Positions 1 through 43,544 of a DNA stretch of 43,544 nucleotides are shown in pieces. Position 1 is the first letter of the stretch. Each line of letters opens with the position of its first letter. The notes under the pieces are model-generated. The model was not told where the DNA came from and ran no database searches. It saw only the letters and a list, made by a program, of their open reading frames with translations. The DNA lies in IMG/VR virus record IMGVR_UViG_3300033406_000015, positions 1 through 43,544 of that record; one strand, 5' to 3'. Made by a program: the position numbers and the translations under genes. Source of the stretch: a virus (taxonomy: Duplodnaviria > Caudoviricetes).

Positions 1-34
1 CTGATTAACCCAGGAAAAAGCCATCCCGAACGGA

Positions 35-40
35 TACAAT
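35..40 (+). promoter_or_regulatory. possible -10 element of the tRNA promoter
   Basis: TACAAT 6 nt upstream of the tRNA 5' end; no clear -35. Confidence 0.35.
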
Positions 41-46
41 GGATGC

Positions 47-122
47 GGCCCTATAGCTCAGCGGTCAGAGCTGGCGGCTCATAACCGCTTGGTCCTCGGT
101 TCGAATCCGGGTGGGGCCACCA
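47..122 (+). tRNA. tRNA with CAT anticodon, most likely tRNA-Ile2 (lysidine type); prophage integration target
   Basis: 76-nt cloverleaf: acceptor GGCCCTA/TGGGGCC, TAGCTCAG D-arm, anticodon arm GGCGG-CTCATAA-CCGCT, GGTTCGAATCC T-arm, encoded ACCA. Resembles the ileX-type sequence as I recall it and lacks initiator features. Confidence 0.93.
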
Positions 123-127
123 AGAAA
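109..127 (+). repeat. attL core
   Basis: GGGTGGGGCCACCAAGAAA, identical to 43418-43436. Confidence 0.92.
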
Positions 128-147
128 TAGCCCGAGAGGGTCCGAAC

Positions 148-190
148 AAGCCCGCAACCAGATGAGAAATCAAAAGGTTGCGGGCTTTTG
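148..190 (+). terminator. phage-supplied hairpin after the tRNA, containing an IHF-consensus site
   Basis: 12-bp inverted repeat AAGCCCGCAACC (148-159) / GGTTGCGGGCTT (176-187) running into Ts; 168-180 AATCAAAAGGTTG fits WATCAANNNNTTR. Confidence 0.6.
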
Positions 191-226
191 CTGTCCGGTG
201 CGGTTCGCCTAAAACCGTTGCCAACC

Positions 227-257
227 GGGGCAACTTTGGGGCAACATTTGGGGCAAC
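227..257 (+). promoter_or_regulatory. putative integrase arm-type binding sites
   Basis: Three GGGGCAAC direct repeats at 11-12 bp spacing; matching TGGGGCA pair near attR. Confidence 0.6.
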
Positions 258-284
258 AGGGGACATGCCCCAAGGAGTTGCCCC

Positions 285-1487
285 ATGCCCCTCTCAGATG
301 TAGTCATCCGTAAGGCCCAAGCTGCGGAGAAGACGATTCGCCTGCACGACGAAAAGGGGCTGTACATGGAAATCTCCCCAAGCGGGGGGAAGTGGTGGCG
401 GTTTAAATATCGCTTTGACGGCAAGGACAAGCGGATCTCCCTTGGGACCTACCCAGAGGTGGGGCTGAAGGAGGCGCGGGAGAAGCGGGACAAGGCCCGG
501 GAGAAGGTGCGCAACGGGATAGACCCCTCTGCTGTCCGCAAGGCGGCGAAGGCAGCCAAGGCAGAGGAAGACTCCTTCGAGACGGTGGCCAGGGAATGGC
601 ACACGAAGCATGGGTCTGCGTGGGCATCCGAGAAGTACCGGGAGGTCACCCTTCGCAGGCTGGAGCTCAACGTCTTCCCTTGGCTGGGCAAGCGTCCGGT
701 CGCGGATATCACCGCCAAGGAACTCCTCGAAGTTCTCAAGCGGGTGGAGGATCGCGGAGCCATCGACACCGCCCACCGGATCCACACCATCTGCGGCCAG
801 GTGCTGCGCTATGCCGTTTCGACAGGCCGGGCGAAGCATGACCCATCCAGGGACATATCAGGCGCGTTGACCCCGCGCCAGCCCACTCATTTTGCAGCCA
901 CCACAGAGCCCAAGCGACTAGCTGAGATCCTCCGGGCGTTGGACGGCTACCCCGGAACGCTTGTGGTCCAGTCAGCCATGAAGCTGGCCCCGCTCCTCTT
1001 TGTCAGGCCGGGGGAACTCCGACACGCCGAATGGAAAGACATCGATCTAGAGAAGGGCGAGTGGCGGTTTCTGGTCACCAAGACCCAGACCCAACACGTC
1101 GTCCCACTCTGTATGCAGGCGGTGGCCATCCTGAAGACGCTCCAGCCACTGACGAACAAAAGTGCCTACGTCTTTCCGTGTGCGAGGAGCATCAAGCGCC
1201 CCATGTCTGATGTGGCGGTACTGGCGGCAATGCGGCGCTCTGATATCGGGAAGGACGAGATGACCGGCCACGGGTTCCGCGCCGTGGCCAGGACCATCCT
1301 CGATGAGGAACTTGGGTTCCGGCCAGACTTCATTGAGCACCAGCTGGCCCACGCCGTGAAAGACCCCAACGGACGGGCGTACAACAGAACGGCGCACCTG
1401 GAGGAGCGCCGCAAGATGATGCAAGCATGGGCAGACTACCTGGACAAGCTCAAGCAGCTGAAGCCCGTGCAGCCTCGAGACGAGTGA
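285..1487 (+). CDS. int: tyrosine integrase, P4-like family with arm-DNA-binding domain
   Basis: N-terminal GLYMEISPSGGKWWRFKYR...SLGTYP; catalytic VRPGEL, HGFR, LAH, AYNR; adjacent to tRNA. Confidence 0.96.
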   Translation: MPLSDVVIRKAQAAEKTIRLHDEKGLYMEISPSGGKWWRFKYRFDGKDKRISLGTYPEVGLKEAREKRDKAREKVRNGIDPSAVRKAAKAAKAEEDSFETVAREWHTKHGSAWASEKYREVTLRRLELNVFPWLGKRPVADITAKELLEVLKRVEDRGAIDTAHRIHTICGQVLRYAVSTGRAKHDPSRDISGALTPRQPTHFAATTEPKRLAEILRALDGYPGTLVVQSAMKLAPLLFVRPGELRHAEWKDIDLEKGEWRFLVTKTQTQHVVPLCMQAVAILKTLQPLTNKSAYVFPCARSIKRPMSDVAVLAAMRRSDIGKDEMTGHGFRAVARTILDEELGFRPDFIEHQLAHAVKDPNGRAYNRTAHLEERRKMMQAWADYLDKLKQLKPVQPRDE

Positions 1488-1692
1488 CGAGCGCCACGAT
1501 TTCGGGCTCGGTCTTCCCGGCGATCCGGGCGGCATTGATCGCCTCAACCTCGTATTCAGGCCAGCCAACAGCATGGCCGCCCAGGGGGACAGGCTTGGTG
1601 AAGAGCCCCGCCTCGATGTCCTCATAGTGGCTGGTCTTGCTTCGGCCCCTGGCCTTCAGGACATCGGGGAGGCGAAGGATGGCGTATTTCAT
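1450..1692 (-). CDS. AlpA-family excisionase/regulator
   Basis: ILRLPDV...SKTSHYEDIEAGLFTKPVPLGGHAVGWPEYEV; start reassigned to ATG 1692 with GGAG SD; converges on int. Confidence 0.88.
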   Translation of the reverse strand: MKYAILRLPDVLKARGRSKTSHYEDIEAGLFTKPVPLGGHAVGWPEYEVEAINAARIAGKTEPEIVALVTRLEAARASAA

Positions 1693-1798
1693 ATCTTCTC
1701 CATGGCGGGTAGCTTTTGCCTTCCGCAGAATTTGTGGAAATGGTGGATGGGTCATGCCACTTCGTAGTCGAGGTTGAAGGTTGAGGCGTGTGCCATGG

Positions 1799-1972
1799 TT
1801 AGGACTCCTCGTAGTAGATGAAGTTCCGGCATTGGCCGTTGGTGATGATGGGGGAGAAGTCCGCGTGAGGTATCGCGTCTCCCTCCCCCTTGTCCATGTG
1901 CCTGGCGCAGACTTCCTTTTGGTGGCAGTCGGAGGCCTCGCACCGGCACACATCGCTAGGGAGCTGGCTCAT
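1799..1972 (-). CDS. small Cys-rich phage protein
   Basis: MSQLPSDVCRCEASDCHQKEVCARH...C; start at 1972 after G-rich SD. Confidence 0.65.
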   Translation of the reverse strand: MSQLPSDVCRCEASDCHQKEVCARHMDKGEGDAIPHADFSPIITNGQCRNFIYYEES

Positions 1973-2195
1973 TCCCCACCCCCTCCCGGCCCAGGGCGGC
2001 GCGAGCCACTCTAACGCAAGCCCATCTCTCAGCCGATTTAGCGTCTCCATTCATGTCTACCGCGTGCTGACGGTTGAGTTCGATGATCTTCTCCAGCGCC
2101 TCGCGGAAGCGGTCACGATCTCGGTGGACGCATGCAGGGCATTCGAGTCCTTCAGGCAGGTAGGCCCTATGTTCCTTGCAGTAGTTGGTCTTCAT
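1956..2195 (-). CDS. small early protein (Cys motif plus REALE...ARAAL helix)
   Basis: Coupled ORF in the leftward operon; CKEH...CPAC; ends ARAALGREG. Confidence 0.7.
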   Translation of the reverse strand: MKTNYCKEHRAYLPEGLECPACVHRDRDRFREALEKIIELNRQHAVDMNGDAKSAERWACVRVARAALGREGVGNEPAP

Positions 2196-2437
2196 TTCGT
2201 CTCCCTCCCCAGGGCTTCGCGAGCAATGTTGCCCATGTCTGGGTGGTGGCGCTTCACCCGGCGGCAGTCGTCGGGGTCGCTGTGGGGGATGCCGAACCGG
2301 TCGTAGTTATCCCGGATGGCGTAGAACTCCAGCGCCTTATAGAGTCGCTCTGCCAGCGCGTAGAAATCGGGGTCAGTCAGTGATTCGCAGGCATCGGCCT
2401 GGAAGCCGATGGACTCTAGGTAATCGGTAAAGCTCAT
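2192..2437 (-). CDS. small early protein
   Basis: ATGA-coupled; LYKALEFYA...AREALGRETK. Confidence 0.72.
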   Translation of the reverse strand: MSFTDYLESIGFQADACESLTDPDFYALAERLYKALEFYAIRDNYDRFGIPHSDPDDCRRVKRHHPDMGNIAREALGRETK

Positions 2438-2649
2438 TTCTCCCTCCCCAGGGCTTCACACTTGCAGGCCCCCAAGGTGATTGACCACGATCCCCACCTG
2501 GGGCTGACGGTGCAGCCGTGGTAGAGCCATTCGCCCAGGATGCGCCCCTTGTCTGGCTGGGGAGTCCTATCGATATCCATGGCTCCCACCACCTCTCCAC
2601 AACGGCACGTTGCGACAAAACCGCTTGGCGCTTCTCGTTTCTTCATCAC
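2434..2649 (-). CDS. small Cys-containing early protein
   Basis: Coupled ORF; CRCG...CKC; ends EALGREK. Confidence 0.68.
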   Translation of the reverse strand: MMKKREAPSGFVATCRCGEVVGAMDIDRTPQPDKGRILGEWLYHGCTVSPRWGSWSITLGACKCEALGREK

Positions 2650-2819
2650 GACCTCCCCAGGGCTTCGCGGAGATAGATGGGCTTCCCGCAGTAAGGGCAG
2701 AACTGGAACCCGTTCTTGCGAACGCCATATCCGTTATCGATTTCGAAGGCGTGGCCGCATTCGGTGTCGTAGACATCAGCTTCGCCACGCATGCGTTCCC
2801 ACTGACAGTTGTCACTCAT
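2646..2819 (-). CDS. 57-aa zinc-ribbon early protein (not in ORF track)
   Basis: Read by hand: MSDNCQWERMRGEADVYDTECGHAFEIDNGYGVRKNGFQFCPYCGKPIYLREALGRS*; fills the gap exactly. Confidence 0.75.
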   Translation of the reverse strand: MSDNCQWERMRGEADVYDTECGHAFEIDNGYGVRKNGFQFCPYCGKPIYLREALGRS

Positions 2820-2822
2820 GCA

Positions 2823-3017
2823 TCACCCCTCAAACTCAGGGAGGGCCTCAAACTCCTCCGCTGTCATCTCGACATCCTCGACAGTAAAGAGGTCCAGATC
2901 GCCCGGTTCCACGTAGTCTCCGATGTAGTTTTCAGCCACGCCCTCTCTGGTCTCCCCCGGCTCGGTAATGAGGTATCCGCTCATCTTGGGGTGAGTGAAT
3001 TTGAGGAATTTAGGCAT
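2823..3017 (-). CDS. small acidic early protein
   Basis: MPKFLKF...EMTAEEFEALPEFEG; start 3017 after G-rich SD. Confidence 0.7.
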   Translation of the reverse strand: MPKFLKFTHPKMSGYLITEPGETREGVAENYIGDYVEPGDLDLFTVEDVEMTAEEFEALPEFEG

Positions 3018-3201
3018 GGCTTCCCCCTTCCAGGGCTTCGCGGAGCCCAGACCACCCGCACTTGAGACACCCAGCCTTGGCGTCATTGTCGTGGGCCTTC
3101 ACGCTGTGGCAGTAGTGGTCCCCGGTGTTGGCCATGAACATCTGTTCTGCTGTCACCGTAACGTCTTCGCTTCCGCATTGAGGGCATCGCAGGTTGTTCA
3201 T
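3010..3201 (-). CDS. zinc-finger early protein
   Basis: CPQCG...CLKCGW; ends GLREALEGGSHA. Confidence 0.72.
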   Translation of the reverse strand: MNNLRCPQCGSEDVTVTAEQMFMANTGDHYCHSVKAHDNDAKAGCLKCGWSGLREALEGGSHA

Positions 3202-3509
3202 TTCGTCTCCCTCCCCAGTGCGGCATACGCGATCAACCGCGCACCATCACCGTCCATCATGTCGGCATCGCCCAGGTCTGCGATTTCTTCCAGCGCCTCA
3301 TGGTAGCGGTCACACTGGGCTTCTAGCCGGGCGTGGTCGTCCGCGACAATATGTGCTGCGGTTGGTGCTTGGATATCGTCACGCCCTGGTGATTCCAATG
3401 GGCCCCGTTTCGTAAGCGTCGGCGTGGGTGGGATTCTGTATCGCCGGGTTGGGTCCTGGTAGCACATGGCCACGGCCTCCCGGATGAGGTCTTGCGGGAG
3501 TCTGGTCAT
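3198..3509 (-). CDS. small early protein
   Basis: Start MTRLPQ at 3509 (ATGA overlap); DRYHEALEEIAD...AYAALGRETK. Confidence 0.68.
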   Translation of the reverse strand: MTRLPQDLIREAVAMCYQDPTRRYRIPPTPTLTKRGPLESPGRDDIQAPTAAHIVADDHARLEAQCDRYHEALEEIADLGDADMMDGDGARLIAYAALGRETK

Positions 3510-3691
3510 TTTGTCTTCCCCCCTTCCATGGCTTCTCGGATTTGGCCCTTGATCCATTCCGATTGCTTCTCCAGATCGGCAATCTGTATGTCCAGGTTTC
3601 CGCGAGCCTCCCGGATGGCGTAGAGGCTCTTGGCCATCATGTCGAGGATCAGGCGGTATTCCATGACTGTGAGGTTCGGTTTGCTCATCAC
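3506..3691 (-). CDS. small coiled-coil early protein
   Basis: Coupled ORF; heptad pattern; ends IREAMEGGKTK. Confidence 0.68.
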   Translation of the reverse strand: MMSKPNLTVMEYRLILDMMAKSLYAIREARGNLDIQIADLEKQSEWIKGQIREAMEGGKTK

Positions 3692-4089
3692 TTCCCCCCT
3701 TCCAGGGCTTCGCCAGCGATGAATGGGTCGCCGTATTCGTCATAGGACACGCCGCGCTTCTGGCTGTTCGGGTCGAAGGTGTCATCGGGGAAAACCTTCA
3801 GGCTGCGGTGCATCGCATCCAGACATTCGGGGTGCATGTGATCGGCCTGGAAGGAGCCATCGATAACGTAGGCGCGATAGGCGGCAGGCTGGCCCATGTC
3901 GATAGGTTCAGGACACCATGAGCAGTCGTGGGTCTTGCGGGTGGCCTTGATGGGCGTCTCGCGGTAGAAGCTCATCACGACCTCCCCAATGATGTGTCGG
4001 TCGTCACGTTCGGGCGTCCAACCCTCCTGCTCGGTCTGGTGCTGGCGCTCGGAAAGCACATCCCGGGCGGCTTGTGTAAGGTTATTCAT
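3688..4089 (-). CDS. chimeric early ORF: truncated AARDVLxER-type domain fused to a Cys/His zinc-finger protein with its own start at 3975
   Basis: N-part AARDVLSERQHQTEQEGWTPERDDRH; internal GGGGAGG SD plus ATG; C-part RKTHDCSWC...HPEC; ends EALEGGK. Confidence 0.68.
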   Translation of the reverse strand: MNNLTQAARDVLSERQHQTEQEGWTPERDDRHIIGEVVMSFYRETPIKATRKTHDCSWCPEPIDMGQPAAYRAYVIDGSFQADHMHPECLDAMHRSLKVFPDDTFDPNSQKRGVSYDEYGDPFIAGEALEGGK

Positions 4090-5074
4090 GCTTCCCTCCT
4101 TCCAGGGCTTCGCGGAGCCCGCATGTGCAGCGGCTATCCGCCTTCATAGACCGACATGACGGCTTATGCGCGTAGATCAGCCAGCCCATCAACCTCTCCC
4201 TCTCCTTCTCGGCTCCCTCCTGGCGGGCGGCGGCGATACTGCGAGACTCCTGCTCAATTCGCCCACGCTCATGTAGGAGGGTTACAAATGCCTCGTCTTG
4301 CCCGATGAGTTCCACCAATTCGTCGAAACAAGTTGGTATCAATCCGCACTTGGTTGCCATATGCGCGATGCGTGGGCCTTGCTTCAGAATCTTGGTGTAG
4401 TTGTCTTCCACCTTGTCCAACGCCTTCCCCAGATCTTCGCACTGCCGGAGTAATGCGTCCCGTTCGGCAATGGCGGCGTATCGATCTGAACGAATGGACT
4501 CGATGGCGCGGGTTGTGAGTTCGGGCCAGTAGTTCCCGTTGAGGCCAAGCTCTACACTGATCCGACCAAGGTAATCCTTGCAAGATTTCAGTTCCGCCTT
4601 GAGCTTGACGGCGATGGTGCGTAGCTGGGTATTCTGCTCTTCCAGGGCTTGGACATAGGCCTGGAACTCATGGGTGTGACGCCCGATCCCAATGGATTTG
4701 GGCATCGTCGGCAGCTCCCCCTCTGCGGCCTCGTAGGCGGCTAGACGGGCGTGAAGGACTCCATTCGCGTCCTCGGAGGTCTGGAGCCTATCGACTAGCC
4801 TTTCAATCTCGGCCCCCTCCGCCTTCAATACTCCCTCCAACCTCTTCACCCTGGCTTCGGCCTGTTCCAGCTTGTCGCGGAGGTTGACCATTTCGAGGTT
4901 GTCCTCGTTATGGTCCGGCGCGGTGCGCTCAAGCAGAAACGTCTTGGCCGTTTCGCAGGGCCAAGGGACGCCGCACACCACGCAAAACCCGGCGATCTTT
5001 CCGTGTTCCGGGTCGTGCTCTTCGTTGCAGCATGCGCGATGCGCCAAGGCTGCAGCCAGTTCAATTGTGCTCAT
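4082..5074 (-). CDS. mosaic coiled-coil early protein
   Basis: Start MSTIEL at 5074; N-terminal Cys cluster, long heptad segments; ends HKPSC...CTCGLREALEGGKHE. Confidence 0.72.
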   Translation of the reverse strand: MSTIELAAALAHRACCNEEHDPEHGKIAGFCVVCGVPWPCETAKTFLLERTAPDHNEDNLEMVNLRDKLEQAEARVKRLEGVLKAEGAEIERLVDRLQTSEDANGVLHARLAAYEAAEGELPTMPKSIGIGRHTHEFQAYVQALEEQNTQLRTIAVKLKAELKSCKDYLGRISVELGLNGNYWPELTTRAIESIRSDRYAAIAERDALLRQCEDLGKALDKVEDNYTKILKQGPRIAHMATKCGLIPTCFDELVELIGQDEAFVTLLHERGRIEQESRSIAAARQEGAEKERERLMGWLIYAHKPSCRSMKADSRCTCGLREALEGGKHE

Positions 5075-5250
5075 GCTGCGCTCCATTCCCCCCACCGCAC
5101 GATGTCGGAGGGGCTGATGTTGGATTTGTGGTAGTGGCGGGCCCACACCCATCCCCCACGCGGCATGCGGCGGCGGTAGATGATGAGGCGGGCCCCGTCT
5201 GTCCGGATCCCAACCACGCGGGTCCCGAACGGTGGGAGGGTGGGCTTCAC
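5071..5250 (-). CDS. 59-aa hypothetical protein (not in ORF track)
   Basis: GTG start, MKPTLPPFGTRVVGIRTDG...WGEWSAA*; 4-nt overlaps at both ends. Confidence 0.55.
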   Translation of the reverse strand: MKPTLPPFGTRVVGIRTDGARLIIYRRRMPRGGWVWARHYHKSNISPSDIVRWGEWSAA

Positions 5251-5480
5251 AGCGCCTCCTCCAGCAACCTCACCGCTGTCCCGATGGCGTGGAACAACTC
5301 ATTCCGAAGATGGTTCCGGGTCTTCGCGGTGGGGTCCATCCGGTGCTTCTCGATGGCCTGGAGGGCTTCCCCCATCTCCTGCACGGCCCCGCTGCGGCGG
5401 TCATCCAGGGATGTTGATGGGTACTTGACGATGGAGTGGGCGATGGTGCTCTGGATGTCTGCGATGGTGGAGGGCTTCAC
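5247..5480 (-). CDS. MazG-like all-alpha nucleotide pyrophosphohydrolase-family protein
   Basis: QEMGEALQAI...HLRNELFHAIGTAVRLLE pattern; GTG start with GGAGG SD. Confidence 0.5.
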   Translation of the reverse strand: MKPSTIADIQSTIAHSIVKYPSTSLDDRRSGAVQEMGEALQAIEKHRMDPTAKTRNHLRNELFHAIGTAVRLLEEAL

Positions 5481-5641
5481 GCGGCCTCCCTGATTCCGCT
5501 CACACGGGGATGCTGCAACCCCTCGGCCAATGCCGCAGCGATGGCCCCGCGTCCCGCCTTCTGGGGGTTCTCGGCGTGGATCTCCATCTCTTGGTCGGGC
5601 TGGTTGGGGTGGCTGATGGTGATGTAGAAGACGCGCTTCAT
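5477..5641 (-). CDS. 54-aa hypothetical protein (not in ORF track)
   Basis: MKRVFYITISHPNQPDQEMEIHAENPQKAG...REAA*; coupled at both ends; IxAExPxKA motif shared with 6083-6265. Confidence 0.6.
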   Translation of the reverse strand: MKRVFYITISHPNQPDQEMEIHAENPQKAGRGAIAAALAEGLQHPRVSGIREAA

Positions 5642-5844
5642 GATGCCTCCGCATATTCGAGGGGCAGGGGCACATCTGATCCGTAGACCTCCCGCATCGC
5701 ACTCTCGTACGCTTGGAGGGCGGCTTCATCCTCCGGTTCCCAGAAGGGCGTCTCGCCCACCTCTGACAGGCTGCGGGAATACCCCTTAAACGCCCTCATC
5801 CGCTTCGCCATCTTGGCGGCGGCGTCCTTGATTGGGTCCGACAT
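5638..5844 (-). CDS. small hypothetical protein
   Basis: GGAG SD; coupled to the downstream gene. Confidence 0.6.
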   Translation of the reverse strand: MSDPIKDAAAKMAKRMRAFKGYSRSLSEVGETPFWEPEDEAALQAYESAMREVYGSDVPLPLEYAEAS

Positions 5845-5847
5845 GTC

Positions 5848-5916
5848 TTACTCCGTCTCTGAGTAATGGGCCTCCAGCACCAGCCAGAAGCCCAGGATTG
5901 CGATGAGGGCGAGCAC
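5848..5916 (-). CDS. putative 22-aa hydrophobic peptide
   Basis: GGAGG SD, GTG start, MLALIAILGFWLVLEAHYSETE*. Confidence 0.35.
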   Translation of the reverse strand: MLALIAILGFWLVLEAHYSETE

Positions 5917-6082
5917 TCGCGCCTCCAGATAGAGCCCCGCCGCAGGGAGCACCCCGCAAGGTGCGCCATGTGATTTCCGCCCTTTTCCATCAGCTCCACG
6001 TCCCAGCAGGAGGTTTCCATCTGCCTTGGTTGTGGGTTGAGAACGGCCCCTGTTGCAGGCACGGCGGGGTGATTGGTTGGGT

Positions 6083-6265
6083 TTAGGCTGCGATCTGAAT
6101 AGCCACCACCTTGCGGATGCGCATCATCCCGCAGCCCACAGCGAGGGCAGAGGCGGTGGCCTTCGCCTTGGCAGGGCTCTCGGCGGTGATGTCGCAGCCG
6201 TAGACGGTGGGCCACCAGGCGGTGTCCTTCTTGTCCGGGTGGACAGTGCAGTGGTAGGTCTTCAT
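6083..6265 (-). CDS. small hypothetical protein
   Basis: AGGAG SD immediately after the annealase stop. Confidence 0.6.
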   Translation of the reverse strand: MKTYHCTVHPDKKDTAWWPTVYGCDITAESPAKAKATASALAVGCGMMRIRKVVAIQIAA

Positions 6266-6275
6266 GGGTGGGCTC

Positions 6276-7013
6276 CTATGCGGTCTTCTTGAGCGCGGCG
6301 GCTTCGAGCTTTACGACGAATGCGGCCAGGGCGGTCAGCACCTTCTCGGCGGGGTCATTGGCCTTGTTGGCGGTCCACTTCTTGGCGAAGTCATCGTATT
6401 TGTCCAGCTGCCCAGCCTGCTTGAATGCCTGGTAGGCCCGGTCCAGCGAGAGGACGAATTCATCCTGTGCATCCAGGTCCCAGCCGTTGGTGTTGGACTC
6501 CTGCTCCTGGGTCCTCGCTTCCGGCGCGGCTCCCTTCGGCTCATCGCTCTCCGGATGGAGGTCGCCCTTGTGCCACAGGTCCAGAGCGGCACCAAAGCGC
6601 ATGGCGGCGTTGCGGAGGGCGTCACCGATGCGCTCCTTGGTGGCACTGGGTCCGGTCTTGCCCTCGGCGTCCCCGTAACCGATGCGGGTCATCCCGCAGA
6701 TGGTCAACTTGATCCACATGCCGCCAAAGGCGTCCAGCCGGGGGAACCCAACCTCATCGAAAACCATGGGTTCCCAGTTCCAGCAGGGGTCGACATCCAG
6801 CAGCCGGTCCGTCAGGGCAGCGTGTCCCACATAATCCAGATGGACCACCTTGGGGTGGTGCCAGGTGCCGCAGAGATCGCAGCGGATGCCCTTCTTGTAG
6901 TCGGCCTTGATCTCGTCCGTCTGGGCCTTGGTCGGCTTGGGGAGCTTGCTGATCTGGTGGGGCTCAAAGGGAGCCCGGAGCTTCTTGAGGGCTTCGATCT
7001 GTTCCTGGTTCAT
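6276..7013 (-). CDS. Rad52/Sak-like single-strand annealing protein
   Basis: LRAPF...LDYVGHAALTDRLLDVDPCWNW...KERIGDALRNAAMRFGAALDLW. Confidence 0.8.
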   Translation of the reverse strand: MNQEQIEALKKLRAPFEPHQISKLPKPTKAQTDEIKADYKKGIRCDLCGTWHHPKVVHLDYVGHAALTDRLLDVDPCWNWEPMVFDEVGFPRLDAFGGMWIKLTICGMTRIGYGDAEGKTGPSATKERIGDALRNAAMRFGAALDLWHKGDLHPESDEPKGAAPEARTQEQESNTNGWDLDAQDEFVLSLDRAYQAFKQAGQLDKYDDFAKKWTANKANDPAEKVLTALAAFVVKLEAAALKKTA

Positions 7014-7813
7014 CACTTCACCTCGATCTCGGAATAGACTCGGACGCCAGGGATCTCGCACCCTTCCTTAAGGGCTCGGACATCCCGCGCAATGGCGGCT
7101 TCGTCAATGGGCCGGTACTTCAGAGGCACCAGGGCAGGGTCGGTGATCTCGTATTTCCAAGCCGTGAAGGTCTTGGACGCGGAGCCCGTCACCTTGGCGA
7201 CTTCGGGAGCGGCGGGGAGCACCACGCGGGTATCACGGATCGCCTGCTTGGCGGCTTCGGACTGCTCGGCAGCTCGCTGTGCGGCTTCCTCAGACTCCTG
7301 CTCGGCCAGGAGGGCGGCGAATGGATCTTCCTCGGTGGATGCGACCAGCTTCGCGGCTTCGGCCTCTTCCTGGGCCTTCTTGGCGGCGGCGATCTCGGCA
7401 TCAGCCTTGGCCTTCGCTTCGGCCTCCAGGCGCTCCCGTTCCTTCCTGGCCAGGGCCTCAGCTTCGGCCCTCTGCCTGGCGAGCTCAGCCTGGTAGGCGC
7501 TCATGGGGCGGCGGTAGAGCCCCAGGGCTTCCTCAAAGGCGGCATCCACCGGCTTGAACTCGGCATTGATGCGCTTCACAGTGTCGTTGAGGGGCTTCAC
7601 CAGGGAGGTGCGCTTGTTCTCGGCGGCCTTCTGGGCGTTCTTGATGGCGGCGACCATGGCATCAGCGGCGGCGTAATCGTCATCCGTCTTGATCACGACC
7701 GCCTTGGCGAGGCTCAACACCTCCATGGCCTTGGCGAGGTCGGCGCGGGCGTCCTGGGCGTCGATGACTTCACCCTTGAGGGCGGAGGTTCCGAGGGTCT
7801 GGATGTTGTTCAT
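7013..7813 (-). CDS. coiled-coil phage protein of the recombination region
   Basis: KRTSLVKPLND...INAEFKP, Ala/Glu coiled coil, C-terminal WKYEITDPALVP...IPGVRVY. Confidence 0.75.
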   Translation of the reverse strand: MNNIQTLGTSALKGEVIDAQDARADLAKAMEVLSLAKAVVIKTDDDYAAADAMVAAIKNAQKAAENKRTSLVKPLNDTVKRINAEFKPVDAAFEEALGLYRRPMSAYQAELARQRAEAEALARKERERLEAEAKAKADAEIAAAKKAQEEAEAAKLVASTEEDPFAALLAEQESEEAAQRAAEQSEAAKQAIRDTRVVLPAAPEVAKVTGSASKTFTAWKYEITDPALVPLKYRPIDEAAIARDVRALKEGCEIPGVRVYSEIEVK

Positions 7814-7992
7814 GCTGTGTTCTCCTCATAGGGATAGGGGCGCTCTTGGCGCAGGATTTCGGCTCGGTGCTGGTCGCGGGCGTTCATGCCCTGCCAGGAG
7901 TGGATGGGATAGATGGCTGAGAACTCCAACGGCCACACGCTGCGATGCGGGGCCGGGAACATCAGGTCGGGGGTGGGGACGGGGCGCTTCAT
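7810..7992 (-). CDS. small hypothetical protein
   Basis: ATGA-coupled on both sides; start MKRPVPTP. Confidence 0.5.
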   Translation of the reverse strand: MKRPVPTPDLMFPAPHRSVWPLEFSAIYPIHSWQGMNARDQHRAEILRQERPYPYEENTA

Positions 7993-8147
7993 CCCGCCCG
8001 TTCCATCGCCCGCTCGAAGACATCCACCACAGGGCAAGGAAGGGAAGCGGCTTCAGCGAGGCAGTCAACACACACCCCGTCATCGCGTTCCATTTCGAGG
8101 GTCAGGAGTTCCCCGCAGACTGCGCAGGTAATGGGTTCGGCGTTCAT
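7989..8147 (-). CDS. 52-aa zinc-finger protein (not in ORF track)
   Basis: AAGGAG SD; MNAEPITCAVCG...VCVDCL...AG*. Confidence 0.65.
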   Translation of the reverse strand: MNAEPITCAVCGELLTLEMERDDGVCVDCLAEAASLPCPVVDVFERAMERAG

Positions 8148-8384
8148 GCGGTCTTCTCCTTAGGTTGTAGGAGGTCCATGAAATAACTCAGGGCGATGTC
8201 TTGGCTGGGGAATGGGGCAGAGATGCCGGACGATTCGCCGTTGGGGTAGAGGGTCACGCCGCGCCACATGCCGTCAGCGCATCGCCAAACGTGGGCGAGC
8301 TTTCGGCGGTAGGGGCCGACGATCCACCAGCCGATTGGAGCCGGTTCGTATTTGAGGGGGGGGGGCGGACTTAGACTTTTTCAC
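8144..8384 (-). pseudogene. small gene frameshifted at a C10 homopolymer
   Basis: GTG start overlaps the upstream TGA; with C9 it would read MKKSKSAPPLKYEPAPIGWWIVGPY...KEKTA* and couple to the next gene; the sequence has G10 at 8356-8365. Confidence 0.6.
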
Positions 8385-9466
8385 GCGGTAGCCCCATCTT
8401 TCACCGGCACGAACTTGTCGCCGGAAAGTCGGTAAGCAACGCCAGCCAGGACCCCATCTTCTCCCACCTCGGCCATGCGGATGCGCCACTGTTCGCGCTT
8501 CTCATCCCAATACTGGCAAATCAGGGTGGAGCCATAGCCGCCGGTCAGGGTGGAGTCATAGCCGCCGGTCAGGGTGGAGCCATCGCCGCCGGTCAGGGTG
8601 GAGTCATAGCCGCCGGTCAGGGTGGAGCGATTGCCGCCGGTCAGGGTGGAGCGATTGCCGCCGGTCAGGGTGGAGCGATTGCCGCCGGTCAGGGTGGAGT
8701 CATCGCCGCCGGTCAGGGTGGAGCCATCGCCGCCGGTCAGGGTGGAGCCATCGCCGCCGGTCAGGGTGGAGCCATAGCCGCCGGTCAGGGTGGAGCCATA
8801 GCCGCCGGTCAGGGTGGAGCCATCGCCGCCGGTCAGGGTGGAGTCATCGCCGCCGGTCAGGGTGGAGTCATAGCCGCCGGTCAGGGTGGAGCGATTGCCG
8901 CCGGTCAGGGTGGAGCGATTGCCGCCGGTCAGGGTGGAGTCATCGCCGCCGGTCAGGGTGGAGCCATCGCCGCCGGTCAGGGTGGAGCCATAGCCGCCGG
9001 TCAGGGTGGAGCCATAGCCGCCGGTCAGGGTGGAGCCATCGCCGCCGGTCAGGGTGGAGCCATCGCCGCCGGTCAGGGTGGAGCCGATGCATGTGGCTGG
9101 GTCCGCGCCGAGGGAGATTAGGAGGGCGGCGCAGCTTGCCTTGTCGCCGACATGGACCACATCGGCGCGGGGGGCCTTGATCTTGCCGTCAATATCGACC
9201 CACTCATCGATGCCGACAACCATCCACTTGGCGTCAGGATCCCAACTGAGATAGTTAGCACTGCCAGCTCCCCACAGTAGGCCATGGAGCCCGTTCCCGC
9301 ATTCGGCCTTTGGCTTCCAATCGGGGCACTCGACGGTGCCAAAGGTGGGCCACTGGAAACCCCCGTGGGATGTCATATCCGCATTGCAGGTGCGGAGCAT
9401 GTAGGCCTTGTGGCGGGTTTTGAGTTCTTCGATGGTGGGAGGTTTGACGGTCTTTTTGCGGGGCAT
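8381..9466 (-). CDS. ice-nucleation-protein (InaZ)-like beta-solenoid repeat protein, short form
   Basis: N-domain LRTC..DM..HGG..WP..G.V...NGLHGLLWGAG...PRADVVHVGD; 23 GGxxSTLT/I octapeptides; C-cap LICQYWDEKR...VGEDGV.A...Y; AGGAGG SD. Confidence 0.8.
   Translation of the reverse strand: MPRKKTVKPPTIEELKTRHKAYMLRTCNADMTSHGGFQWPTFGTVECPDWKPKAECGNGLHGLLWGAGSANYLSWDPDAKWMVVGIDEWVDIDGKIKAPRADVVHVGDKASCAALLISLGADPATCIGSTLTGGDGSTLTGGDGSTLTGGYGSTLTGGYGSTLTGGDGSTLTGGDDSTLTGGNRSTLTGGNRSTLTGGYDSTLTGGDDSTLTGGDGSTLTGGYGSTLTGGYGSTLTGGDGSTLTGGDGSTLTGGDDSTLTGGNRSTLTGGNRSTLTGGNRSTLTGGYDSTLTGGDGSTLTGGYDSTLTGGYGSTLICQYWDEKREQWRIRMAEVGEDGVLAGVAYRLSGDKFVPVKDGATA
8521..9084. repeat. 24-bp tandem repeat, about 23.5 copies, coding
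   Basis: Invariant GCCGCCGGTCAGGGTGGA plus a variable hexamer (GCCATC, GCCATA, GTCATC, GTCATA, GCGATT). Confidence 0.97.
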
Positions 9467-9474
9467 GGTGCCTC

Positions 9475-9528
9475 CTATGCGGCTGGCGGGATGGGTTTGC
9501 GGGGACAGAAGCGGATGACCTTGCCCAT
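9475..9528 (-). CDS. putative 17-aa leader peptide
   Basis: AGGAGG SD; MGKVIRFCPRKPIPPAA*; its TAG overlaps the SD of the INP-like gene. Confidence 0.4.
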   Translation of the reverse strand: MGKVIRFCPRKPIPPAA

Positions 9529-9955
9529 GGCTGGCCTCCTGTAAAACGGCGAGTTGCCGCTGAAACCCAGCCAGCTAAAACCACGCTGTCGCTGGGCTTC
9601 CGTGGGAACTCGGTTGCGAGGGATTCTTTCCCCTCTGCCACCCCTTTCGCTGGGTCTGCGCCTTCACGGGTCCGGCACATGCGTCCTTACCGCTCGGGGA
9701 TCTCGGGTCTTTTCTCCAGGCCCCGCGATAGCTCACATCGCGGCGGTTGCGGGACTGTCTAGCTCTCCCACCTGGTCTTCCTCCAGCGTCCTGAAAACGC
9801 TGGTTTCGGTTGTCATATCGCTATCGGTTGGCACAGAGCTATCGCCAGCCCCTCAGGGCATCGGCTTTGCTGGTCTGGGTTACTCGCCTTGCTGCTCCTA
9901 CCCGGTTACCTCAACGGCTCGGTGGCTCGTCTGTGGGTGGGGGTGGTGCAACACA

Positions 9956-9984
9956 ATAATGTAGTGTCGCACACTACACGTCAA
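9956..9984 (-). promoter_or_regulatory. leftward early promoter (PL-like) with palindromic operator
   Basis: Minus strand TTGACG-17bp-CATTAT; operator TGTAGTGT-cgc-ACACTACA at 9960-9978. Confidence 0.7.
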
Positions 9985-10010
9985 GGCCCAAATTCTAAAA
10001 TATTTCAGAC

Positions 10011-10037
10011 AAAAGAAAACCCCGCGCTGGGCGGGGC
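10011..10037 (-). terminator. intrinsic terminator of the immunity/moron operon
   Basis: Minus strand GCCCCGC-ccagc-GCGGGGT followed by TTTCTTTT. Confidence 0.75.
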
Positions 10038-10060
10038 TAGTGGCGCGTTGGACCGGAAGG

Positions 10061-10501
10061 TCAGTCCAGTGTGGTGGGATAGATCGCCACATCACCGCTG
10101 GCCGGGAACCCAACCCGGTAGGCCTTGGCAACGCCACGCTCCAGCTTGATCGTGGCCCCAGCCATCTTGTTGCCGCAGAGCCCACCATTGGTCGTGACCT
10201 CAACAACGTGTTCACCAGGCGTCAGGTAAAGGCTCACCTTCTCCTCCGGCTTGAGATTCGCAGCACTCTCTCCATCCACCATCACCCGGAGTTTGCAACC
10301 GGACCCACCGAAGCCGGAGTCTCTCACCACAACCACCAAGCACTTGGAGGGATCCTCGGTTGTGAGGTCCCTGGACAGGACATCTCTGGCTGGGGTTGCA
10401 AACTCTGCCCGGACGCGCTCAGAGGCACAGCTGATCATGGCAAAAAGGGCGAGTGCGCAAACTGCATATCTCATCTTTGCCCCATCCCATTTGACTTTCA
10501 T
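10061..10501 (-). CDS. putative lipoprotein (moron; candidate superinfection exclusion)
   Basis: Hydrophobic signal AVCALALFAMISC, then beta-rich VVVRDSGFGGSGC...LYLTPGEH; true start either 10501 or the Met of MRYAV. Confidence 0.7.
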   Translation of the reverse strand: MKVKWDGAKMRYAVCALALFAMISCASERVRAEFATPARDVLSRDLTTEDPSKCLVVVVRDSGFGGSGCKLRVMVDGESAANLKPEEKVSLYLTPGEHVVEVTTNGGLCGNKMAGATIKLERGVAKAYRVGFPASGDVAIYPTTLD

Positions 10502-10917
10502 TTGCCAACCTCCGGAATAAGCCAATTGTTCCCGCACGCACAACACACCCATGTATTGCGCAGTTTTTCCGCCTGAGCACTCAATAGCAACCGCCTCCGC
10601 TCACGGTGCGACCTCAGCGCAATAGGAGTGATGGCAATACATATCCCGATGATCATAAACACGATGGGTAGAACCAAGGTGGATTTGTCCCAGCCAAGGT
10701 ACCACCCGATGATAAGCCCACCAACTATTGTGATAGGCCCAGCCATGTAGAAATACCCATCTGGCGTTATCGGCTTCACTGGTGCCATAGATGCGGCAAT
10801 CCTCAGCGCAGCGGCGTTGACGGAAGCGCCACCTCGCTCTGTAAACATTGTCGACGTGGCCATGAACATCTCGCAAGTGGACACCGCAGAACTCCCACAC
10901 TTTGGGCAGTTGATCAT
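10498..10917 (-). CDS. zinc-ribbon / two-TM membrane protein (moron)
   Basis: CPKCGS at the N-terminus, two hydrophobic helices, WVCCACGNNW at the C-terminus; GGAGG SD. Confidence 0.72.
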   Translation of the reverse strand: MINCPKCGSSAVSTCEMFMATSTMFTERGGASVNAAALRIAASMAPVKPITPDGYFYMAGPITIVGGLIIGWYLGWDKSTLVLPIVFMIIGICIAITPIALRSHRERRRLLLSAQAEKLRNTWVCCACGNNWLIPEVGK

Positions 10918-10940
10918 GCGCACACCTCCAGGGCTTTGAT

Positions 10941-11096
10941 TCACTTTGTCCTGCGAATGTAATACCCAACGAAAATGATGACGGCCCCCCCTATTAGCCC
11001 TGCCATCTTTTCCTCTGGCGTGCATTTGATTGCAAGCGATCCGACGATAAGCAGTCCCCCGATCACCATAACAATCTCATCCCACTTCGCTTTCAT
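10941..11096 (-). CDS. 51-aa two-TM membrane protein (not in ORF track)
   Basis: MKAKWDEIVMVIGGLLIVGSLAIKCTPEEKMAGLIGGAVIIFVGYYIRRTK*; GGAGG SD, ATGA overlap with the protease gene. Confidence 0.65.
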   Translation of the reverse strand: MKAKWDEIVMVIGGLLIVGSLAIKCTPEEKMAGLIGGAVIIFVGYYIRRTK

Positions 11097-11557
11097 GCGC
11101 ACACCTCCAAAGACCTGATCCGGTAGGCCGCGATCATGCCGGCCAATTTCCTGGCTGGGCAGTTGTGAAGGGGTAGGTCTTCATAGTGGGCTGACAGCGC
11201 CCCAATGAAGGCATCAGGACACGCATTCTGATGGAGCATGATCCGGGACTCTGGGATCAGCGCACAGGCGGCCCAGCGGTTGGCCCTCCATTCGTCCCGG
11301 CTATAGGTCAACTCACCCTTTGGCCCGCACGGATGCTGTACCAGGTGCCCAATCTCGTGAGACAGGATCCACATGTCCCGGAGGGGGGACTTGTCCAGAG
11401 GCAAGAGGATGACGGGGGGCTCGGGCCCTCCAGCGATGAAGAGGCCGTTGTCGCCAATGTCAGCCCTGCCACCACGGCACCCCAGGGATGTGGCGTACTC
11501 AACCAGGTCATCGAAAGACGGGTACCGCAGGCCAAACCACCCAGGATGCCGAATCAT
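11093..11557 (-). CDS. ImmA/IrrE-family Zn metallopeptidase
   Basis: LSHEIGH (HExxH) and EWRANRWAACALIP; directly downstream of the XRE repressor. Confidence 0.85.
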   Translation of the reverse strand: MIRHPGWFGLRYPSFDDLVEYATSLGCRGGRADIGDNGLFIAGGPEPPVILLPLDKSPLRDMWILSHEIGHLVQHPCGPKGELTYSRDEWRANRWAACALIPESRIMLHQNACPDAFIGALSAHYEDLPLHNCPARKLAGMIAAYRIRSLEVCA

Positions 11558-11931
11558 CAGTTCTGATACCCGCTGACAATAGCCTTCCAGGCGTTGTAGG
11601 CGGCCATCTTCTGTGCCTCTGTCAGTTTGGTGATGTCGTGCCCCATGGACCTCAGCATGACCCGTTCCATCTCGGAGGACTCAGGGTTGGTGCCGGGGAT
11701 GTCGGATCCGGGGTCGTCAACGATTTCGGATAGCTTGACCCCCAATACTCGCGCTGCATTCTGTGCAGTCTCTAGTTTGGGGCACCCTGTTCGCTTGTCG
11801 TATAGCAGACCATGCAGCCCACTCGGCTTAAGGCCAAGCCTTTCCGCCATCTCCTCCGGGGTTAACCCGTGCTCCTTCCTGTAGTCCAGGACGAGCTTTT
11901 TGAAATTATCGCGCTGGGGCCAGTTGCTCAT
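11557..11931 (-). CDS. XRE-family HTH prophage repressor (CI/ImmR-like)
   Basis: YRKEHGLTPEEMAERLGLKPSGLHGLL...AARVLGVKLSEIV; start reassigned to MSNWPQ at 11931; divergent from cro. Confidence 0.85.
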   Translation of the reverse strand: MSNWPQRDNFKKLVLDYRKEHGLTPEEMAERLGLKPSGLHGLLYDKRTGCPKLETAQNAARVLGVKLSEIVDDPGSDIPGTNPESSEMERVMLRSMGHDITKLTEAQKMAAYNAWKAIVSGYQN

Positions 11932-11978
11932 AGCCCAAGTCTCATACAGCCGGCACGATGTCGCCATGTTGTTAGGCG

Positions 11979-12006
11979 TTGACAATGTCGTGTAGCACAC
12001 TACACT
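11979..12006 (+). promoter_or_regulatory. rightward early promoter (PR-like) with operator
   Basis: TTGACA-16bp-TACACT; operator TGTCGTGTAGCACACTACA (11986-12004), 17/19 identical to 9960-9978. Confidence 0.72.
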
Positions 12007-12012
12007 TGGTCT

Positions 12013-12258
12013 ATGCCGAGACACAACTACCCCTTCAAGGAAACCATCTCTGGGCTCGCTGAGCGGGTCCAGACGAGCCGAGTCCATCTGTCCCGCATTC
12101 TTTCCGGAGCCGAGGGGGTAAGCATCCAGCTTGCCTTGCGCATCGTTGACGCTTGCGCTGGGCAAATTTCTCTTGAGTGGATTTTGACCCGCAAAGTCTA
12201 CAAACCCACGGCTGACGACCCGGAAGCTCATCGCGGCCCCCTCAGTCTCGCGTCATAG
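12013..12258 (+). CDS. Cro-like HTH regulator
   Basis: ISGLAERVQTSRVHLSRILSG...SIQLALRI...GQISLE; divergent from the repressor. Confidence 0.8.
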   Translation: MPRHNYPFKETISGLAERVQTSRVHLSRILSGAEGVSIQLALRIVDACAGQISLEWILTRKVYKPTADDPEAHRGPLSLAS

Positions 12259-12488
12259 GAGGTCGCATGTCGCTCGTCCAGTTCGATCCTCGCAAATGGC
12301 GGCGGCTCCTCCGGGGGCTTCGGAACGAATTCCACCAGTTCTGCCAAATGGTCTGCGCTCCAACCCAGCTTCCTCATGTCCGCCTCGGACTTCACCTTGA
12401 TCGCGGCTTTTCTCCATGCCTCGTTTGTGCCGAACATCGCGGCCTGCGACAGGGAAATAAGGCTGGGGATGTAGGCGTTCGGTTCCAT
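12228..12488 (-). CDS. hypothetical protein antisense to the early right operon (competes with + ORF 12267-12515)
   Basis: 86-aa ORF with protein-like composition; cannot decide between the two overlapping frames. Confidence 0.4.
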   Translation of the reverse strand: MEPNAYIPSLISLSQAAMFGTNEAWRKAAIKVKSEADMRKLGWSADHLAELVEFVPKPPEEPPPFARIELDERHATSYDARLRGPR

Positions 12489-12511
12489 GCGCTCTCTCTG
12501 GAGAAGTTCTC

Positions 12512-13030
12512 ATGACTCACAGATTCGCTCGTAGATTGGGTCAAATCGAGATCCCAAATTTTGACCCTAAGGTTCAAGTGCGCAACCACTTCAAGGGGTG
12601 GCTGTACGATGCGGTGAAACTCAGCGGGCGCGAACGCAAGAACATCTGCGATGACATGCACGGCCTGGACATGGGCCTGTTCTCGAAGTGGATGAACCCA
12701 AACGAGTCTGATTGCATGTCTGCCCACTGGCTGGTTTTGTTCACCCGGGCCGCTGGCCCCTATCTCCTGGCGCAGATCGCCCATGAAGCTGGGTTCGAGC
12801 TGGTCTACCAGGGTGATGAAGCCCTCCCGGGGCTCCCGTCTGGTGACCTGTTGCCCCTCCTGTCCAAACTCCACGGAGACGCCATGGCCGCGATGATCCA
12901 GGCCAGAAGTGACGGTGTGATCAGCGAGTCCGAGAAGCGGGCCATTTACCCAGGCCTCAAGCGATGCATCAGCGTTCTTGAGGCAGAGGCAGAGCACTAC
13001 CGCCCTGAGTCCATGAGGAGGTCCGCGTGA
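12512..13030 (+). CDS. phage regulatory CII-family protein
   Basis: N-terminal HTH ending FSKWMNPNE; LLAQIAHEAGFELV; C-terminal ARSDGVISESEKRAI; position after cro. Confidence 0.72.
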   Translation: MTHRFARRLGQIEIPNFDPKVQVRNHFKGWLYDAVKLSGRERKNICDDMHGLDMGLFSKWMNPNESDCMSAHWLVLFTRAAGPYLLAQIAHEAGFELVYQGDEALPGLPSGDLLPLLSKLHGDAMAAMIQARSDGVISESEKRAIYPGLKRCISVLEAEAEHYRPESMRRSA

Positions 13031-13194
13031 ACTCCATCGACCTCCTCCACCTCTTCAATGCCTTCGAGGCTGGCTCGGACGCTTGCCGGCGTGGTGACGA
13101 TGCCGCGATCCAGCGGTGTATCGACCGGCTGAACAAGATCTCCAAAGAAAAAACCCCGGTGGCTGCCGGGGCTGAACTTCAACCGTCTGCTTAG
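13027..13194 (+). CDS. 55-aa hypothetical protein (not in ORF track)
   Basis: GAGGAGG SD, GTGA overlap; MNSIDLLHLF...QPSA*; contains an AAAAAACCCCGG...CCGGGG hairpin. Confidence 0.45.
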   Translation: MNSIDLLHLFNAFEAGSDACRRGDDAAIQRCIDRLNKISKEKTPVAAGAELQPSA

Positions 13195-13206
13195 GAGACG
13201 ATCCAC

Positions 13207-14097
13207 ATGAATTCTACGACAAATGGCCTAAAACGCCATCCCCTCTCAGCGCTCTTCTCTCGGTTGGACCTTGCCGGGGATGACCTTGCAGCCTTGGTAG
13301 AGGACATCAAGGACCAAGGGTTGCTTTCCCCGATCACCACCCATGAAGGCATGGTGCTAGACGGCTGGAATAGGTATACCGCCTGTGGCCTGGCTGGGGT
13401 TGAACCCGTGTTGATTCCCCTTCACCCTGGCGCAGATCCATGGGAGTTCGTCAAGGGCTCCAACATGCTACGGAGGCACATGAGCCCCGCCGAGCGGGTG
13501 GCGGTGCTACTCCTCAAAACTCGGATGGATGGCGAATTCTCAAAATTGAGAATTCCGACTGAGCAAGCCATCGCCCAGGATCTCGAAGTGAGCGCCGGAA
13601 CTGCCCACAAGGCCGCCGTGGTCGCCAAAGCTAACGACCCCGCCCTTGTTGATGCCCTAGCCGATAAGAAGGTCTCCCTGGACCGAGCCGCCGAACTCGC
13701 CAAAATGCCGGAACATGAGCGCCATGCCGCCCTCGAAGCCCCCAAGCCCTCCCACGCGCCCAAGAAGGACGCCGCCGATGTCGAGGCGCTCCAGGCGCGT
13801 GTGGAGGAACTGGAAGCCGAGCGGGAAGACTTGAAGGACCGCCTCTTCGAGATGGCCCAAAACCTGAAAGAGACGATGGAGGAGAACGACTCCATCCGCC
13901 GCATCCTGGACGCCGAAGACCTCCTGGCTGGGTATGACAAAGAGGTGAAGCGGGTCAGGGAAGGCGCTAGGCTCATCGAGGCCCGGAATACCTCCCTTTC
14001 GGTTGAGGTCAACGAACTCAAGCGGTTCGCCAAGATGTGGAAGGGCAAGTTTGAGCGTCTTGAAAAGACCGTGAAGGTTGCGGAGGCTGCGTCATGA
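13207..14097 (+). CDS. ParB-N-domain protein with HTH and coiled coil
   Basis: LVEDIKDQGLLSPI...VLDGWNRYTAC...NMLRRHMS. Confidence 0.8.
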   Translation: MNSTTNGLKRHPLSALFSRLDLAGDDLAALVEDIKDQGLLSPITTHEGMVLDGWNRYTACGLAGVEPVLIPLHPGADPWEFVKGSNMLRRHMSPAERVAVLLLKTRMDGEFSKLRIPTEQAIAQDLEVSAGTAHKAAVVAKANDPALVDALADKKVSLDRAAELAKMPEHERHAALEAPKPSHAPKKDAADVEALQARVEELEAEREDLKDRLFEMAQNLKETMEENDSIRRILDAEDLLAGYDKEVKRVREGARLIEARNTSLSVEVNELKRFAKMWKGKFERLEKTVKVAEAAS

Positions 14098-15599
14098 GTC
14101 TCTTCGGCGGCGAATTCCCCCCCCTGCGCGAGTTCCAGACCCGCGCCCATGAATCCCTTCGCGAAGGCGATAGGGCAGGGCACCGGAAGCAAATCATCAT
14201 GGCCCCCACGGGCGCCGGTAAGACCATTCTGGGCCTAAACATCATCAAGAACGCCGTAGACAAGGGCCGGAAGGCGATGTTCCTTTGTGACCGGAAAACC
14301 CTCATCGCGCAGACCTCGGAAGTGGCGCGGACGGTCGGATTGGGGCACCACGGCATCATCCAGGCCCAGAACCCCATGTTCGACATGAGCCGACTGTTTC
14401 AGATCGCCTCATGCCAGACCCTCATGCGCCGTGGCTGGCCTGACGCCGATGTGCTGGTGGTCGATGAGGCCCACTGCCAATACAAGACCTGGGTCGATTA
14501 CGTGATGTCCCCCGATTGCAAGGCCCGTGTCATCGGATTGAGTGCAACCCCCTTTTCCAAGGGCTTGGGCGGCATCTTCACCAACCTCATCAACGCCGCG
14601 ACCATGGACGAGCTTGTGAAGCTCGGGATCCTGGTCCCCATGCGCATCTTCTCCTGCCGGAAGCCCGACATGAGCAACGCTGAGACGCGGGGCGGCGAAT
14701 GGACGGATGAAGCCGCCGCCGCCGCCGAGCTGGTCATCGTGGGCGATGTGGTGAGCGAGTGGTGCAAGCTGTGCCGCGACCGGAAGACCATCATCTTCGG
14801 ACCCACCATCGACTACTGCAACGAGCTTCAGAAGCGGTTTGCAGAGGTGGGTGTCAACATGGCCGTGTTCTGCGCGGACACCCCGGACGACGAACGGGCC
14901 CGCGTTCTGACCGAGTTCAACCGCCATGATTCCGAGATCCGGGGCCTGATCTCTGTTGAGGCCCTGGCCAAGGGATTCGATGTGAAGGATGTCGAGGCGG
15001 TGTGTGACTGCCGCCCCCTCCGTAAGAGCCTTTCCACGGCTATCCAAATGTGGGGCCGTGGGCTTCGATCCTCCAAGGAGACGGGCAAGACGGACTGCTA
15101 TCTCCTGGACTTCTCCGGCAACATCATCCGGTTCGCGGATGACTTCTCCAAGGTCTACTACGAGGGCCTGGACAAGCTGGATGACGGCGAGAAGCTGGAC
15201 AAGGAAGTCCGCAAGGATGACGAAGATCGAGAGCCCAAGGCCTGCCCCCAGTGCGGCTATTCACCCATGGGTAGGCGGTGTGTTGGGTGCGGCTACCAGC
15301 CGGAACCCAAGAGCCTGATCGAGGCCGCGCCTGGCGAGATGCAAGAGATCGTGTTGAACGGCAAGAAACTCGCCACGGACTACATGCACCTCTACGCCCA
15401 GGTGGCCACCTATGCCAAGACCCGGAGCGCCCCCGAAAAGCAGAAGGGCAGGGCTGCGCACCTCTTTAAAGACATGACGGGCCAGTGGCCACCCAAGGAA
15501 TGCCAGATCGAAACGGCCCCATGGGTTGAGCCGACCCGGAACGTCCTGAATAAGATCAAGAGCCTCCAGATCGCCTTCCAGCACCGGAGGGCGTCATGA
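14094..15599 (+). CDS. SF2 DEAD/DEAH helicase with C-terminal zinc ribbon
   Basis: APTGAGKT, DEAH, LSATP, KGFDV, QMWGRGLR, CPQC...CVGC. Confidence 0.92.
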   Translation: MSLFGGEFPPLREFQTRAHESLREGDRAGHRKQIIMAPTGAGKTILGLNIIKNAVDKGRKAMFLCDRKTLIAQTSEVARTVGLGHHGIIQAQNPMFDMSRLFQIASCQTLMRRGWPDADVLVVDEAHCQYKTWVDYVMSPDCKARVIGLSATPFSKGLGGIFTNLINAATMDELVKLGILVPMRIFSCRKPDMSNAETRGGEWTDEAAAAAELVIVGDVVSEWCKLCRDRKTIIFGPTIDYCNELQKRFAEVGVNMAVFCADTPDDERARVLTEFNRHDSEIRGLISVEALAKGFDVKDVEAVCDCRPLRKSLSTAIQMWGRGLRSSKETGKTDCYLLDFSGNIIRFADDFSKVYYEGLDKLDDGEKLDKEVRKDDEDREPKACPQCGYSPMGRRCVGCGYQPEPKSLIEAAPGEMQEIVLNGKKLATDYMHLYAQVATYAKTRSAPEKQKGRAAHLFKDMTGQWPPKECQIETAPWVEPTRNVLNKIKSLQIAFQHRRAS

Positions 15600-16513
15600 G
15601 GCAGACAAGCAACAACGCCTTCGGATCCTGGCCCGGCATCCTTCTGTCCCTGGGGGTCGATGCCAAATTCCTCCGCAATGAGCATGGGCCCTGCCCGATA
15701 TGTGCCCCCAACAAATCCCCGAGTGACAGATTCCGCTTCGATGACAAGGGCACCGGGTCTTTCTTCTGCTCCAGGTGCGGGGCTGGTGATGGGTTCAAGT
15801 TGCTCGAGCTTATCTTCGGGTGGAGCTTCGCCAAGGCTGCCGACGAGGTGGACCGGGTGCTGGGCACCGGAGTCCCCAAGGCCGAGGCCAAGCCTGAGCG
15901 CACCGAGGCCAACAAGCGGGCCTACATGCGCTTGCTTTGGAAGGGGTCCCGCCCTGTGACCCCGGGGGATCCCGTCTGGCTTTATCTGGAGAGGCGCTGC
16001 GGCAACCCCGCCCCATTCCTCCAGGACATCCGGTTCCACCCCGCCCTAAAGCACTCGGTTGACGGCGGGGAGCATCCCGCCATGCTGGCGATGATGGGAT
16101 GGGACGGGGAGAAGTTCTCTGGCATCCATCGCACCTACCTGACCTTGGATGGACAGAAGGCCAACGTGGATCCGGTGCGCATGACCTATGGGGACCTGGG
16201 GCCTGTGCGTCTCGGGCCCATCATGGAGCGCATGGGTATTGCGGAGGGGTTGGAGACGGCCATGTGTGCCTCTCTGCGCTTCGGGGTGCCGGTATGGTCT
16301 GGGATCTCTGCTGAAGGGCTCAAGGCATGGGCGCCGCCCGAGGGATGCCGCTCTGTGTTGGTGTTCGGCGACAACGATGCCAGCTACACCGGGCAGGCGG
16401 CCGCATTTGCGCTGGCTCGTCGGCTGGTGACTGACGGGGTTCAGGTCGAGGTGTGCATCCCCGACCAGGCCGGAACAGATTGGGCAGATGCCCAGATAGC
16501 GATGGTGGCGTGA
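15596..16513 (+). CDS. primase (zinc-binding plus Toprim domains)
   Basis: HGPCPIC...DRFRFDD...CSRCGAGDG; GIHRTYL; IAEGLETA; FGDND. Confidence 0.88.
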   Translation: MRQTSNNAFGSWPGILLSLGVDAKFLRNEHGPCPICAPNKSPSDRFRFDDKGTGSFFCSRCGAGDGFKLLELIFGWSFAKAADEVDRVLGTGVPKAEAKPERTEANKRAYMRLLWKGSRPVTPGDPVWLYLERRCGNPAPFLQDIRFHPALKHSVDGGEHPAMLAMMGWDGEKFSGIHRTYLTLDGQKANVDPVRMTYGDLGPVRLGPIMERMGIAEGLETAMCASLRFGVPVWSGISAEGLKAWAPPEGCRSVLVFGDNDASYTGQAAAFALARRLVTDGVQVEVCIPDQAGTDWADAQIAMVA

Positions 16514-16878
16514 TGGCCGGGTACGCAAAACTCTCCAGCTCGATCATCACCAGCTCGGTCTGGTGTGAGGATGACAAGACCTTCCGGATGTGGATCGCCA
16601 TGCTTGCCATGGCTGATGCGAATGGGCATGTGGATGGCTCCGTGCCTGGCATGGCCCGCCTTCTGGGGTGCACAGTCCAGGAGGCGGAGCACTGCCTTGA
16701 CCGGCTCATGGCACCGGACCCGTACAGTAGAACCTCCGAATGCGAGGGTCGGCGAATCATCAGCGAGCCGGGCGGGTGGCTGGTTGTGAATTACGGGCTC
16801 TACCGGGGGCAGTGCCAGACCAAAGACGGCAGCCGTGCCGAGTATTTCCGCAACTACCGCAAGCGGAGGACTGCATGA
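16513..16878 (+). CDS. replication-initiator-like N-terminal wHTH protein
   Basis: YAKLSSSIITSSVW...WIAMLAMADANG...PDPYSRT..EGRRI....GWLVVNY. Confidence 0.65.
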   Translation: MAGYAKLSSSIITSSVWCEDDKTFRMWIAMLAMADANGHVDGSVPGMARLLGCTVQEAEHCLDRLMAPDPYSRTSECEGRRIISEPGGWLVVNYGLYRGQCQTKDGSRAEYFRNYRKRRTA

Positions 16879-17363
16879 AAACCTCCATGCAACACCCACA
16901 ACTGTTGCGCAACATCCGGGATGTTGCGGGTAACGGTGCGCTACCGTCTCCTGCTTATGCTTATGCTTATGCTTCTGTACCTAGCCAAGGAAAAGAAGTA
17001 AACGTTAAGGAGAGGGGAACCACCCCCGCCCCCCGCGAAAAGGAAATCCAGGCCGCCATCATCCAGGCATTCTGGTTCACCCACCGCATCACCCTCTGGA
17101 TCATCGACGCTGGAAGCGCTGGGATGCGCTCGGGAGCCTCGAAAGGGCAAAAGGGCCACTCCGGTATCCCAGCAGGCTTCCCGGACCTCCTGGGGGTCAT
17201 TCCCGGCGATGGCCGCGCCTTGTTCATCGAGGTCAAGCGGCAGGGTGAGAAGCCTCGGGAGAACCAGGCTGCTTTCCTGGCTGGGCTGAAGGCAAAGGGC
17301 GCTGTCGCTTTCTGGGCCGACAGCGTTGACGCCGCGCTGGCGAAGTTTCAGGAGGCCGCATGA
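16875..17363 (+). CDS. VRR-NUC domain nuclease
   Basis: EKEIQAAI...GFPDLLG...FIEVKR...Q PD-(D/E)xK motif; ATG 16875 with GGAGG SD. Confidence 0.82.
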   Translation: MKTSMQHPQLLRNIRDVAGNGALPSPAYAYAYASVPSQGKEVNVKERGTTPAPREKEIQAAIIQAFWFTHRITLWIIDAGSAGMRSGASKGQKGHSGIPAGFPDLLGVIPGDGRALFIEVKRQGEKPRENQAAFLAGLKAKGAVAFWADSVDAALAKFQEAA

Positions 17364-17593
17364 GAGTCTCCATGATCGAGCCTGGAGGAGTCTACGCCAG
17401 CAACTGCGGGAACGTCCGTGAAGTGGTCTCCATCGAGGGCGACTCCCTGACCTACCGCGTGGTGAGAACCACCTGCAAGAGCGGCCTCCCGTTCTACTTC
17501 GTGCCCGGCCGCCTGGTGACCGTGGGGCGTGAGGCTTTCGCCCGATGGGCTGACCGAGAGGTTTCAGACACAGAGTTCAGGGGGATCGCATGA
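17360..17593 (+). CDS. hypothetical protein
   Basis: AGGAGG SD; ATGA-coupled on both sides. Confidence 0.65.
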   Translation: MRVSMIEPGGVYASNCGNVREVVSIEGDSLTYRVVRTTCKSGLPFYFVPGRLVTVGREAFARWADREVSDTEFRGIA

Positions 17594-18069
17594 AGCCTTG
17601 GAACTCAACAGATCGGTTCTGGTCAAAGGTCCAGAAGATTGAAGGGGATAAATGCTGGGTTTGGACGGCGTGTAAGGACCCGAATGGTTACGGTAGGTTT
17701 CGGCTCCCAGATGGCCGCACTGCTCTCGCCCACCGCGTCGCATACCTCCTTGAGAAGGGCGAAATCCCTGATGGTATGGAGTTAGACCACAAGTGCAATA
17801 ACCCAACATGTGTTAACCCATCACACCTTAGACCATGCACAAGTCGAGAAAACAAGTGGAACAGGAAGCACGGGAAAGTGAGTTCTTCCGGGCTACGCGG
17901 CGTGACCCGGCATGGCCGAGGTTGGCGCGCAAAGATCTCCATCAATGGCCAACTGGTCTACCTTGGCACCTTCGAAACCAAGGAGGAGGCGCATTCCGCG
18001 TACTGCGAGGCCGCCAACCAAAACTTTGGGGAGTTCGCAAATGTTGACATCAAGGGGTCGGTGGCATGA
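17590..18069 (+). CDS. HNH endonuclease with AP2 DNA-binding domain
   Basis: FWSKV...CWVW...GYG...AHRVAY...LDHKCNNPTCVNPSHL; GVT...WRAKI...YLGTFETKEEA. Confidence 0.9.
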   Translation: MKPWNSTDRFWSKVQKIEGDKCWVWTACKDPNGYGRFRLPDGRTALAHRVAYLLEKGEIPDGMELDHKCNNPTCVNPSHLRPCTSRENKWNRKHGKVSSSGLRGVTRHGRGWRAKISINGQLVYLGTFETKEEAHSAYCEAANQNFGEFANVDIKGSVA

Positions 18070-18467
18070 AGTTATGGAATAGTTCGTTGAACGTCAAGCG
18101 CATCAAGCCCCGCCGAACCGCCCCCCAGACCCCCCAAAAAGGCGAGGGAGCCGCCATCCTCCACCCCGGGCCCTTCCGGTCTCAGACCATCCGAGACCTG
18201 GCGGCCGAAGCTCCCCACTGCATGGAATGCGGGAAGCGGAACGCCGGGGATGTTGTGGCCTGCCATCCCAATTCACTCGAGTACGGGAAGGGCATGGGGC
18301 AGAAGGCGCACGACTGCCCGGCGTATCTGTGTGGGGATTGTCATAACCTCCTCGACGGCAGGGCCGGCGAACTCACCGCCGATGAGAAGGCCGTGATGTT
18401 CCTTCGGGCCGCTTACCGGTCCTGGGTGTGGCTCATGCGAGAAGGGCACTTGAAGGTGGCGGCATGA
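18066..18467 (+). CDS. DUF1364/YbcO-like nuclease-domain protein
   Basis: CMEC...VVACH...GMGQK...LCGDCHNLLDG. Confidence 0.7.
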   Translation: MKLWNSSLNVKRIKPRRTAPQTPQKGEGAAILHPGPFRSQTIRDLAAEAPHCMECGKRNAGDVVACHPNSLEYGKGMGQKAHDCPAYLCGDCHNLLDGRAGELTADEKAVMFLRAAYRSWVWLMREGHLKVAA

Positions 18468-18871
18468 ACAAGCTCACCTTCATCCTCCAGCCCACCCCCC
18501 ACCCCGCCCGGCGCAACTGCTGGGAAGCGATCAAGGCCCTGCCTGATGGCTATGTGGTCACGATCCAGGAGCCCAAGCGAACCGTCCAGCAGAACGCGAT
18601 GATGTGGGCGATGCTCGGCGAGGTGTCCAAGCAGGTGATCTGGCACGGACAGACACTGAGCTCCGAGGAGTGGAAGCACGTCTTCACTGCAGCGTTGAAG
18701 CGGCAAAAAGTTGTCCCCGGCCTGGATGGGGGCTTTGTGGTCCTCGGTCAATCCACCAGCCGCATGAGCAAGAAGGAAATCAGCGACCTCGTGGAGCTGA
18801 TGAGGGCGTTCGGGAGCGACCCCGCGCACTTCGTCGACTTCAAGGATGTCGAATGGGAGATGGCCTCATGA
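18464..18871 (+). CDS. ninB: NinB-family recombination protein
   Basis: KRTVQQNAMMWAMLGEVSKQVIWHG..LSSEEWK...VVPGLDGGFVVLGQSTSRM. Confidence 0.88.
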   Translation: MNKLTFILQPTPHPARRNCWEAIKALPDGYVVTIQEPKRTVQQNAMMWAMLGEVSKQVIWHGQTLSSEEWKHVFTAALKRQKVVPGLDGGFVVLGQSTSRMSKKEISDLVELMRAFGSDPAHFVDFKDVEWEMAS

Positions 18872-19005
18872 ACACCCTGAACCGACTCAGAGCCATGACA
18901 CCCGAGCAGCTGGAGCGATGGAGGCGGGCCCGGCTGGGAGCGTTCACGCTTCCGGAGCGCCAGGCGCTTGAGGTGATCTATCGAGAGAGGGGGCAGTCCG
19001 CATGA
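18868..19005 (+). CDS. small hypothetical protein
   Basis: MNTLNRLRAMTPEQLE...; ATGA-coupled on both sides. Confidence 0.5.
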   Translation: MNTLNRLRAMTPEQLERWRRARLGAFTLPERQALEVIYRERGQSA

Positions 19006-19166
19006 TCTGCGCAGAAAAGAAACGCTACCCATCCAAGCGCTTTGCCGACGAGGCCAAAAAGAAGCGCATACGAGAGAACCCAACCCTGGAGCTGAGGTCT
19101 TACTTCTGTCCAGCCTGCGGGAAATGGCACCTGACGCACCAGGTGCAAGAGGAGGAGGCGGCATGA
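19002..19166 (+). CDS. 54-aa zinc-binding phage protein (not in ORF track)
   Basis: MICAEKKRYPSKRFA...LRSYFCPACGKWHLT; coupled to terS. Confidence 0.65.
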   Translation: MICAEKKRYPSKRFADEAKKKRIRENPTLELRSYFCPACGKWHLTHQVQEEEAA

Positions 19167-19591
19167 GCCGAAAAGCAACTGACCCAGAAACAGGGCTCAC
19201 GCCAAAACAAGAGGCGTTCTGCCTCGTCTTGGCCAAGACTGGCAATGCTTCCGAGGCCTATCGGCAAGCCTATGACGCCTCACGCATGAAGCCGGAGACG
19301 ATTACCCGAAAAGCCGCCGAGTTGGCGGCGAACGGCAACATACGGGCAAGGCTGGCATCTTTGCGGTCGGACGCCAGGAAGCAGTCTGGGATTACCCTTG
19401 CCGATCACCTGCGGGACCTGCGGACCTTGCGAGAGGAAGCGCGGGGTGCGATGCAGATCAGCGCCGCTGTCAGTGCTGAGGTGGCGAGGGGCAAGGTTTC
19501 AGGTCTCTATGACAGCAAGGACGAGGATTCCGCAGCCCCTGCGCCTGTGGCGGTGACGATCAATGTCGTGGATGGGAGGAAGCCCGCATGA
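19163..19591 (+). CDS. terS: terminase small subunit
   Basis: LTPKQEAFC...GNASEAYRQAY; GGAGG SD; upstream of terL. Confidence 0.88.
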   Translation: MSRKATDPETGLTPKQEAFCLVLAKTGNASEAYRQAYDASRMKPETITRKAAELAANGNIRARLASLRSDARKQSGITLADHLRDLRTLREEARGAMQISAAVSAEVARGKVSGLYDSKDEDSAAPAPVAVTINVVDGRKPA

Positions 19592-19683
19592 GCACACGCA
19601 TCCTTTGGGCAATCGCCATCCTGAATACGGCCTCGATGATTGTGAATATCTACACCCTTTGGCGCGAGTGGGGCCGCAATTGA
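19588..19683 (+). CDS. 31-aa single-TM peptide between terS and terL (not in ORF track)
   Basis: GGGAGG SD; MSTRILWAIAILNTASMIVNIYTLWREWGRN*; ATGA overlap with terS and TTGA overlap with terL. Confidence 0.55.
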   Translation: MSTRILWAIAILNTASMIVNIYTLWREWGRN

Positions 19684-20987
19684 CCATCCTTTCTCCCACC
19701 CTCAACATCCCCCAGGCACAATTCCTGGCGATGCCCCACAAGTTCAAAGCCTTCGTGGCCGGGTTTGGCAGTGGCAAAACCTGGGTTGGTTGTGGAGGGC
19801 AGGGGAAGCACTTCTACGAGCATCCCCGCATCAACACAGGCTATTTCGCGCCGACCTATCCCCAGATCCGCGACATCTTCTATCCCACCGTGGAGGAGGT
19901 TTTCCACGACTGGGGACTGACGGCCAAGGTCAAGCAAGCCAACCATGAGGTTGAGGTCCATCAGGGCCGCCGCTACATGGGGCAGATCCTATGCCGATCT
20001 ATGGAAGACCCTGGGTCCATCGTGGGCTTCAAGATCGGCCACGCCCAGGTTGACGAAATCGACGTGATGCCAAGAGAGAAGGCGCAGAACGCATGGCGGA
20101 AGATCCTCGCCCGCATGCGCTACAACGTCGACGGCCTACGGAATGGGGTGGATGTCACCACGACACCCGAGGGATTCCGGTTTGTATATGATCAATTTGT
20201 TTCACAGAAAGTAAAACACCCGGAGCATGGGGCATTTTACGGGATTATTCAAGCAAGCACTTATGACAATGAGATCTATCTGCCCCCGGATTACATCCCA
20301 TCACTGCTCCAGTCCTACCCTGAAAACCTGATCAGCGCCTACATCGACGGGCAGTTTGTGAACCTCCAAACGGGGACCGTCTACCAGGCGTATAACCGGA
20401 GGCTGAATCACTGCGCTGATTCCGTAGAGCCTGGAGAGGTGATCTTCGTCGGCATGGACTTCAACGTGGGCAAGATGGCGGCCATTGTCCATGTGAAGCG
20501 GGATGGCAATCCCCGGGCCGTGGACGAGATCGTGAACGCCTACGACACCCCGGACATGATCAAGCGGATCCAAGAGCGGTTCTGGCGGTGGAACGGAAGT
20601 GCCTATGAGCGCAACCGCCAAATCCGGATCTACCCCGATGCCTCTGGCGGGTCCAGGCGATCTGTGAACGCATCTGAGACGGACATTGCCCTACTCAAGG
20701 CCGCTGGGTTCATCGTCTCCGCGCCTGACGCCAACCCGCCCGTGAAGGACCGCATCAACGCCATGAACGGCATGTTCCGCAATGCAGAGGGCGTGAGGCG
20801 GTATCTCGTCAACGCCGACAAATGCCCCACCTATGCCGACTGCCTGGAGCAACAGGCATGGGCGACCAATGGCGAGCCCGACAAGGCTGGAGGGCACGAC
20901 CACGCCAATGACGCCGCTGGCTACTTCATCCATCGGGAGTTCCCCATCGTGCGCAAAACCGCCACCTTCCACCCCTTCGCCCTCTGA
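19680..20987 (+). CDS. terL: terminase large subunit
   Basis: VAGFGSGKT Walker A, AQVDE Walker B, TTTPEG, nuclease GMDFN and DHANDA; likely TTG start at 19680. Confidence 0.93.
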   Translation: MTILSPTLNIPQAQFLAMPHKFKAFVAGFGSGKTWVGCGGQGKHFYEHPRINTGYFAPTYPQIRDIFYPTVEEVFHDWGLTAKVKQANHEVEVHQGRRYMGQILCRSMEDPGSIVGFKIGHAQVDEIDVMPREKAQNAWRKILARMRYNVDGLRNGVDVTTTPEGFRFVYDQFVSQKVKHPEHGAFYGIIQASTYDNEIYLPPDYIPSLLQSYPENLISAYIDGQFVNLQTGTVYQAYNRRLNHCADSVEPGEVIFVGMDFNVGKMAAIVHVKRDGNPRAVDEIVNAYDTPDMIKRIQERFWRWNGSAYERNRQIRIYPDASGGSRRSVNASETDIALLKAAGFIVSAPDANPPVKDRINAMNGMFRNAEGVRRYLVNADKCPTYADCLEQQAWATNGEPDKAGGHDHANDAAGYFIHREFPIVRKTATFHPFAL

Positions 20988-20994
20988 GGTGCCC

Positions 20995-21267
20995 ATGACC
21001 TACCTCGAAGACCTCCTAATGGACGCCATAAGCGGGATCACCCCCGCCCAGGCGCGCCAGGCCCTCGAAGTCCTTCAGCGGGTCGAAGTGATCACCCACG
21101 CCTCGGTGGAGCGGTTCGAGCGGGACGCCAAGCTCTACCAGCTGCGCGGGAGCGGCCTGGGTTGCACCATCCTTGCCGCCCGGTTCTCGATGCCCCGGGA
21201 ATGCGTCTTCCGGGCCATCCGAGAACACGCCAAACGCCGACGCGCTGTGCTCCTGATGGCCAGCTAG
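20995..21267 (+). CDS. Mor/C-like HTH transcription activator (candidate late activator)
   Basis: C-terminal ERDAKLYQL...LAARFSMPRECVFRAIR; GAGGT SD. Confidence 0.55.
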   Translation: MTYLEDLLMDAISGITPAQARQALEVLQRVEVITHASVERFERDAKLYQLRGSGLGCTILAARFSMPRECVFRAIREHAKRRRAVLLMAS

Positions 21268-21269
21268 GA

Positions 21270-21306
21270 AGTAACACCCAGAAGTCACACGCAAGCCCCG
21301 ACCCTG
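21270..21306 (+). promoter_or_regulatory. putative late promoter/activator site 1
   Basis: AGTAACACCCAGAAGTCACAC, then GACCCT 9 nt later; near-copy at 25606. Confidence 0.55.
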
Positions 21307-21389
21307 TGACCCAGGGAGGGGCACCATGCACAGACGCGCTGACGGCTTAGGCCGATTGAACCCACGCCCCTCCCGGTTGGGGGCTTAGG

Positions 21390-21827
21390 ATGCAACTCAC
21401 CACGCATTTCAGCCTTGAAGAGCTGAGTGTCACCAACACCAGCAACGACAACGTGGTGCCAGACTCCCTTTTTGGAGCGGTATCCAGATTGGCCCAACTT
21501 CTGGAGATGTGCCGATCCGCCCTGAACGTGCCCCTTCGGGTCACCTCTGGGTATCGGTCCCAGGCCGTGAACGCCAAGGTGGGCGGCGCTCGCAATTCGG
21601 CCCACCTGTATGGCAGGGCCGCTGACTTCGTGCTGGTTTCTGACTCCTGGACGCTCCGGGAGGCTTTTGAACGCCTCCGCAGCGACGAATCGATCCCCTA
21701 CGACCAAATCATTCTCGAGCCTGCGTGGATTCACATCGCCATAGCTGCGGCTGGAGCGTCACCTCGCCGATCTCAACTCGTGGCTAGGGCTGGGCAGCGG
21801 GGCATGGTTTACGAGGCTGCGAAATGA
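21390..21827 (+). CDS. endolysin, peptidase M15 family
   Basis: HFSLEEL, VTSGYRS...N..VGGA..SAH..GRAAD, WIHI. Confidence 0.88.
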   Translation: MQLTTHFSLEELSVTNTSNDNVVPDSLFGAVSRLAQLLEMCRSALNVPLRVTSGYRSQAVNAKVGGARNSAHLYGRAADFVLVSDSWTLREAFERLRSDESIPYDQIILEPAWIHIAIAAAGASPRRSQLVARAGQRGMVYEAAK

Positions 21828-22063
21828 AGATCGCCCGCGACAAACAACTCCACATTGGTTCCGGCATGGCCCTGGCGCTCGTCACGATCTGGTTTGGATT
21901 CTGGGTGTCCCTCGCTGTTGTCCTCTGCGCTGCGGTGGGCAAGGAGGCGTACGACTACCTCCACCCCGACAAGCACACCTGCGACGTCTGGGACGCGGTG
22001 GCAACGGTTGCCGGCGCCCTTCCGGTATGGGCTATCGCTGCGCTGGCGGGGTGGTTGGGATGA
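21824..22063 (+). CDS. small membrane protein of the lysis cassette
   Basis: DKQLH...GKEAYD...DAVAT with hydrophobic helices. Confidence 0.7.
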   Translation: MKIARDKQLHIGSGMALALVTIWFGFWVSLAVVLCAAVGKEAYDYLHPDKHTCDVWDAVATVAGALPVWAIAALAGWLG

Positions 22064-22338
22064 AGGCGTTTATCTTGAAGCTACTCTCTGCCGGAGGCCC
22101 CCAAGCCAAGAAGGTGGCCTACCTCGCGGTGGTCCTCTCGGCTTGTGCCTATCTCGCGTGGGATCTGCGGGCCGGTCGTATCACCTGGGAGTGGGTTGGG
22201 GCCCTGACAGCAACGCTCGGGGCCGTGACGGGTGGCTACATCAAAGGCAAACAAGTCTCAGCTTCGGCTGGACCTGCCGGGGGCGCTGTGGGTAGCAGCG
22301 CGGGCCCCGGCGACTATCGCCCGGAGGGCACGGAATGA
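22060..22338 (+). CDS. holin candidate
   Basis: Two hydrophobic segments; lies in the lysis cassette. Confidence 0.55.
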   Translation: MKAFILKLLSAGGPQAKKVAYLAVVLSACAYLAWDLRAGRITWEWVGALTATLGAVTGGYIKGKQVSASAGPAGGAVGSSAGPGDYRPEGTE

Positions 22339-22928
22339 ACTACCGCGCCGCTCTCGCCATAGCCGTGGCCGTCCTTGCGCTCTCCTATGGCGGCGTCTGG
22401 GCATGGAACCGCCACAAGCAGGCCCAGGCCTCGCAGTTGTCCACTGAATCCACCCAATCCCACGGGGAGGCAATTGCCCATGTCGATCAGGCCCACGCCC
22501 TTGAATCGCAGGAGAAGCAGCAGGCCCAAGCCCTCCGGGATGCGGAATCCAAGGTTGCAGACCTCAAGGCCAAGCTGGCGCGGGCGCTTCAGCAGCCCAA
22601 GGGTTCAATGCAACCTCCAGGCGATCCCGTGGGTGGGGATCATGGTGTTCCTGCCAGCCCGCCTCAGCCTGTGGTGGATGATGGATTGAAAGACCAAATC
22701 ATCGCCGCCCAGGATGTGCAGATCCAGGGCCTGAAAGCCCAGGTGGTCACCATCTCGGCTAGCCGGGACCAATGGAAGGGCGCCTACGAGGCCTCTGAGC
22801 GGTCCCGTATCGCTGAGGGCATGGCGAAGGATGCCGCGCTGGCTGCCGTGAAGGCATCGCGGTGGCAGGGGCGCATTGAGGGATTCGCGGTCGGTGTGGC
22901 CGCTGGACTCGCAGGGGGGAAGCTGTGA
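22335..22928 (+). CDS. membrane-anchored coiled-coil protein (spanin-like candidate)
   Basis: N-terminal TM, two coiled coils separated by a Pro-rich linker, hydrophobic Gly-rich C-terminus. Confidence 0.55.
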   Translation: MNYRAALAIAVAVLALSYGGVWAWNRHKQAQASQLSTESTQSHGEAIAHVDQAHALESQEKQQAQALRDAESKVADLKAKLARALQQPKGSMQPPGDPVGGDHGVPASPPQPVVDDGLKDQIIAAQDVQIQGLKAQVVTISASRDQWKGAYEASERSRIAEGMAKDAALAAVKASRWQGRIEGFAVGVAAGLAGGKL

Positions 22929-23146
22929 ATGAGATCGTCCAAAAATTCGGCCCATGGGCGCTTTCATTCCTGGTCCTCGGGGGAATGTTGAAATTCCTGG
23001 TCACCGACAAGCTGAAAGTCATCATGCATAAGCTCGACCTGGTGGATAAGCATGAAACCGAGCTCGCCCTCATCAAGCAGCTGATGGAGTTCAACGGATG
23101 TGGGTCCTCTGACCCTGCCTGCCGCAGGCGGAAGGGTGAACAATGA
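22925..23146 (+). CDS. small single-TM protein
   Basis: GTG start; WALSFLVLGGML, then a short coiled coil. Confidence 0.6.
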   Translation: MNEIVQKFGPWALSFLVLGGMLKFLVTDKLKVIMHKLDLVDKHETELALIKQLMEFNGCGSSDPACRRRKGEQ

Positions 23147-24519
23147 GTTCCCCCGCTGTTGACTCCATCACCGATGCTGTTGCCGCCATGCGAGAGCGGG
23201 CCGCAGTGTGCCGGACCCTCTACGGCGGCACCATCGCCATGCGGGCCGCAGGTAAGGCCTACCTTCCCCAGTGGCCCCAGGAAACCGACGATGCATGGAG
23301 GGCCCGCAAGGACTGCACCTCCCTGTTCCCCGCCTTCAAGAAGGCTATCGGGGTCATGGTGGGTAAGCCCCTCGGCTCCGAAATCGGCGTGGGTGACGAT
23401 GTTCCCAACACCATCGAGGCCACCTTCTCCAACATAGACCGCCAGGGCAGGGACCTGGATGCCTTCGCCCGGGATGTCGCCCTCTCCTGCCTCAGGGATG
23501 GCATCACCTGGGTTTTGGCCGATTACCCCCGCGTCCCCAAAGGCGCAACCCTCGCCACTGAGCGGGCCCTGGGGGCACGCCCCTACCTGATCCACATCCC
23601 CCTGGGCAACGTCCTAGGGTGGCAACGCGACAAGGCGGGGAATCTCGTCCAATTCCGCTACCTGGAGACGGTGGAAATCCCCTACGGGCCATGGGCGACC
23701 CAGACCCTTGAGCGGGTTCGCGTGTGGTCCCCGGGCCGGGTGGAGGTCTACGAGAAGACCGAAACAACCGCTTGGACACTGGTGGACGAGGCTGAAACCT
23801 CCCTGAAGGAAATCCCCGTGGTGGCCGTCTATGGCCAGCGCGAAGGGCTCTGGAGCGCCACGCCCCCCCTTGAGGACTTGGCGTGGAAGAATATCCAGCA
23901 TTGGCAGAGTGAGAGCGATCAGCGGAATATCCTCCATGTCGCCCGGGTGCCGTTCCTGGCTGGGGACGAGGATGCCCGCAGTGATCCCAACGCCCCTGTC
24001 ACCATCGGCACCGGTGGGATGCTTGTGGGAATCAAGGGTCTACGGTTCGTGGAGCATTCTGGGGCAGCCATCGGGGCAGGGCGGCAGGATCTCATTGACC
24101 TCGAAGACCAGATGCAGCGCATCGCCGGGGAACTCCTCTCCCGCGTGGTGCAGAAGACCGCGACCGAATCCGACCGAGAAGGCAACGAAGGTGAGTCCTG
24201 GCTCCGTGCCTGGGCCCGAACCTTCGAGGATGCCCTGGAGGAATGTCTCCGCATGATGGGGCTCTGGATTGGCGAGGCGCAGGGCGGAACCCTCTCGCTC
24301 GATTTCGACTGGAACGACACCACCCTTGCCGCCGACATGATCACGGCCCTGACCAATGCCCGGACTTCTGGCAACCTCTCCCGCGAAGCCTACCTGACCA
24401 AGATGCAGGAGGGCGGCGTTCTGCCTGTGGGGCGCACCATTCAGCAGGAAATGGACGCTCAGGATGTGGAGGGGCCGCAGGGCTTTGGCAATGTTGACCC
24501 GCTGGGCAAATCCGCATGA
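23143..24519 (+). CDS. portal protein (DUF4055 type)
   Basis: GGTIAMRAAGKAYLPQWPQE, RPYLIHI...VLGW, PPLEDLA..NI.HWQ..SD...LH.ARVP. Confidence 0.9.
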   Translation: MSSPAVDSITDAVAAMRERAAVCRTLYGGTIAMRAAGKAYLPQWPQETDDAWRARKDCTSLFPAFKKAIGVMVGKPLGSEIGVGDDVPNTIEATFSNIDRQGRDLDAFARDVALSCLRDGITWVLADYPRVPKGATLATERALGARPYLIHIPLGNVLGWQRDKAGNLVQFRYLETVEIPYGPWATQTLERVRVWSPGRVEVYEKTETTAWTLVDEAETSLKEIPVVAVYGQREGLWSATPPLEDLAWKNIQHWQSESDQRNILHVARVPFLAGDEDARSDPNAPVTIGTGGMLVGIKGLRFVEHSGAAIGAGRQDLIDLEDQMQRIAGELLSRVVQKTATESDREGNEGESWLRAWARTFEDALEECLRMMGLWIGEAQGGTLSLDFDWNDTTLAADMITALTNARTSGNLSREAYLTKMQEGGVLPVGRTIQQEMDAQDVEGPQGFGNVDPLGKSA

Positions 24520-25607
24520 CCCCCCCCATCCCCAACCGCATCCAGTCTGCCCTCATCAAAGAGGGTCTGAACCTCGCCCGGTACGAGGCTGGGCTGCGGC
24601 GTGATGTCCTGAAGCTCCTGGCAGACCTCGGGGATGAACTTGGCGCAAGCCTATCTGGCGCAGGGCTCGATACCCCGCGCACGGACTGGCAGCGGGCGCG
24701 GCTTCAGAAGCTGTTGGCGACCGTAGAGCGCAAGGTGTCCGAGGTCTATGGGCAGATTGAGGGCCTGACCACCACTGAGCTTTCGGGTTTGGTGGAGGTG
24801 TCCGCGGATCGCATCGTCACCGCCTGCAATGACGCCATCGGGGCCAAACTACTCCAGCCGATCCAATGGACAGAAGAGCAGATCCAGGCCATCGTCAGCG
24901 ACACGCTCATTGAGGGCGCTCCATCTGCAGAGTGGTGGACCCGGCAGAGTGCAGACTTCACCAAGGCCTTCACGGACCAGATGCGCATGGGGATGATGCG
25001 CGGCGAAACGGTTGACCAGCTCCGCAACCGCATCCTACCCGCCGTGGACCTCCGCAAGGTCCAGCCCGGGAGCCGGTCACTCATCCAGACCGCCAGGCGC
25101 AATGCTGAAGCTCTGGTGCGAACCTCTGCGATCACCATCAACAACGCCGCCCACCAGGCCGCCTATGACGCGAACGCCGACATCATGGAGGGCGTGGAGT
25201 GGGTCAGCACCCTGGACACCCGCACATGCCTGTCCTGCGCATCCCTGGATGGGAAGACGTGGGATATGGGCGAGTCGCACCCGATACCCTCTCTCCACTG
25301 GAACTGCCGGTGCTTCCTGGCCCCGAAAACCAAGTCCTGGGAGCAACTGGCGCGTGAGGCGGGCGGGGACACCCGGCTTGCGGCCGAGCTCGACAAAATA
25401 CCGCCCGGGGATCGTGCCTCCATGGGTGGGCCCGTCAGCGGTGGGACCACCTTCGAGCAGTGGTTCAAGGACCAAGACGAGGCCACCCAACGCGAGATCT
25501 TGGGGCCGAAGAAGTGGGAGATCTGGGACCGCTCGGGGCTCACGCTCAACCAGATGGTTAGCGGGGATGGGCGCGAACTGACGCTGGCCCAACTCAAAGC
25601 CAGATAG
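24516..25607 (+). CDS. minor head protein (SPP1 gp7 / Mu F family)
   Basis: EALVRT...WVSTLDTRT...C..LDG...LHWNCRC; follows portal. Confidence 0.88.
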   Translation: MTPPIPNRIQSALIKEGLNLARYEAGLRRDVLKLLADLGDELGASLSGAGLDTPRTDWQRARLQKLLATVERKVSEVYGQIEGLTTTELSGLVEVSADRIVTACNDAIGAKLLQPIQWTEEQIQAIVSDTLIEGAPSAEWWTRQSADFTKAFTDQMRMGMMRGETVDQLRNRILPAVDLRKVQPGSRSLIQTARRNAEALVRTSAITINNAAHQAAYDANADIMEGVEWVSTLDTRTCLSCASLDGKTWDMGESHPIPSLHWNCRCFLAPKTKSWEQLAREAGGDTRLAAELDKIPPGDRASMGGPVSGGTTFEQWFKDQDEATQREILGPKKWEIWDRSGLTLNQMVSGDGRELTLAQLKAR

Positions 25608-25642
25608 TGACACCCGGAAGTCACACCCCCAGCCGGACTCTG
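25606..25642 (+). promoter_or_regulatory. putative late promoter/activator site 2
   Basis: AGTGACACCCGGAAGTCACAC (GTGAC-N8-GTCAC dyad), then GACTCT at the same spacing as site 1. Confidence 0.55.
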
Positions 25643-25700
25643 AGGCCAGACAGGCGTGAGGCCTGTTCCCGCTGCGATAGCGGACCCCTCGGAGATCCAG

Positions 25701-26372
25701 ATGTCCCTCAAAACCCTCGAAGGCCTGCCGGATGAAGTCGCCAAGCTCTACAAGCAGGGCGAAGACGGCGAATACCACCTCATCGAAGCCCCTGATGGGC
25801 TTAAGTCTGCGCTCCAGAAAGAGCGTGAGCGAGCCAACGCCGCCGAGAAGGCGCTGAAGGATCGCGAGAAGACCGAAGCGGAAGCCCTGGCCCGGAAGGA
25901 ACGCGAGGACCTGGAGAAGAAGGGGGAATACGAGAAGCTGAGCGCCGCCGACAAGGCTGCACTCAAGGCCGCAGAGGAACGGGCGCAGGCGCTTGACGCC
26001 AAGCTCCGGAGTGGGGCCATCGAGCGCGCTGCGCTTGAGGCGGTCACCTCCGTAAAGGGCATCCCCAAGGCCCTCCTTCCTCACATTCTGCCCAACCTTG
26101 AGGCCGTCCCTGATGGGGATGGATTCGCCGTCAAGGTGAAGGGTGACCCCGCCAAGAAGATCACCGATTTCGTGTCCTCGCTCAAGGCTGAGATGGCCTG
26201 GGGCTTTGAGGGCTCCGGCGCTTCCGGCAGTGGGGCTGGCCAGCCTGGGCAGGGCGGTGGCGGGACGAATGCCCGCTACGCCGAGCTGATGGCCAAAGAG
26301 AACCGAACCAACGCCGAGGGCCTGGAGATGATCCGCCTCGGACACGAAATCCAGAACGCAACCAAACCCTGA
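25701..26372 (+). CDS. head scaffolding protein
   Basis: GLKSALQKER coiled coil and ASGSGA linker; precedes the capsid gene. Confidence 0.8.
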   Translation: MSLKTLEGLPDEVAKLYKQGEDGEYHLIEAPDGLKSALQKERERANAAEKALKDREKTEAEALARKEREDLEKKGEYEKLSAADKAALKAAEERAQALDAKLRSGAIERAALEAVTSVKGIPKALLPHILPNLEAVPDGDGFAVKVKGDPAKKITDFVSSLKAEMAWGFEGSGASGSGAGQPGQGGGGTNARYAELMAKENRTNAEGLEMIRLGHEIQNATKP

Positions 26373-26385
26373 AAGGACTTAGGCC

Positions 26386-27570
26386 ATGGCCTTCAACGTC
26401 GGTCAAGTATCGGACTTCAGCGATTCCAACAGCGTCCTTAGCCCCGTGATGGCGGCCCTCGCCAAGTCCATCACGCTCCCCCGCTTCAAGGGCGCCCTCT
26501 ACCAGGCCATGGGTAACCCCCTGGTCCCCATCAAGACCAAGCAGTACGACGTCTACAGCCGCTCCAAGAGCACCCGCAACGGCATCATCGGGACCGCTGG
26601 CGGCTCCGACTGGGGCAGCACGTCTGCTACCACCTCTCTCCCCATCGCCGCCGCCTACAATGCTGGCCTGACCGTGGGCCACGTGCTCAAGATCGACAGC
26701 GAAATCATGGTGGTCAAGAGCGTGAACCGTTCCGCCAACACGGTGGACGTCTTCGCTCGTGGCGCGGCTGGCACCACCGCTGCGACCCACGCCACCGGCG
26801 CCAGCTTCTCCGTGATCGGGTTCGCGGGCCGGGATGTGGATCTCAAGAGCGCTGAGTCCTTCAGCGAGAACACCCTGAAATGCCCCAACTACGTCCAGAC
26901 AGTCTTCGAACTCCTGGACTGGACCAAGGGTGCGGAGCTGGAGCGCCAGGGGCTCAGCACTGCCAACGTCATCGCCATCCTCCAGCAGGAGGCCACCATC
27001 CGTGTGGCTGAAACCCTGTCCAACATGGCCATCAACGGCGTGAAGCAGGCTGGATCCGCCTCTATCCCCTACATGTCCAGCGGCCTCCTGGCCAGCCTGG
27101 AAGACACCAACGGCAGCACCCGCCCTGTCCAGCGCTACAACGCCTCCAGCGCCGCCCTGGATGAAACCAAGCTCTGTGCCGCCCTGGATCAGGTCTTCGC
27201 CCTGGGCGCTCCTGACACCATCGTGACCGGGCTCTATAACGCCAACAAGTTCAAGACCTTCACGGGCGCCGGCAAGGATGTCACCATCGCCACGGATCGC
27301 ATGGACACTGGCGCGGGCCGGTTCATCGACCACTACGACTACAACGGGGCTCGGCTCAATCTCCTGATCGACGCCGACATGCCCAACGACAAGGTGGCCA
27401 TCGTCACCATGGGCAGCCTCAAGAAGGGCTGGTTGGATGGCGACATCCTGACCACCAAGGAAGAGCCCACCCTCAGCACCCGTGAGAAGCGCGAATCCAT
27501 CCAGGGTTCTGTGGGCTTCATCGTCGAGAACGTGGGTTACGACCACCTGGAAATCTACGGCCTGATCTAG
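26386..27570 (+). CDS. major capsid protein (DUF5309/SU10-like) with inserted beta domain
   Basis: Position after scaffold, highly biased codons, NYVQTVFE motif, terminator downstream. Confidence 0.82.
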   Translation: MAFNVGQVSDFSDSNSVLSPVMAALAKSITLPRFKGALYQAMGNPLVPIKTKQYDVYSRSKSTRNGIIGTAGGSDWGSTSATTSLPIAAAYNAGLTVGHVLKIDSEIMVVKSVNRSANTVDVFARGAAGTTAATHATGASFSVIGFAGRDVDLKSAESFSENTLKCPNYVQTVFELLDWTKGAELERQGLSTANVIAILQQEATIRVAETLSNMAINGVKQAGSASIPYMSSGLLASLEDTNGSTRPVQRYNASSAALDETKLCAALDQVFALGAPDTIVTGLYNANKFKTFTGAGKDVTIATDRMDTGAGRFIDHYDYNGARLNLLIDADMPNDKVAIVTMGSLKKGWLDGDILTTKEEPTLSTREKRESIQGSVGFIVENVGYDHLEIYGLI

Positions 27571-27577
27571 GCCATGC

Positions 27578-27612
27578 GCCGGGGTGGGCTTCGGTCTGCC
27601 CCGGCACTCTTT
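27578..27612 (+). terminator. hairpin/terminator after the capsid gene
   Basis: GCCGGGGTGGGC-TTCG-GTCTGCCCCGGC followed by ACTCTTT. Confidence 0.65.
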
Positions 27613-27621
27613 GGAGACCCC

Positions 27622-27918
27622 ATGCAGATCCCCGCGCTTGTGTTTCCCGATGGTGGTTGGTGCGAGGCCCTGGGCACGTCCTACCGCCCCGGCCCCTACC
27701 AGCCCCGCACGGCTGACGAATACAAGGCCCTGGCCCCCTTCGCCATCGACGCCCCCGAGTTGGAAGAGGACGGCGTGTCCATCCCCTCGTCTGCGCTGAG
27801 GGATAAGGCGAGCCTCTGTGCCTGGGCCAAGGAAACCCACGGCCTGGACATCAGCCCTGATGCCGGGACCAAGGACGAACTGAAGGCCCAGATCCTCGCA
27901 GCCATTGAGGCCCGGTAG
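27622..27918 (+). CDS. hypothetical virion-region protein
   Basis: GGAG SD; C-terminal LCAWAKE.HG.DI....TKDELKAQI helical motif. Confidence 0.7.
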   Translation: MQIPALVFPDGGWCEALGTSYRPGPYQPRTADEYKALAPFAIDAPELEEDGVSIPSSALRDKASLCAWAKETHGLDISPDAGTKDELKAQILAAIEAR

Positions 27919-27920
27919 CC

Positions 27921-28376
27921 ATGACGCTCACGGTCGGCACTGACACCTACGCCTCCCTTGCGGAAGCCGAAGCCTACATGGCCACGCTGACGTTCAAGGA
28001 TGCGTGGGGCAGTGCTGACCCCGCCAAGGAGGCCGCACTCAAGCAGGCCGCCCGACTTCTCGACACCCTGAACTGGAAGGGCACCCGCGCCACCCAGGCC
28101 CAGTCCATGGCTTGGCCTCGTGTGGATGTGGTGGACCGTGACGGCTACGAAGTCGAGGGCATCCCCGCCGCCCTCAAAAATGCCCAAGCCGAGTTCGCCC
28201 TTCGCCTGATGGCGGAAGACCGCACCGCTGACGCTGGCGCACTGGCCCCCCAGGCGATGACCATTGGAAGCCTCCAGATTTCCGACCTGCGCCGCTCCGT
28301 GTTCCCGCCTTCCGTGCTGGAACTGGCCCGCGACTTCCTCCGGGCTTCTGGAGGGGTTTTGGTGGTGCGCGGATGA
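27921..28376 (+). CDS. head-tail adaptor (DnaT-like ssDNA-binding domain family)
   Basis: YASLAEAEAY...W...KEAALKQA...WKG...Q.MAWPR...IP..LKNAQAE.A. Confidence 0.8.
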   Translation: MTLTVGTDTYASLAEAEAYMATLTFKDAWGSADPAKEAALKQAARLLDTLNWKGTRATQAQSMAWPRVDVVDRDGYEVEGIPAALKNAQAEFALRLMAEDRTADAGALAPQAMTIGSLQISDLRRSVFPPSVLELARDFLRASGGVLVVRG

Positions 28377-28732
28377 GCCTCGCCACCCTCGCCATTGCCC
28401 AAGCCAAAGCCGCCATGCAGCGTTATGGCTGTGCGGTGGCGCTGTCTCACGTGTCCGTGGGCACCGGGCCAGACTCGACAGGTGACGTGACCACTGCCGC
28501 AAACACTTGGGGACTGCTGGATGCGTCGAGTCTTCAGGGGCTCGGGTTCAAGTTCGGGTCTGATCTTGTACAGGCCGGTGATTGCAAACTCACCATTCCC
28601 GGGGGGCTCGCTTTCGCCCCTGCTCCTGGTGACACCCTTACCGCTGCGGGCAAATCCTGGACGGTCATTTCGGTTCGCCCCCTCTATGTGGGCTCTGCGC
28701 CTGCGACCTATGAACTCCTGGTGCGGTCATGA
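28373..28732 (+). CDS. head closure/stopper protein
   Basis: LVQAGD...PAPGDTL....WTVISV; synteny. Confidence 0.7.
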   Translation: MSLATLAIAQAKAAMQRYGCAVALSHVSVGTGPDSTGDVTTAANTWGLLDASSLQGLGFKFGSDLVQAGDCKLTIPGGLAFAPAPGDTLTAAGKSWTVISVRPLYVGSAPATYELLVRS

Positions 28733-29118
28733 GCTTCGCCGGGGATATCTCCACGTTCGCCAAAGAGACCAACATCAAGTTCGACAAGGTGGTGCGCAAG
28801 GTCACCATCGACATGACGCGGGAACTGGTCATCGCCACCCCCGTGGACACCGGGCTTGCGCGCTCCTCGTGGTTCTTTGGCCTGACGCGCCCCACGAACG
28901 TGGGGGAATCCGCCTCCAAGAATGGTGCCCCCTCCATCTCGAGGTGCCTGGAGTTCACAGCCAACCTCAAGGCGGGCGGGGTCCACTTCATCGCCAATAA
29001 CCTGCCCTACATCATGGCCCTGGAGTTCGGATCCTCGACCCAGGCCCCCAATGGCATGGCCCGGAAGACCGTCGAGAAGTGGCAGGAGATCGTCAACCGT
29101 GTGGCGGGTGCGCTGTGA
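28729..29118 (+). CDS. HK97 gp10-like tail completion protein
   Basis: TPVDTGLARSSW, NNLPYI..LEFGSSTQAP.GM. Confidence 0.85.
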   Translation: MSFAGDISTFAKETNIKFDKVVRKVTIDMTRELVIATPVDTGLARSSWFFGLTRPTNVGESASKNGAPSISRCLEFTANLKAGGVHFIANNLPYIMALEFGSSTQAPNGMARKTVEKWQEIVNRVAGAL

Positions 29119-29513
29119 GATACGCCGCCATCCTCGCCCTCCTCAACACGCACCTTCAGACCTTCCCTGGGTGGTCAGACGCGGCTTGCGCATGGCCCAA
29201 CCGTCCCTTCACGCCTACGCCTGGTGTTGGCTGGTGGAAGGTGGATTTCATCCCCTCCACCGTTGAATACGCCCTGGGTGCAAGCGGGGCCATCCACGAG
29301 CGCGGCATCTACCAAGTCACCCGCTACGAGCCCGCCAGCAAGGGCGCAGCGGCAGGGCTGGGTGCCTCTGACTCCATGGCCTCGCACTTCAGCCGACAGG
29401 TCCTGGCCGGATCGGGGCTTTCCGTGGCCTGCGGCATCCCCGAGCTTGGCCCCTGCCTTTCTGAGCCTGACTGGTTCGCGTCTCCCCTGTCCATCCGCTT
29501 CACAGCCCTCTGA
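29115..29513 (+). CDS. tail terminator-like protein
   Basis: AWPNRPF...GIYQV...P...G; synteny before the tube gene. Confidence 0.72.
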   Translation: MRYAAILALLNTHLQTFPGWSDAACAWPNRPFTPTPGVGWWKVDFIPSTVEYALGASGAIHERGIYQVTRYEPASKGAAAGLGASDSMASHFSRQVLAGSGLSVACGIPELGPCLSEPDWFASPLSIRFTAL

Positions 29514-29523
29514 GGTGCCCTAA

Positions 29524-30687
29524 ATGCCTACCTCCATCGGTCAATACACCCAACTGGCCTACATCCTGGAGCCCAATGCCTTCGGGTCCACTCCCGCAAC
29601 GCCTGTGGGCCAGAAGCTCCCCATCATCTCCGGCCTATCCCTGGCCCCTGACGCATCCTACATCGACAACCCCACTTTCCGCACGGATGGCATGGCCGCT
29701 GCCGGAAGGCGTGGGGCGCTGAAGGGTAAGGGCACCATCCCTGGCAAGCTCGCCTATGGCCAATTCGATGACTTCATGGCCGCTGCCCTGGGCAACTTCT
29801 CCTGGCTGTCCAACGTGGTCAAGATCAAGGCCATTGCGGTCATGAGCGCCGCCACGGTCACGGTCGCTTCGGCGGGCAAGACCTTCACCCGTGCCGCTGG
29901 GTCCTTCCTGGCGGATGGCTTCGCGGTGGGCGATGCGGTGCAGTGGTCCGGGTTCACCAATGCCGGGAACAACGTCACCGTTATCATCACGGCCCTGACT
30001 GCCACCGTCATGACCTGCTCGGCTGCGCCCGTTTTGGTGGACGAGGCCAGCTCCACGACCTGCAAGTGCGTCACCAACATCCGGCCCAGCTTCACCATCG
30101 AGCGCGGCGACCTGCTGACCTCCAGCTTCTTCCCCTTCACTGGGATGGTCATCGACTCCATGAAGCTCTCCGGCAAGACCGGGGACGCTGTGGATATCAG
30201 CTTCGACGTGCTGACCAAGGGCGTGAACAACGAGGCTACCGGAACCCTCTTTAGCAGCCTCACCGCTGTCAATACGAACCCCCTCATCACCACCTGGGAG
30301 GGCTCCGTCAAACGGAACACTGTGGCGCAGGCCAACGTGGTGGGCTGGGATCTGACTGTCTCCCGCAACTGCGACACCGCAGAGGTCTGCGGGTCCAGTG
30401 TCCTTTACGACATCCAGCCCCGGCAGCATCGCGTGAAGGGCAGCTTGGAACTCTACTTCGACTCCAACCAGGCCTACTCCGATTACCGCGCTGAAACGGA
30501 TCTGGCGCTTCAGCTGATCCTCGGCTCCGGCTCCGCGAAGAGCTACCAGATCGACCTCACCAAGTGCCGCTACACCAACTGGAAGGGCGACCCCAAGGAT
30601 GGCATGGGCACCGTGACCGTCGATGTCGAGTCCTACGCGCCCGATTCCGGCACCAACACCGCTTTCATGTTGACCCGCATTCCTTAA
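29524..30687 (+). CDS. tail tube (major tail) protein with inserted beta domain
   Basis: LAYILE...FG.TPATP; PSFTIE...FTGM; VKGSLELYF. Confidence 0.85.
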   Translation: MPTSIGQYTQLAYILEPNAFGSTPATPVGQKLPIISGLSLAPDASYIDNPTFRTDGMAAAGRRGALKGKGTIPGKLAYGQFDDFMAAALGNFSWLSNVVKIKAIAVMSAATVTVASAGKTFTRAAGSFLADGFAVGDAVQWSGFTNAGNNVTVIITALTATVMTCSAAPVLVDEASSTTCKCVTNIRPSFTIERGDLLTSSFFPFTGMVIDSMKLSGKTGDAVDISFDVLTKGVNNEATGTLFSSLTAVNTNPLITTWEGSVKRNTVAQANVVGWDLTVSRNCDTAEVCGSSVLYDIQPRQHRVKGSLELYFDSNQAYSDYRAETDLALQLILGSGSAKSYQIDLTKCRYTNWKGDPKDGMGTVTVDVESYAPDSGTNTAFMLTRIP

Positions 30688-30696
30688 GGAGCCTTT

Positions 30697-31059
30697 GTGG
30701 ACCTCTCGAAAATTAAAGCAGTCGACTCCGTGCGCGTCGAGATCCAGCACCCCGCTTGCGAAGGTGTTGTGGTCGTCATCGCGGGCATCACCCATGCCGC
30801 CACCAAAAAGGCCGACCAGAAGCGGGCCGATGCCCTGCTGAAGGCCAAGAAGGGACTCAAGGCCGAAGACCGCGAAAAGCTCATGATCGACTACATGTCC
30901 GCCCGGGTCCTGGCCTGGGAGGGAGTGCAGTGGGAAGGTGCCGACCTCGAATGCACCCCCGAGAACGTCGCGATGGTCCTCTCTGTCCCCGATCTGGCGT
31001 TCCTCCGCGACGAAATCCTCATCGCCATGGGGGATGACGAGGCTTTTTTCAAGGCCTAG
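30697..31059 (+). CDS. tail assembly chaperone (gpG-like)
   Basis: Between tube and tape measure; ends in slippery T-TTT-TTC. Confidence 0.8.
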   Translation: MDLSKIKAVDSVRVEIQHPACEGVVVVIAGITHAATKKADQKRADALLKAKKGLKAEDREKLMIDYMSARVLAWEGVQWEGADLECTPENVAMVLSVPDLAFLRDEILIAMGDDEAFFKA

Positions 31060-31460
31060 AGGAGGAGTGTTTCGATGGTGCGCGCCACCTCTTCAAGCTC
31101 GCCAAGCCCGACAAGTCCGGGGTCACGCTTGCACAGAAGGGGGCGCACCTCGAAGCCCAGGGCATCCACCCCAGGTTCATGGACGGCCCGGATCTGCCGG
31201 AGTGCTGCTCTCACCTGTGGGCCTGGTTCATGGACGCCCACCAGGCCAGGCAGTCCGGAATGTCCACGCTCCCCCTCTCGTGGTCAGACCTTCACGCGTT
31301 CCTCTCCCTGCACGAGATCCGGCTGAGGCCTTGGGAGATCCGGTGTTTACGAGCTTTTGACCGCGCCTACTTAACCGCTTTCGCACAGGAGGACACCAAC
31401 GATGACGGACCTGGCGAGGCTGGTTCTAGCGGTGGACAGCACAGAGGTGAAGAGCGCTGA
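31044..31460 (+). CDS. gpT-like -1 frameshift extension of the tail chaperone
   Basis: -1 frame is open from 31044 through PDLPECCSHLWAWF...LSWSDL..F...PWE...LRAFD. Confidence 0.75.
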   Translation, partial: FFQGLEEECFDGARHLFKLAKPDKSGVTLAQKGAHLEAQGIHPRFMDGPDLPECCSHLWAWFMDAHQARQSGMSTLPLSWSDLHAFLSLHEIRLRPWEIRCLRAFDRAYLTAFAQEDTNDDGPGEAGSSGGQHRGEER

Positions 31461-33888
31461 TCGTGCGCTCTCAGGCCTGGAGTCCACCGCCAACAAGGCG
31501 GAAGCCGCAGCCGGGAAACTGATGGCGGTGTTCGCCGGGTTGATGACGGTATTGGCCGGCGCGAAAGCGTTCTATGACACCAACGCCGAGTTCCAGCGAC
31601 TCAACGCATCGCTGATCACCGTCACGGGTTCTGCCGGGGCTGCGGAGAAGGCTTTCGCCATGCTCCAGCGCCTAGCCAAGGACACGCCCTACGAGCTCTC
31701 TGAAGTAACCCAGGCCTTCATCAACCTCAAGGCCCGGGGCATGGATGCTTCCGCCGAATCCCTTCTGGCCTATGGCGACATGGCCAGTTCCTTCGGGCGC
31801 AGCTTGACCGACACCATCCAGGCCATCGCGGGTGTGGCGATGGGTGAGACGGAGGCCATCAAGTCATTTGGTGTGCAGGCAACAGCAGCCGGAGATAAGG
31901 TGGCCCTCACCTTCAAGGGGCAAACAGAGGTCATCAACCGTTCCACCTCTGCGGTGGAGGCCTATTTCAAGCAGCTCGCAGTCTCGAACTTTGGCGGGGG
32001 CATGGAGCGCCAGATGAAGACGCTTGGCGGGCTGATGTCCAACCTGAAAGACCAGATCGCGGCCACCTTTTTTGCCATCGGGAATGCTGGGGCTTCGGGT
32101 GGCATGGGTGATGGCATTGCCGGGCTGACTAAGGCTCTGGACAGTGCAACCCCGGCGCTGGTGCGCTTCACCCAATCCGTAACATCGACCGCCGCATCGA
32201 CGGTTGCCGTGTTGAATGCCATCAAGATCCCGATAGCTGCCCTTGCCGCCCTCGGGTTCGCCGTGATCCTTAATGGGTGGGTTGTGGCACTGGCGGGCAT
32301 GGCGGCACCCCTGATTAAGGCCACCGCGCTGACCCTGGCGCTCGACCTCGCCACACTGAAATACGCCACAAGCGCAGGAGTGGCCGCAATGGCTTCCGGT
32401 GGACTCAAAGTGGCTATCGCCGCCATTGCCTCGCCAGTGGGGGTGCTGATCATCGCGCTTGGCGCGCTCTACCTGGCCACGAAGTCTTATCGGAACGAGA
32501 CGGACGCCCTCAACCGGTCCATCGACGAGCAGCAGGCCAGGATGAACAAGCAGCAGCCCATCCTTAATGCGAGGGATCGGGTTCGGGAGCTCCGGGAGGA
32601 GAACGAGCGACTCAGGAAGGTCCTCTCGGGCGACAAATCCGTGAAGATCCGCAGCACCGAGGGACAGGCGCTTGTCAGCCAAGTCACGAAGGACGGGGGC
32701 GACTCTGCATGGGCCGACATCGTGGCGAACCACTTGGACGCCGAACTTGCAGCCAATCAGAAGCTCAAGGACAAGCTGGACGCACGGAACAAGGCCATCA
32801 AGGACACCGCTGCGGAAATGCAGAGGCTCGAAGACGCCAAGAAGGAGATGATCCGCAACCTCAAAAAGTCCAATGCCGAGTTCGCCAACATGGCAAGCGC
32901 TGGCCAGTGGTCTTTCATGAAGGAAACCGATCTGGACGAGCGCGCCAAGCAGATCGCAGAGGCCAAGCGCCTTGGCTTGGCTGAGAGTGCGGCAATCCAG
33001 CAGTGGACCAAGAACCAGGAGGCCATCAGCCGCTACGCCAACGAAAAGCGCAGGGCGGCGGAACGCCTAGAGGCCGCTGCCAAGCGAACCGAGGAGGCTC
33101 TTGCGCGGCAGGGCGATTATTCCTCCGGCATGGTGGACGCTGCGAGCAGCTTGAACCTGCAGTACGACCCCGAAAAGAAATACCTCGACGCCGTGAACCG
33201 CATCAACGCCCTCAAAAAGGCGGGGATGCTCACGGACACTGCCTACGTCAAAGCGCTGCGCGATGTGGAAGCCGAGCACGGCAACCTCTGGGCGCAGATG
33301 TCCCTCCAGGTCGAAACCTACGCCGACACCAGCGCAGCCGCGCTTGCCAACTTCTTCAACGGCACCTCCAGCGGCTTCCGGGAGATGACCATCTCCATCC
33401 TCACGGACCTTGAGAAGATGATCATCAAAGCCACCATCACCAAGCCCATCTTTGATGCGCTGGCGAAGAGCATCAACAGCATGGGGAGCGGCGATAGCTG
33501 GCTGTCCTCGCTGGGCAGCACGGTAGCTGGCTGGTTTGGGGGCGGGAGCACTCAGATTTCCGGCATGTCCTCCGATTCCCTCCTTGGCCAGGCCGCGGCA
33601 TCGGGCGGATACCGGGACGGCTCCAAGCCTTACCTCGTAGGGGAGCGCGGCCCTGAGATCTTCAACCCTGGCGTGTCCGGGACCATCACCCCCAACAACA
33701 AAATCGGGGGTAGCTCCATCAACATCGTCAATCAGATCAACGTGACGGTGGCGGATGGGCAGGCCACCACCAACACCAAGAGCAGCGCCCAACAGGGCCA
33801 AGATATTGCCAAGAGCCTTGAATCGATGATGGACGCCTGGGCTGCAAAGAACATGCGACAGGGCGGCCTATTTGTGGGTGGACGATGA
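31402..33888 (+). CDS. tail tape measure protein
   Basis: 828 aa, Ala-rich helical; TPYELSEV motif; C-terminal YLVGERGPEIFNP. Confidence 0.92.
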   Translation: MTDLARLVLAVDSTEVKSADRALSGLESTANKAEAAAGKLMAVFAGLMTVLAGAKAFYDTNAEFQRLNASLITVTGSAGAAEKAFAMLQRLAKDTPYELSEVTQAFINLKARGMDASAESLLAYGDMASSFGRSLTDTIQAIAGVAMGETEAIKSFGVQATAAGDKVALTFKGQTEVINRSTSAVEAYFKQLAVSNFGGGMERQMKTLGGLMSNLKDQIAATFFAIGNAGASGGMGDGIAGLTKALDSATPALVRFTQSVTSTAASTVAVLNAIKIPIAALAALGFAVILNGWVVALAGMAAPLIKATALTLALDLATLKYATSAGVAAMASGGLKVAIAAIASPVGVLIIALGALYLATKSYRNETDALNRSIDEQQARMNKQQPILNARDRVRELREENERLRKVLSGDKSVKIRSTEGQALVSQVTKDGGDSAWADIVANHLDAELAANQKLKDKLDARNKAIKDTAAEMQRLEDAKKEMIRNLKKSNAEFANMASAGQWSFMKETDLDERAKQIAEAKRLGLAESAAIQQWTKNQEAISRYANEKRRAAERLEAAAKRTEEALARQGDYSSGMVDAASSLNLQYDPEKKYLDAVNRINALKKAGMLTDTAYVKALRDVEAEHGNLWAQMSLQVETYADTSAAALANFFNGTSSGFREMTISILTDLEKMIIKATITKPIFDALAKSINSMGSGDSWLSSLGSTVAGWFGGGSTQISGMSSDSLLGQAAASGGYRDGSKPYLVGERGPEIFNPGVSGTITPNNKIGGSSINIVNQINVTVADGQATTNTKSSAQQGQDIAKSLESMMDAWAAKNMRQGGLFVGGR

Positions 33889-35024
33889 CGGCGACCTTCC
33901 CCTATCTGCCCGATTGGGGTGCCTCCCCCGAGATGCCCCAGGCCATCAACAAGGTGGCCTTTGGGGATGGCTATGAACAACGCAGTCACAAGGGGCTCAA
34001 CCCTTATCTGCCCATCTGGAGCCTGACCTTCTCCAAGCGAACCCAGGCAGAGGCCGAGGCGATTGCTGCGTGGTTCCAAGCGAACAAAGCGGACGTGGCT
34101 GCCTTCAATTGGACCACCCCGGGCGCGAACACAACAGCGACCGACGAACTGTTCTTCACTGGGGATGGGTCGACATCATCCGCCCAGCTCACGAAGGGCG
34201 GGGACGCCATCACGTCTGGGATTCTGATCTCATCCCTCACCCGCACGGACTGGCAGGGGACGGTCCAGCTGAGCCCGACCCCTCGGACGAACCTCCGACT
34301 CTATAGCCAAGATTTCACAATCGCGGCATGGATTAAAACGAACCTGACAGTAACGCCAGACGCCACAACCGCGCCAGATGGCACGAACACCGCCGACCTC
34401 CTTGTGACTGCTGCGGTCACGGGATCGATGCGGGTTTACCGTGGCGTGGCGTCTGTTGCGGGCCAGAGACGCTGCTCATCCTGGTATGTCAAGAAGCAGC
34501 CAGGTTCTGTGGTCCGTTGGTTAGTATTGTCGGCAGACCAATCTGGAGCCCTTGCGTGGTTTGACCTAGACAATGGGGTGTTTGGGAATATCGGTTCCGG
34601 GATCACCGCCTTGGTTTCCGCCCTATCCAATGGATGGTATCGGGTTTCTATCACCTACAACGCTGCTGGGAACGACTCCGGGGATAACCAATTCCTCACC
34701 GTGGTTGCAGGAAATGGGAACTTAACCAACATCACCGGGGACGGGGTCACCGGGTTCTATGTCTGGGGCGCCCAGGTCGAGGACTCCGCCGAGCCGACCT
34801 CCTACATCCCGACAGATATTTCCATCGTCACCGTGACCGACTACACCATCTCCTCCACGGGCGTGGTCGCCTTCGGCCAGACGCCTATAAGCGGGGCAAC
34901 GTTCAGGTGGTCTGGGACCTATACCATCGGGTTCATGTGGGTGGCGGACTCCTGGACCCCTGCCAAGCCCGACGAATACAACTCCTGGTCGGTCCAGGCC
35001 AAGTTCCGGCAGGTGGCGGCATGA
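33885..35024 (+). CDS. distal tail protein (lambda gpM-like) with large insertion
   Basis: FGDGYEQR...GLN....WSLTF...FNWTTP, then about 270 inserted residues, then the AKFRQV terminus. Confidence 0.8.
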   Translation: MTATFPYLPDWGASPEMPQAINKVAFGDGYEQRSHKGLNPYLPIWSLTFSKRTQAEAEAIAAWFQANKADVAAFNWTTPGANTTATDELFFTGDGSTSSAQLTKGGDAITSGILISSLTRTDWQGTVQLSPTPRTNLRLYSQDFTIAAWIKTNLTVTPDATTAPDGTNTADLLVTAAVTGSMRVYRGVASVAGQRRCSSWYVKKQPGSVVRWLVLSADQSGALAWFDLDNGVFGNIGSGITALVSALSNGWYRVSITYNAAGNDSGDNQFLTVVAGNGNLTNITGDGVTGFYVWGAQVEDSAEPTSYIPTDISIVTVTDYTISSTGVVAFGQTPISGATFRWSGTYTIGFMWVADSWTPAKPDEYNSWSVQAKFRQVAA

Positions 35025-35647
35025 TCCCCTACTCGGAAATCATGAGCCTGAGCCCCACGGCCATTATCGAGCTCTTCGTGTTGGACGCCTCAAGCATCGC
35101 GGGCGGGGGAGTCTACTACTTCCACGCCGGGACCAACCAGGTCGGCAGGGACATCGTGTGGCAGGGGCAGGCATACCAGCGCCTCCCGATGAAGGCGGAT
35201 GGGTTTGAATGGTCCTCCAAGGGCACCCTCCCACGGCCCAAGATCACTGTGTCCAACCTGGATGGCGTGGTCGGGGCCATGATCCGCGACCTGGATGACC
35301 TTGTGGGAGCCAAGGTTACCCGCAAGCGGTGCTTCGCCCGCCACCTGGACGGGATGCCTGGGGCCGACCCAGAGGCGCACTGGCCCGATGAACCCTGGGA
35401 GATCGACCGCAAAACCGCTGAGACCGACGAGGCTATTGAATTTGAATTGGTGGCACCCCTCGATGTACAGGGCTCCAAGGTGCCCCGGAGGCTCATCAAC
35501 GCCGGGTTCTGCAACTGGGACCCGGGTTCAAGCGAGATTTGCCCCTACATCGCAGGGTGCAAGCGGCGCTTGGCCGACTGCAAGGAGAACTACCCCAACC
35601 AGGCGCTCCCCTATGGCGGGTTCCCTGGCACCAGGAGGGCCGCATGA
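35021..35647 (+). CDS. minor tail protein L
   Basis: IELFVLD...YFHAG...IVWQG..Y...P...GFE....PRPKITVSN...GAKVTRKR; C-terminal Cys cluster, YGGFPG. Confidence 0.9.
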   Translation: MIPYSEIMSLSPTAIIELFVLDASSIAGGGVYYFHAGTNQVGRDIVWQGQAYQRLPMKADGFEWSSKGTLPRPKITVSNLDGVVGAMIRDLDDLVGAKVTRKRCFARHLDGMPGADPEAHWPDEPWEIDRKTAETDEAIEFELVAPLDVQGSKVPRRLINAGFCNWDPGSSEICPYIAGCKRRLADCKENYPNQALPYGGFPGTRRAA

Positions 35648-36312
35648 CGCCCGAACTCCACGCCGCCATCATGGCCCACGTTTCCGCGACTCCTGGCGAG
35701 GCCTGCGGGCTCCTGGTCTGGGATGGCAAGGTCAGCGCCACCTACCACCCCTGCCGGAATACTTCGCCCGAGGGAGACCGGTTCAGCATCCACATCGAGG
35801 ACTGGTGCGCCGCCGAGGACGCCGGGGAGATCCTGGGCGTGGTCCACTCGCACCCGGACGGCAACCTTCAACCCTCCCCCTGGGATCTTCACAGCGCCAC
35901 CATCATGGGCAAGGCGTGGTGGATCTTTAACCCCGAGGGGAAGTGGTTCCGGTTCCCCGGAAGACTCCCCCTTTCGGGCAGGCCCTACGCCTGGGGGGTT
36001 TCCGACTGCCTGACGCTGGTGCAGGACTGGTGCCTAGAGCAGGGGGCCCGGATCCCCGACCCCATCCGCGTCCCCCACTACTGGGAACAGGGCCTTGACC
36101 CCTTCCAAAAGGGGCTTGAGGGTTCACGGTTCTCCATCGTTGAGGGTGATCCCCAGCGGGGAGACGTGCTGCTCTTCGGCAACCCGGCCCGTCACGCCGG
36201 GGTTTACATCGGCCACGGGAAGTTCCTCCACCACCGAGAGGGGCAACTCTCCCGTGCCGAGGCCTTGGACGGCTACTGGCAGAAGGCCATGCGAATTGTG
36301 AGGGCTGCATGA
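35644..36312 (+). CDS. tail assembly protein K (JAB plus NlpC/P60)
   Basis: EACGLL, VHSHPDG...PS..D, DCLTLV, HAGVY...FLHH. Confidence 0.9.
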   Translation: MTPELHAAIMAHVSATPGEACGLLVWDGKVSATYHPCRNTSPEGDRFSIHIEDWCAAEDAGEILGVVHSHPDGNLQPSPWDLHSATIMGKAWWIFNPEGKWFRFPGRLPLSGRPYAWGVSDCLTLVQDWCLEQGARIPDPIRVPHYWEQGLDPFQKGLEGSRFSIVEGDPQRGDVLLFGNPARHAGVYIGHGKFLHHREGQLSRAEALDGYWQKAMRIVRAA

Positions 36313-39300
36313 GGGAGATCCGCCTCTACGGCGAATTGGGGCGCAGGTTCGGGCGCGAACACCATTTCGAGGTGGCCACCCCTGCCGAGGCTATCAAGGC
36401 GTTGTGCCATCAGGTGAAGGGCTTCAAGGCCTATCTCCGGGAACACCGGGAAGACCCCTTCGCCGTACTGGTGGACCGCGTTTCCCTTGGCGAGGGCGAG
36501 TTCAGCGGGCCCGTGGGTCGGATGGAAACCATCAAGATCGTGCCTGTCGTGGCGGGCGGGTCCAACGGGCTGAAGATGGTGGCCGGGGCTGTGCTGATCG
36601 TGGTTGGGGCAGTTGTTAACGCTTATTTCCCCGGGTCGGGCACCCCGTTCATCCAGATGGGCGTGGGCCTAATGATCGGCGGCGTGGTGGGCTACCTCAC
36701 GCAAGCCGCTGCGCCAACCTCCGCATCCAGCACTGCAGATTCTGAACCCACCAACTACACCTTCGGGTCTCCACGGGTCACCAATGGCCAGGGCTACCCT
36801 GTCCCACTGGGCTACGGGAAATTCAGGGTCGGTGGGGCGCTGATCAGTTCCGGCATCGCCTCCGAGTCCTTCCAGTCCCTCGGGTTCGGCGGCATGGCCC
36901 CAGATGACTCCGGCACCAAGGGTGGGGATGGGAACTCCGTCCCGTGGGCGTGGTCAGTTGCGCCTGAATCGGACACCGAAGCCTCAGGCATCAGCGAACA
37001 GCTGCGGTTCATCCAGGCACTGTCTGAGGGGCCGATTCTGGGCCTGGTCAATGGCCTCCAGTCGGTCTATCTGGATGACACCCCCATCCAGAGCCCCAGC
37101 GGGTCATTCAACATCCACGGCATCAATCTGGCCATGTCCTCCGGGACGGCCAACCAGGCGGCCATCCCCGGCTTCCCCAGCATCGAGACGCCCTACGATG
37201 TCAGCGTCAAAGTCACCAACGCGGGCGGTGCCATCGCTCGGACCATCTCGACGCCCAATCTCTCCGCTGTCCGGATCCGCATCAAATACCCCTCCATGCA
37301 GACGGTGGATAAGACCACCGGAGACGTATCGGCGGCATCTGCCCAAATCTCGGTCACCATCCAGAACGCCAATTACAACGGGGGCGTGGCGTATCCCGTG
37401 ACGCTCTCCGAGGGCGGAACCTGCAAGATCAAAAGCTCTTCGGCCTACACCAAGGCCTGGAGGATCGAACTCCCCCAGGGCATCTCGGGGCCGTGGACGA
37501 TCAGCGTGACCCGCGTGACCGAGGACAGCACCTCCAACTACCTGATGAACGACACGTGGTGGGCGGACTACACCGAACTTACAGACGAACTCCTGCGTTA
37601 CCCCTACACCGCCGTGATGGGGATCTCGGTGGACGCCAAGAGCTTCAATTCGGTCCCCGAGCTCACGGCGGAGTGCTACCTCCGCATCATCCAGGTGCCC
37701 AGCAACTACGACACGGACACCCGGACCTATTCCGGGATCTGGGACGGCACCTTCAAGTGGGCATGGAGCGACAACCCGGCCTGGTGCTGGTACGACCTCG
37801 CCACGAACACCCGGTATGGCTGCGGGACCTTCCTCCAAGCCTCGGGGATGGACAAGTGGGCGCTCTACGACATCGCCCAGTGGTGTGATGAGCAGGTGGA
37901 CAACGGCCTGGGCGGCAAAGAGCCGCGCATGACCATGAACATCTTCATCCAGACCCAGGAAGAGGCCATCAAGGTTCTGTCTGAACTCGCCTCCTGCTTC
38001 TGGGGGATTGCCTATTATGCTGCGGGAAGCGTGACGGCGGTGGCCGACTGGGACAAGGAGCCTGTGGCCCTCTTCACCAACGCCAATGTGCAGGACGGAA
38101 AGTTCACCTATTCCGGCAGCGCGAAGAAGGCGCGGCATACCAGTGCCGTAGTGACCTGGATGGACCCTTCCCTGGGCTACGCCACCAACCAGGAAATCTA
38201 TGAATACGAGGATGCCCGTTCCAGGTACGGGTACAACCCGCTCACCGGAACAGCGATCGGCAGCACTTCAAGGGGGCAATCCCGCAGGTTTGGGCAATGG
38301 GAGGTTCTGTCGGAGTTCTTCGGGACGGATACCGTGAGCTTCACTGCGGGGCTCGACGGATCCCTGCTTCTCCCCGGGGATATCTTCCAGGTCCAGGACA
38401 ACCACAGGGCGGGAAGCACCCGGTGGGGTGGAAGGCTGTGGGGGGGCTGCACAACCACCACCATCAACCTGGACGGGGCCGTGGCCCTTGAGGTTGGGAA
38501 GAACTACTACCTGAAGGTGTGGGGTGCAGACGGCTCCGTTGCGGTTCGGCAGGTGCTTTCCGGGCCCGGGACATGGGCCGCCATCACTACCGCGCCCTTC
38601 GATGCCGAGCCCAGCGCCATGGCGGTATGGGTCCTCCAGGAAGAGGCAGACGCGAAGCTCTATCGCGCCATTTCCATCTCCGAAAAGAGCGGGCTGGGCC
38701 ATGACATCACGGGCCTCCTCCATGTCCCCGAGAAATACAGCCTGATCGGGGTGGGTAACGATTTCGAGACGGCCACCACCGACAACCCGGAGTATCCCCG
38801 GCCCGTGAACCTCGCCGCAGGGGTGTCCATCTCGTCGACCAGTGGCGTTCTCTCCGTCCGTGTCACCCCCACATGGGAGCCTGTCCAGAACTACACCCCA
38901 TCCAGCTACCAGCTGGCCTATCGCTACCAGGGCGGGGCCTGGACACCACTCCCGGTACAAGGGCTCGGTGCGGAAATCACCGGGCACGGGCTTGGGCTCT
39001 ATGAGTTCAAGTGCTACGCGGTTTACCGGACCCGCAAATCCGCAGCGGCAACCTGGTCCATCACCGCCGACATCACCGGGAACCCCCCCAATGTGACCGG
39101 GCTTACCTGGGCCTATAAAGGCACAGCCCGGATCTCCTGGGATGCCGTGAACGATGCCCGGGGGGTGGATTACGAAGTCCGTATGGGCACCACATGGGAC
39201 ACCGCCATGGTGCTGGGCCGCTTCTCGGGTCTAACCTTCGACGCGGTGGCCGCTGGAACCTACTGGGTCGCGGCCTACTTCATGGGCCTCTACTCTGTGA

Positions 39301-40022
39301 CCCCGGCATCGGTGATCATCCCAGCCAGTGGGATTCCACAGAACGTGGTCCAGACCTGGGACGAAAAGGCGACCTCATGGGCCGGCACATTTGGCGGGGG
39401 ATGCGCAGCGGATGGCCTGGGGGCGATCTGCCTCACCTCCGGCCTCACAGGCACCTATGAGGTGCCCACCTCCCATGTGGTCGACATCGGAACGGCCCAG
39501 CCATGCAGCGTCAGTGTGGCCTATCTCGCATCAACCTCCAGCCTCAATAACGACTGGGATAGCCAGACCAACTTCGATGCCTGGGCAGATGTGGATGGCA
39601 ACGTCCCCGGCATGGGAACCGTGACCATTCAGATTGCCCTCTCGCAGAACGGCACCACCTGGGGAGATTGGCAGACGTTTATCCCAGGTTCCTACCTGGC
39701 TAGGCGCTTCAAGCTCCGCGCCGTGTTAACCCGGGCAGATACGACCGTCACTCAGTATCTCAGCGCGCTCTCCTGGACGGTGGACATGCCCGATCGAACC
39801 GCGAAGGGGACCGGCGTTTCTGTTTCCGCTTCGGGTCTTGCGGTGACCTTCTCCCCAGCCTTCCAGGTCATCCCCAACGTGCAGATCACCATCACCAACA
39901 TGCAGGCCGGGGACATCGTGACCTTCCCCGTAGTGCCCTCCACCTCTGGTTTCACCGTGAAGATCACCAACGGGGGAACCGGGGTTGCCCGAACCATCAA
40001 CTGGACCGCCCTCGGCTACTAG
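36309..40022 (+). CDS. fused tail assembly protein I plus tail tip protein J
   Basis: gpI-like IRLYGELGRRFG...PVPLGYG; gpJ-like LSEGPI.GL, WSDNPAWC.YD, F..ANV.DG.F.Y; FN3-like C-part. Confidence 0.88.
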   Translation: MREIRLYGELGRRFGREHHFEVATPAEAIKALCHQVKGFKAYLREHREDPFAVLVDRVSLGEGEFSGPVGRMETIKIVPVVAGGSNGLKMVAGAVLIVVGAVVNAYFPGSGTPFIQMGVGLMIGGVVGYLTQAAAPTSASSTADSEPTNYTFGSPRVTNGQGYPVPLGYGKFRVGGALISSGIASESFQSLGFGGMAPDDSGTKGGDGNSVPWAWSVAPESDTEASGISEQLRFIQALSEGPILGLVNGLQSVYLDDTPIQSPSGSFNIHGINLAMSSGTANQAAIPGFPSIETPYDVSVKVTNAGGAIARTISTPNLSAVRIRIKYPSMQTVDKTTGDVSAASAQISVTIQNANYNGGVAYPVTLSEGGTCKIKSSSAYTKAWRIELPQGISGPWTISVTRVTEDSTSNYLMNDTWWADYTELTDELLRYPYTAVMGISVDAKSFNSVPELTAECYLRIIQVPSNYDTDTRTYSGIWDGTFKWAWSDNPAWCWYDLATNTRYGCGTFLQASGMDKWALYDIAQWCDEQVDNGLGGKEPRMTMNIFIQTQEEAIKVLSELASCFWGIAYYAAGSVTAVADWDKEPVALFTNANVQDGKFTYSGSAKKARHTSAVVTWMDPSLGYATNQEIYEYEDARSRYGYNPLTGTAIGSTSRGQSRRFGQWEVLSEFFGTDTVSFTAGLDGSLLLPGDIFQVQDNHRAGSTRWGGRLWGGCTTTTINLDGAVALEVGKNYYLKVWGADGSVAVRQVLSGPGTWAAITTAPFDAEPSAMAVWVLQEEADAKLYRAISISEKSGLGHDITGLLHVPEKYSLIGVGNDFETATTDNPEYPRPVNLAAGVSISSTSGVLSVRVTPTWEPVQNYTPSSYQLAYRYQGGAWTPLPVQGLGAEITGHGLGLYEFKCYAVYRTRKSAAATWSITADITGNPPNVTGLTWAYKGTARISWDAVNDARGVDYEVRMGTTWDTAMVLGRFSGLTFDAVAAGTYWVAAYFMGLYSVTPASVIIPASGIPQNVVQTWDEKATSWAGTFGGGCAADGLGAICLTSGLTGTYEVPTSHVVDIGTAQPCSVSVAYLASTSSLNNDWDSQTNFDAWADVDGNVPGMGTVTIQIALSQNGTTWGDWQTFIPGSYLARRFKLRAVLTRADTTVTQYLSALSWTVDMPDRTAKGTGVSVSASGLAVTFSPAFQVIPNVQITITNMQAGDIVTFPVVPSTSGFTVKITNGGTGVARTINWTALGY

Positions 40023-40030
40023 GAGTTCCC

Positions 40031-41128
40031 ATGTCTCAATACCCACTTCCTGTTCCTGGCGGCTCCGGTCAAACAGTCCGGAACAACATCAACTCAGCCC
40101 TGGACGCCCTCTATACGGGGCACTCCGGGGTCTCTGCACCGAGTAGCCCTAAGACGTGGCAAATTTGGACCGACACCAGCGTGTCTCCACCGGTGGAGCG
40201 ACAGTGGAATGGTTCAGCCTGGGTCGAGAAGGCCAATGAGCAGCGAGTGGCTGTCGCAGATGCTGCCTACACCATCTCCACCAGCGGGAACCGCATCATC
40301 GGGTACACCTCTCTCACGGCAGGGCGGACGGTGACGCTTCCCTCTGCGGCGGGCATGGCAGGGCAGCGGATCACGATTCAAGACGAATCTGGAAACGCCT
40401 CTGCGTCTAAGCCCATCACCATTCAGCGGGCCGGTTCGGACCTGGTTAGCGGTGTGGTGAGCGTGGCCATTGCATCACCCTATGGGGCAGTTACCTTGAT
40501 TTCAAATGGCGGGGCGAAGTGGATTGTCCAGAGGCCCAAGATCAGGCAGCAGATCTTCACGGCATCTGGGACATGGACATGTCCAGCGGGGGTAGATCTG
40601 GTGCGAGTCACCGTTGCCGGTGGTGGCGGTGGAGGAGCGTCACCGGGAAGCGGCGGCGGCGGTGGCGGTGGTGGAGGGATGGTGGTTACAAAAACCATAT
40701 CCGTAGTGCCGGGCACAGCCTATACCATCACAGTCGGCAGCGGTGGTGCGGCGGGAGCCGCTGGAGGCTCGTCTTCATTCGGCGCGCTAGTCACAGCCAC
40801 TGGCGGCGGTAGAGGATCGGGTTCTTTTGGCGGCGTCTACGGAGGCGGCACAGCCCCAGAAATATGGGGAATTTGCACACCTTACGGGTCAGGGGCTTCT
40901 CCTGGATATGCCGGTGGGGCCTCCGCCTATGCCTTGGGCGGAGCCTACATCGGCTCATATGTGGGCGGAGGCGGCGGCGCGTCTTATGGGCCCGGAGCGA
41001 ATGGCGGATATTCGGGGGGCGCAGGGTCCTCTGCCGCCGCGAACACGGGGGGTGGTGGCGGGGGCGGGTATCTATCCTCTGGCGGGTCCGGAGGTTCTGG
41101 CATCGTCATCATCGAGTCGGTTGAATAG
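40031..41128 (+). CDS. tail fibre with glycine-rich C-terminal domain
   Basis: RNNINSAL...SG..AP; TVTLPSA; FTASGTWTCPAGV..V...GGGGGG...GGSGIVII. Confidence 0.8.
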   Translation: MSQYPLPVPGGSGQTVRNNINSALDALYTGHSGVSAPSSPKTWQIWTDTSVSPPVERQWNGSAWVEKANEQRVAVADAAYTISTSGNRIIGYTSLTAGRTVTLPSAAGMAGQRITIQDESGNASASKPITIQRAGSDLVSGVVSVAIASPYGAVTLISNGGAKWIVQRPKIRQQIFTASGTWTCPAGVDLVRVTVAGGGGGGASPGSGGGGGGGGGMVVTKTISVVPGTAYTITVGSGGAAGAAGGSSSFGALVTATGGGRGSGSFGGVYGGGTAPEIWGICTPYGSGASPGYAGGASAYALGGAYIGSYVGGGGGASYGPGANGGYSGGAGSSAAANTGGGGGGGYLSSGGSGGSGIVIIESVE

Positions 41129-41136
41129 GAGGCTAT

Positions 41137-41667
41137 GTGAAGACTTACGCAGAAATCCTCAACGGCAAGGTGACCCATGTCGGGACTTGCGCAAACAACT
41201 TCACGCCAGAATTCGAGCCTCCCCTGGAGTGCGTGATCATCGACCCGGCCCTCTCCCCTCAGCCGGAGGAGGGTTGGGAGTATCGCGGAGGATGCTTCAT
41301 CCAGCCAGAGGAAACCGTGGCCCTGGAGCCCGCCCTCACTCTGACCATTGACGGCATCACGGGCGGCTCCTTGGATGGCCTGGAGGTGACCGTCAACGCA
41401 GGGGGAGCCCTCACAGCCACGGGCCGGATCACAGACGCGGGCGGGTCGCTTGTCCCTGTGACTGCGACCTTCCGGCTCCCCATCCAGGCCTCAGATGGGC
41501 GGGAGCGCCTGGTTGCAGCGGTGGTGACCGAGGGGGCGGTAAGTGTCGCCTGGACACCCAAGGAGTCCGGCGTGTGGTCCATCACTCAAGACCTGGTGAA
41601 CCTGCGCCAGCCGGACACCACCAAAATGAAGTTCGCAGGCCTCACCGTCTACGTCCTTGAGGCTTAA
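41137..41667 (+). CDS. tail-fibre-associated protein
   Basis: AGGAGG SD; YAEILNGKV...P..GWEY.GG.F..P followed by a beta-rich domain. Confidence 0.65.
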   Translation: MKTYAEILNGKVTHVGTCANNFTPEFEPPLECVIIDPALSPQPEEGWEYRGGCFIQPEETVALEPALTLTIDGITGGSLDGLEVTVNAGGALTATGRITDAGGSLVPVTATFRLPIQASDGRERLVAAVVTEGAVSVAWTPKESGVWSITQDLVNLRQPDTTKMKFAGLTVYVLEA

Positions 41668-42123
41668 ATGGGGCCGCTCATCCTCTACTACTGGCGAGGC
41701 ACAGGGCCGCTCGCGTGGCTGGTCAGGACGGCCACCCAGAGCCCCTGGGACCATGTGGCTGTGGGAGTGGAATTGGGCGGTGTCCCGTGCTGCGTCGAGT
41801 CCGTCCTCGGCAAGGGGGTGCGGCTGATCCCCCGGGACCTCGACCCCCCGGACGCCAGCCAAGAAACAGGGCTCTACTGGAACCGGGCCAGGGCGGGGGA
41901 TGTGCTTCAGGAGCTTGGCCAGCCCTACGACATCTTAGACGGAGTTAGGGCGGCGCTAGGGCTTGCCCCCAAACATCGCGGCCTGGAGTGTGCCGAACTG
42001 GCCCTGAGGGCACTCCAGGCGGCAGGGCTGACACTGGACGCCTTGCCGACACCGCAGAGGGTCGCGGAGGCAGTCGAAGCCACTACGGGCTATTCCGTCT
42101 CATCCTTCTCTGGCAGGGCGTGA
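41668..42123 (+). CDS. permuted papain-like amidase (YiiX/YaeF-like NlpC/P60)
   Basis: His-before-Cys order: SPWDHVAV...LGQPYD...ECAEL. Confidence 0.7.
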   Translation: MGPLILYYWRGTGPLAWLVRTATQSPWDHVAVGVELGGVPCCVESVLGKGVRLIPRDLDPPDASQETGLYWNRARAGDVLQELGQPYDILDGVRAALGLAPKHRGLECAELALRALQAAGLTLDALPTPQRVAEAVEATTGYSVSSFSGRA

Positions 42124-42308
42124 CGCTTCCGTAGGTATTCCACCACGGCTTCACGGACGAACCGCTGGAGGCTCCATCCCTGGGCCTCCATGTGAGCCTT
42201 GATGGCCGTCATCAATGTTGTGGGGAACCAAACGGTTTTCTTCACGCCAGGGTCCTTCTCGGCCACACCAGGGCGACCAGGAAGGGTGCGGAAGGGTTTA
42301 GGTGCCAT
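42090..42308 (-). CDS. ribbon-helix-helix DNA-binding protein
   Basis: KKTVWFPTTLMTAIKAH...SLQRFVREAVVEYL; GGAGG SD. Confidence 0.68.
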   Translation of the reverse strand: MAPKPFRTLPGRPGVAEKDPGVKKTVWFPTTLMTAIKAHMEAQGWSLQRFVREAVVEYLRKRHALPEKDETE

Positions 42309-42340
42309 TCCTCCAGCGTCCCAATGAGGCGCGGCCTGGT

Positions 42341-42955
42341 CTACCGCGATAAATGCTCGGAGTATTTATCGGTCAAAATAGCCGTTGAGGCAAGGAGCGC
42401 AAGCCGCCTCTGCTCGTTCGGTCGCCAATCTCCCCGTCTTGCGGCCTGGACCATGATGCCAATAGCTGAATCAACTGCAGCCTTCACATGCAGCGGATCC
42501 GACCTAACACCCTCTCCGCATCCCGCCACGATGGCTTGCCCCAGTGACTCGACTACGGAAAGCCAAGCGGAGATCTCGAGCCCCGGAGAGGCGGCAGAGG
42601 CCGCAATCATGGCAGGGTGGTGCAGCGCGACCCACGGCCCAGCCTCGGCACCCCATAGATGGTGAATAAGCCTGAACCACGGTTTAGGCCATTCCCCGTA
42701 ATCCGGCCAGACCTGCATCATTGTCTTGGCCCCGGTAACCAGGTGGGACAGGTGGCGCCTCACCAACATCCTCCTGATGTAGTCCGGATGCCCCATGTAG
42801 TTGTAGACCCATGTGATGCTCTGGCCAGTCGCTTCAGCGATACGAGCTGCCGTGAAGTCATAGGGGTATTTCCGAAGCAGATGCGCTGCGGCGTTCTTGG
42901 CTTCTTCAAGGCGCGGTGCATCGCCCAAGAGCCGTTTCGGACCCTGACCCGACAC
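42341..42955 (-). CDS. TetR/AcrR-like HTH regulator
   Basis: AAAHLL...FTAARIAEATGQSITWVYNYM followed by a helical domain. Confidence 0.6.
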   Translation of the reverse strand: MSGQGPKRLLGDAPRLEEAKNAAAHLLRKYPYDFTAARIAEATGQSITWVYNYMGHPDYIRRMLVRRHLSHLVTGAKTMMQVWPDYGEWPKPWFRLIHHLWGAEAGPWVALHHPAMIAASAASPGLEISAWLSVVESLGQAIVAGCGEGVRSDPLHVKAAVDSAIGIMVQAARRGDWRPNEQRRLALLASTAILTDKYSEHLSR

Positions 42956-43116
42956 ACTTCCCCCGGTGGTATTTTATCGACCTTCCCACCCGTAAAGGAG
43001 TAAGCAATGTTTTCCCAATGGGTTGCGACTTGTAAAAAGTTGGCATTCCCAGTTTGGTTAGGTTATTCAACCCTCATGCCAGGATGATTTCAATCTCGAA
43101 TATTGTGGGAGCGTCA

Positions 43117-43311
43117 ATGGACACCATCACCGAAACGGCATGGTCAATGTATAGAATGCGGGTCAGTTTGGTTGCCGAACTGCTGGATGACGCGCTCTAT
43201 TGGCCTCCTTGCGAGGAACACGACTTCGGCATCATCCTGGCTGGCTCCGAGGCCGCAGCCGAGAGGATGCTGGAGAAGGTGATCGCGGAGAGGGTGGGGA
43301 AGGCGGGGTAG
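43117..43311 (+). CDS. small acidic hypothetical protein
   Basis: GGGAG SD, MDTITETAW...; start uncertain. Confidence 0.45.
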   Translation: MDTITETAWSMYRMRVSLVAELLDDALYWPPCEEHDFGIILAGSEAAAERMLEKVIAERVGKAG

Positions 43312-43336
43312 GCATTTTTTCTACCCTTCGCATTCA

Positions 43337-43355
43337 TGGGGCAGATTTTGGGGCA
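43337..43355 (+). promoter_or_regulatory. putative integrase arm-type sites at the right end
   Basis: TGGGGCA at 43337 and 43349, same motif and spacing as 227-257. Confidence 0.55.
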
Positions 43356-43417
43356 GGTTTGAATAGACTTCCTGTTAAGTGTTGGTGATAGGCGTGATGT
43401 CGCGCTTGTTCGGTGGA

Positions 43418-43436
43418 GGGTGGGGCCACCAAGAAA
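43418..43436 (+). repeat. attR core (displaced tRNA 3' end)
   Basis: Identical to 109-127. Confidence 0.92.
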
Positions 43437-43464
43437 AACAGCCACTTAGGGTGGCTGTTTCCTT
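43436..43464 (+). terminator. native host terminator of the tRNA, probably bidirectional
   Basis: AAACAGCCAC-TTAGG-GTGGCTGTTT perfect 10-bp stem right after attR. Confidence 0.8.
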
Positions 43465-43544
43465 GTCATCTCTGCTCGCCTGCGGGAAGCTTCAGCGTCC
43501 TGACATCTTCCCCTGCAGTTCGGCGATGGCTTTGACGGGATCCG

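Follow-up and report, generated by a model that had tools for sequence, protein, structure and literature searches.

A short joint shared by the gene ends of a temperate phage array as a probable site of whole-gene exchange

A ten-gene array in a temperate phage

The window analyzed here (43,544 nt) corresponds to an entire temperate phage of about 43 kb, present as a prophage of a soil or sediment bacterium. The host probably belongs to the Holophagaceae. A tyrosine integrase gene (285..1487, + strand) was identified by PHROGs and domain matches (PF13356, PF22022, PF00589, NF007246), the PHROGs scan covering 43 ORFs of the window. This integrase is of the arm-binding phage type and is tied to an att core (109..124, + strand; second copy at 43418-43433) in the 3' end of a tRNA(CAT) gene (47-122). 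A Sak/Rad52-type single-strand annealing protein (phrog_3290, E 1.9e-54), a candidate recombinase, is encoded at 6276..7013 on the - strand, next to a gene assigned to phrog_10477 (annotated exonuclease; 7013..7813, - strand). Sequence searches with the annealing protein gave no solved-structure relative.

The array occupies positions 1956-5074, in an early accessory region, and comprises ten genes, all on the - strand. The products of g1 (1956..2195, 79 aa), g2 (2192..2437, 81 aa) and g7 (3198..3509, 103 aa) match no family, while g3 (2434..2646, 70 aa) belongs to a widespread CxC...CxC family with 114 representatives. g4 (2646..2819, 57 aa) is zinc-ribbon-like and g6 (3010..3201, 63 aa) gives weak zinc-ribbon matches. 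The remaining small genes are g5 (2823..3017, 64 aa) and g8 (3506..3688, 60 aa), the latter predicted to be helical and without a firm family. Finally, g9 (3688..4089, 133 aa) is a fusion of two phage modules and g10 (4082..5074, 330 aa) a mosaic coiled-coil protein. An earlier note on this DNA had suggested anti-defense cargo, for which we found no family match: the array genes gave no named match in PHROGs, Pfam or NCBIfam, and 0 of 11 in PADLOC, which covers defense genes only. Word-index protein searches with g2, g3 and g4 recovered only the cluster of the query itself, a protein-atlas search with g7 only unnamed clusters, and tblastn of g4 against cultured phage records no match. The earlier note took the N-termini as unrelated, but the gene bodies are not entirely so, since g1 and g7 have in common a 32-nt internal module (81% identity), and g2 and g8 share 16 in-frame nucleotides.

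The joint at the gene ends

Nine of the ten gene ends within 1956-5074 carry a joint of 15-30 bases, formed by the core GAAGCCCTGG, a purine-rich SD and a stop/start overlap, and including the ribosome site of the next gene; the 3' end of g5 has no DNA joint. The sequence CAGGGCTTC starts at positions 2210, 2449, 2658, 3031, 3703 and 4103, with variants at 1992, 3216 and 3527, and exact repeats of 22 nt (2191/3197) and 23 nt (3026/4098) are present. The coordinates and exact repeats of the earlier note were all confirmed, and the repeats are far above chance.

All copies lie on the - strand. Allele A (CGCGAAGCCCTGGGGAGGGAGACGAAATGA) is found at the g2 end/g1 start (2191..2221) and at the g3 end/g2 start (2434..2457), where it begins directly after the last conserved Cys of the g3 family. 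A variant of it lies at the g4 end/g3 start (2643..2672), and its right half, which matches the g2 joint exactly over 22 nt, at the g7 end/g6 start (3197..3224). Allele B (GGGCTCCGCGAAGCCCTGGAAGG...) is located at the g6 end/g5 start (3010..3048), the g9 end/g8 start (3685..3714) and the g10 end/g9 start (4082..4120), with a variant (REAMEGG) at the g8 end/g7 start (3506..3538). A diverged copy (RAALG..., 1974..2003) is present in g1. The shared gene-end motif that had been claimed stands for the array, but g1 does not end in it, because this gene reads on to ...RAALGREGVGNEPAP and overlaps the next gene by 17 nt. A tenth, partial copy (3972..3988) had been overlooked. It repeats the right half of the g4 joint over 17 nt and lies inside g9 in another frame, where it cuts a module at residue 38 and fuses the 38-aa piece to a second ORF; in a cultured phage, this module continues for about 65 aa.

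Allowing at most one mismatch, GAAGCCCTGGRRRGG matches the window seven times, always on the - strand and between 2204 and 4111, against 0.17 expected (7 reached in 0 of 100 shuffles). Within 1700-5900, 12 exact repeat pairs of at least 14 nt were counted, while 300 codon-shuffled sequences gave a mean of 0.10 and a maximum of 2. At the protein level, A[LM][GE] occurs within the last 15 codons of 9 of the 10 array genes versus 2 of the 42 remaining window genes. When 43 locus sets were ranked by gene-end identity, the window came first, followed by the related phages G075 and G134, and 37 unrelated sets scored 9.7 or less. R.AL ends without DNA identity are common in early genes of unrelated phages (7 of 21 coupled genes in locus L006).

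Conservation of the joint at the DNA level

Synonymous recoding of the joints with the peptide kept gave a mean best-partner identity of 9.9 nt, versus 17.4 nt observed, and 12.9 nt when the SD part was held fixed; the observed value was reached in 0 of 1,000 recodings in each case. In the window joints, Glu is encoded by GAA in 7 of 7 cases (background 0.43) and Leu by CTG in 8 of 8 (background 0.40), while the residue preceding Glu is variable (R/C/G). Five host genomes favor GAGGCCCTGG over GAAGCCCTGG by 1.7-4.4 fold. A Chi-like host site was considered and rejected, with 149-198 core copies per genome versus 332-871 of the synonymous GAG form in five genomes. In an alignment of 109 g3 homologues anchored at the last Cys, none goes on with EA[LM], and a joint-bearing gene of G134 has a paralogue within the same phage with a different tail. 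The fixed synonymous codons, the g3 homologues and the out-of-frame copy in g9 together indicate that the joint behaves as a DNA element, and disfavor the peptide tag that the earlier note had held as its alternative. The codon identity of G134 and G135 is biased in this respect, since both were found via the DNA pattern.

The joint in related phages

The identical joint, letter for letter, was found between different genes in three other phages (G134, G075 and G135), the only relatives found to carry it. G134 contains a copy of g4 with 96% identity over 164 bp, from the start codon to the core; identity stops inside the core of the joint at 2643..2672, beyond which lie a different allele and a different gene. 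The window segment 3685-3714 is identical at 30 of 30 positions in G134, where both neighboring genes are different, and the five blastn matches outside g4 in the early region of G134 are all joint copies. In G075 and G135, a g10 relative terminates in the joint found at 4082..4120 and is followed by other genes. Overall, blastn matches at gene ends among the window, G134 and G075 span 22-34 bp with 88-100% identity, and joint identities of 30/30 and 28/28 connect phages differing in flanking genes and head/replication modules. These relatives, one of which shares g4 bounded by the joint, bear out the proposal of DNA-level homology with different genes at its sides. For G134 and G075, no annealing protein appeared among the 44 ORFs scanned, of 98 listed ORFs of at least 140 aa.

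Gene gain/loss breakpoints had been predicted to fall in the motif. This is the case for the g4 3' edge, the 3685-3714 island and the g10 ends. Outside the motif lie the g12/g11 boundary, the patches within g10 and, for the window, the 5' edge of g4. The homology between the window and G135 (5233-6072) ends at the g12/g11 boundary, where the core is absent, and the g4 5' edge adjoins g5, a gene without the joint.

No two near-identical phages were found that differ by a single gene lying between two joints, and the Holophagaceae prophages G070 and G115 carry no joint. A g10 profile searched across 157 genomes of the class matched only G074 and G075. Loci retrieved with the annealing protein (9) or the integrase (80 and 73), used as controls, were distant and without a joint array, and blastn against 50,697 cultured phage records gave a single short match, to the N-module of g9. 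A joint-pattern scan of viral sequences returned 21 loci, of which two were true relatives; a metagenome scan returned 24, namely G134 again (1), the window itself (2, excluded) and 21 single matches without an array. Further scans returned no locus, one locus (G134 again) and six single allele A matches without an array, respectively. Pattern matches in G090 and G125 were discarded as chance chromosomal matches.

Discussion

Judging from these sequences, we consider it probable that the shared joint serves as homology for general recombination, through which co-resident phages would swap whole genes, each still translationally coupled. The joint is a likely crossover point for whole-gene swaps because it lies, identical, between different genes in three other phages. 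The recombination agent would probably be the Sak/Rad52-type annealing protein of the phage or, otherwise, host RecA. The array had been described as recombinase-free, which does not hold, since this annealing protein is encoded 1.2 kb upstream. Homology that is short and diverged suffices for Rad52-like recombinases, with a MEPS of 23-27 bp given for Red-beta in the available text of PMC3945230; many pairwise joint identities, at 14-19 nt, are under this value. The joint may have originated from the native 3' end of a g10-like family and the common phage R.AL terminal helix, g10 probably being the gene in which the REALEG end is native. Through rare microhomology crossovers, unrelated gene bodies would then have exchanged their dispensable tails for the joint. 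As each graft would yield a new 15-30 bp substrate, the joint would spread and homogenize itself, and recombinants would be viable because in-frame crossovers within it preserve stop, SD and start. A bolder, doubtful extension is that Holophagaceae temperate phages share a selfish-like, self-propagating 15-30 bp coding joint that grafts onto the 3' ends of captured genes and makes coupled cassettes exchangeable across unrelated phage types; a GCGAAGC mini-hairpin might focus crossovers, and the R.AL-GG-stop ends seen widely in early genes of temperate phages would, on this view, be traces of joints that have decayed.

The shared ends could instead be the residue of past captures, with no present hot spots, if illegitimate or microhomology crossovers occurred anywhere and survivors were those keeping stop, SD and start. 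Breakpoints outside the joint are consistent with this, as are the in-frame g2/g8 match and the g9 fusion, which indicate recombination at other places, and the R.AL ends lacking DNA identity in unrelated phages; most mosaic boundaries also lack boundary sequences, according to the available text of PMC3029335. However, the 30/30 and 28/28 identities, kept despite different flanking genes and head/replication modules, require recent, repeated exchange exactly at the joint, and the window is an outlier, with nine copies packed into 2.1 kb. We regard residual capture as unlikely. Very unlikely, in our opinion, is a recognized site that fixes crossovers beyond homology, through protein binding or a nuclease-resistant mini-hairpin in ssDNA. 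GCGAAGC, described as a very stable, exonuclease-resistant mini-hairpin (PMC13037366, available text), is present in five joints of the window and in the joints of G134, G075 and G135, and GC before GAA is constant while the residue varies (CGC/GGC/AGC). Yet it is absent from 4 of the 9 window joints and occurs 10 more times elsewhere in the window, CGC GAA GCC are ordinary codons whose identity is explicable by common descent, and the core, unlike a Chi site, is not over-represented in hosts.

A C-terminal peptide tag under protein-level selection, such as a degron or docking helix, would account for full copies all in one frame and for the recurrence of R.AL ends, and the helix may belong to g1, g2 and g7 natively, as the terminus of a module they share. 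It appears highly improbable given the fixed synonymous sites beside varying residues, the differing final residues (K, S, A, E, P), the tails of g3 homologues and paralogues, and the partial copy out of frame. We give even less credit to an mRNA element tuning translational coupling, with recombination as a by-product, although the SD lies inside the joint, a short CCCT/AGGG stem is possible in several copies, and the SAS elements of Cluster K mycobacteriophages (PMC3203893) are similar. An SD-occluding hairpin was rejected because predicted occlusion is no higher than in recoded controls (mean z +0.5, 17 junctions), and a structured RNA because no Rfam match was obtained.

Whether phage mosaicism arises via dedicated linkers or via random joining and selection has been open since modular theory. 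The array is a compact temperate-phage case, in which the candidate recombinase lies nearby, joint lengths straddle the 23-27 bp pairing threshold and the coding core can be silently recoded, so that the linker idea becomes directly testable. Exchange at the joint would also offer a reason for a meaningless-looking terminal motif common to many unrelated small phage proteins, and such a shared motif can mislead family annotation.

Comparison with known systems

Integron cassette arrays, like the present array, line up single genes in tandem with a repeated site between them. attC sites are imperfect palindromes of 55-140 bp. The joints are direct repeats of 15-30 nt, and of the 156 inverted repeats listed none of the 25 longest lies at a joint. 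Neither an integron integrase nor an attC hairpin or a cassette promoter was found; the label integron-like is therefore not retained, as no defining integron feature supports it and the integrase is of phage type.

A literature search whose scope stopped short of subscription journals gave no report of the motif or of a comparable coding joint. The PeSL cassettes of the T4-type phages RB49 and phi1 (Arbiol et al. 2010, PMC2839356, available text) also place repeats between non-essential small genes, with general recombination and gene gain/loss at the repeats, which for the joint are proposed. PeSLs are intergenic promoter and terminator stem-loops of lytic myophages, for which mini-circles were shown, whereas the joint is coding and couples translation. 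A promoter/terminator cassette was rejected, as no promoter-like site lies within 1400-6300 and the 3 terminator-like sites (4.1 expected) all lie away from the joints, on the non-coding strand. In the available text of PMC3203893, the SAS of Cluster K temperate mycobacteriophages is likewise a short, SD-containing repeat in one orientation just before non-structural gene starts, for which a role in recombination was suggested as possible. The joint is similarly a non-palindromic repeat a few bases ahead of such start codons, but the SAS is 13 bp, dispersed and interpreted as a translation element, its consensus (GGGATAGGAGCCC) differs from the aligned joints, and the joint takes in the end of the upstream ORF and lies where phages differ by swapped genes. 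The linker or boundary sequences of modular theory (Susskind and Botstein 1978; Botstein 1980; Clark et al. 2001; as cited in PMC2839356 and PMC3029335) are short, conserved sequences at temperate-phage gene boundaries, proposed as exchange homology preserving placement and expression. As far as these citing papers describe them, the joint differs in its nine tandem copies per operon and its position in the coding 3' end, where it replaces unrelated C-termini. The joint is neither a PeSL nor an integron; it matches the published linker or boundary-sequence idea and, in its action, PeSLs.

Genomic context of the array

A scan of 43 ORFs in the window, one 43,544-base virus record, identified genes of a siphovirus-like temperate phage (head, tail, replication, repressor). 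The window also holds a tRNA(CAT) gene (47-122), an integrase gene (285-1487) and a 16-nt att core at 109-124 with a second copy at 43418-43433. The host is probably a member of the Holophagaceae, because the top integrase match is to an uncultured Holophaga (67%, among 80 loci kept, 25/64 parts scanned), the tRNA is 99% matched in that genome, and positions 1700-7100 are present at 100% in G074, a genome of the same family. The leftward early operon carries the array, from g1 (1956-2195) to g10 (4082-5074), at its distal end, with a single-strand annealing gene (6276-7013) on one side and xis/int on the other. Family searches found a named function for none of the cargo genes g1-g10; an anti-defence role would be a guess based on position. 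Elsewhere, two neighbouring HNH endonuclease genes lie ahead of the terminase small subunit gene (17590-18467, + strand), and a 361-aa gene (8381-9466, - strand; phrog_18079), present also in the related phage G135, contains about 20 tandem 24-bp repeats (GGxxSTLT). A tiny ORF at 1752-1795 (- strand), ending in STFNLDYEVA, is the remnant of a gene lost from the operon end: over 66 nt it shares 91% identity with the 3' terminus of a G135 DNA methyltransferase gene.

The joint is a DNA repeat at gene ends

The coordinates of motif copies and repeats listed in an earlier note were all correct on re-checking. With one mismatch allowed, GAAGCCCTGGRRRGG has seven matches in the window, all inside the array, versus 0.17 expected. 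The proposed enrichment over a codon-shuffled null held, with 12 exact repeat pairs of at least 14 nt in 1700-5900 versus 0.10; ten join gene ends, one involves a joint copy within g9 and one is an in-frame match within g2 and g8. A[LM][GE] occurs near the end of 9/10 array genes versus 2/42 other window genes. The joint has two alleles, A (core + GGAGGGAG(ACG)AAATGA) and B (core + AAGGGGGGAAG); it is missing from g5 and diverged in g1. A small second shared junction, GTGAAGCCC, GAAGCCC included, is found at g13/g12 (5247-5250) and g12/g11 (5477-5480) on the - strand. In-frame matches within gene bodies (g1/g7, 2085-2116 and 3282-3313; g2/g8, 2310-2325 and 3609-3624) suggest domain-level shuffling in addition to gene-end exchange.

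Such ends could represent a DNA element or a peptide tail. Mean best-partner identity, 17.4 nt as observed, fell to 9.9 nt when the gene ends were recoded synonymously and to 12.9 nt when the SD part was held; 0/1000 trials reached the observed value in either case. In the window joints, all 7 Glu codons are GAA (early-gene frequency 0.43, p 0.003) and all 8 Leu codons are CTG (0.40, p 0.0006), where the G may also do SD duty; the Arg (5/6) and Ala (8/9) biases are each not significant alone. Codon identity in G134 and G135 is not independent, because both phages were found through the DNA pattern. A full-library search with g3 gave 114 representatives. The last Cys is kept in 109/113 aligned homologues and followed by EA[LM] in 0/109; Glu directly follows it in 15, a possible microhomology for grafting. 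Since none of these 109 has EA[LM] there and matches mostly end at residue 63-65, the g3 tail appears to be an addition onto a domain without need for it.

Gene-end identity was also scored with the help of a crude gene caller. Annealing-protein loci (8) and integrase loci (73) supplied 154 locus-strand sets, of which the 37 with at least 10 coupled small genes were kept and the rest dropped. The window scored 17.4, G075 13.1, G134 12.9 and G135 9.0; the 37 comparison sets scored at most 9.7. Peptide-level R.AL ends are common in some comparison sets without DNA identity (7/21 in L006); therefore, such peptide endings belong to the general background among phages, and DNA homogenisation is the mark of the window's group. 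In the unrelated phage loci L006 (12800-18200) and L005 (13900-15200), many early genes have R.AL...G(E/K)-stop ends, DNA identity being absent.

Relatives carrying the joint

Among 133 family genomes, the strict joint pattern was found only in G074 (3), G075 (2 sites) and G090 (1, outside phage); viral scans contributed G134 and G135. The replication and head modules of G134 differ from those of the window, yet g4 is present there, 96% identical over 164 bp from start codon to core, continuing with allele B and then a different gene; ahead of it, another joint ends a different gene. Positions 3685-3714 are 30/30 identical in G134, with different flanking genes on both sides, and each of the five remaining blastn hits between the early regions of the two phages is a joint copy. 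The G134 gene ending in YGEALEGGK has a same-phage paralogue, from which likeness is lost about 45 nt before the end, the tails being different.

A tblastn search of g1-g10 against five phage/prophage stretches found relatives only for g4 (G134) and g10 (G075, G135). In G075, the g10 relative terminates in CTCGLREALEGGNHE, followed by two other genes (ends ASEALEGGTK, RRALGGEK) and two with a different common 17-nt end. The closest relative is G135: it has g12-g14 in common with the window at 84%, after which come other genes, among them a g10 relative ending in VREALEGEEKP. Because REALEG terminates each of the three g10 relatives, the g10 family is the likely source of the joint end. Second junction families occur twice each in G075 (AGGAGGCCCAGCCATGA, L174 11097-11360, - strand) and G135 (GAGGAGAAGCCGTGA, L230 4220-4480). 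Both G134 (L231 159-1304, 14911-15921) and the G075 prophage (L174 8038-9126, L175 2480-3751) have two tyrosine integrase-family genes, the second directly after the accessory array.

Possible exchange at joints

Within g9, a 17-nt stretch in a different frame repeats the g4 joint's right half without mismatch. Residues 1-38, upstream of this copy, align with a module found in nine PHROG families; the match ends there, and the module extends about 65 residues further in a cultured phage gene. The downstream ORF has a weak match (E 0.008) to the beginning of phrog_7314. The copy can be read as a fossil left by a crossover into the joint's SD half.

The product of the annealing gene matches phrog_3290, and its features and predicted structure place it with Sak/Rad52 clusters. 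G135 instead encodes Erf together with an exonuclease; in G134 and G075, a scan of 44/98 listed ORFs turned up no annealing protein. PMC3945230 describes Rad52-like phage recombinases as active on homology that is short and diverged, and puts the minimal segment at 23-27 bp for Red-beta versus 31-34 for RecA; PMC2327257 has RecET joining 5-13 bp at low rate. Joint identities (14-30 nt) span the range of those requirements. The joint would first be grafted by microhomology, exchange would then proceed through the homology of joints, and selection would retain in-frame, coupled products.

Several observations weigh against exchange at joints. The analysis found no two close phages whose difference was exactly one gene flanked by two joints, the window/G135 homology block stops at the g12/g11 boundary, without a core there, g10 is internally mosaic, and the 5' edge of g4 in the window adjoins g5. 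The joint is also absent from the Holophagaceae prophages G070 and G115.

Comparison with known systems

The integron-like array suggested in the earlier note did not survive integron tests. No published report of the motif was found in the open literature searched. The joint works like the linkers of modular theory (PMC3029335) and like PeSLs (PMC2839356), although the array fails PeSL tests, and is positioned like SAS elements (PMC3203893). Its distinct traits are its presence in a temperate phage, its location inside the coding 3' end, where it overwrites C-termini, its letter-for-letter identity across different phage types and its out-of-frame fossil. The joint array itself is real.

Follow-up and report, generated by a model that had tools for sequence, protein, structure and literature searches.

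A short phage relative of bacterial ice-nucleation proteins in the Bbp36/DUF7666 family, with a head domain predicted to be ADP-ribosyltransferase-like

The stretch of DNA analysed here (the window) spans an entire virus record (43,544 bases; estimated completeness 87%). A scan of 41 selected ORFs revealed a temperate layout, with an integrase, a single-strand annealing protein, an exonuclease and an ImmA-like protease, together with a cI-like repressor, a CII-like gene, a helicase, a primase and terminase, portal and tail genes. The features around the gene of interest are collected in Table 1. The start codon of this gene is preceded, 4 nt upstream, by AGGAGG, and its product matches both DUF7666 (PF24703, 41.3 bits) and Ice_nucleation (32.5 bits) in Pfam, each above the cut-off of 27, as well as phrog_18079 (E 1e-53). 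On sequence grounds we assign it to the large phage Bbp36/DUF7666 family.

Table 1. Features of the Bbp36-like gene and of its upstream region in the window
Feature	Position	Strand	Remarks
Bbp36-like / mini-INP gene (P0001)	8381..9466	-	ORF, 361 aa; Pfam and PHROG matches; AF2 model
C-terminal cap, 45 aa	8384..8518	-	Homologous to INP cap
Repeat array, 23 x 24-bp, GG(D/Y/N)(G/D/R)STL(T/I)	8519..9070	-	Predicted beta-solenoid
Head domain, DUF7666, aa 18-128	9083..9415	-	InaZ N-domain homologue; predicted ART-like fold
17-codon ORF, MGKVIRF...	9475..9528	-	Own strong AGGAGG; stop overlaps RBS of main gene
Leftward sigma70-like promoter, TTGACG-17-CATTAT	9956..9984	-	Overlapped by 19-bp palindrome 9960-9978
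Terminator-like hairpin	10018..10038	-	Closes repressor/ImmA/membrane-gene block; leftward promoter-like site just downstream
Rightward promoter-like site, TTGACA-16-TACACT	11979..12006	+	Beside cI-like gene; operator-like word 11986-12004

The preliminary description had presented this ORF as the first major early gene behind a repressor-controlled leftward promoter. It is the first large gene behind that promoter, but the 17-codon ORF comes before it, preceded in turn by a leader of ~420 nt with hairpins; an Rfam search of 8100-10100 gave no match. The promoter scan of the window was at chance level (2 found vs 1.8 expected), and the two sites were given weight because both overlap the same 19-bp word, which did not occur in any of 100 shuffled windows. 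The leftward palindrome has one further copy in the window (with at most 2 mismatches), at the rightward promoter, one of the two real sites being the query itself. The palindrome is likely to be a repressor operator, and since the word is shared by both promoters we infer that the repressor likely controls the gene, which is itself likely to be expressed early. Between the repressor and the leftward promoter, at 10061-11557(-), lie an ImmA/IrrE-like protease, membrane proteins and a phrog_890 lipoprotein.

The protein has the three parts described previously: 132 residues, 23 in-register octapeptides (residues 133-316) and the cap. The array amounts to ~11.5 coils of 16 residues, close to the 12 that had been claimed, and carries TLT on every half-coil (repeat unit TLTGGxxS). 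Its octamers are undifferentiated and follow the head with no linker. Differences among the 24-bp units are confined to the two turn codons, the exception being the last codon of unit 23. Tyrosine occurs in 7/23 units, on both faces. InaZ-like arginine coils near the C-terminus had also been suggested; arginine is instead scattered over units 7-8 and 17-19, is absent from the last four units, and the array has a net charge of -11; a C-terminal R-coil block like that of InaZ is therefore absent. The structure prediction that had been proposed was carried out with AlphaFold2, and the full-length model (mean pLDDT 94.1) has one short strand per 8 residues, from which the array is predicted to be a beta-solenoid. 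No transmembrane-like segment is apparent (best 19-aa hydropathy 1.38). The homodimer prediction scored 0.01 and is given no weight here. The near-invariant residues of the head are R25, D49, C56, G57, H61, K95 and K97.

The copy number of 23 holds for the window but is allele- or assembly-dependent, near-identical alleles having 8, 13, 23 and at least 27 units, a spread that assembly error may partly explain. The longest of these (L006) is 99.87% identical over 8,946 bases and its contig ends inside the array. When repeat copies were compared in 56 phage genes, the two turn codons accounted for 230 of 235 non-synonymous variants; synonymous variants numbered 38 in total. The search pattern behind these counts fixed codons 1, 3 and 5 and limited two. 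Both acidic and basic turns are kept in 99 of 107 genes. This variation would fit homogenisation by slippage combined with selection for a charge-mixed stack. Among 250 distinct short forms that combine a head and a cap, a set biased towards relatives of the query, an array is detectable in 186 and undetectable in 64; where detectable, its median length is 7.8 octapeptides and its 95th percentile 19.5, which places the window's 23 units near the upper end of the family range.

Whole-architecture similarity to InaZ had been proposed, and aligning the non-repeat domains alone bears this out. The InaZ-type genes used, all from Pseudomonas, were obtained by scanning species genomes for a motif. 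The scan gave 75 stretches, many by chance, and 35 motif-bearing reading frames were examined. The head is 44-51% identical to these proteins over 95-110 aa, with one case of 42% over 116 aa. With the 9-residue search motif masked, the head scores 159-185 against eight complete INPs, compared with shuffle maxima of 40-49 (0/1000 for each). The cap played no part in the motif selection; it scores 39-59 against INP caps, with a shuffle mean of ~20 (0/1000 for seven INPs, 2/1000 for one), and the family cap HMM matches 8/8 complete INPs at 30-34 bits, the INP cap being ~41 aa. When Atlas models of the INP N-domain are overlaid on the head, TM is 0.89-0.95. Searches for longer homologues reached InaZ from none of 43 candidates, and 7,998 scored proteins yielded one unrelated-looking fusion and no InaZ. 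We regard the homology of head and cap to InaZ-type proteins as real, with head, repeats and cap in the same order.

The phage protein thus shares with INPs (InaZ-type, PbINP; PF00818) a globular N-domain, a Gly/Ser/Thr beta-solenoid and a C-cap, but the INPs run to 84-128 octamers, show 16-periodic faces and a Tyr ladder, and carry both a linker and a C-terminal R-coil block, whereas the window protein has 23 8-periodic octamers and none of these additions. Periodicity of the turn dipeptide illustrates the difference: in three INPs the lag-1 and lag-2 values are 0.00-0.04 and 0.44-0.46, compared with 0.32 and 0.10 in the window array and 0.18 and 0.20 in 107 short forms, neither of which has a 16-residue period. 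An INP-like 16-residue repeat with distinct faces is accordingly absent from the window protein. We also considered whether the phage repeats are specifically R-coil-like and found no support for this, as octamers from the first half of INPs fit the units of the window array better (5.1/8) than the last 20 (4.1-4.4).

The family itself is broad. A search with the head returned 1,590 clusters at 50% identity, 132 stretches in IMG/VR (79 loci kept) and 27 matches among annotated phage records; matches were found in 8/401 genus genomes, one of them marked unpublished and used for this count alone, and in 1/401 class-wide genomes, that one being the centre genome. Named members include Bbp36 of Bordetella phage BPP-1 (the VR2 repeat), gp52 of Burkholderia phage Mica and a homologue in Pseudomonas phage D14O. 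Their heads are 42-47% identical to that of the window protein, their caps score 65-79 bits with the cap HMM, and they too carry a variable-number 24-bp repeat array and lie among non-structural genes (in BPP-1 and D14O, on the downstream side of cI); their repeat unit, however, is TATAGxxG. The 24-bp unit of bbp36 is reported at 9-20 copies by isolate, in a gene described as non-essential (PMC2884959), and Mica gp52 was called 'ice nucleation protein' from a BLAST hit (PMC7883832).

Family members sit in a neighbourhood of early and recombination genes. A scan of 80 of the 162 ORFs that flank the family gene at 36 loci gave PHROG matches for 48, including 18 in DNA metabolism (RecE/RecT, helicase, nucleases), two repressors, one integrase and two lysis or tail genes. 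At one of the 36 loci an ADP-ribosylglycohydrolase gene (L057:6946-8004(+)) lies directly upstream of the family member, an anecdotal case that fits the ADP-ribose theme discussed below. Five loci have two head-domain matches (L015, L016, L048, L080 and L054); L015 and L080 contain tandem paralogues, and L054 resembles a gene interrupted by a stop codon or a frameshift. Two unusual members may be gene-calling artefacts: P0232 lies behind a region that by eye resembles ribose-phosphate pyrophosphokinase, and P0112 (645 aa) has two degenerate head-plus-repeat halves. In mycobacteriophage Redi gp44 (L004:4656-5318) short Ala/Val-rich repeats precede a C-terminal head-like domain. Kinship with Tweety gp54 was considered but not borne out; the mycobacteriophage match examined (Redi gp44) has its head at the C-terminus and no cap.

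The best structural matches of the head model, over about residues 1-94, are Arr, Tpt1/KptA, CC0527 and TreTu/TreX, which are minimal ART-fold proteins. The head is predicted to have an ADP-ribosyltransferase (ART)-like fold, a fold also seen in models of the C-terminal domain of T4 rIIB (TMq 0.57-0.66). Foldseek of the full-length model against the PDB gave nothing at E<=0.001, and sequence and profile searches of the PDB gave low-complexity or chance matches only. By strand order, the head would present R25-H61-K97, which would lie outside the canonical ART triads H-Y-E, R-S-E and H-H-h (PMC8120803). The head and rIIB share a C-x-x-G-L-H ... K-x-[KR] motif, but their profile similarity is weak and rIIB has its own N-terminal part, an rIIA partner and no solenoid. 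None of 69 family members has an rIIB PHROG match, and no rIIA-like gene was recognised among the 41 ORFs scanned in the window. We predict a remote kinship of the domain only. In BFVD, many mimivirus-type ankyrin and DUF4116 proteins have the head fold, which suggests one viral domain family placed on different repeat scaffolds.

The short forms and INPs also differ at the putative pocket. Among 235 short forms collected with no motif filter, the numbers retaining D49, C56, G57, H61 and K95 are 229, 222, 230, 231 and 227, respectively, whereas all 16 distinct INP heads have these five replaced and retain R25 and K97. The D..C-G-x-G-L-H..K motif recurs in the distant mycobacteriophage homologue and partly in rIIB, so the INP state looks derived. 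The N-domain phylogeny that had been suggested was built with IQ-TREE from 57 heads and 96 columns, thinned from 339, with a bootstrap not fully settled; in it the INPs, from Pseudomonas only, are monophyletic (100/99), with the short form P0218 as their closest branch (96/92), and the tree has a single long outgroup. P0218 is a 170-aa protein with no repeats that has already lost K95, and it may be an intermediate.

Family size, the loss of polar residues in INPs, the 8- versus 16-residue periodicity and the short-form sister lead us to favour, with reasonable confidence, a derivation of INPs from a short, phage-type gene. The notion that InaZ is an expanded derivative of a protein with a non-ice phage function therefore stands as the favoured reading rather than a proven one, given the Pseudomonas-only sampling and an AU test that does not reject joining INPs to the single long outgroup (p = 0.243). 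The same AU result means that a topology placing INPs outside the short forms stands unrejected, as might be expected if a bacterial ice-nucleation gene had been taken up by phages and shortened, but we think this very unlikely: the short forms are far more diverse (46% mean pairwise identity after thinning vs 70% for INPs) and numerous, INPs group with one of them, and the motif present in the mycobacteriophage homologue is missing from INPs. We also disfavour the suggestion that the window protein, made on induction, binds ice or weakly nucleates it. That suggestion draws on TLT on every half-coil, on the TxT consensus of 162/186 short-form arrays, on a six-repeat INP fragment reported to bind ice (cited in PMC9418140) and on the ice role that the annotators of Mica proposed from similarity (PMC7883832). 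Set against this, a 12-repeat PbINP is reported to be completely inactive and 15 repeats to give -23 C (PMC9418140), and INPs are described as combining some 30-70 water-organising coils with 10-12 R-coils at the C-terminus, with 10 or 12 R-coils in 107/120 INPs, a collapse of activity below eight and a proposed need for at least eight (PMC10727499). The window protein has 11.5 coils, arginine in five scattered units, no Tyr ladder, no 16-periodicity and no transmembrane-like segment; the family median is shorter still, and phages of Bordetella bronchiseptica and P. aeruginosa carry homologues, one record coming from a human wound. The protein is probably too short to make ice, and judged from its sequence an ice function is unlikely, although weak binding of ice is conceivable.

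Phage-host conflict, not ice, is the likely setting in which the window protein acts. We lean somewhat towards an early, dispensable, cytoplasmic host-conflict protein in which an ART-like NAD/nucleotide pocket is mounted on a length-variable solenoid, with rIIB as the analogy. On induction or infection the repressor would leave the leftward operator and the protein would be made; a site formed by R25, D49, C56, H61, K95 and K97 may then bind or turn over NAD+, a phosphorylated nucleotide or a nucleic-acid end, and this putative activity could blunt a defence carried by only some hosts. The slippage-prone solenoid may provide a length-variable, charge-mixed stalk or binding surface. The head might alternatively be a non-catalytic scaffold or decoy, structural (possibly metal-binding through Cys/His) or protein-binding, with the D/R/Y turns of the solenoid contacting a host protein, membrane or nucleic acid. 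The concentration of repeat variants on two turn codons, the retention of both turn charges, the lack of a catalytic Glu and the occurrence of the head fold on ankyrin, pentapeptide and DUF4116 proteins of other viruses would all suit such a role; polar D/C/H/K residues that hardly vary across 235 proteins, however, suggest a ligand site more than a scaffold, and the array is undetectable in 64/250 members, and we consider the scaffold rather doubtful.

The gene family is already known as an annotation and in print, through BPP-1 Bbp36/VR2 and the Mica 'ice nucleation protein', although we found no paper under the name DUF7666. Forbes et al. 2022 report finding no structural homologue of the INP N-domain, and the main texts of the INP papers examined do not mention phage, although their supplementary sequence lists may include phage proteins. 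We did not find an ART-like or rIIB-like reading of the InaZ head in print, in a search that left most subscription literature outside, nor a link between rIIB and ADP-ribosyltransferases in the parts of the literature searched, the ART review (PMC8120803) being without rIIB. The rIIB protein is reported to be required only against RexAB (PMC13716836); how it acts against RexAB was called unclear in a 2023 preprint (bioRxiv 10.1101/2023.05.28.542683).

Given the predicted ART/rIIB-like head of the mini-INP, ice nucleators likely grew from a phage host-conflict protein. A bacterium would likely have retained a phage-type gene that lost its pocket residues and gained a linker, and whose 8-mer expanded and differentiated into 16-mer water-ordering and Arg coils. 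More tentatively, a so far unrecognised viral ART branch might unite the N-domain of InaZ, the C-domain of T4 rIIB, DUF7666 and the heads of many giant-virus ankyrin proteins; its R/K-H-K/R site would act on NAD+ or nucleotide ends, the mini-INPs would be its active anti-defence enzymes, and bacterial ice nucleation would stem from one domesticated phage member with its active site killed and its repeat expanded. As a practical warning, an 'ice nucleation protein' annotation on a phage gene probably does not denote an ice nucleator. For bacterial ice nucleators these data offer a testable origin and a fold for the N-domain, and for T4 rIIB a concrete biochemical hypothesis, that of an ART-like NAD/nucleotide site.
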